A stretch of 32,197 nt of DNA. It comes from Candidatus Onthocola stercoravium. Lineage in GTDB: Bacteria > Bacillota_I > Bacilli_A > RF39 > UBA660. A program made the position numbers and the translations under genes. The stretch lies in NCBI GenBank assembly GCA_018711775.1, contig DVHV01000059.1, forward strand, positions 1-32,197, written 5' to 3'. Under the pieces are notes generated by a model. The model was not told the origin of the DNA, did no database searches, and saw only the letters and a program-made list of their open reading frames with translations. Below are positions 1 through 32,197 of the stretch, piece after piece; position 1 is the stretch's first letter; the number at the start of each line of letters is the position of its first letter.

Positions 1-2
1 AT

Positions 3-263
3 ATTTTCGATGATTCATTCTCAGCTCTAGATTATAAAACCGACTTTACTTTAAGAAAAGAATTAAAAGAACATACCAAAGATGCTACAACGTTTATTGT
101 TGCGCAAAGAATTGGTACAATCATGAATGCTGATAAGATTATTGTTCTTGATCAAGGTTCATGTGTGGGAATGGGAACACATGAAGAGTTATTAAAAACT
201 TGTGATGTGTATAAAGAAATAGCCCTTTCCCAACTTAGTGAGGAGGAACTTAATAATGCCTAG
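3..263 (+). CDS. ABC exporter ATP-binding/permease subunit, C-terminal fragment (5' end lies outside the window)
   Basis: Frame 3 reads IFDDSFSALDYKTDFTLRKELKEHTKDATTFIVAQRIGTIMNADKIIVLDQGSCVGMGTHEELL...NNA*, which is the Walker B/D-loop and H-loop (Q for H) region of an ABC NBD. The TAG stop at 261-263 overlaps the start of the next ABC gene, the layout of a heterodimeric exporter pair. Confidence 0.85.
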   Translation: MFDDSFSALDYKTDFTLRKELKEHTKDATTFIVAQRIGTIMNADKIIVLDQGSCVGMGTHEELLKTCDVYKEIALSQLSEEELNNA

Positions 264-2226
264 ACCAATGGGAGGAAAAGGTGGCCAATCTTTCGAACAA
301 GCTAAAGACTTCCGTGGGGCCATGAAAAAATTAGTACATTATTTAAATAGATTTCATAAATTGTTAGTTATAGCCTTTGTTCTTGCAGCAGTAAGTGCCG
401 TGCTTTCAATTATTGCTCCGGATCGACTAAGTGATATGACTGATCTTATTTCTGATGGTTTAGTTCCAAATATCAGTGAGTCTACTGTTACAGAAATAAT
501 GTCAGATCCAGACATATCTACTGAAGATAAAATGGAATTTGCTTCCATTATGAGTGGCATAACTGAGGATAGCACGTCAAGTGAAATATTCGCAGCAATC
601 GATGAAATGCCTGAAAGTATCCAAGAAATTGTTAAACCTCGTATGGATTTTGCTGCCATCAAATCAATTGCCGTATTCTTAGCAATTGTCTATGTTGCTA
701 GTGCTATATTTAGTTTCTTCCAACATTTCATTATGGCAACAGTATCCAACAATTTTGCTAAAGAACTTCGTAGCAAAATCATAACTAAGATTAATAAATT
801 ACCACTTAGATACTTTGACCGTAACTCAACTGGTGATATCTTATCACGTGTAACTAACGATGTTGATACAGTGGCCCAAACAATGTCTCAAAGTATTGGT
901 TCTCTAGTTGGAGCAATTACCTTAGTAATTGGTAGTGTCTTAATGATGTTTGTTACCAATTGGATTCTTGCCTTATGTGCAATTGTATCTAGTTTACTAG
1001 GTTTCTCAATTATGGCTATCATCTTGAAAAAATCTCAAAAATATTTCGTTGAACGTCAAGAAGAACTTGGTAATATGAATGGTCATATTGAAGAAATTTA
1101 CTCAGGTCATAATGTCGTAAAAGTTTACAATGGTAAAAGAGAATCAGATGAAAAATTTGATAAATTAAATGATAAAGTATTTAATGCTATTCGTAAGAGT
1201 CAATTCTTATCTGGTCTTATGCAACCTATAATGATGTTCATTGGTAACTTCAGTTATGTAGTTGTCTGTGTTGTTGGAGCAGTATTAGTAACAAATAATG
1301 TTATTTCATTCGGAGTAATCGTTGCTTTCATTGTATATGTTAGATTATTTACTAATCCATTATCACAAATTGCTCAAGCCATGACATCTTTGCAATCTGC
1401 AGCAGCAGCATCTGAAAGAATATTTGAATTCTTAGAAGAGCCAGAAATGAGTGACGAATCTAAATTAACTAAAGTTCTTAATAGAGAAGAAGTTAAAGGA
1501 AATGTTGAATTTGACCATGTTAAATTTGGTTATGATGAATCACGAATGATTATTAAAGACTTTTCTGCTAAAGTTAAACCAGGACAAAAGATTGCTATCG
1601 TTGGTCCAACTGGTGCTGGAAAAACAACCATGGTTAATCTTCTCATGAAATTCTATGAAATAAATTCTGGGGATATTAAAATCGATGGTGTATCAATTAA
1701 TGAACTAAAAAGAGAAAATATCCACGAGTTATTCACAATGGTTTTACAAGATACTTGGTTATTCGGTGGAACAATTAGAGAAAATATTGTTTATAATCAA
1801 GAAAATATATCTGATTACGAAATGAAGCAAGTTTGTAAAGTTGTTGGAGTAGACCATTTCATTAAATCTCTGCCAAATTCTTATGATACCTTAATTGAAG
1901 ACAATGATTCTATTTCTTCTGGTCAAAAACAACTTATCACAATTGCCCGTGGTATGCTTGATAAAGCTCCATTCTTAATTCTGGATGAAGCAACCAGTAA
2001 TGTCGATACTCGTACTGAAGAATTAGTTCAAAAGGCTATGGATAAACTTATGGAGGGTAAAACATCATTTATCATTGCCCACAGATTATCCACAATTAAA
2101 AATGCTGACTTAATTCTAGTCATGAATGAAGGAAACATTATTGAACAAGGTAACCACGAAGAACTTATGAAACAAAATGGATTCTATGCTAACCTTTATA
2201 ATTCCCAATTTGAAAAGGTTAGTTAA
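256..2226 (+). CDS. ABC exporter fused permease/ATP-binding subunit (second half of a heterodimeric multidrug-type exporter)
   Basis: The tracked ORF spans 238-2226. The preferred start is ATG 256, 9 nt after AGGAGG (241-246). An N-terminal TM domain is followed by an NBD with Walker A GPTGAGKTT, signature SSGQKQ, Walker B FLILDEATS and H-loop IAHRLS. Confidence 0.9.
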   Translation: MPRPMGGKGGQSFEQAKDFRGAMKKLVHYLNRFHKLLVIAFVLAAVSAVLSIIAPDRLSDMTDLISDGLVPNISESTVTEIMSDPDISTEDKMEFASIMSGITEDSTSSEIFAAIDEMPESIQEIVKPRMDFAAIKSIAVFLAIVYVASAIFSFFQHFIMATVSNNFAKELRSKIITKINKLPLRYFDRNSTGDILSRVTNDVDTVAQTMSQSIGSLVGAITLVIGSVLMMFVTNWILALCAIVSSLLGFSIMAIILKKSQKYFVERQEELGNMNGHIEEIYSGHNVVKVYNGKRESDEKFDKLNDKVFNAIRKSQFLSGLMQPIMMFIGNFSYVVVCVVGAVLVTNNVISFGVIVAFIVYVRLFTNPLSQIAQAMTSLQSAAAASERIFEFLEEPEMSDESKLTKVLNREEVKGNVEFDHVKFGYDESRMIIKDFSAKVKPGQKIAIVGPTGAGKTTMVNLLMKFYEINSGDIKIDGVSINELKRENIHELFTMVLQDTWLFGGTIRENIVYNQENISDYEMKQVCKVVGVDHFIKSLPNSYDTLIEDNDSISSGQKQLITIARGMLDKAPFLILDEATSNVDTRTEELVQKAMDKLMEGKTSFIIAHRLSTIKNADLILVMNEGNIIEQGNHEELMKQNGFYANLYNSQFEKVS

Positions 2227-2257
2227 GGAAGTGGACAAACATCGCTTCCTTTTTTTT
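2225..2257 (+). terminator. Rho-independent terminator after the ABC pair
   Basis: GGAAGTG (2227-2233) pairs with CGCTTCC (2243-2249), including one G-U pair. The loop is 9 nt and a run of 8 T follows. Confidence 0.75.
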
Positions 2258-2290
2258 ATGCCACCATATTATATAGTGGAGGCGAATTTT

Positions 2291-2584
2291 ATGAATATAG
2301 AAATTATTATGAGTTTAGTAACAATTGTTGTAACTTTTATTTTAGGGCTAATCGCCAAAAAAGCAACTTGGATTTCCGATCATATAATACCTATTCAAAA
2401 TTTAATCATCGGTATAGTTGTTGCTGTTATATACTATTTTATGACTAAAGATGTTTCAGTTACTATTGCTATGTCTGGTATCATCGCCGGCGGAACTTAT
2501 GATATAGTTAAAAATTTAAAAGCTCTTACAGATAATACCCAAGATAGTGAAGAAGTTGTTGATAAAGATGGGAGTGTTGGCTAA
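2291..2584 (+). CDS. Phage-type holin (A118/Hol118-like small membrane protein)
   Basis: ATG 2291 follows GTGGAGG. The 97-aa product has 2-3 TM segments. The layout IAKKATWISDHIIPIQNLIIGIVVA ... GIIAGGTYDIVKNL followed by an acidic tail resembles Listeria phage A118-type holins. Its TAA stop overlaps the ATG of the downstream lysin (TAATG at 2582-2586). Confidence 0.6.
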   Translation: MNIEIIMSLVTIVVTFILGLIAKKATWISDHIIPIQNLIIGIVVAVIYYFMTKDVSVTIAMSGIIAGGTYDIVKNLKALTDNTQDSEEVVDKDGSVG

Positions 2585-3534
2585 TGAATTATTTAATTTA
2601 TCCAATTAAAATTATGAACATAACTCAAACATATAAAAATGATTTTTCTCATTCAAGACATACTGTTGGCACACCCAAAGACTATCCGATTGATGACAAC
2701 TGTGGAGCTACTGGACCAAATGGTTACTTTTATTGTCCTTGCGATGCCATGACTGTTAAAAAAATATATGGTATTGGCAGTAGTTCTTCTAATGTTTTAT
2801 GGCTTGAATCGACTACTCCTGTTATTACACCAACATTCACTGATTATGTCACCATTATGATAGGTCATATCGAAGACGCAGAACTAAATAAACTTAAAAT
2901 CGGTCAAACATTTACTAGGAAAGAACCAATTGCTATCGAAGGCAAAGATGGTTTTGCTACCGGAGAACACTTTCATATCGTTGTTGGCCGAGGAAAATTT
3001 AAAGGATCAGGCTGGGTAAAAAATACTAATGATATTTGGGTTATCAATACCACTGGTGGGTCAGTTAAGCCAGAAGATGCTTTTTTCATCGATAATACAT
3101 TTACTACGATTAAAAATAGTGCAGGTCTTAACTTCTTAGATTTATATATCCCTAATATTGAAGAAGATGATTATTACTATACAACTGCAGAATCCCTAAA
3201 TATTCGTTTAGGACCAGGAACAAATTATAATGCCATAAATACTCTTCCTAAAAATAGTCGCATTAAAGTTCGTGAATTTATTAATAACTGGGCTAGAATC
3301 ACAGATAAAGAATATGTTGCTAAAAATTATGTAACCAAAAAAGCACCTAGCAAATATTATGAAACTAAATCGACAACTGCAGATTTTCTCAATGTTCGTA
3401 GTAAACCTGCTGGAACCATCCTTAAAGTTAAAGCACCACTACCTAAAGGAACAACGGTGGCAGTAATGGAAGAAAAAAATGGTTGGACCAAAATTAATAC
3501 TAATCGTTGGGTATATTCTTCATATGTAAAGTAA
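2584..3534 (+). CDS. M23-family metallopeptidase with two C-terminal SH3 (SH3_3-like) cell-wall-binding domains; endolysin-like
   Basis: It carries the M23 hallmark block GHIED...LKIGQTFTRKEPIAIEGKDGFATGEHFHIVV (HxH motif). Two repeats follow, of the form ...LNIRLGPGTNYNAINTLPKNSRIKV... and ...LNVRSKPAGTILKVKAPLPKGTTVAV...W. There is no signal peptide, and the gene is coupled to the upstream holin. Confidence 0.75.
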   Translation: MNYLIYPIKIMNITQTYKNDFSHSRHTVGTPKDYPIDDNCGATGPNGYFYCPCDAMTVKKIYGIGSSSSNVLWLESTTPVITPTFTDYVTIMIGHIEDAELNKLKIGQTFTRKEPIAIEGKDGFATGEHFHIVVGRGKFKGSGWVKNTNDIWVINTTGGSVKPEDAFFIDNTFTTIKNSAGLNFLDLYIPNIEEDDYYYTTAESLNIRLGPGTNYNAINTLPKNSRIKVREFINNWARITDKEYVAKNYVTKKAPSKYYETKSTTADFLNVRSKPAGTILKVKAPLPKGTTVAVMEEKNGWTKINTNRWVYSSYVK

Positions 3535-3582
3535 TATTGCTAAACTTAATAATTTATTATAAAATATAACTAGGTGATGAAC

Positions 3583-4032
3583 ATGGGAAATGTATACAAT
3601 TTAGCCTTAAATTTTAAAAGAAAGCATCCAGGAGGAATTGCCTGGCGTTTAAAAAAACATTGTGAAGTAGTAGAAAAGCATTTGAATCCTGGTGAAAAAG
3701 TTCTTTTTGCTTTTGCTGGACAAAAAAACACTAAATTTTATGAACCATTTTTTAGTTGTGTTGTGGTCCTTACTAACAAAAGAATTCTAATTGGGCAAAA
3801 AAGAGTAGTATGGGGTTATTTTTTAAGCTCTATTACTCCAGATTTATATAACGACTTACTTGTTTATCAAGGTCTTGTATGGGGTAAAGTTACTATAGAT
3901 ACTGCAAAAGAAAAGGTAGATATTTCTAATTTGCCAAAAACAGGTTTGGATGAAATTGAAACAAATATTTCAGAATTAATGATGAGTGAAAAACAAAAAT
4001 ATGCTCATCCAGAAACGGCTAACAAAGTATGA
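3583..4032 (+). CDS. Bacterial PH-domain (YokE/bPH-like) protein
   Basis: The ORF spans 3574-4032. The preferred start is ATG 3583, 5 nt after AGGTGA. The pattern GEKVLFAFAGQ...VVVLTNKRILIGQKR...G.VTIDT is typical of bacterial PH-like domains. This assignment is motif-level only. Confidence 0.5.
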   Translation: MGNVYNLALNFKRKHPGGIAWRLKKHCEVVEKHLNPGEKVLFAFAGQKNTKFYEPFFSCVVVLTNKRILIGQKRVVWGYFLSSITPDLYNDLLVYQGLVWGKVTIDTAKEKVDISNLPKTGLDEIETNISELMMSEKQKYAHPETANKV

Positions 4033-5096
4033 AAAAACATGTAGTACTAGTAGTTGCTTTAATTGTTTTATTTAGTATTTTTATTTATTTTTACTTGCGT
4101 AAATCAAGTTATGAACTAGAATATAATATTGATGATTTAACCGTAACTGAAAGTTACAATAAGGATAAAAATGCTTACTATTTTAGCATTGATTATGATA
4201 ATAAAACTTACGAATTAATATCCTTAGATAAATATACTAACAAACGTAAATTAATTGATGATATTAAAGTAACCCAAAATGAGGATGAAACCTGTCTTGA
4301 GTTTACAACAACAGATGTCAATCTTTATAATATTTGTTCTGATAACGACAGTTACTACGTTGAAAATATCGACGATAAATCAACATTTACATCCAAAGAT
4401 TCTTATAAAAATATCAATATCGGAGCTTTAGATGATAAAACATATTTACTTTGGAATTATCATGATTTTATATATTTAAATAACGATTCTCGAGAAACTA
4501 TAAAATTATTTTCCAAAGATATTTATAATTTATCTTTAATCTATGCTTTTGAAAACTACTTATTAGTTCCTGATTATGAACAAGATTATATTTTTGATAA
4601 ATTATATGTTATTAACACAAATAATGCTAAAATATCTAATATCGATTTAAGATTTGAAGTTTACTTTAATAGTTACTTCCTTGGCAATGATAAAAATAAC
4701 GTTTATTTATATGATTTAAAAGAAAATCAAGAGTTTTATATTGACTTAGATAAAAAAGAAATATATAAAGCAAGTAGTGAAATCTTAGTTAATGGCGACT
4801 GGGAAAATGTAAGTAATCAAACTTTCCAAAAAGAAAAACCAACATTTAGTAAAGAAAAAAATTTAGATGTTGTTTTTGAAGATGATAAGCTTTATATGAA
4901 AGTTCCTGATGGAAAAACCAATGTTTTAATTACTAATCGTAATGTATCTGAATTAGTCAAAGTTGATGGTTTAAATATATATTATATTTCCGAAGATATA
5001 TTATATAAATATAATCCTTTTGATGGTGAACAGGCTTTGCTTAAATATTCTGAATGGAATTTTAATCATCAAAAAATGGTCTTTATATTTGATTAA
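4029..5096 (+). CDS. Membrane-anchored hypothetical protein (N-terminal TM helix, Asn/Tyr/Asp-rich ectodomain)
   Basis: A long ORF with ATGA stop/start overlap with the upstream gene. The single N-terminal hydrophobic helix is VVLVVALIVLFSIFIYFYL. I recognised no catalytic motif. Confidence 0.6.
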   Translation: MKKHVVLVVALIVLFSIFIYFYLRKSSYELEYNIDDLTVTESYNKDKNAYYFSIDYDNKTYELISLDKYTNKRKLIDDIKVTQNEDETCLEFTTTDVNLYNICSDNDSYYVENIDDKSTFTSKDSYKNINIGALDDKTYLLWNYHDFIYLNNDSRETIKLFSKDIYNLSLIYAFENYLLVPDYEQDYIFDKLYVINTNNAKISNIDLRFEVYFNSYFLGNDKNNVYLYDLKENQEFYIDLDKKEIYKASSEILVNGDWENVSNQTFQKEKPTFSKEKNLDVVFEDDKLYMKVPDGKTNVLITNRNVSELVKVDGLNIYYISEDILYKYNPFDGEQALLKYSEWNFNHQKMVFIFD

Positions 5097-5139
5097 CCAA
5101 AATATATAAAATTCATATTTTATTATTAGGAGTGATAAA

Positions 5140-5589
5140 ATGTTTGATAAATATACGATAAAACCTAATGATAATTTGAAAGCCATTGCAAGTAAGTTTA
5201 ATACTAAACCAGAAGTATTAATGGATATAAATAATATTTATTTTCCTGATGAACTAAGAGTAGGTATGGAAATAATAGTACCTAAAAACAAAGAACAATA
5301 TTTCTCTGTTTATACGATTGAAGCAGGGGATTCTCTTTATAAAATTGCTCAAAAATATAATATAAATCCTACATTACTTGCTAGTTTAAATGGTTTAGAT
5401 ATGGATGATTATATTTATCCAAATCAACAAATACTTATTCCTAAGAGTGGATATAGCTATTATATAACTGCTGAAGGCGATACACTAGATACAGTAGCAA
5501 ATATGTTTAAAATATCTAAGATGGATCTCTTAAATCAAAATGAAACAATTTATCTATTAAAAGATCAAGTATTAGTTACTAAAAGATAA
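5140..5589 (+). CDS. LysM-repeat protein (three LysM peptidoglycan-binding modules, no signal peptide)
   Basis: The RBS is AGGAG. Three repeats are present: YTIKPNDNLKAIASKFNT...IIVP, YTIEAGDSLYKIAQKYNIN...ILIP and YITAEGDTLDTVANMFKIS...VLV. Confidence 0.8.
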   Translation: MFDKYTIKPNDNLKAIASKFNTKPEVLMDINNIYFPDELRVGMEIIVPKNKEQYFSVYTIEAGDSLYKIAQKYNINPTLLASLNGLDMDDYIYPNQQILIPKSGYSYYITAEGDTLDTVANMFKISKMDLLNQNETIYLLKDQVLVTKR

Positions 5590-5624
5590 AAATATGGTCT
5601 ATGCATCATATTTTTTTCTTATAA

Positions 5625-5768
5625 AAAATAGCATACTTTTTTGAAAAAAATAAGAAATTGCATACAAGTTGGGAATGCCCAAAGTATGGTTCGTTATATA
5701 ATCGAGATATTAATGCTAGTGAAAATATAATGTTTGAGGGTTTAAAAATTTCCTTAAATAGTTTATAA
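5625..5768 (+). pseudogene. Fossil 3' end of an IS200/IS605-family tnpB (OrfB zinc-ribbon C-terminus)
   Basis: The frame through 5670 reads ...KKLHTSWECPKYGSLYNRDINASENIMFEGLKISLNSL*. This matches the TnpB C-terminal pattern C-P-x-C-G-x(3)-[DN]-R-D-x-N-A-[AS]-x-N-I, with the second Cys decayed to Tyr. An in-frame stop lies just upstream at 5622-5624, and no RuvC-domain coding sequence precedes it. Confidence 0.6.
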
Positions 5769-5880
5769 TTAAGTTAACCAAACAGAAATAGTAGATGATA
5801 TTCATTCTAAATTGATTTGCAAGTCCTAGCAGAGTGAATAAAAATTCTACTTTCTTGTATAAGGAAAAGGGTGCGATAGT

Positions 5881-7485
5881 ATGATTTTTAAAAAGCCATA
5901 TGGTTTCTTAATTAAACACTTTAGAATTATTCATATTATTATAACTTTACTTACCATTTATATTGCGTTTAATACTAGGAACATCCTCTCATTTTTTCGT
6001 CGTTTTATAAGTAATGGCTATTCAATTACTGTTGTTGATAATATGGCAGCGCAATATATTAATTGGACACTTTATATTGCAATCTTTTTAGCCTTAGCGA
6101 GCTTAATAATAGTATTTATTTTGTTGCGAATGAAGAAGAAGCCTAACAAAATGTATTTAGCAACAATAATTTATTATGTAATTTTGTTTATTGCCATTAT
6201 AATTGCAGCATATTTAATTAATGGTTTAAGTGATGGTTTGTGGTCAGCATCCTCAGCTAGAACATATCGAGATATAGCACAGTTAATATACTATCCTCAA
6301 TTTTTCTTTATAATAGTTATGGCATTAAGATCATTAGGTTTTAATGTTAAACAATTTGATTTTCAAAACGATTTAAAAGAATTAGAAATTACAGAAGCTG
6401 ATTCAGAAGAAGTTGAATTAAATATAAACTTTGAAACTTATAAAGCAGAAAGGTTTATTCGTCGTTTTATTCGAGAATTTTATTATTATTACTTAGAAAA
6501 TAAAATAATAGTTAATATCATCTTTGGTGTAGTTGTAATTATAACAGTATTTCTAGCAGTAAAAAGTTATGAAAAAATTAAATACACTTATGATGAAGGA
6601 GAAAATTTTTATTACAATGGTTTTAGTATAAATGTAAAAGATAGTATTTTAACTAATGTTGATGAAAATGGCGATGTAATAGTTGATGGAAAATATTATT
6701 TAATATTAAAATTAGAAATAACAAATAATGGTATAAATAATGCTTATTTAAATTATGATAATTTAAAAATATACTTTGGAAATGATTATATAAATCCTTC
6801 TCTTGATATTGGGAACCATTTTATCGATTATGGTGATCCGTTTATGAATGATAGATTTGACCCAGGAGAAACATATACGTATATTGTTCCATACATTTTA
6901 AATAAAAACCAAGTATCAAACAATTATCGTTTAACAATTTATACTGGTCCAGCTCAAAAATCACGAAGTTTTTTAGCGGTAACTATAAACGTTAACCTTA
7001 AGCCTTCAAAATTTATGGATCAAGAAGTTGTAAGAGAAGCAAAGGTAAACGAAAATGTCTCATTTTCAAGTACATTTTTAAATCAAACATCAATTAATAT
7101 TCCTACTGCAGAAATATCCGGTAGATATGAATATCAATATGAAAGTTGCTATCGTGATAACTGCCGAAATTATACTGGTTTAGTTTTAGCTGGATCAGGT
7201 ACACAGTCTAACAGAACGTTAGTTATATTAGATTATGATTTTATAATGGATACGACAACAGATGCTTATAGCAACATTAAAACAATATCCGACTTTGCAA
7301 ATGCTTTTATGACTGTTGAATATGTTAAATTAAATAATACTTATGAACAGTCTTTTAGAAATGTAACACCATCAAGAGTTAAGGATAAGTTGATTTTAGA
7401 AACAACCAATGAAATCGAAACTGCTCAAGAAGTAAACTTATTAATAACAATTCGTAATAGATGTTATAAAATAAGAATAAAATAA
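5881..7485 (+). CDS. Polytopic membrane protein with a large C-terminal extracytoplasmic domain (hypothetical)
   Basis: A 534-aa ORF with about 5 TM helices in the first 230 aa. The beta-rich domain that follows (KYYLILKLEITNNG...) is reminiscent of DUF4352-type folds. The function is unknown. Confidence 0.6.
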   Translation: MIFKKPYGFLIKHFRIIHIIITLLTIYIAFNTRNILSFFRRFISNGYSITVVDNMAAQYINWTLYIAIFLALASLIIVFILLRMKKKPNKMYLATIIYYVILFIAIIIAAYLINGLSDGLWSASSARTYRDIAQLIYYPQFFFIIVMALRSLGFNVKQFDFQNDLKELEITEADSEEVELNINFETYKAERFIRRFIREFYYYYLENKIIVNIIFGVVVIITVFLAVKSYEKIKYTYDEGENFYYNGFSINVKDSILTNVDENGDVIVDGKYYLILKLEITNNGINNAYLNYDNLKIYFGNDYINPSLDIGNHFIDYGDPFMNDRFDPGETYTYIVPYILNKNQVSNNYRLTIYTGPAQKSRSFLAVTINVNLKPSKFMDQEVVREAKVNENVSFSSTFLNQTSINIPTAEISGRYEYQYESCYRDNCRNYTGLVLAGSGTQSNRTLVILDYDFIMDTTTDAYSNIKTISDFANAFMTVEYVKLNNTYEQSFRNVTPSRVKDKLILETTNEIETAQEVNLLITIRNRCYKIRIK

Positions 7486-7505
7486 AAATCCCAATTGGGA
7501 TTTTT
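7484..7505 (+). terminator. Rho-independent terminator
   Basis: A perfect palindrome, AAAAATCCCA AT TGGGATTTTT, lies immediately after the stop codon. Confidence 0.8.
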
Positions 7506-7696
7506 AATTATGGAATTTCATTGTTTACTATAATTCATTTATCAACTAAGAAGGAATAAATTTTGCTTATTTAAAATTATAAAAAACATTTATACTAATT
7601 GAACGAATAAGAATACTAAACTTGTTTGATTTTGTTCAAAAATATCATAATTATCTTCTTTTTATCATAAATTTTAATATAAATGATTTACACTAA

Positions 7697-7725
7697 TTGA
7701 CAAAAATAAAACATTAGTGTAGAAT
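7697..7725 (+). promoter_or_regulatory. Sigma-A-type promoter for tRNA-Cys
   Basis: TTGACA (7697-7702), a 17-nt spacer, then TAGAAT (7720-7725), about 38 nt upstream of the tRNA. It is flanked by the 7-bp inverted repeat CACTAAT...ATTAGTG. Confidence 0.6.
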
Positions 7726-7762
7726 TATATATACGTGAATTAATTATTATTCAATTATATAT

Positions 7763-7837
7763 GGAACCGTAGCCAAGTGGCTAAGGCGTAGGTCTGCAAC
7801 ACCTTGATCGCCGGTTCAAATCCGGCCGGTTCCTCCA
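7763..7837 (+). tRNA. tRNA-Cys: tRNA-Cys (anticodon GCA)
   Basis: A 75-nt cloverleaf. The acceptor stem GGAACCG/CGGTTCC is perfect, the T arm is GCCGG-TTCAAAT-CCGGC, and the anticodon loop is CTGCAAC. The discriminator is U followed by an encoded CCA; U73 is the known CysRS identity element. Confidence 0.93.
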
Positions 7838-7851
7838 ATTTAAACAGAAAA

Positions 7852-7876
7852 AGAGTCAATTTGTTGGCTCTTTTAT
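7852..7876. terminator. Bidirectional hairpin terminator
   Basis: AGAGTCAA (7852-7859) pairs with TTGGCTCT (7864-7871) with one G-U pair. It has T-runs on both strands: TTTTATT on + and TTTTCTGTTT on -. Confidence 0.7.
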
Positions 7877-8011
7877 TATGTTAAAAATTCCAAAATCACT
7901 TAAATTGTTCATATATAGATGCTATTTATATTCATCACTTGCATAAAAAGTAAATAAACTAAATGATATAAAAAGAATTGTTAGTAACATTATTATTTTA
8001 ATAAGCATTTA

Positions 8012-8519
8012 TTAGAAATTTAATATATTTAACTTTTGACACATCAAATCATATCCGGTAATTAATTTTGAAAATGTAAATATTCTTTTTTTCCCGACAT
8101 AAACTTTTATTTCTCCATCATTACCTAGACCATTTTTTACTTTTGTTATATCCGACATTTTGTATTCTTTTTCCTTTTGAAGAAAATGTTTAACTTTAAT
8201 TGAATCGTTACAAATAGATATACTAATATAATTTAAAATAAGACCAAAAACTAAAAAGAATAAGGCTACACATACAAATATTGGATAAACAACATAAGGA
8301 TTACTATCTTTAACAATATATGGATATAGCCATATTGAAAAAACTATAATAAAATATGGCAAAAAAATACGAAGTTCTTATTAAAGCAGGAGAATATCTA
8401 ATTTCAAAATTGTTTATTGTCATATTTTTGTTTTGCTTTTTGGCACTTGATTTAACTAATGCAAATATAGCACTACAAACAGCAGCAGTAATAAATATAC
8501 TAATAGCATCTAAATCCAT
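8012..8519 (-). pseudogene. Frameshifted small membrane protein gene (3 TM helices plus a C-terminal PH-like domain)
   Basis: Tracked ORFs 8310-8519 (good RBS, GGAGG 8 nt upstream) and 8012-8362 overlap in different frames. Removing one base from the A7/T7 run at 8361-8367 joins them into a single 168-codon ORF (...RTSYF-LPYFIIVFSIW...). Confidence 0.6.
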
Positions 8520-8883
8520 AACTTAAACCTCCATACAATATTTTGATATCACTATAATATAAAATTTGAAAAAAGCAATATATTATTTGAAATGAGTTTT
8601 TATGAAATATACTGAAACTGAATATATAAAATTATGGAAAAAGATTAAGATAAAACATGCCATAGAGTTGGTAACTTTTGAGTTAGAATACAATATTAAA
8701 ACTCGAACTAAAACCAATTTGGATATTATAAAAAAGTCAAGAATATTTAAAAGAAAAATCGATTCTTAAAAATTAGTTAAATGTAATTCTCTCTATATAA
8801 GGATGTATTTTTTGAAAAATTTTGATTTAATTCATCACAAATCCGTCAAAAAAACAAAAGTGTTGAAAATAAAAAATAATCCC

Positions 8884-8968
8884 CCAAAATAGGGATTTGC
8901 TAACAAATATATATGCATCAAGGCAATGGTGTTGCAGACCTATGCCTTAACCAATTGACTATAGTTTC
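8884..8968 (-). pseudogene. Decayed tRNA-Cys(GCA) copy, inverted relative to the functional gene
   Basis: The minus strand reads GAAACTATAGTCAATTGGTTAAGGCATAGGTCTGCAACACC... The 22-nt block TAAGGC[A]TAGGTCTGCAACACC matches the real tRNA at 21 of 22 positions. After the anticodon loop there is a 5-nt insertion, then CCTTGAT, then AT-rich filler and a residual ..GCAAATCC.. T-loop. No 3' acceptor strand is present. A hairpin AATCCC/GGGATT (8878-8897) plus a T-run follows on the minus strand. Confidence 0.65.
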
Positions 8969-9083
8969 GCATTTAAATTTAACTTGTGGTAAAAATTGTC
9001 TTTTGTTTGACGAATAAATTGTCAAGAAATATTGCTATTTGTCGAATATTTGGTTATAATAAAAAAGAATAGGGAAGTGTGGT

Positions 9084-9908
9084 ATGAATACCGAAGCAAA
9101 ACAAAAACTTACATTTCGTGAAGTATTGAAGTTAATTTCCACTATTATTAGTTGGACTGTTTTTGTTTTGCTAGTTATTTGTGCAACATTTTTATTATAT
9201 TATTTTGTAGCTACTAAAGTGTTTGTTTATTTCGGTAGTAAATATGAACCAAAATTTTCGCTTTATACAATTATTAGCCCAAGTATGACTCCAAATATTA
9301 ATGTTTACGATGTAATAGTTGATGTTCGAGTAGATAATCCTGAAGACATTGAAATAGGAGATGTTATAACTTTTTACTCCGATAGTCCAGAATTACATGG
9401 AGGGACAATTACTCATCGTGTAATTTCAATAATAAAAGATTCGGAAGGAAACTACAGTTATCAAACTAAAGGTGATAATAATTTAGTAGAAGATAGTACT
9501 ACAGTTCCATATGATAAAATAGTAGGTAAAGTAGCTTTAAGAATTCCTCAATTAGGAAAAGTCCAATTCTTTTTGGCGAGTAGCTATGGCTGGTTATTAT
9601 TAATTATGATTCCAGCGCTTTATATAATTTTTAAAGATATAAATCGTTTGATTAAAATGAAAAAAGCAAGTAAAAATACAGATAACAAAGAGTGTAATAA
9701 CAAACCAAGTCGACTAAAAGAAATACTAAATAGACCATTATTTAACAAAGAAAAAGTAAAATTATTGAGTTATACACCTAAAACAGAAAATCCTTCTCCA
9801 GAAAATAATAACTCAAATTTATCAAATGAAGCATACACTCCACCAAAAAGTATCTTTGATATTTATGATGACGATGTGAGTATCGATGACTTACCAAAGT
9901 TAAAGTAG
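9084..9908 (+). CDS. Signal peptidase I, SipW/archaeal-eukaryal (S26B) type, with a long low-complexity C-terminal tail
   Basis: An N-terminal TM helix is followed by IISPSMTP (catalytic Ser box), THRVI (His box) and TKGDNN. A second TM helix and a roughly 90-aa Lys/Asn/Pro-rich tail follow. Confidence 0.8.
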   Translation: MNTEAKQKLTFREVLKLISTIISWTVFVLLVICATFLLYYFVATKVFVYFGSKYEPKFSLYTIISPSMTPNINVYDVIVDVRVDNPEDIEIGDVITFYSDSPELHGGTITHRVISIIKDSEGNYSYQTKGDNNLVEDSTTVPYDKIVGKVALRIPQLGKVQFFLASSYGWLLLIMIPALYIIFKDINRLIKMKKASKNTDNKECNNKPSRLKEILNRPLFNKEKVKLLSYTPKTENPSPENNNSNLSNEAYTPPKSIFDIYDDDVSIDDLPKLK

Positions 9909-9992
9909 AAGTAATTCTGCTTTTTTCTTGACATAAAAAATGTCGAAATAAATATAATTTGTTAAGATTTTAGTAATTAAAGGGGGAAACTT

Positions 9993-11315
9993 GTGAAAAA
10001 AATCTTAAAGAATTACAAAAACACTTTGATTTTATTGGGATGTGTAGTCATCGGAGCTGTATGTGGATTAATATTTAAAGAAAAAGCAGAAATTGTCAAG
10101 CCACTTGGTGATTTATTCTTAAATTTATTATTAGTGATTATTGTTCCTTTAATATTTTTTACGATTACTTCATCAATATCAAAGATGAGAGAAAGAAGAA
10201 GATTAAGCAAAATTCTAATAAGCACTATTATAATCTTTTTAATAACATCTATAATTGCAGTAATTGTTGGATTTGCTTCAACTATTGCTATAAATTTGGT
10301 TGATCCAAAAGATACAGATGTTATACGAGAAACATTTGATGATAGTATTACTGAAGAAGTAGAACTAAATTTATTAGAAAGAACAGTCAGTGTTTTATCG
10401 ACAGATCAATTTGTTAATTTGCTTTCAACAGATAATTTAATTGCTTTAATAGTTATTTCTATTTTATTTGGTATAGCTATTAATAAGAGTGGTGAAAAAG
10501 GAAGAAAAGTTGCTGAACTACTTGATTCATTTAGTGAAGTAATGTATAAGTTTATTCATATAATAATGTATTATGCCCCAGTTGGCTTAGGATGTTACTT
10601 TGCATCTTTAGTTGGAACTCTTGGTAGCGTCATAACGATTGGATTCTTAAAAACATTTTTTGTTTATTGGGTAGTAAGTTTGTTATTTATGATTATATTC
10701 TATACTATATATGCATATATCGCTGCTGGCAAAAAAGGAATTAAAGGATTTTGGAAAAATATTATACCATCAGCATTAACAGCTATGGGAACGTGTTCAT
10801 CGGCAGCTAGTGTACCAGTTAATATTGAATGCACTAAAAAAATTGGGGTGCCAAATGATATCGCTGAAACGGTAGTTTCTTTTGGAACGAGCTTCCATAA
10901 AGATGGCTCATCAATTGGTAGTGTATTTAAAATAATGTTCTTAGTATGTTTATTTGGTACAAGTATTGCTAGTTTTGGAGAAGTTTTAGGAATTATTAGT
11001 GTTGCATTAGTTGCTACTCTTCTAGTAACTGCAGTTCCAATTGGTGGAGGAACAATTTCAGAAATGTTAATCATAACTATGATGGGTTATCCAATTTCAG
11101 CCTTGCCAATTTTGACAATTACTGCTACAATAATAGATATACCGGCAACTATGCTTAATGTTACCGGGGACTCAGTAAGTTCAATGATGGTAGCTCGTGT
11201 TGTTGAAGGTAAGGGCTGGATAGATAATAAAGCATCAGAACTAAAAACAATAGATAATCCAGTAAAAGAAGTTGCTGAAGAAAAACCTAAAAATAAGAAA
11301 AAGAAAAAACATTAG
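9993..11315 (+). CDS. Dicarboxylate/amino acid:cation symporter (DAACS/SDF family)
   Basis: The GTG start lies 7 nt after AAAGGGGGA. The protein is polytopic, with the SDF hallmarks GTCSSAASVPV, FGTSFHKDGS and NVTGDS, and ends in a poly-Lys tail. Confidence 0.85.
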   Translation: MKKILKNYKNTLILLGCVVIGAVCGLIFKEKAEIVKPLGDLFLNLLLVIIVPLIFFTITSSISKMRERRRLSKILISTIIIFLITSIIAVIVGFASTIAINLVDPKDTDVIRETFDDSITEEVELNLLERTVSVLSTDQFVNLLSTDNLIALIVISILFGIAINKSGEKGRKVAELLDSFSEVMYKFIHIIMYYAPVGLGCYFASLVGTLGSVITIGFLKTFFVYWVVSLLFMIIFYTIYAYIAAGKKGIKGFWKNIIPSALTAMGTCSSAASVPVNIECTKKIGVPNDIAETVVSFGTSFHKDGSSIGSVFKIMFLVCLFGTSIASFGEVLGIISVALVATLLVTAVPIGGGTISEMLIITMMGYPISALPILTITATIIDIPATMLNVTGDSVSSMMVARVVEGKGWIDNKASELKTIDNPVKEVAEEKPKNKKKKKH

Positions 11316-11354
11316 AAGTATGATGATTCAATTTAGTAGTTTTATTAAGTAGTC

Positions 11355-11534
11355 TTGACAGAGATAAAATATATAGCTGAGAATATTTTAATGATGATAA
11401 TAAAATGAATTTCACTTGATGAATACTTTCTGGGATAACTCCCTTATCAGTTAAAGCGTATGAATAAAATTCATAAACTAAGGTGGTACCGCGGGCCTTG
11501 CTCGTCCTTAATTAGTTTATGAATTTTTTATTTT
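11355..11534 (+). promoter_or_regulatory. T-box leader (Phe-specific by context) with promoter and terminator/antiterminator, controlling pheST
   Basis: A TTGACA -35 element lies at 11355-11360. The conserved T-box sequence AAGGTGGTACCGCGGG is at 11480-11495. The terminator arms AAAATTCATAAACTAA (11467-11482) and TTAGTTTATGAATTTT (11512-11527) are followed by a T-run. A UUC triplet at 11428-11430 is a candidate specifier. Confidence 0.85.
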
Positions 11535-11546
11535 AAGGAGGAGAAT

Positions 11547-12554
11547 ATGGAAAAGGAATTAGAAAGTTTAATAACAAGTTTAAAAGATGAACTAGCAAGT
11601 TGTACCAAAGAAGCCGATATATTAAATGTTAAATCAAAATATGTTGGTAAAAAAAGTCGTATTACAGAAATTTTAGGTAACTTAAAAAATATGACTGTCG
11701 AAGAGAAGAGAAAATATGGTAGTCTAATTAACAACACTAAAAAAGAAATGGAAAGTATCATTGCAAGTAGTTTAGAATCTTTAGAAAGTAAGGCAAACAT
11801 TACTTTTGATGATACCCTAGATTATGATATTGAAAATGGTTCTTTGCATCCGGTAACGATTGTTGCTAAAGAAGTTACAGATTGTTTAAAAAAGATGGGC
11901 TTTACTGTAGTTAGTGGTCCGGAAATGGAATCAGAATATTATAACTTTGAAGCATTAAATGTTCCTAAAGATCACCCAGCAAGAGACATGCAAGATACCT
12001 ATTATTTGGATAATGGCATGCTTCTTCGAACTCAAACCAGCGACAACCAAATAAGAGGAATGGAAAACTATGGTGCGCCACTTCGTATTTGTGCTCCAGG
12101 TAGAACATTTAGAAATGAAGATTTAGATGCAAATCATGAAAATACTTTCTTTCAAATCGAAGGTATGGTAATAGATGAAAATATTTCAATTGAAAATTTA
12201 ATGTATGTCATGCAAGAATTACTTAGTGAAGTATTTAAAACAGATTTAAAAGTAAGACTTCGCCCTGGATTCTTCCCATTTACTGAACCTAGTTATGAAA
12301 TGGATATGAGTTGTGTCATCTGTGGTGGTAAAGGCTGCCCAACTTGTAAAAATGGTGGCTGGATCGAACTTATCGGTTGTGGTATGGTTCATCCCAATGT
12401 CTTACGTGCTGGTGGTGTAGACCCTGAAAAATATACCGGTTTTGCCTTCGGTATAGGTTTAACTAGACTTGCTATGATGAAGTATAAGATAAGTGATATT
12501 CGTGTTTTAAATTCTGGAGATATCCGTTATCTTAAGAACTTCGATATAAAATAA
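11547..12554 (+). CDS. pheS: Phenylalanine--tRNA ligase alpha subunit
   Basis: The RBS is AAGGAGGAG. It carries the class II aaRS motifs (HPARDMQDTYY, FRNEDLDANHENTFFQIEG, GFAFGIGLTRLAM) and is followed by pheT. Confidence 0.97.
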   Translation: MEKELESLITSLKDELASCTKEADILNVKSKYVGKKSRITEILGNLKNMTVEEKRKYGSLINNTKKEMESIIASSLESLESKANITFDDTLDYDIENGSLHPVTIVAKEVTDCLKKMGFTVVSGPEMESEYYNFEALNVPKDHPARDMQDTYYLDNGMLLRTQTSDNQIRGMENYGAPLRICAPGRTFRNEDLDANHENTFFQIEGMVIDENISIENLMYVMQELLSEVFKTDLKVRLRPGFFPFTEPSYEMDMSCVICGGKGCPTCKNGGWIELIGCGMVHPNVLRAGGVDPEKYTGFAFGIGLTRLAMMKYKISDIRVLNSGDIRYLKNFDIK

Positions 12555-12566
12555 GGAGGATAATTT

Positions 12567-14894
12567 ATGTTAATATCATGTAATAAATTAAAAAGTCATA
12601 TTAAAAATAGTGAAGACATCGATTGGTTGAATATATGGAATACTTTTACAATTCGTACTGCGGAAGTAGAAGGTGTTAAAAAAGTTGGAGATCAAATAGA
12701 CAATATTGTTATCGCCGAAATTGTTGAATGCGTTAAACATCCTGATAGTGACCATATGCATGTTTTAAAAGTCGATTGTGGTGAAGCTGAACCAATCCAA
12801 GTTGTCTGTGGAGCTCCGAATGTTCGTGTTGGTTTAAAGACTGCCTATATCAAGGTCGGGGGACACATTGATGGTATGGAAATAAAATCTCGTCCTTTAC
12901 GTGGCATTCTATCTAATGGTATGTGTTGTAGTGGACGTGAACTAGGTATTTCGGATAATCATGATGGTATTTTAGAATTCCCTAGCGATGCACCAGTAGG
13001 AACTGATGTTAAAGATTACCTACCAATAGATGATATAATCGTCGAAATTGATAACAAATCTTTAACAAATCGTCCAGATTTATGGGGTCATTATGGTATT
13101 GCTCGTGAAATTGCTGCCATAACTGACCATGAATTATTACCATTAGATTTGGCGGAAATAAAAAATGATAAACAAGATTTAGAAATAACTATTAAAGATC
13201 CAAATCTTTGTTATCGATACACAGGATTAAAAGTTGATAACTTAAAAAATAATAAAACTCCACTAGATATGCAAATATTCTTATATTATGTTGGAATGCG
13301 TTCAATATCTTTATTCGTCGACTTAACTAACTATCTAATGCTTGAGTTAGGTCAACCAATGCATGCTTTTGATTCTCGTGTTGTTAAGAAAATTGAAGTA
13401 GGTCTAGCAAGCGATGGTGACACTTACACAACTCTAGATGGTGTAGAAAGAAAACTAACAAAAGATAATCTAATGATTAAAAATGGGGATAAATACTTTG
13501 GTATTGCTGGTGTTATGGGAGGATTAGATAGCGAAATCTTAAGTGATACTGATTCCATATTCTTAGAAAGTGCCAACTTTAATGCTGGTTCAATTAGAAA
13601 AACTGCTGTTGCCTTAGGTCTTCGTACAGAAGCTAGTGCTAGATATGAAAAATCTCTTGACCCTAACATGACTGATGTAGCCATTAAAAGATTAGTTTAT
13701 TTATTAGAAAAAGAAAATCCAGATTTAGTTATTGCTTCCAATCTAACTGATGTTTATCCAACTAAGTTAGAAGAAGGACACATTACCTTACATAAAAATC
13801 TTTTAGATATTTATATGGGAAGAACTTTAAGTGATGAAGTAATTACTAACATGTTAGAAAAATTAGGATTTAAAGTAACAGTAAATGCCGATTCATATGA
13901 AGTAACTGTTCCAACATTTAGAGCAACTAAAGATGTTAAAATTGAACAAGATTTAATCGAAGAAATTGCTCGTATGTATGGTCTTGAAAACTTTGAAGCT
14001 AAACCATTAAAACTAGATTTAACTATTACGGAACATGAAACAATTTACAATCAAGAATATGAAGTAAAACATTTACTTGCAACTAAATATGATATGCATG
14101 AAGTAAATAGTTATATTTGGTATGACACAGAAACTTTAAAGAAACTTGGAGTTGAAAAGACAGGTGTAAAATTACTCGGCAAAAGTGAAAATAACATTCT
14201 TCGTGATGACTTAAGTTTCTCTTTGATGAATATCGTCGATACTAACTTTAAAAACTATCATAAATTTAATGTCTTTGAAATAGCAACAATTATTGAAAAT
14301 AATGAAAACAAAAGAATGCTTAGCATAGTTCTTGCTGATGATGAAAAAAATATTGAAACAATTTACATGCAAGCTAAAAGTATCGTTAAGTATCTATTTA
14401 AGATGTTAAAGAATAAAGAAGTTACTTTTACCAACAACGTCAATGAAAAATCTTATTATGATTCTTCATTAGGTAAAGTTATCAACATTGATAACACCAA
14501 ACTTGGTGAAATTAATGTATTAAATAAAGTTATTACTAACAAGTTAGCTAAGAAAAAAGCTATTGTTTGCATTGATATAGACTTTGATAAATATGTTACA
14601 ATTACTCCAACAACAAAATTAGCAACTGAAGTAAGCAAATACCCAACTGTTGAACTTGATTATACAATCATTATGCCAGAAGGTACAAAATATGATACAT
14701 TAAAACAAGTTCTAAGTGAATTTAAGAGTAATCTAATTAAATGTTATTCACTAGTTGGTACTTATGAAAATAAATATACAATTCGTTATATCCTAGGAAG
14801 TAATACAAAAACTCTTGAACAAAAGGATTTAACAAACTTCAAAGATAGATTTATTGAACACATAAAAAATAACAACCTTTCAATAATCGAATGA
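12567..14894 (+). CDS. pheT: Phenylalanine--tRNA ligase beta subunit
   Basis: The RBS is AAGGAGG. An N-terminal tRNA-binding domain (HPDSDHMHVLKVDCG...) is followed by B3/4 and B5 domains. At 775 aa it has the usual size and the usual position after pheS. Confidence 0.95.
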   Translation: MLISCNKLKSHIKNSEDIDWLNIWNTFTIRTAEVEGVKKVGDQIDNIVIAEIVECVKHPDSDHMHVLKVDCGEAEPIQVVCGAPNVRVGLKTAYIKVGGHIDGMEIKSRPLRGILSNGMCCSGRELGISDNHDGILEFPSDAPVGTDVKDYLPIDDIIVEIDNKSLTNRPDLWGHYGIAREIAAITDHELLPLDLAEIKNDKQDLEITIKDPNLCYRYTGLKVDNLKNNKTPLDMQIFLYYVGMRSISLFVDLTNYLMLELGQPMHAFDSRVVKKIEVGLASDGDTYTTLDGVERKLTKDNLMIKNGDKYFGIAGVMGGLDSEILSDTDSIFLESANFNAGSIRKTAVALGLRTEASARYEKSLDPNMTDVAIKRLVYLLEKENPDLVIASNLTDVYPTKLEEGHITLHKNLLDIYMGRTLSDEVITNMLEKLGFKVTVNADSYEVTVPTFRATKDVKIEQDLIEEIARMYGLENFEAKPLKLDLTITEHETIYNQEYEVKHLLATKYDMHEVNSYIWYDTETLKKLGVEKTGVKLLGKSENNILRDDLSFSLMNIVDTNFKNYHKFNVFEIATIIENNENKRMLSIVLADDEKNIETIYMQAKSIVKYLFKMLKNKEVTFTNNVNEKSYYDSSLGKVINIDNTKLGEINVLNKVITNKLAKKKAIVCIDIDFDKYVTITPTTKLATEVSKYPTVELDYTIIMPEGTKYDTLKQVLSEFKSNLIKCYSLVGTYENKYTIRYILGSNTKTLEQKDLTNFKDRFIEHIKNNNLSIIE

Positions 14895-15238
14895 TTATTG
14901 ATGAACAAGAATTCCTGAGTATATTAGTTAACCTTGAAATAGGGAATCAGGAATTCTTTCAATTTCTAGAAGGCAAAGTAAAAAGATATCCTGTCAAAGA
15001 CTTTGGTTGGGGTTGTTTTCCAATTCTTGATGAGAATAACCATATTGTAGATATTTGCATTATTGTACCAGACTTCTTAGATGAATTATGTATAAGAATA
15101 AACATTCATGAATATGCTCATGCCTTTGAACTATTTAATGAACTTGGTCAAGTTTATGTTGAAAATAGGGTAGTTCGAGAAAATAATGCCAAAGAAAAGG
15201 AGTTAGAATTTTTAAGATTAAGATCAAAAAAATTCTAA
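14891..15238 (+). CDS. Small (115 aa) HEXXH protein, putative minimal zinc metallopeptidase
   Basis: Its ATG overlaps the pheT TGA stop (ATGA at 14891-14894), and there is no SD. The HEYAH motif is at 15107-15121, within IHEYAHAFE. There is no TM segment or signal peptide. Confidence 0.55.
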   Translation: MIIDEQEFLSILVNLEIGNQEFFQFLEGKVKRYPVKDFGWGCFPILDENNHIVDICIIVPDFLDELCIRINIHEYAHAFELFNELGQVYVENRVVRENNAKEKELEFLRLRSKKF

Positions 15239-15249
15239 TTCTTATTTTT

Positions 15250-15288
15250 TTGATAAAAATTCATTGCATATTATAACCTTATAGGTTA
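15250..15288 (+). promoter_or_regulatory. Promoter with overlapping palindromic operator for the toxin/HTH-ImmA pair
   Basis: TTGATA (15250-15255), a 16-nt spacer, then TATAAC (15272-15277). The perfect palindrome TAACCT-TAT-AGGTTA (15274-15288) overlaps the -10 element. Confidence 0.55.
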
Positions 15289-15314
15289 CAATATATATAC
15301 ATCAAGGGGGATAT

Positions 15315-15641
15315 ATGATTATAATAAAAAGCAAAGGTTATCTAAAAGACTATGACAAATTAATAAAAAGAAAACATCTTGTAAAAGAAGAAAATAGAAT
15401 AAAAGATATTGAAAAAATAATAAATGCTTTTAACAATATGCAAGAATTATTTGCATCTCCTTACAAAAACATATATAACTTTGAACAAAAGAAAGAAAAT
15501 TTAAAAGAAATCTTTACCGTTAGAATAAATCATAAATTACGGCTTGTAATGAAGCCATTAATAGAATATCCATATAATTATATTGAAATAGAAGAATTAG
15601 AGTTTATAAATATAGATGATAAACACTATGGGGAGGGATAA
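15315..15641 (+). CDS. RelE/ParE-superfamily (HigB/YafQ-like) toxin candidate
   Basis: The RBS is AAGGGGGA. The 108-aa product has an N-terminal ..KGYLKDYDKLIKRK.. segment and a C-terminal ..FTVRINHKLRLVM........IEELEFINIDDKHY segment. These fit the RelE/HigB pattern (ysiRin..yRl.f...v.i.dYH). The toxin-first gene order resembles higBA. Confidence 0.5.
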   Translation: MIIIKSKGYLKDYDKLIKRKHLVKEENRIKDIEKIINAFNNMQELFASPYKNIYNFEQKKENLKEIFTVRINHKLRLVMKPLIEYPYNYIEIEELEFINIDDKHYGEG

Positions 15642-15642
15642 T

Positions 15643-16656
15643 ATGCTAGGATTTGGTTCGTTACTAAGAGATTATTTAGATTATTATAAAATATCTCAAA
15701 CAGATTTTGCAGAACGTCTAGGCATAAGTAAAAAACATTTAAATAATATAATAAATGGTAAAGTTGGCATTAGTGAAGAATTAATGGTTGCCATCAGTTT
15801 AATTACTGATATTGATATTAAGTTAATTGTATTTGCAGAAAAACAAAGAAGAGTTTATAACTATTTACACGAAAGATTTGATAATGAAAAATCTATCAAA
15901 GAATTTTTAAATACATTTTATCTTAAAGATATGTCTAAATTAGGTTGGATTAAACTAAAAGATGTTACTAACACTACCCAAAATGCCGTTGATTTATTGG
16001 AATATTTAAATTTAAGTAGTTTTGATTTAACATCTGAATATATAAATACTAAAGTATTATACAAAAAGAAAGATGATGCTAATCAAAAAAAAATCTATCT
16101 ATGGATTAAACACTGCGATAAATTAATTATAAAGCAAAATGTTTTTGAATATTCATCTGCAAATTTCTCTAAGTTACTAGATGAACTAAAACTTGAACAA
16201 AATAAACCATTTGATACGGTTAGTCTAACAAATATTTTAAACAAATATGGTATCTATCTGGTTGTTGAAGATGCTCTTCCTGCAACAAAAATACGTGGGT
16301 GTATGATGGTAAAAATAACCAATCCAGCAATTTATTTAACCAAAACTTTTAAAGAGAAGGCTTCATTCTATTTTGCTTTATACCATGAACTAGCTCACGT
16401 AAAAAGAGATTATAACATGGCTAAAAACAAAATAGTTGTTGATGATTCTACAAGCAAAAAAGAAATAGATGAAGTAGCATTAAATTGGATGATTGATAAA
16501 AATGTTTGGAATTTAATAAAAGAAAATCCAAATGAAGTAAAAGAAATTTGTCAAAAAAACAATATTCCTATTTGCTTTGCTACATCAAGACTTGCTAAAG
16601 AAGGTTTAATTTCATATAAATCGAAATTATATATAAATAATAGGAAAAATTTGTAA
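15643..16656 (+). CDS. HigA-like XRE HTH fused to an ImmA/IrrE-type (COG2856, HEXXH) metallopeptidase domain
   Basis: The preferred start is ATG 15643, 4 nt after GGGGAGGGA. The HTH reads ISQTDFAERLGISKKHLNNIINGKVGISEELMVAIS. The C-terminal half contains FYFALYHELAHVKRD (HELAH). Confidence 0.75.
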   Translation: MLGFGSLLRDYLDYYKISQTDFAERLGISKKHLNNIINGKVGISEELMVAISLITDIDIKLIVFAEKQRRVYNYLHERFDNEKSIKEFLNTFYLKDMSKLGWIKLKDVTNTTQNAVDLLEYLNLSSFDLTSEYINTKVLYKKKDDANQKKIYLWIKHCDKLIIKQNVFEYSSANFSKLLDELKLEQNKPFDTVSLTNILNKYGIYLVVEDALPATKIRGCMMVKITNPAIYLTKTFKEKASFYFALYHELAHVKRDYNMAKNKIVVDDSTSKKEIDEVALNWMIDKNVWNLIKENPNEVKEICQKNNIPICFATSRLAKEGLISYKSKLYINNRKNL

Positions 16657-16661
16657 AATTC

Positions 16662-16690
16662 TTGATTTTCGCCATCAAATACCGTATAAT
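16662..16690 (+). promoter_or_regulatory. Promoter for abiEi-abiEii with an inverted repeat over the -35 element
   Basis: TTGATT (16662-16667), a 17-nt spacer, then TATAAT (16685-16690). The inverted repeat is TTGAT (16662-16666) with ATCAA (16674-16678). Confidence 0.6.
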
Positions 16691-16709
16691 AGTATTGAGA
16701 GGTGAAAAT

Positions 16710-17300
16710 ATGATAATTACAAACGGTATGGCAAAGTATAATTTGAATAATTATTCAAATAAAAATAATAAAATAAGTAGGGAAATTAAAAAAGGAAAAT
16801 TATTTAAGATAATTACAGGACTATATGAAACAGATCCAAATACCCCGGGTTATTTATTAGCATCGAGTATCTATGGTCCATCATATATTTCTTTTGATTT
16901 TGCTTTATCTTATTATGGCTTAATTCCTGAAAGAGTTAGTACAATAACATGTGCAACATTTAATAAGAAAAAAAGAAAGCAATATAATACTAAATTTGGA
17001 GTATTTACGTATAAGGATGTACCATCATCTGCATATCCTGAAGAAATATTATTAAAACAAGAAAATAATTATTCATATCAAATTGCTACTAAAGAAAAGG
17101 CATTATGTGATAAACTTTATTCATTAAAACCTTTAAAAAATCTAAGTAATTTAGAAACTATGTTATTTAATGATCTTCGCATTGATATAGAAGAATTTAA
17201 AAAAATAAATATAAAAAAGATAGAAAAACTAAGCAATTTGTATCATTCAACAAATGTTGCATTGCTTTTAAAGTATTTACGGAGGAATCAAAATGAATAA
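16710..17300 (+). CDS. abiEi: AbiEi-family antitoxin/transcriptional regulator (type IV TA / abortive infection)
   Basis: The preferred start is ATG 16710, after GAGAGGTGA. The pattern GKLFKIITGLYETD....LLASSIYGPSYISFDFALSYYGLIPE is typical of AbiEi N-terminal domains. It overlaps the downstream AbiEii gene by 8 nt. Confidence 0.75.
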   Translation: MIITNGMAKYNLNNYSNKNNKISREIKKGKLFKIITGLYETDPNTPGYLLASSIYGPSYISFDFALSYYGLIPERVSTITCATFNKKKRKQYNTKFGVFTYKDVPSSAYPEEILLKQENNYSYQIATKEKALCDKLYSLKPLKNLSNLETMLFNDLRIDIEEFKKINIKKIEKLSNLYHSTNVALLLKYLRRNQNE

Positions 17301-18153
17301 TATAATTGAACAAATGATAGATAAGTATGAAATTAAAAATACACAAGATGAAATAAATGCATTAAAAGAAATTATTCAAGAACTAGTACTTTGCGGTCTA
17401 TCTAGAGGTGGATTTTTTGAAGATGCCTGTTTTTATGGTGGAACAGCACTTAGAATATTTTATAATTTAGATAGGTTTTCTGAAGATTTAGATTTTGCTT
17501 TAACATCTCCAAATTCTAATTTTGATATAAGTAAATATTTTAATTGTGTTGAAAAAGAACTAAAAGCTTACGGATTAAATTTTGAAACAAGCACAAAGAA
17601 AAAAGAAAACAAAACAAACATTACTACTGCGTTTGTAAAAGGTGATACATTAGAATTAATTTTGAAATTTTTTCCGAAGAAAGAAAAAAATAATTATGAC
17701 CATATTTTAAAGAATATAAAAATAAAGTTCGAAGTAGACATTAATCCTCCGAGTGGTGCAACTTATGAAATGAAGTATAAACTATTACCAAGCCCTCATC
17801 AAATAAAATTATATGATAAATCATCTCTTTTTGCTGGCAAAATTCATGCAATTTTATGCCGTAATTGGAAAACAAGAGTAAAAGGAAGAGACTTATATGA
17901 CTATGTATTCTTTTTAGCAAATAACACTAATGTTAATATTGAATTAATAAAAAACAAATTAATTCGCTCAAACTTTATAAAAGATAAAGATAATTTTGAT
18001 ATAAATATATTAAAAGAAATGTTAATTAAAAAATTTAACGAAATAGATTATAATGAAGCAAAAGAAGATGTGCTTCCGTTTATTAAAGATGCTAGTAGTT
18101 TAGATTTATGGAGTAAAGATTTTTTTATTACAATAACTGATAAACTAAATTAA
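17293..18153 (+). CDS. abiEii: AbiEii/AbiGii-family nucleotidyltransferase toxin (DUF1814)
   Basis: The RBS is GGAGGA. The hallmark motif is FYGGTALRIFYNLDRFSEDLDFAL, followed downstream by K...A...R.....RDLYD. Confidence 0.85.
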   Translation: MNNIIEQMIDKYEIKNTQDEINALKEIIQELVLCGLSRGGFFEDACFYGGTALRIFYNLDRFSEDLDFALTSPNSNFDISKYFNCVEKELKAYGLNFETSTKKKENKTNITTAFVKGDTLELILKFFPKKEKNNYDHILKNIKIKFEVDINPPSGATYEMKYKLLPSPHQIKLYDKSSLFAGKIHAILCRNWKTRVKGRDLYDYVFFLANNTNVNIELIKNKLIRSNFIKDKDNFDINILKEMLIKKFNEIDYNEAKEDVLPFIKDASSLDLWSKDFFITITDKLN

Positions 18154-18166
18154 TTAAGGAGTATTC

Positions 18167-18967
18167 ATGCAAAGTGATATTGAAAGAAGTATAATTAAAA
18201 CTTATCGTAAAGATATATGGCGTAAATTTACTAAAGCAGTAACAATTTATAATCTAATTCAAGATAATGATAAAATTGCTGTATGTATCAGTGGTGGTAA
18301 AGATTCATTTTTACTAGCCAAATGTATGCAAGAAATAAAAAAACATGGTAAGATTAAATTTGATTTAGAGTTCATTGTTATGGACCCGGGATATAGTAAA
18401 GAAAATCTAGATAAAGTCAAGAAAAATGCTGAACTTTTAGGAATTCCTATCCACGTTTATGAAAGTACAATTTTTGAATCATTGAAATCAATGGACGTTA
18501 AATCTCCTTGTTATATGTGTGCCAGAATGCGTCGTGGTCATCTATATAAGTTTGCTTCTGACTTGGGTTGCAACAAAATTGCATTAGGACATCACTATAA
18601 TGATGTCATTGAAACTATCATGCTAGGTATCCTTTATAATGGCGAAATAGTGTCGATGTTACCCAAGATAAAAAGTAAAAACTTTCCTGGTATGGAACTT
18701 ATAAGACCTCTTTATTTAGTTAGAGAATCTGCAATTATCAACTGGCTTAAATATAATGAACTTGAATTTATTAACTGTGCTTGTCCATTAAAGAAGGAAG
18801 ACTCTAAAAGAGCTGAAGTAAAAGAACTTATCAAAAAACTTCGAGAAACTAATAAGTTTGTTGAATATAATATTTTTAAAAGTGTCGAAAATATTAACAT
18901 AAATCAAGTAATGGGCTATATCGACAACGATAAAAGATATAATTATTATGATGATTATGAAGAATAA
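18167..18967 (+). CDS. ttcA: TtcA-family PP-loop ATPase (tRNA 2-thiocytidine synthase-like)
   Basis: It carries the PP-loop VCISGGKDS, the cysteine motif CYMCARMRRGHLY, then KIALGHHYNDVIET and a second Cys pair, INCACPL. Confidence 0.8.
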   Translation: MQSDIERSIIKTYRKDIWRKFTKAVTIYNLIQDNDKIAVCISGGKDSFLLAKCMQEIKKHGKIKFDLEFIVMDPGYSKENLDKVKKNAELLGIPIHVYESTIFESLKSMDVKSPCYMCARMRRGHLYKFASDLGCNKIALGHHYNDVIETIMLGILYNGEIVSMLPKIKSKNFPGMELIRPLYLVRESAIINWLKYNELEFINCACPLKKEDSKRAEVKELIKKLRETNKFVEYNIFKSVENININQVMGYIDNDKRYNYYDDYEE

Positions 18968-18970
18968 TTT

Positions 18971-18995
18971 TTGCAACATTATGTTGCAATTTTTT
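18971..18995 (+). terminator. Rho-independent terminator
   Basis: TTGCAAC (18971-18977) pairs with GTTGCAA (18983-18989). The loop is 5 nt, followed by TTTTTT. Confidence 0.8.
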
Positions 18996-19048
18996 GGTTG
19001 TCAAAGATTTAATATTGTGATACCATACTTATAATAGCGAGGAGATAT

Positions 19049-21709
19049 ATGAAAGATAATTGGTATTTATTAGATACTGAAGAAGTTTTAGAAAAATTAA
19101 ATGTTGATAAGAAAGGACTTACCAACAAAGAGGTTAAAACGAACCAAGAAAAATATGGTTTAAATGTCCTGCCTAAAAAGAAAAAGGATAGTGTTTTTAA
19201 AATTATCTTAAGAGAACTTTTAAATCCAATAGTGCTGCTGTTAATAGTAACAGTTGTTTTTTCACTCATTATTGGTGAAGTCGTCGATGCTTGTGCCATA
19301 ATTTTTATTATCTTAATTGATTTAATTTTAGGAACATTCCAAGAATGGAAGGCCGAAAAAACTGCTGAAAGTTTGCAAGAATTAATTAAAGATAAAGTTC
19401 GTGTCATCAGAAATGGTGAAGAAACGGAAGTTAATTCAGAAGAGTTAACTATCGGAGATATAATATTACTTGAATCTGGCGACCGTATTAGTGCTGATGC
19501 CAGACTTATTGAAGTTCACAATTTACAAGTTGATGAATCAATTTTAACTGGTGAAAGCCTTAGTGTTACTAAAGAAATAGAAAAAATAAAATCAGATGTT
19601 ACTTTAGCAGATCGTAAAAATATGGTTTATGCTGGTACTACAGTTACTACTGGTAGAGCAATCGGTGTTATAACTGGCATCGGCGTTCATACCGAAATTG
19701 GTAAAATTGCTAGTAATGTTGTTTCTAAAAAAGATGAAGCATCTCCCTTAACAATTAGAATGAATGAATTTTCTAAACAAATTAGCGTTTTAATTATAAT
19801 TATTGCTATAATTATTGCTATCATTTTATTTGCTAAGGGGGAACCTGGAACAGAAATTTTCTTATCAGTAATTGCTCTTTCTGTTTCAGCAATGCCTGAA
19901 GGCTTACCACTTGCTTTAACTATGGCTTTAACAATTGCCTCAAATAAGATGGCTAAGAAAAATGTTGTAGTCAAAAAACTAAATTCAGTTGAGGCTTTAG
20001 GGAGTTGTACTGTCATTGCTAGTGATAAAACAGGAACTCTAACGATTAATAAACAAACTGCTAAAAAAATTGTTACACCAGATGCTTGTGAATATGACAT
20101 AACAGGAATTGGTTATGATGATGTTGGTGAAGTAAAAGGCATTGACAATGCAGATATAAAAAAGGCTGAAGAAATTGCTTTACTTGGTGCTATCAACAAT
20201 GAAGCCAAACTTACAAAAGAAAAAGGCAAGTGGCATTATCTTGGGGACTCCATTGATATAGCATTCTTAGCCTTAGGTAAAAAAACTAAAGTGCCTTATG
20301 AAAAAGTTGAAATAATTGATCAAATACCTTATGAATCTCAAAATAAATATTCTGCAGTATTCTATAAAAAAGATAACGAAACATATTGTACTGTTAAAGG
20401 TTCATTAGAAAAAATATTAGAGTTTTCTAAGTATATGGATGTTAACAACAAAAAGTCTAAAATAGATATTGCCAAATTAAAGAAACAAAATGAAGAATTA
20501 GCCAGTGAAGGCTACCGTATCATTGCAATTGCTGATGGCAAGGTTAAAAATTTTGTTAAAAAAGATTCGTATGACAATAAAGATATTGCTAATTTGACCT
20601 TTAAAGGTTTAGTGGGCTTTATCGATCCAATTAGAAATGAAGCAGCAGACTCAATTCAAAAATGTTTAACTGCTGGTATCAAAGTTTTAATGATTACCGG
20701 AGACCATCCTCTTACAGCCTTAAAAATTGGTAAAGATTTAGGCTTAGTAACCGATAATAATGAAATTGCTACTGGTGATGATGTCAACAAATTCTTAGAA
20801 AAAGGCGAAAAAGAATTTGACAAATTTATCCAAGGCAAAAAAGTATTTGCTAGAGTTACTCCAATGGATAAGCTAGCTATAATTGATTCATTAAAACAAC
20901 AAGGTGAATTTGTAGCAGTTACTGGTGATGGGGTCAATGATGCTCCAGCCATAAAAAGTGCCAACATTGGTATTGCTATGGGAAGTGGAACTGATGTTGC
21001 CAAAGAAACTGCTAGCATGATTGTTTTAGATGATGATTTCACTTCCATTGTTAAAGGTGTTGAAGAAGGTAGAACTGCTTATAATAACATTCGAAAAGTA
21101 AGTTATATGTTACTATCTTGTGGACTAGCAGAAGTATTATTCTTTATATTATCAATTGTATTTAATCTACCAATGCCTCTTGTGGCTATTCAACTTTTAT
21201 GGTTAAACATTGTAACAGATGGATTGCAAGATTTTGCTTTATCATTTGAAAAAACAGAGCCTGGCACTATGCACGAAAAACCACGAGCAACAACTGAAAC
21301 AATATTTAATAAAGAATTATTAACAGAAGTTTTAGTTGCTGGTCTAACAATTGGTTTAATAGTATTTGGTGTTTGGTATTATCTTGTTAATGTAGTTAAC
21401 ATGGAAATACATTTAGCAAGAGGTTATATCATGGTACTAATGGTATTCTTGCAAAATATGCATGTTCTTAATTGTCGTAGCGAAAAAACATCAATATTTA
21501 AAATGCCATTTAATAATCCATTAATCATTGTAACTATTGTTGGAGCAATAATTTTACAAGTAATTGTTATGGAAGTACCATTCTTAAGTGAATTTTTAAA
21601 TACTACAACTGTTCCAGTTGTTGATATGTTAAGACTATTTGTCTTCTCATTATTAATTATTCTAGTAATGGAAATATTTAAATTTATCAAAAACAAAAAA
21701 CGCAGATAA
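19049..21709 (+). CDS. Cation-transporting P-type ATPase, type IIA (Ca2+-ATPase-like)
   Basis: Motifs present are TGES, the M4 motif MPEGLP, the phosphorylation site DKTGTLT, then MITGDH and TGDGVNDAPA. The 886-aa product has 10 predicted TM helices. Confidence 0.9.
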   Translation: MKDNWYLLDTEEVLEKLNVDKKGLTNKEVKTNQEKYGLNVLPKKKKDSVFKIILRELLNPIVLLLIVTVVFSLIIGEVVDACAIIFIILIDLILGTFQEWKAEKTAESLQELIKDKVRVIRNGEETEVNSEELTIGDIILLESGDRISADARLIEVHNLQVDESILTGESLSVTKEIEKIKSDVTLADRKNMVYAGTTVTTGRAIGVITGIGVHTEIGKIASNVVSKKDEASPLTIRMNEFSKQISVLIIIIAIIIAIILFAKGEPGTEIFLSVIALSVSAMPEGLPLALTMALTIASNKMAKKNVVVKKLNSVEALGSCTVIASDKTGTLTINKQTAKKIVTPDACEYDITGIGYDDVGEVKGIDNADIKKAEEIALLGAINNEAKLTKEKGKWHYLGDSIDIAFLALGKKTKVPYEKVEIIDQIPYESQNKYSAVFYKKDNETYCTVKGSLEKILEFSKYMDVNNKKSKIDIAKLKKQNEELASEGYRIIAIADGKVKNFVKKDSYDNKDIANLTFKGLVGFIDPIRNEAADSIQKCLTAGIKVLMITGDHPLTALKIGKDLGLVTDNNEIATGDDVNKFLEKGEKEFDKFIQGKKVFARVTPMDKLAIIDSLKQQGEFVAVTGDGVNDAPAIKSANIGIAMGSGTDVAKETASMIVLDDDFTSIVKGVEEGRTAYNNIRKVSYMLLSCGLAEVLFFILSIVFNLPMPLVAIQLLWLNIVTDGLQDFALSFEKTEPGTMHEKPRATTETIFNKELLTEVLVAGLTIGLIVFGVWYYLVNVVNMEIHLARGYIMVLMVFLQNMHVLNCRSEKTSIFKMPFNNPLIIVTIVGAIILQVIVMEVPFLSEFLNTTTVPVVDMLRLFVFSLLIILVMEIFKFIKNKKRR

Positions 21710-21732
21710 GCAATTCAACTTATTTGCGTTTT
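21701..21732. terminator. Bidirectional terminator between convergent genes
   Basis: CGCAGATAAG (21701-21710) pairs with CTTATTTGCG (21719-21728) with one G-U pair. T-runs follow on both strands. Confidence 0.8.
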
Positions 21733-21741
21733 AATATACAA

Positions 21742-22758
21742 TTAATTTTCTTTTCTTAAAGTATATGCTACATAACCAATACCAATAGCACTTAAGCATA
21801 ATACAATAGCATATTGCATTATATTATCTCCAGTACTTGGATTTTCTATTACTTCATCAGTAGTAGTATTTTCTCCAAGTATAGCATATTCACTTAAGTG
21901 AGTAGTATTAAATACTACATATTCACCATCAATAGTAGTATTAAATGTTTCTACTATTTTACCATCTAGTATATATGCGGCAGTTAAGGCATCATATGCA
22001 AGCATTTCATCAGTAAGTTTTATTCTGATAGTAAATGTTCCATCTTCCATTGGAACAACACTGTTATTTTCATCAACTACTGAAATATCATATAAAGCAA
22101 CTAATGATTTATTAATGCTATTTACTTCTGCTTTTAATTCATCACTAGCAGAATCTAATATATTAGTTACATCTAATTTATATGAGTCAGCAAAAGATTC
22201 AGTAGTTTCAAAAATCACATCATTAGCTTCAAGCTTATTATTTATAGCTATATCGCTAGTAAATGTAACAGAGCCATCTTCGTTATAAACAACATCCATA
22301 TCTGTAGTAATGTGTTCGCTAATCCATTCTTCGGTTAAATCGTAAGAAACCCAACCAGTACCACTTGTGGCTGATTTATAACTATCAATAGTTAAACTAC
22401 CGTCACCAGATATTACATAAGTTTGATCTAATATTACATTGATGAAATTGTCTCCATTTACAACAATTGTTGTATTATCCTTAGCGCCACCAAATAGATA
22501 AAATCCTTGATCTTGAGAAAATGTTAATACATCATCACTTGTATAAGTAGCAAGTAAATTAGCGTTTTCATTGATTTCTTGGTAAGGAATACCATCATCC
22601 ATTAAATAAATTGTATCAGCAAAAACTCCAACCCCAGGAACAGTATCGATTTCTTCATAATTCCAAGAAAATTCAGTTTCTGATGCATCAGTGCTAGCAC
22701 TAACTATAGTTGGAACAAGCATAAATACTGCAAGTAAACTAAACAATATTTTCTTCAT
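21742..22758 (-). CDS. Secreted cell-wall-anchored surface protein with an NPSTG (LPXTG-variant) sorting signal
   Basis: It has a signal peptide (KKILFSLLAVFMLVPTIVSAS). The C-terminus has NPSTGD, a hydrophobic helix and then RKEN. The tracked ORF starts at 22764, but that ATG is only 2 nt from GGAGG, so the second ATG at 22758 (8-nt spacing) is preferred. Confidence 0.7.
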   Translation of the reverse strand: MKKILFSLLAVFMLVPTIVSASTDASETEFSWNYEEIDTVPGVGVFADTIYLMDDGIPYQEINENANLLATYTSDDVLTFSQDQGFYLFGGAKDNTTIVVNGDNFINVILDQTYVISGDGSLTIDSYKSATSGTGWVSYDLTEEWISEHITTDMDVVYNEDGSVTFTSDIAINNKLEANDVIFETTESFADSYKLDVTNILDSASDELKAEVNSINKSLVALYDISVVDENNSVVPMEDGTFTIRIKLTDEMLAYDALTAAYILDGKIVETFNTTIDGEYVVFNTTHLSEYAILGENTTTDEVIENPSTGDNIMQYAIVLCLSAIGIGYVAYTLRKEN

Positions 22759-22900
22759 CTTCATTACCTCCTTTCTAGTATAATAATACTCCGACTTAAC
22801 TCTAAAATCAATTGTTTAGACAAAAAACAAAAAAATATGCATTCTAAACTCATCCATTAAACCTATTGTTTCTATTTAAGAAATATGATATATTAAATAT

Positions 22901-22999
22901 GTAAGCGTTACCCCTAGTGGATAATGCCTGCAAGGTTTTTTCTTGAGACACTATACCTGCCCAATAAAAATTGGGGCTACAAGGCTAGTGTCTCTTTTT
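22901..22999 (+). ncRNA. Candidate ~100-nt antisense sRNA convergent with the 24-codon ORF
   Basis: The promoter is TTGTTT (22866-22871), 17 nt, then TGaTATATT (22886-22894). The compound hairpin is closed by GAGACACTA (22945-22953) with TAGTGTCTC (22986-22994), and has an inner CCCAAT/ATTGGG stem. It is followed by TTTTT only in the + sense. Confidence 0.45.
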
Positions 23000-23074
23000 C
23001 TATATCAATTGCAGTATCACTACAATTAATAAGATTATGATTACTAAAAGTTTTTCTAATATTTCTTCTTTCAT
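23000..23074 (-). CDS. 24-aa hydrophobic peptide (type I toxin-like small ORF)
   Basis: AAAGGAGG lies 8 nt upstream of ATG 23074. The ORF encodes MKEEILEKLLVIIILLIVVILQLI, with a TAG stop at 23002-23000. A candidate promoter, TTGTCG (23220-23215) and TATAAA (23196-23191), lies upstream. The ORF is below the size cutoff of the ORF track. Confidence 0.45.
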   Translation of the reverse strand: MKEEILEKLLVIIILLIVVILQLI

Positions 23075-23259
23075 CTCTTTAGCCTCCTTTTATCCAAAAC
23101 CCCCAAAGTTTTGAGTAGTAATAGATTACTCAGACTTAAAAGCAGGCACTACCACTAGTAGGTAACGGTTATTTATTCTAAATTTAAATTTTTATAATTG
23201 CAACAAAAATCGTACGACAAAATTTGACATTCTTCTAATGAAACATAATAAAAATATTA

Positions 23260-23472
23260 TTATTTTCTTTTGCTCTTTAATGTAGCCTTTTTTACTTCAT
23301 CAGCGATTTCTTTATCACTTAATTCTAAAGCAATAGCAATTTTCCCAAAAGTATCTATTAGAGGCATATTTAAATCGTTTTCAATTCTAAATATAGTTTT
23401 TCTGTCAATATTAGTTCTTGCTTCTAATTCTTCTTGCGATAATTTTTTCCTTGTACGATATTCTTTTAACAT
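23260..23472 (-). CDS. XRE-family HTH transcriptional regulator (70 aa)
   Basis: The RBS is AGGTGA. The HTH reads LSQEELEARTNIDRKTIFRIENDLNMPLIDTFGKIAIAL. Confidence 0.85.
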   Translation of the reverse strand: MLKEYRTRKKLSQEELEARTNIDRKTIFRIENDLNMPLIDTFGKIAIALELSDKEIADEVKKATLKSKRK

Positions 23473-23518
23473 TATATATCACCTAAATTTATTGTATCTA
23501 ATTTAAAATTTCATTTCC

Positions 23519-23567
23519 TTGACAAGTTTGCCTCATAAATGTTATACTCGTTATAGACAAACTTGTC
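23519..23567 (+). promoter_or_regulatory. Promoter of the FN3 protein gene, flanked by a 10-bp perfect inverted repeat (operator candidates)
   Basis: TTGACA (23519-23524), 18 nt, then TGtTATACT (23540-23548). GACAAGTTTG (23521-23530) is the reverse complement of CAAACTTGTC (23558-23567). The right-hand site is itself the palindrome GACAA-AC-TTGTC (23556-23567). Confidence 0.6.
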
Positions 23568-23584
23568 CCAAAAGGAGTTGAGTT

Positions 23585-25090
23585 ATGAAAATGAAATTGA
23601 TGTTAATAACTAGTTGGTTATTAACAATTATTTTAGGTGCATACGTAATTTATTCAAATGATGACAAAGAAATATTAACTAGTGAAGAACCAAAGCAAAT
23701 AAAAAACGAAGGCTTAACTATGATGCTTGAAACTGAGGTCGGCAGTGGGGAATATGTTGTATCAAATGATACTACATGGCCACAAGATGGGTATATTTTT
23801 AACTATGATTTATCAGGTTGTGAAAATGGTGGAACATTATCATGGAATAGTGAGACTAATAGAGTTGTTATGCAAACTACTAGTAGTGATAAATGTTACG
23901 TCTATTTTGATAAGTACACATCAGTAATAATTAATAGTGTAAGTGCAAGCGATATATCAAATAGTAGTATCACTTTAACAGTAAATGCAACAGCAGGTGA
24001 AAATCCAATTCAAACATACTACTATAGTAATAATGGTGGAAGTAGTTGGGTAAATAGTACAAGTAATACATATACATTTAGTGGACTAGAAATGGAAACT
24101 GAATATGATTTTAGAGTATATGTAATGGATAGTAATGGGGTAAGTTCAGAAAAATATAGTTTACAAGTAACAACTGAATCAATAGTATATTTAGCAAATT
24201 ATATAAAAAGTTTATACACAAGTGATGGAGCAAATGGAATATATTTACATGATGGCATTGGAAGTTATACAAATGCAAATTTAGAAGCAGGAGATAACTC
24301 ATATAGATATGCAGGCGCCAATCCGAATAATTATGTGTGTTTTGGAACAGATATTACACCATGTCCAAATGATAATTTATATAGGATAATTGGAATATTT
24401 GGAGACCAAGTCAAACTAATAAAGCATGATTATGCAACAAGTGCATTATTAGGAACAACTGGAGATTATTCAGGAAATATATATACTGATTGGTGGAATA
24501 TTGAGTCACGTTATTACAAAGGAAGTTTAGAGCAATCATCATTATATTTATATTATTGGAATGTAAATGAAACAAATACATGGAGTGAAAGTCAATTAAA
24601 TACAGTGAATTTAAATACAAATTATGTAACCAGTATAGGAAGTAAATGGCTAAGTAAAATAGCAGAGCATACATGGGTAGTAGGAGGAACAGTAAATGCA
24701 AATGTATATAGCAGCCCAGTAAAAACAGCCCATACATATGAAGTAGGAGCAAGTGCAGCAGATACAACATATAATGCAAAAATAGGATTAATGTATACAA
24801 GTGATTATGGATACGCCGCAAGTCCGGAAAACTGGAGTACAAATATGGAAGATTTAGATAACGATACAAATAGAAATAATAATTGGATGTTTATGGGATT
24901 ATACGAATGGACAATTACCCGCATTTCAGACTTATCAGGGCAAGCATTTATTGTGTTCGATTCCGGTAGGGTGGTTAACGCCCCTGTCTACTATGTCAAC
25001 GCTGAGGTAAGAGCATCCTTCTACCTAAATCCTGATGTAGCATACGTCTCTGGTGATGGAACAATTTCTAATCCTTATCGCATAAATTAA
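23585..25090 (+). CDS. Membrane-anchored surface protein with a fibronectin type III domain and a C-terminal DUF6273-like domain
   Basis: The RBS is AAAGGAG. After an N-terminal TM anchor comes an FN3-like block (SSITLTVNATAGENPIQTYYYSNNGGSSW...TEYDFRVYVMDSNG). The C-terminus reads ..WTITR.....AFIVFDSGRVVNAPVYYVNAEVRASFYL...SGDGTISNPYRI. Confidence 0.6.
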   Translation: MKMKLMLITSWLLTIILGAYVIYSNDDKEILTSEEPKQIKNEGLTMMLETEVGSGEYVVSNDTTWPQDGYIFNYDLSGCENGGTLSWNSETNRVVMQTTSSDKCYVYFDKYTSVIINSVSASDISNSSITLTVNATAGENPIQTYYYSNNGGSSWVNSTSNTYTFSGLEMETEYDFRVYVMDSNGVSSEKYSLQVTTESIVYLANYIKSLYTSDGANGIYLHDGIGSYTNANLEAGDNSYRYAGANPNNYVCFGTDITPCPNDNLYRIIGIFGDQVKLIKHDYATSALLGTTGDYSGNIYTDWWNIESRYYKGSLEQSSLYLYYWNVNETNTWSESQLNTVNLNTNYVTSIGSKWLSKIAEHTWVVGGTVNANVYSSPVKTAHTYEVGASAADTTYNAKIGLMYTSDYGYAASPENWSTNMEDLDNDTNRNNNWMFMGLYEWTITRISDLSGQAFIVFDSGRVVNAPVYYVNAEVRASFYLNPDVAYVSGDGTISNPYRIN

Positions 25091-25238
25091 TAGACATAGT
25101 TTAAATTATGGCTATTTTTCTTGCTTCGACAAAAATCGACAAAATAAGACCCAGTCAACTACTTTTCACCAAAATATATTTGTGGTATAATAGAAACATA
25201 AGTTACCATGATGCTTATTTTAGAGGGAGAGTGATAAT

Positions 25239-32135: not shown

Positions 32136-32197
32136 ATGGCTAAATTAAATAAGGAAGATTTTATAAGTGCTTTAAAAGAAATGACTATTCTTGAAGT
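32136..32197 (+). CDS. rplL: 50S ribosomal protein L7/L12, N-terminal fragment (3' end lies outside the window)
   Basis: ATG 32136 follows GGGAAGGA. MAKLNKEDFISALKEMTILE matches the L12 N-terminal dimerisation helix, and the gene sits in the usual position after rplJ. Confidence 0.9.
   Translation, partial: MAKLNKEDFISALKEMTILE

Follow-up and report, generated by a model that had tools for sequence, protein, structure and literature searches.

The locus described here lies in a 32,197-nucleotide stretch of DNA from Candidatus Onthocola stercoravium (contig DVHV01000059.1), which is referred to below as the window. It holds a compact module in which a short gene for a hydrophobic peptide, read from the minus strand, converges with a predicted antisense RNA gene on the plus strand, and in which the two ends of the predicted peptide mRNA can pair with each other in a long stem, here termed P1. 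The features, each with the grounds on which it was placed, are as follows.

22859-23233, minus strand: whole conserved module (extent of homology to the family profile)
23215-23229, minus strand: conserved upstream box TGTCAAATTTTGTCG (family alignments)
23175-23203, minus strand: peptide-mRNA promoter, -35 TTGCAA at 23203-23198, 17-nt spacer, -10 TAGAAT at 23180-23175 (promoter scan and conservation)
22903-23170, minus strand: predicted peptide mRNA of about 265 nt, with a 95-nt leader, 75-nt ORF and 95-nt 3' UTR (promoter position and extent of P1; 3' end approximate)
23142-23167, minus strand: 5' arm of P1; its 3' part GCCTGCTTTT (23147-23138) is the predicted anti-Shine-Dalgarno (anti-SD) sequence (folds and pair counts)
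23113-23131, minus strand: 5' UTR hairpin GAGUA...UACUC (alignment and MFE folds)
23096-23106, minus strand: nearly invariant motif UUGGGGGUUUU, 5' of the Shine-Dalgarno (SD) region (family alignments)
23082-23091, minus strand: SD region AAAAGGAGGC, 8 nt 5' of the ATG (direct reading)
23000-23074, minus strand: ORF for a 24-aa hydrophobic peptide, MKEEILEKLLVIIILLIVVILQLI, with a TAG stop (ORF list and family conservation)
22906-22931, minus strand: 3' arm of P1, GCAGGCATTATCCACTAGGGGTAACG, where family conservation is highest (alignments and pair counts)
22866-22894, plus strand: antisense RNA promoter, -35 TTGTTT at 22866-22871, 17-nt spacer, extended -10 TGATATATT at 22886-22894 (family conservation)
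22901-22999, plus strand: predicted antitoxin-like antisense RNA, about 100 nt long and complementary throughout to the mRNA 3' UTR (from the conserved promoter and terminator)
22945-22999, plus strand: intrinsic terminator, a compound hairpin at 22945-22994 followed by a T-run at 22995-22999 (folds and T counts)

A first-pass annotation had already described the ORF, its SD, the plus-strand promoter, the hairpin and the inverted repeats, and all of these were confirmed in the sequence. Searching the window with the family HMM returned a match at 23233-22859 (nhmmer, E = 2e-96). The family comprises 46 module matches, of which 33 are full length, spread over some dozen genomes of uncultured gut Bacilli and over gut metagenome contigs; all are intergenic, several stand in tandem, and several genomes carry at least three to six copies each. 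The genes that neighbour the other copies are unrelated from copy to copy, and in the sister species (L016-L018) the orthologous intergenic region lacks the module, which is thus an indel relative to them. The comparisons reported below draw on 35 aligned copies, with the ORF count taken over 34 full copies. The unit had no blastn match in phage and plasmid collections, and two pattern scans of viral contigs yielded no copies. Pattern matches in Hymenobacter, Sphingopyxis, Algimonas and Litorimonas (L024, L026, L030, L034) share no homology with the unit and were set aside as chance.

The peptide gene can be read directly as first annotated, a 24-aa hydrophobic ORF from the ATG at 23074 with a strong SD 8 nt before it. 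Throughout the family the ATGAA that follows the SD is invariant and the peptide is hydrophobic and 23-27 aa long, with its charged end at the N-terminus in the main subfamilies. Of the 34 full copies, 31 have an intact ORF; its indels are in frame, and a second allele within the same species differs by just such an in-frame indel. Values of pN/pS were 0.37 and 0.41, and differences were distributed 28/19/48 over the three codon positions, the third being the most variable. By these sequence measures, the ORF is a real coding gene under purifying selection. An upstream in-frame ATG (MKGAKD-MNKEEN...) was considered as the start in place of the invariant one and rejected, because it occurs in some copies only and is absent or out of frame elsewhere.

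The promoter of the peptide mRNA differs from that first proposed. The hexamers of TTGCAA-17-TAGAAT are kept in 35 of 35 aligned copies while the spacer varies, whereas the family does not keep the pair claimed earlier, TTGTCG (23220-23215) and TATAAA (23196-23191), of which the TTGTCG belongs to the conserved upstream box and the TATAAA falls within the variable spacer. Because the conserved promoter is TTGCAA-17-TAGAAT, the predicted transcription start falls near 23170-23168, at the base of the 5' arm, and the leader is therefore about 95 nt long rather than the 110 nt proposed before. The upstream box has the consensus TGTCGAAyTTTGTCG, with two TGTCG half-sites 10 nt apart, and 35 of its 37 occurrences in the fetched loci lie inside modules; its resemblance to CtsR or OmpR-family direct-repeat sites is only a loose one. 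Within the leader, subfamily D carries a different hairpin (GCCGG-AUU-CCGGC) at the place of the 5' UTR hairpin, where the divergent subfamily is out of register in the family alignment. No terminator in the mRNA sense was recognisable in the family copies.

On the other strand, the claimed extended -10 promoter at 22866-22894 proved to be present and conserved: TTG, TG and TAnAnT, with invariant 17-nt spacing, recur in 34 of 35 copies although the spacer sequence drifts. Also upheld was the one-way nature of the terminator, said to consist of the hairpin at 22945-22994 plus TTTTT and to end at the ORF stop. It adjoins the stop codon, and in the mRNA sense no U-run follows it; over the 9 nt after the hairpin, the antisense strand averages 6.5 T and the mRNA strand 1.0 (34 copies), and its stem shows compensatory changes across copies. 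The antisense promoter together with a U-run on the antisense strand only is found in 34 of 35 copies. The 5' end of the predicted RNA is, as had been suggested, a mimic of the leader, being a near copy of the mRNA 5' arm; it forms a stem-loop, the complement of the P1 3' arm, with a C-rich apex (ACCCCUAG). In subfamily D the RNA extends into the ORF, and elsewhere it ends at the stop codon. Pairing in trans of the C-rich apex with the leader was considered and dropped, since duplexes between the antisense 5' part and the leader, at the UUGGGGGUUUU motif or the SD, were no better than those of shuffles (mean z -1.0).

The pairing between leader and 3' UTR, for which the first-pass annotation had called for co-folding, was borne out as a 25-pair stem conserved with compensatory changes. 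The arms of P1 form 25 pairs, including three G-U pairs, with two bulges and a duplex energy of -41.1 kcal/mol. As a whole, the minus-strand RNA (276 nt) folds at -96.7 kcal/mol (z = -8.5), a value that none of 200 shuffles attained. The plus strand folds less well (-79.1 kcal/mol), which fits the presence of G-U pairs, since these pair only in the mRNA sense. Over the family, P1 and the terminator are paired in 92.3% of cells, compared with 27-42% in slid controls. Changes on both sides of a pair were seen at seven pairs (37 cells), which 0 of 500 shuffles reached, although they represent few independent compensatory events because most come from one divergent subfamily.

Folding further suggests that this clamp influences access to the ribosome-binding site. 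When the 3' UTR was blocked, the unpaired probability of the SD fell from 0.45 to 0.27 (35 copies; Wilcoxon p = 4e-8), dropping by more than 0.1 in 23 of the 35 copies and rising in none, while pairing of the SD with the first 42 nt rose from 0.21 to 0.60; with the ORF blocked instead, the SD unpaired probability was 0.53. The effect is small in the window copy (0.46 to 0.38) and absent from L031 and L040, whose 5' arm lacks GCCUGC. In predicted folds of both the nascent and the antisense-bound mRNA, GCCUGCUUUU pairs with AAAAGGAGGC, and cofolding of mRNA with antisense RNA gave the 3' duplex together with an anti-SD:SD helix (ddG -101 kcal/mol). [quoted passage not shown]

The partial copies add a view of how the module decays. 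Six internal partial copies were available, a small sample. All six keep the antisense-gene end alone and none keeps the peptide half alone; five have an intact antisense promoter and terminator, and one (L032) is a degenerate copy. As far as these sequences go, it is the peptide gene that disappears on decay and the antisense gene that stays, never the other way round, a pattern that would fit a toxic peptide, as indirect evidence.

We consider it probable that the module is one copy of a previously undescribed type I TA-like family of uncultured gut Bacilli (Candidatus Onthocola stercoravium and relatives). The proposal of an unclassified type I TA-like or antisense-regulated membrane-peptide module is supported by tests on sequence, namely conservation, pN/pS, P1 and the partial copies. 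Likewise, the earlier failure to match the peptide to a named toxin family agrees with our Pfam and NCBIfam scans, in which seven family peptides, at E up to 10, matched no toxin family (Fst, TxpA/Hol-Tox, Ldr, Hok, Ibs and others) and all matches lay far below the cut-offs. At gathering scores, Rfam cmscan matched nothing across the window; with E relaxed to 10 over 22750-23300, only chance snoRNA matches came up, and none of the covariance models for antitoxin RNAs (RatA, SR4-type, RNAII/par, SprA1as, Sok, Sib, Rdl, IstR, OhsC and others) matched. Type I TA systems have been defined by an mRNA of 150-400 nt, a peptide of 20-60 aa and an antisense RNA of 60-200 nt (PMC8594479). The predicted mRNA of about 265 nt and the peptide of 23-27 aa fall within these sizes, and a predicted antisense RNA of about 100 nt with its own promoter and terminator is found in 34 of 35 copies. 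The layout also agrees with that of Gram-positive type I systems, in which the two RNAs overlap at their 3' ends (PMC8594479).

Other explanations deserve to be weighed against this one. The peptide paired with an antisense RNA could be a small membrane protein that is no toxin at all, such as a regulatory or accessory peptide of a membrane complex whose level the antisense RNA tunes, with no addiction or killing. The purifying selection on the peptide would fit, as would a P-type ATPase gene 1.3 kb away and weak similarities to the small membrane regulators MgtU (E = 0.07-0.11) and PhrA, although these are sub-threshold and far below the cut-offs. We nevertheless think such a role unlikely: copies adjoin unrelated genes, occur several to a genome and sometimes in tandem, and are present or absent between sister species. 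A housekeeping accessory peptide is, moreover, hard to reconcile with a decay that always removes the peptide gene first. A further possibility is a short hydrophobic signalling peptide of the SHP/Rgg or Phr type, sensed by a neighbouring XRE-family regulator. A 70-aa XRE helix-turn-helix gene does lie immediately upstream of the module, and one family peptide has a sub-threshold PhrA match (E = 0.24). Yet this neighbour consists of the HTH domain only, with no peptide-binding repeat domain, the sister species carry the same XRE gene without the module, and the other copies have unrelated neighbours, so that we give signalling hardly any credence.

Two more readings would make the peptide incidental, and codon-level selection on a conserved ORF speaks against both. 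In one, the module is a non-autonomous mobile repeat, MITE-like or resembling Correia, BOX or RUP, with the arms as terminal repeats and the ORF and promoters along for the ride. It does have numerous dispersed copies, all of them intergenic, its arms are imperfect inverted repeats of 26 nt, and the two ends, each with a promoter and an arm, are quasi-palindromic. The first-pass annotation had named dispersed copies with target-site duplications as the mark of a MITE; the dispersed, multi-copy part holds, and the target-site duplications are absent, the longest word shared by the flanks averaging 5.45 nt, compared with 5.20 nt for shuffles. The true ends of the conserved unit are not inverted repeats, the arms are set back from them by about 65 and 45 nt, promoter hexamers are kept while spacers drift, and the viral contigs, phages and plasmids searched held no copies. 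Being multi-copy does not discriminate here because it is also typical of type I TA loci, and we rejected the MITE reading, which we regard as very improbable, because target-site duplications are lacking and the arms are internal. In the other, the plus-strand RNA of about 100 nt would be the main product, acting in trans on other genes with the ORF as passenger or decoy. Free-standing antisense genes kept intact and the C-rich apex (ACCCCUAG) of the 5' hairpin, as in many Firmicute small RNAs, could be cited for it; the conserved and selected ORF counts against it, as does the 5' part of the RNA, which pairs the mRNA leader no better than chance (mean z -1.0). This we judge highly unlikely.

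Returning to the type I TA-like reading, the folds suggest how such a module might work. A sigma-70-type promoter would give an mRNA of about 265 nt for a membrane peptide of 23-27 aa, and the convergent extended -10 promoter an antisense RNA of about 100 nt that covers the whole 3' UTR and ends at the ORF stop. While the mRNA is still being transcribed, the distal half of its 5' arm (GCCUGCUUUU) would pair with the SD (AAAAGGAGGC) and keep translation blocked. Once the 3' arm has been made, P1 could form, hide both RNA ends and partly free the SD, giving the translatable form. The antisense RNA, a perfect match to the 3' arm, would then displace the 5' arm and form a duplex some 100 bp long that RNase III would be likely to cleave; the anti-SD would return to the SD, so that translation and mRNA stability would both fall. 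We assume that peptide produced in the absence of the antisense RNA harms the membrane. In the most novel version, strand exchange would let the antisense RNA govern translation over a distance of about 170 nt: because its 5' end is a better-matching copy of the 5' arm, it would take over the 3' arm of the 25-bp clamp, and the displaced 5' arm would close the ribosome-binding site, in a family that spreads and decays, toxin gene first, across uncultured gut Bacilli genomes. We put this strand-exchange version forward tentatively, as less likely than not.

If the family assignment is right, it would bring a type I TA family to an uncultured gut Bacilli lineage from which none has been described. 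Current RNA and protein family libraries do not detect the family, and genes of 24 codons and small RNAs are normally missed in metagenome-assembled genomes, for which the 35 aligned copies offer a ready model for annotating such loci. The module layout joins the 5'-3' clamp of hok and aapA1 with the 3'-overlapping antisense RNA of Bacillus, a combination that suggests a strand-exchange switch; if strand exchange proved true, it would be an undescribed type I TA design, in which the clamp would serve to activate instead of to silence and the antitoxin would work by molecular mimicry. Compact RNA switches of a similar kind are reportedly being reused as engineered regulators.

Among known type I systems, ibs/Sib and ldr/Rdl of E. 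coli are likewise multi-copy, intergenic and sometimes tandem, and combine a tiny hydrophobic ORF with an antisense RNA. The ShoB peptide has, like that of the module, a charged N-terminus and a C-terminus that is hydrophobic to the last residue. They come from an unrelated organism and show no sequence similarity to the module, and antisense placement differs, Sib spanning the whole ORF of ibs and Rdl lying 5' of that of ldr (PMC8594479). The par locus of Enterococcus faecalis (fst/RNAII) and SprA1/SprA1as of Staphylococcus aureus also have convergent RNAs, with repeats shared between the 5' regions that shape the interaction. There, antisense pairing takes place at the translation-initiation region, outside the overlap (PMC8594479), whereas the effect of the repeat in the module is that the antisense 5' end mimics that of the mRNA and is not complementary to it. 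Nor does the module share the fst/RNAII organisation, its leader pairing being at shuffle level (mean z -1.0) and its terminator one-way rather than bidirectional.

With hok/Sok and aapA1/IsoA1 the module shares long-distance 5'-3' pairing in the toxin mRNA. The antisense RNAs of both act at the 5' region, and the full-length mRNA stays inert through its 5'-3' pairing until the 3' end is trimmed. In hok/Sok of plasmid R1 and aapA1/IsoA1 of Helicobacter pylori, a long-distance interaction governs translation and access (PMC8594479). In contrast, the antisense RNA of the module would bind the 3' partner of the clamp, the clamped mRNA is predicted by folding to be more open at the SD, and the module has no conserved leader ORF like mok.

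Also similar in layout are bsrG/SR4, txpA/RatA, bsrE/SR5 and yonT/SR6 of Bacillus subtilis, likewise Gram-positive, with a small hydrophobic peptide, convergent genes and an antisense RNA of about 100 nt over the 3' end of the toxin mRNA. No relationship to them by sequence or through Rfam, Pfam or NCBIfam was found. In bsrG/SR4, pairing at the 3' end has a double effect, promoting decay and tightening a helix that covers the SD (PMC3834814), and the switch predicted here would be of that kind. The module nevertheless departs from the B. subtilis systems in its shorter peptide (23-27 aa), with the charged end N-terminal in the main subfamilies, and in an antisense RNA that ends at the stop codon without entering the ORF, except in subfamily D, and that would target one strand of a 25-bp 5'-3' clamp while copying the other.

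In this analysis, we find the type I toxin-antitoxin-like interpretation, proposed in a first-pass annotation from the sequence alone, to be supported by conserved parts, a selected ORF and an asymmetry of decay. We consider it probable that the module is type I TA-like; it represents a new family of this known class, in which known parts are arranged in a new way. The unit occurs once within the window, between two minus-strand genes, and the peptide ORF, Shine-Dalgarno sequence (SD), plus-strand promoter, hairpin with TTTTT and inverted arms of that annotation are all present:

23472-23260, minus strand: XRE-type helix-turn-helix gene, 70 aa
23142-23167 and 22906-22931: inverted arms
8 nt upstream of the ATG, minus strand: SD AAAAGGAGGC
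23074-23000, minus strand: peptide ORF MKEEILEKLLVIIILLIVVILQLI
22945-22994, plus strand: hairpin, then TTTTT on the plus strand only
22866-22894, plus strand: antisense promoter TTGTTT-17-TGATATATT
22764-21742, minus strand: surface-protein gene, 340 aa

The arms, which would pair the mRNA leader (5′ arm) with the 3′ UTR (3′ arm) in a long-range stem termed P1, form a duplex of 25 pairs with two bulges (−41.1 kcal/mol). Folding of the minus-strand RNA gives −96.7 kcal/mol (z = −8.5; 0/200 shuffles as good), and the plus-strand fold is weaker (−79.1 kcal/mol), as expected because G-U pairs of the stem become C-A mismatches on that strand. An Rfam search of the unit gave no match. The surface protein downstream has a signal peptide and a sortase-type cell-wall anchor (NPSTGD, then a hydrophobic stretch and a basic tail), and its sister-species orthologues are of very unequal length (338 and 409 aa) or absent.

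A two-arm pattern searched against one genome per species identified 23 genuine loci, spread over about ten MAGs of uncultured Bacilli and a single contig from a Muribaculaceae bin, four further matches being chance hits; the pattern of the most conserved stretch was found in nine human-gut contigs among metagenome contigs, and in none of the viral contigs. A family HMM run against all fetched loci gave 46 hits, 33 of them full length, with at most six per genome. All copies are intergenic, with unrelated neighbour genes, and often leave no more than 5-50 nt between themselves and the flanking genes; tandem pairs and triplets are found in L029, L025, L035, L033 and L022. The homologous stretch (window 23233-22859) starts with a box ahead of the mRNA promoter and reaches the antisense −35. 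The 6.3-kb contig L027 (CAZEMQ010000058.1), from the MAG labelled Muribaculaceae (Bacteroidota), carries one full and one partial module, and a binning error is likelier than transfer, since every other copy is in Bacilli MAGs.

Conservation was read from two alignments of family copies (A3 and A4), with promoter counts over 35 aligned copies. The box, TGTCGAAyTTTGTCG, lies directly upstream of the mRNA −35. The mRNA promoter first annotated, TTGTCG/TATAAA, is not conserved, and the family has instead TTGCAA-16/17-TAGAAT, with a variable spacer, in 35/35 copies; the predicted mRNA start is 1-3 nt ahead of the 5′ arm, which ends in GCCUGCUUU. Within the 5′ UTR, a hairpin varies in sequence by subfamily and UUGGGGGUUUU is almost invariant, while the SD is kept and ATGAA at the translation start is invariant. 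The A-run and hairpin of the mRNA strand form a hairpin and U-run on the antisense strand, the mean T count in the 9 nt after the terminator stem being 6.5 on the antisense strand versus 1.0 on the mRNA strand. Conservation within the family is highest in the 3′ arm (GCAGGCATTATCCACTAGGGGTAAC), and the antisense promoter (TTG, invariant 17-nt spacing, TG, TAnAnT) is found in 34/35 copies. Conserved hexamers with drifting spacers are, at the level of sequence, the signature of working promoters. An extra upstream ATG after GGGGG, not conserved family-wide, occurs in L028, L035, L036, L038, L040, L050 and L019 (in the leader, ~20 nt upstream of the main ATG) and in L049, L052 and L022 (at 3000); it is in frame in some copies, adding MKGAKD, and in subfamily D it opens a mini-ORF of 4-8 codons overlapping the main start.

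An intact ORF of 23-27 aa is present in 31 of 34 full copies, the remaining three being inactivated by loss of the stop codon (one) or a frameshift (two). Representative peptides are MKEEIIKKLLVIIIMLLVIILRLI (subfamily A), MNKEENISTLLVIIILLIVVILRLI (B), MKEERMLLLVIIIILLLIIIKLI (C) and MNDNEFCLVIIIVILALVGKINEKRR (the divergent D, which ends in a basic tail); a Pfam and NCBIfam search of the family peptides matched no family. Gaps in the ORF alignment are multiples of three. Over a minimum spanning tree linking the unique ORFs, the three codon positions carry 28/19/48 differences, and pN/pS is 0.37 in the main group and 0.41 in subfamily D. Judged from these patterns, the peptide ORF is a gene.

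The structure of P1 and the terminator is likewise supported by comparison of copies. Counted on A4 over 25 P1 and 12 terminator pairs, standard pairs occupy 92.3% of cells, versus 27-42% after the partners are shifted by 1-3 columns; double-sided changes occur in seven pairs (37 cells), and 0/500 shuffles come up to the real alignment in covariation or in paired fraction. The compensatory changes mostly split subfamily D from the rest (e.g. GCCUGC/GCAGGC vs UCUAC/GUAGG) and thus represent few independent events. At A3 columns 188/227 (window ~23075 and ~23042), the base before the ATG (G/U) changes in step with the last base of an Ile codon (ATC/ATA) 11 codons downstream, as 12 G-C and 13 U-A; these form two haplotype groups only, with few independent events, and hint at a helix including the start codon.

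Partial copies were counted only where no contig end cuts them (n = 6: L013 2591-2696; L038 1960-2050; L041 71-207; L025 4397-4538; L027 373-550; L032 1290-1399). All six keep the 3′ part, that is, the antisense RNA gene, with promoter and terminator intact in five (the L032 copy is degenerate), and none of the six consists of the peptide half alone. In L013, a deletion has removed leader and ORF, since the box and −35 run straight into the antisense gene. By our own calculation on this small sample, the probability of six out of six is ~0.016 if loss of either end is equally likely. Such asymmetry, together with the three ORF-inactivated full copies, is expected if the peptide does harm once its antisense partner is missing; the main rival, an antisense-regulated membrane peptide that is non-toxic, we regard as unlikely. 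Dispersed copies with target-site duplications had been named as the mark of a MITE, and dispersed copies do exist, but flanks share no more than shuffled controls (longest shared word, mean 5.45 vs 5.20 nt) and so give no sign of such duplications. Because, in addition, the arms are internal to the conserved unit, whose ends are not inverted repeats, and the ORF is under selection, we rate a MITE as very improbable. The two module ends, each comprising a promoter and an arm, are quasi-palindromic and may have originated by inverted duplication.

The XRE protein of the window is identical to one in a Candidatus Onthocola stercoravium MAG (classed Bacilli incertae sedis), and the same locus is found on ten metagenome contigs of this species. 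Across these, the structured flanks are 100% identical and the ORF has at least two alleles, MKEEILEK... and MNKEE(N/Y)IST..., separated by an in-frame 3-nt indel and by numerous changes that are synonymous or conservative. Set against window 23074-23000, the ORF alleles of these contigs (L001-L010, ~3400-3480) resemble reciprocal A/B chimeras (A-type head and B-type tail in the window, the reverse in L003), which between identical flanks suggests gene conversion between paralogous copies. Two sister lineages share the synteny, with XRE proteins 87-89% identical, and lack the unit at the syntenic locus: in one, the spacer between XRE and surface gene is only 123 nt, and in the other the XRE gene abuts a P-type ATPase gene. 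The ~375-nt unit is therefore a discrete insertion or deletion carrying both promoters.

Elsewhere in the window, a palindromic operator-like sequence (GACAAGTTTG ... GACAAACTTGTCC; 23490-23575) lies between the XRE gene and a divergent 501-aa fn3-containing gene and coincides in part with a near-consensus promoter (TTGACA-18-TATACT with TG); this gene and the XRE gene itself, rather than the module, are the probable targets of the XRE protein. A solo upstream box (25127-25151, minus strand; L016 2513), TGTCGATTTTTGTCG plus a degenerate third repeat, is found between the 501-aa gene and a TetR-like gene and appears to be what is left of a second, decayed module; the same intergenic region of sister genome L013 (2556-2696) holds box, −35 and a free-standing antisense RNA gene. 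At 7763-7837 (plus strand) and 8928-8985 (minus strand), an intact tRNA-Cys, the only copy called by ARAGORN, and an inverted, diverged partial copy (D arm and anticodon arm with GCA kept, T arm lost) bracket ~1.1 kb with small membrane-protein-like ORFs, and may be the remnant of an integration event. A ribosomal protein L10 leader (Rfam, 50.7 bits; 31515-31624, plus strand) upstream of the last ORF is an ordinary feature that marks the window as chromosomal.

To describe how the parts could act together, we modelled three states by folding. The mean unpaired probability of the SD over 35 copies was 0.45 in the full-length mRNA, whose 3′ end is undefined, 0.27 with the 3′ UTR unavailable (untranscribed or antisense-bound), and 0.53 with the ORF blocked instead as a control. 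The drop exceeded 0.1 in 23/35 copies, with a rise in none (Wilcoxon p = 4e-8), and SD pairing probability with the first 42 nt went from 0.21 to 0.60 when the 3′ UTR was unavailable; in the folds, the innermost part of the 5′ arm supplies the anti-SD (GCCUGCUUUU) that pairs with the SD. The effect is small in the window copy (0.46 to 0.38) and absent in L031 and L040, copies with a different inner arm. Cofolding of the window's two RNAs gave a ~100-bp duplex (ddG −101 kcal/mol) with the anti-SD helix alongside, and the 3′ arm pairs without mismatch with the antisense RNA (−59.6 kcal/mol), more strongly than within P1 (−41.1 kcal/mol). Folding states and duplex energies lead to a closed/open/closed model, in which the nascent mRNA would be closed, the full-length clamped mRNA open with both ends protected, and the antisense-bound mRNA closed again and exposed to double-strand-specific cleavage. 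Sequence comparison shows which parts there are, that they are conserved and that their decay is asymmetric; the working model itself we infer from folding.

With clear boundaries and an origin in an unstudied lineage, the family points to a specific switch that can be tested. Model searches (Rfam, Pfam, NCBIfam) place the module in no named family, and new type I families are not rare. In hok and aapA1, the antisense RNA binds the 5′ end and 5′-3′ pairing silences the mRNA; the module differs on both the predicted antisense binding site and the predicted effect of 5′-3′ pairing. It also departs from par and SprA1, in that trans pairing between its antisense RNA and the initiation region is not supported and its terminator is unidirectional. 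In genomic terms, the repeated ibs/Sib and ldr/Rdl loci come closest. In sizes and layout, the module agrees with type I TA systems as defined in the literature and with the 3′-overlap pattern of Gram-positive bacteria (PMC8594479). The predicted switch resembles that of bsrG/SR4, the closest functional analogue, in which pairing at the 3′ end lengthens a helix covering the SD as well as promoting decay (PMC3834814).
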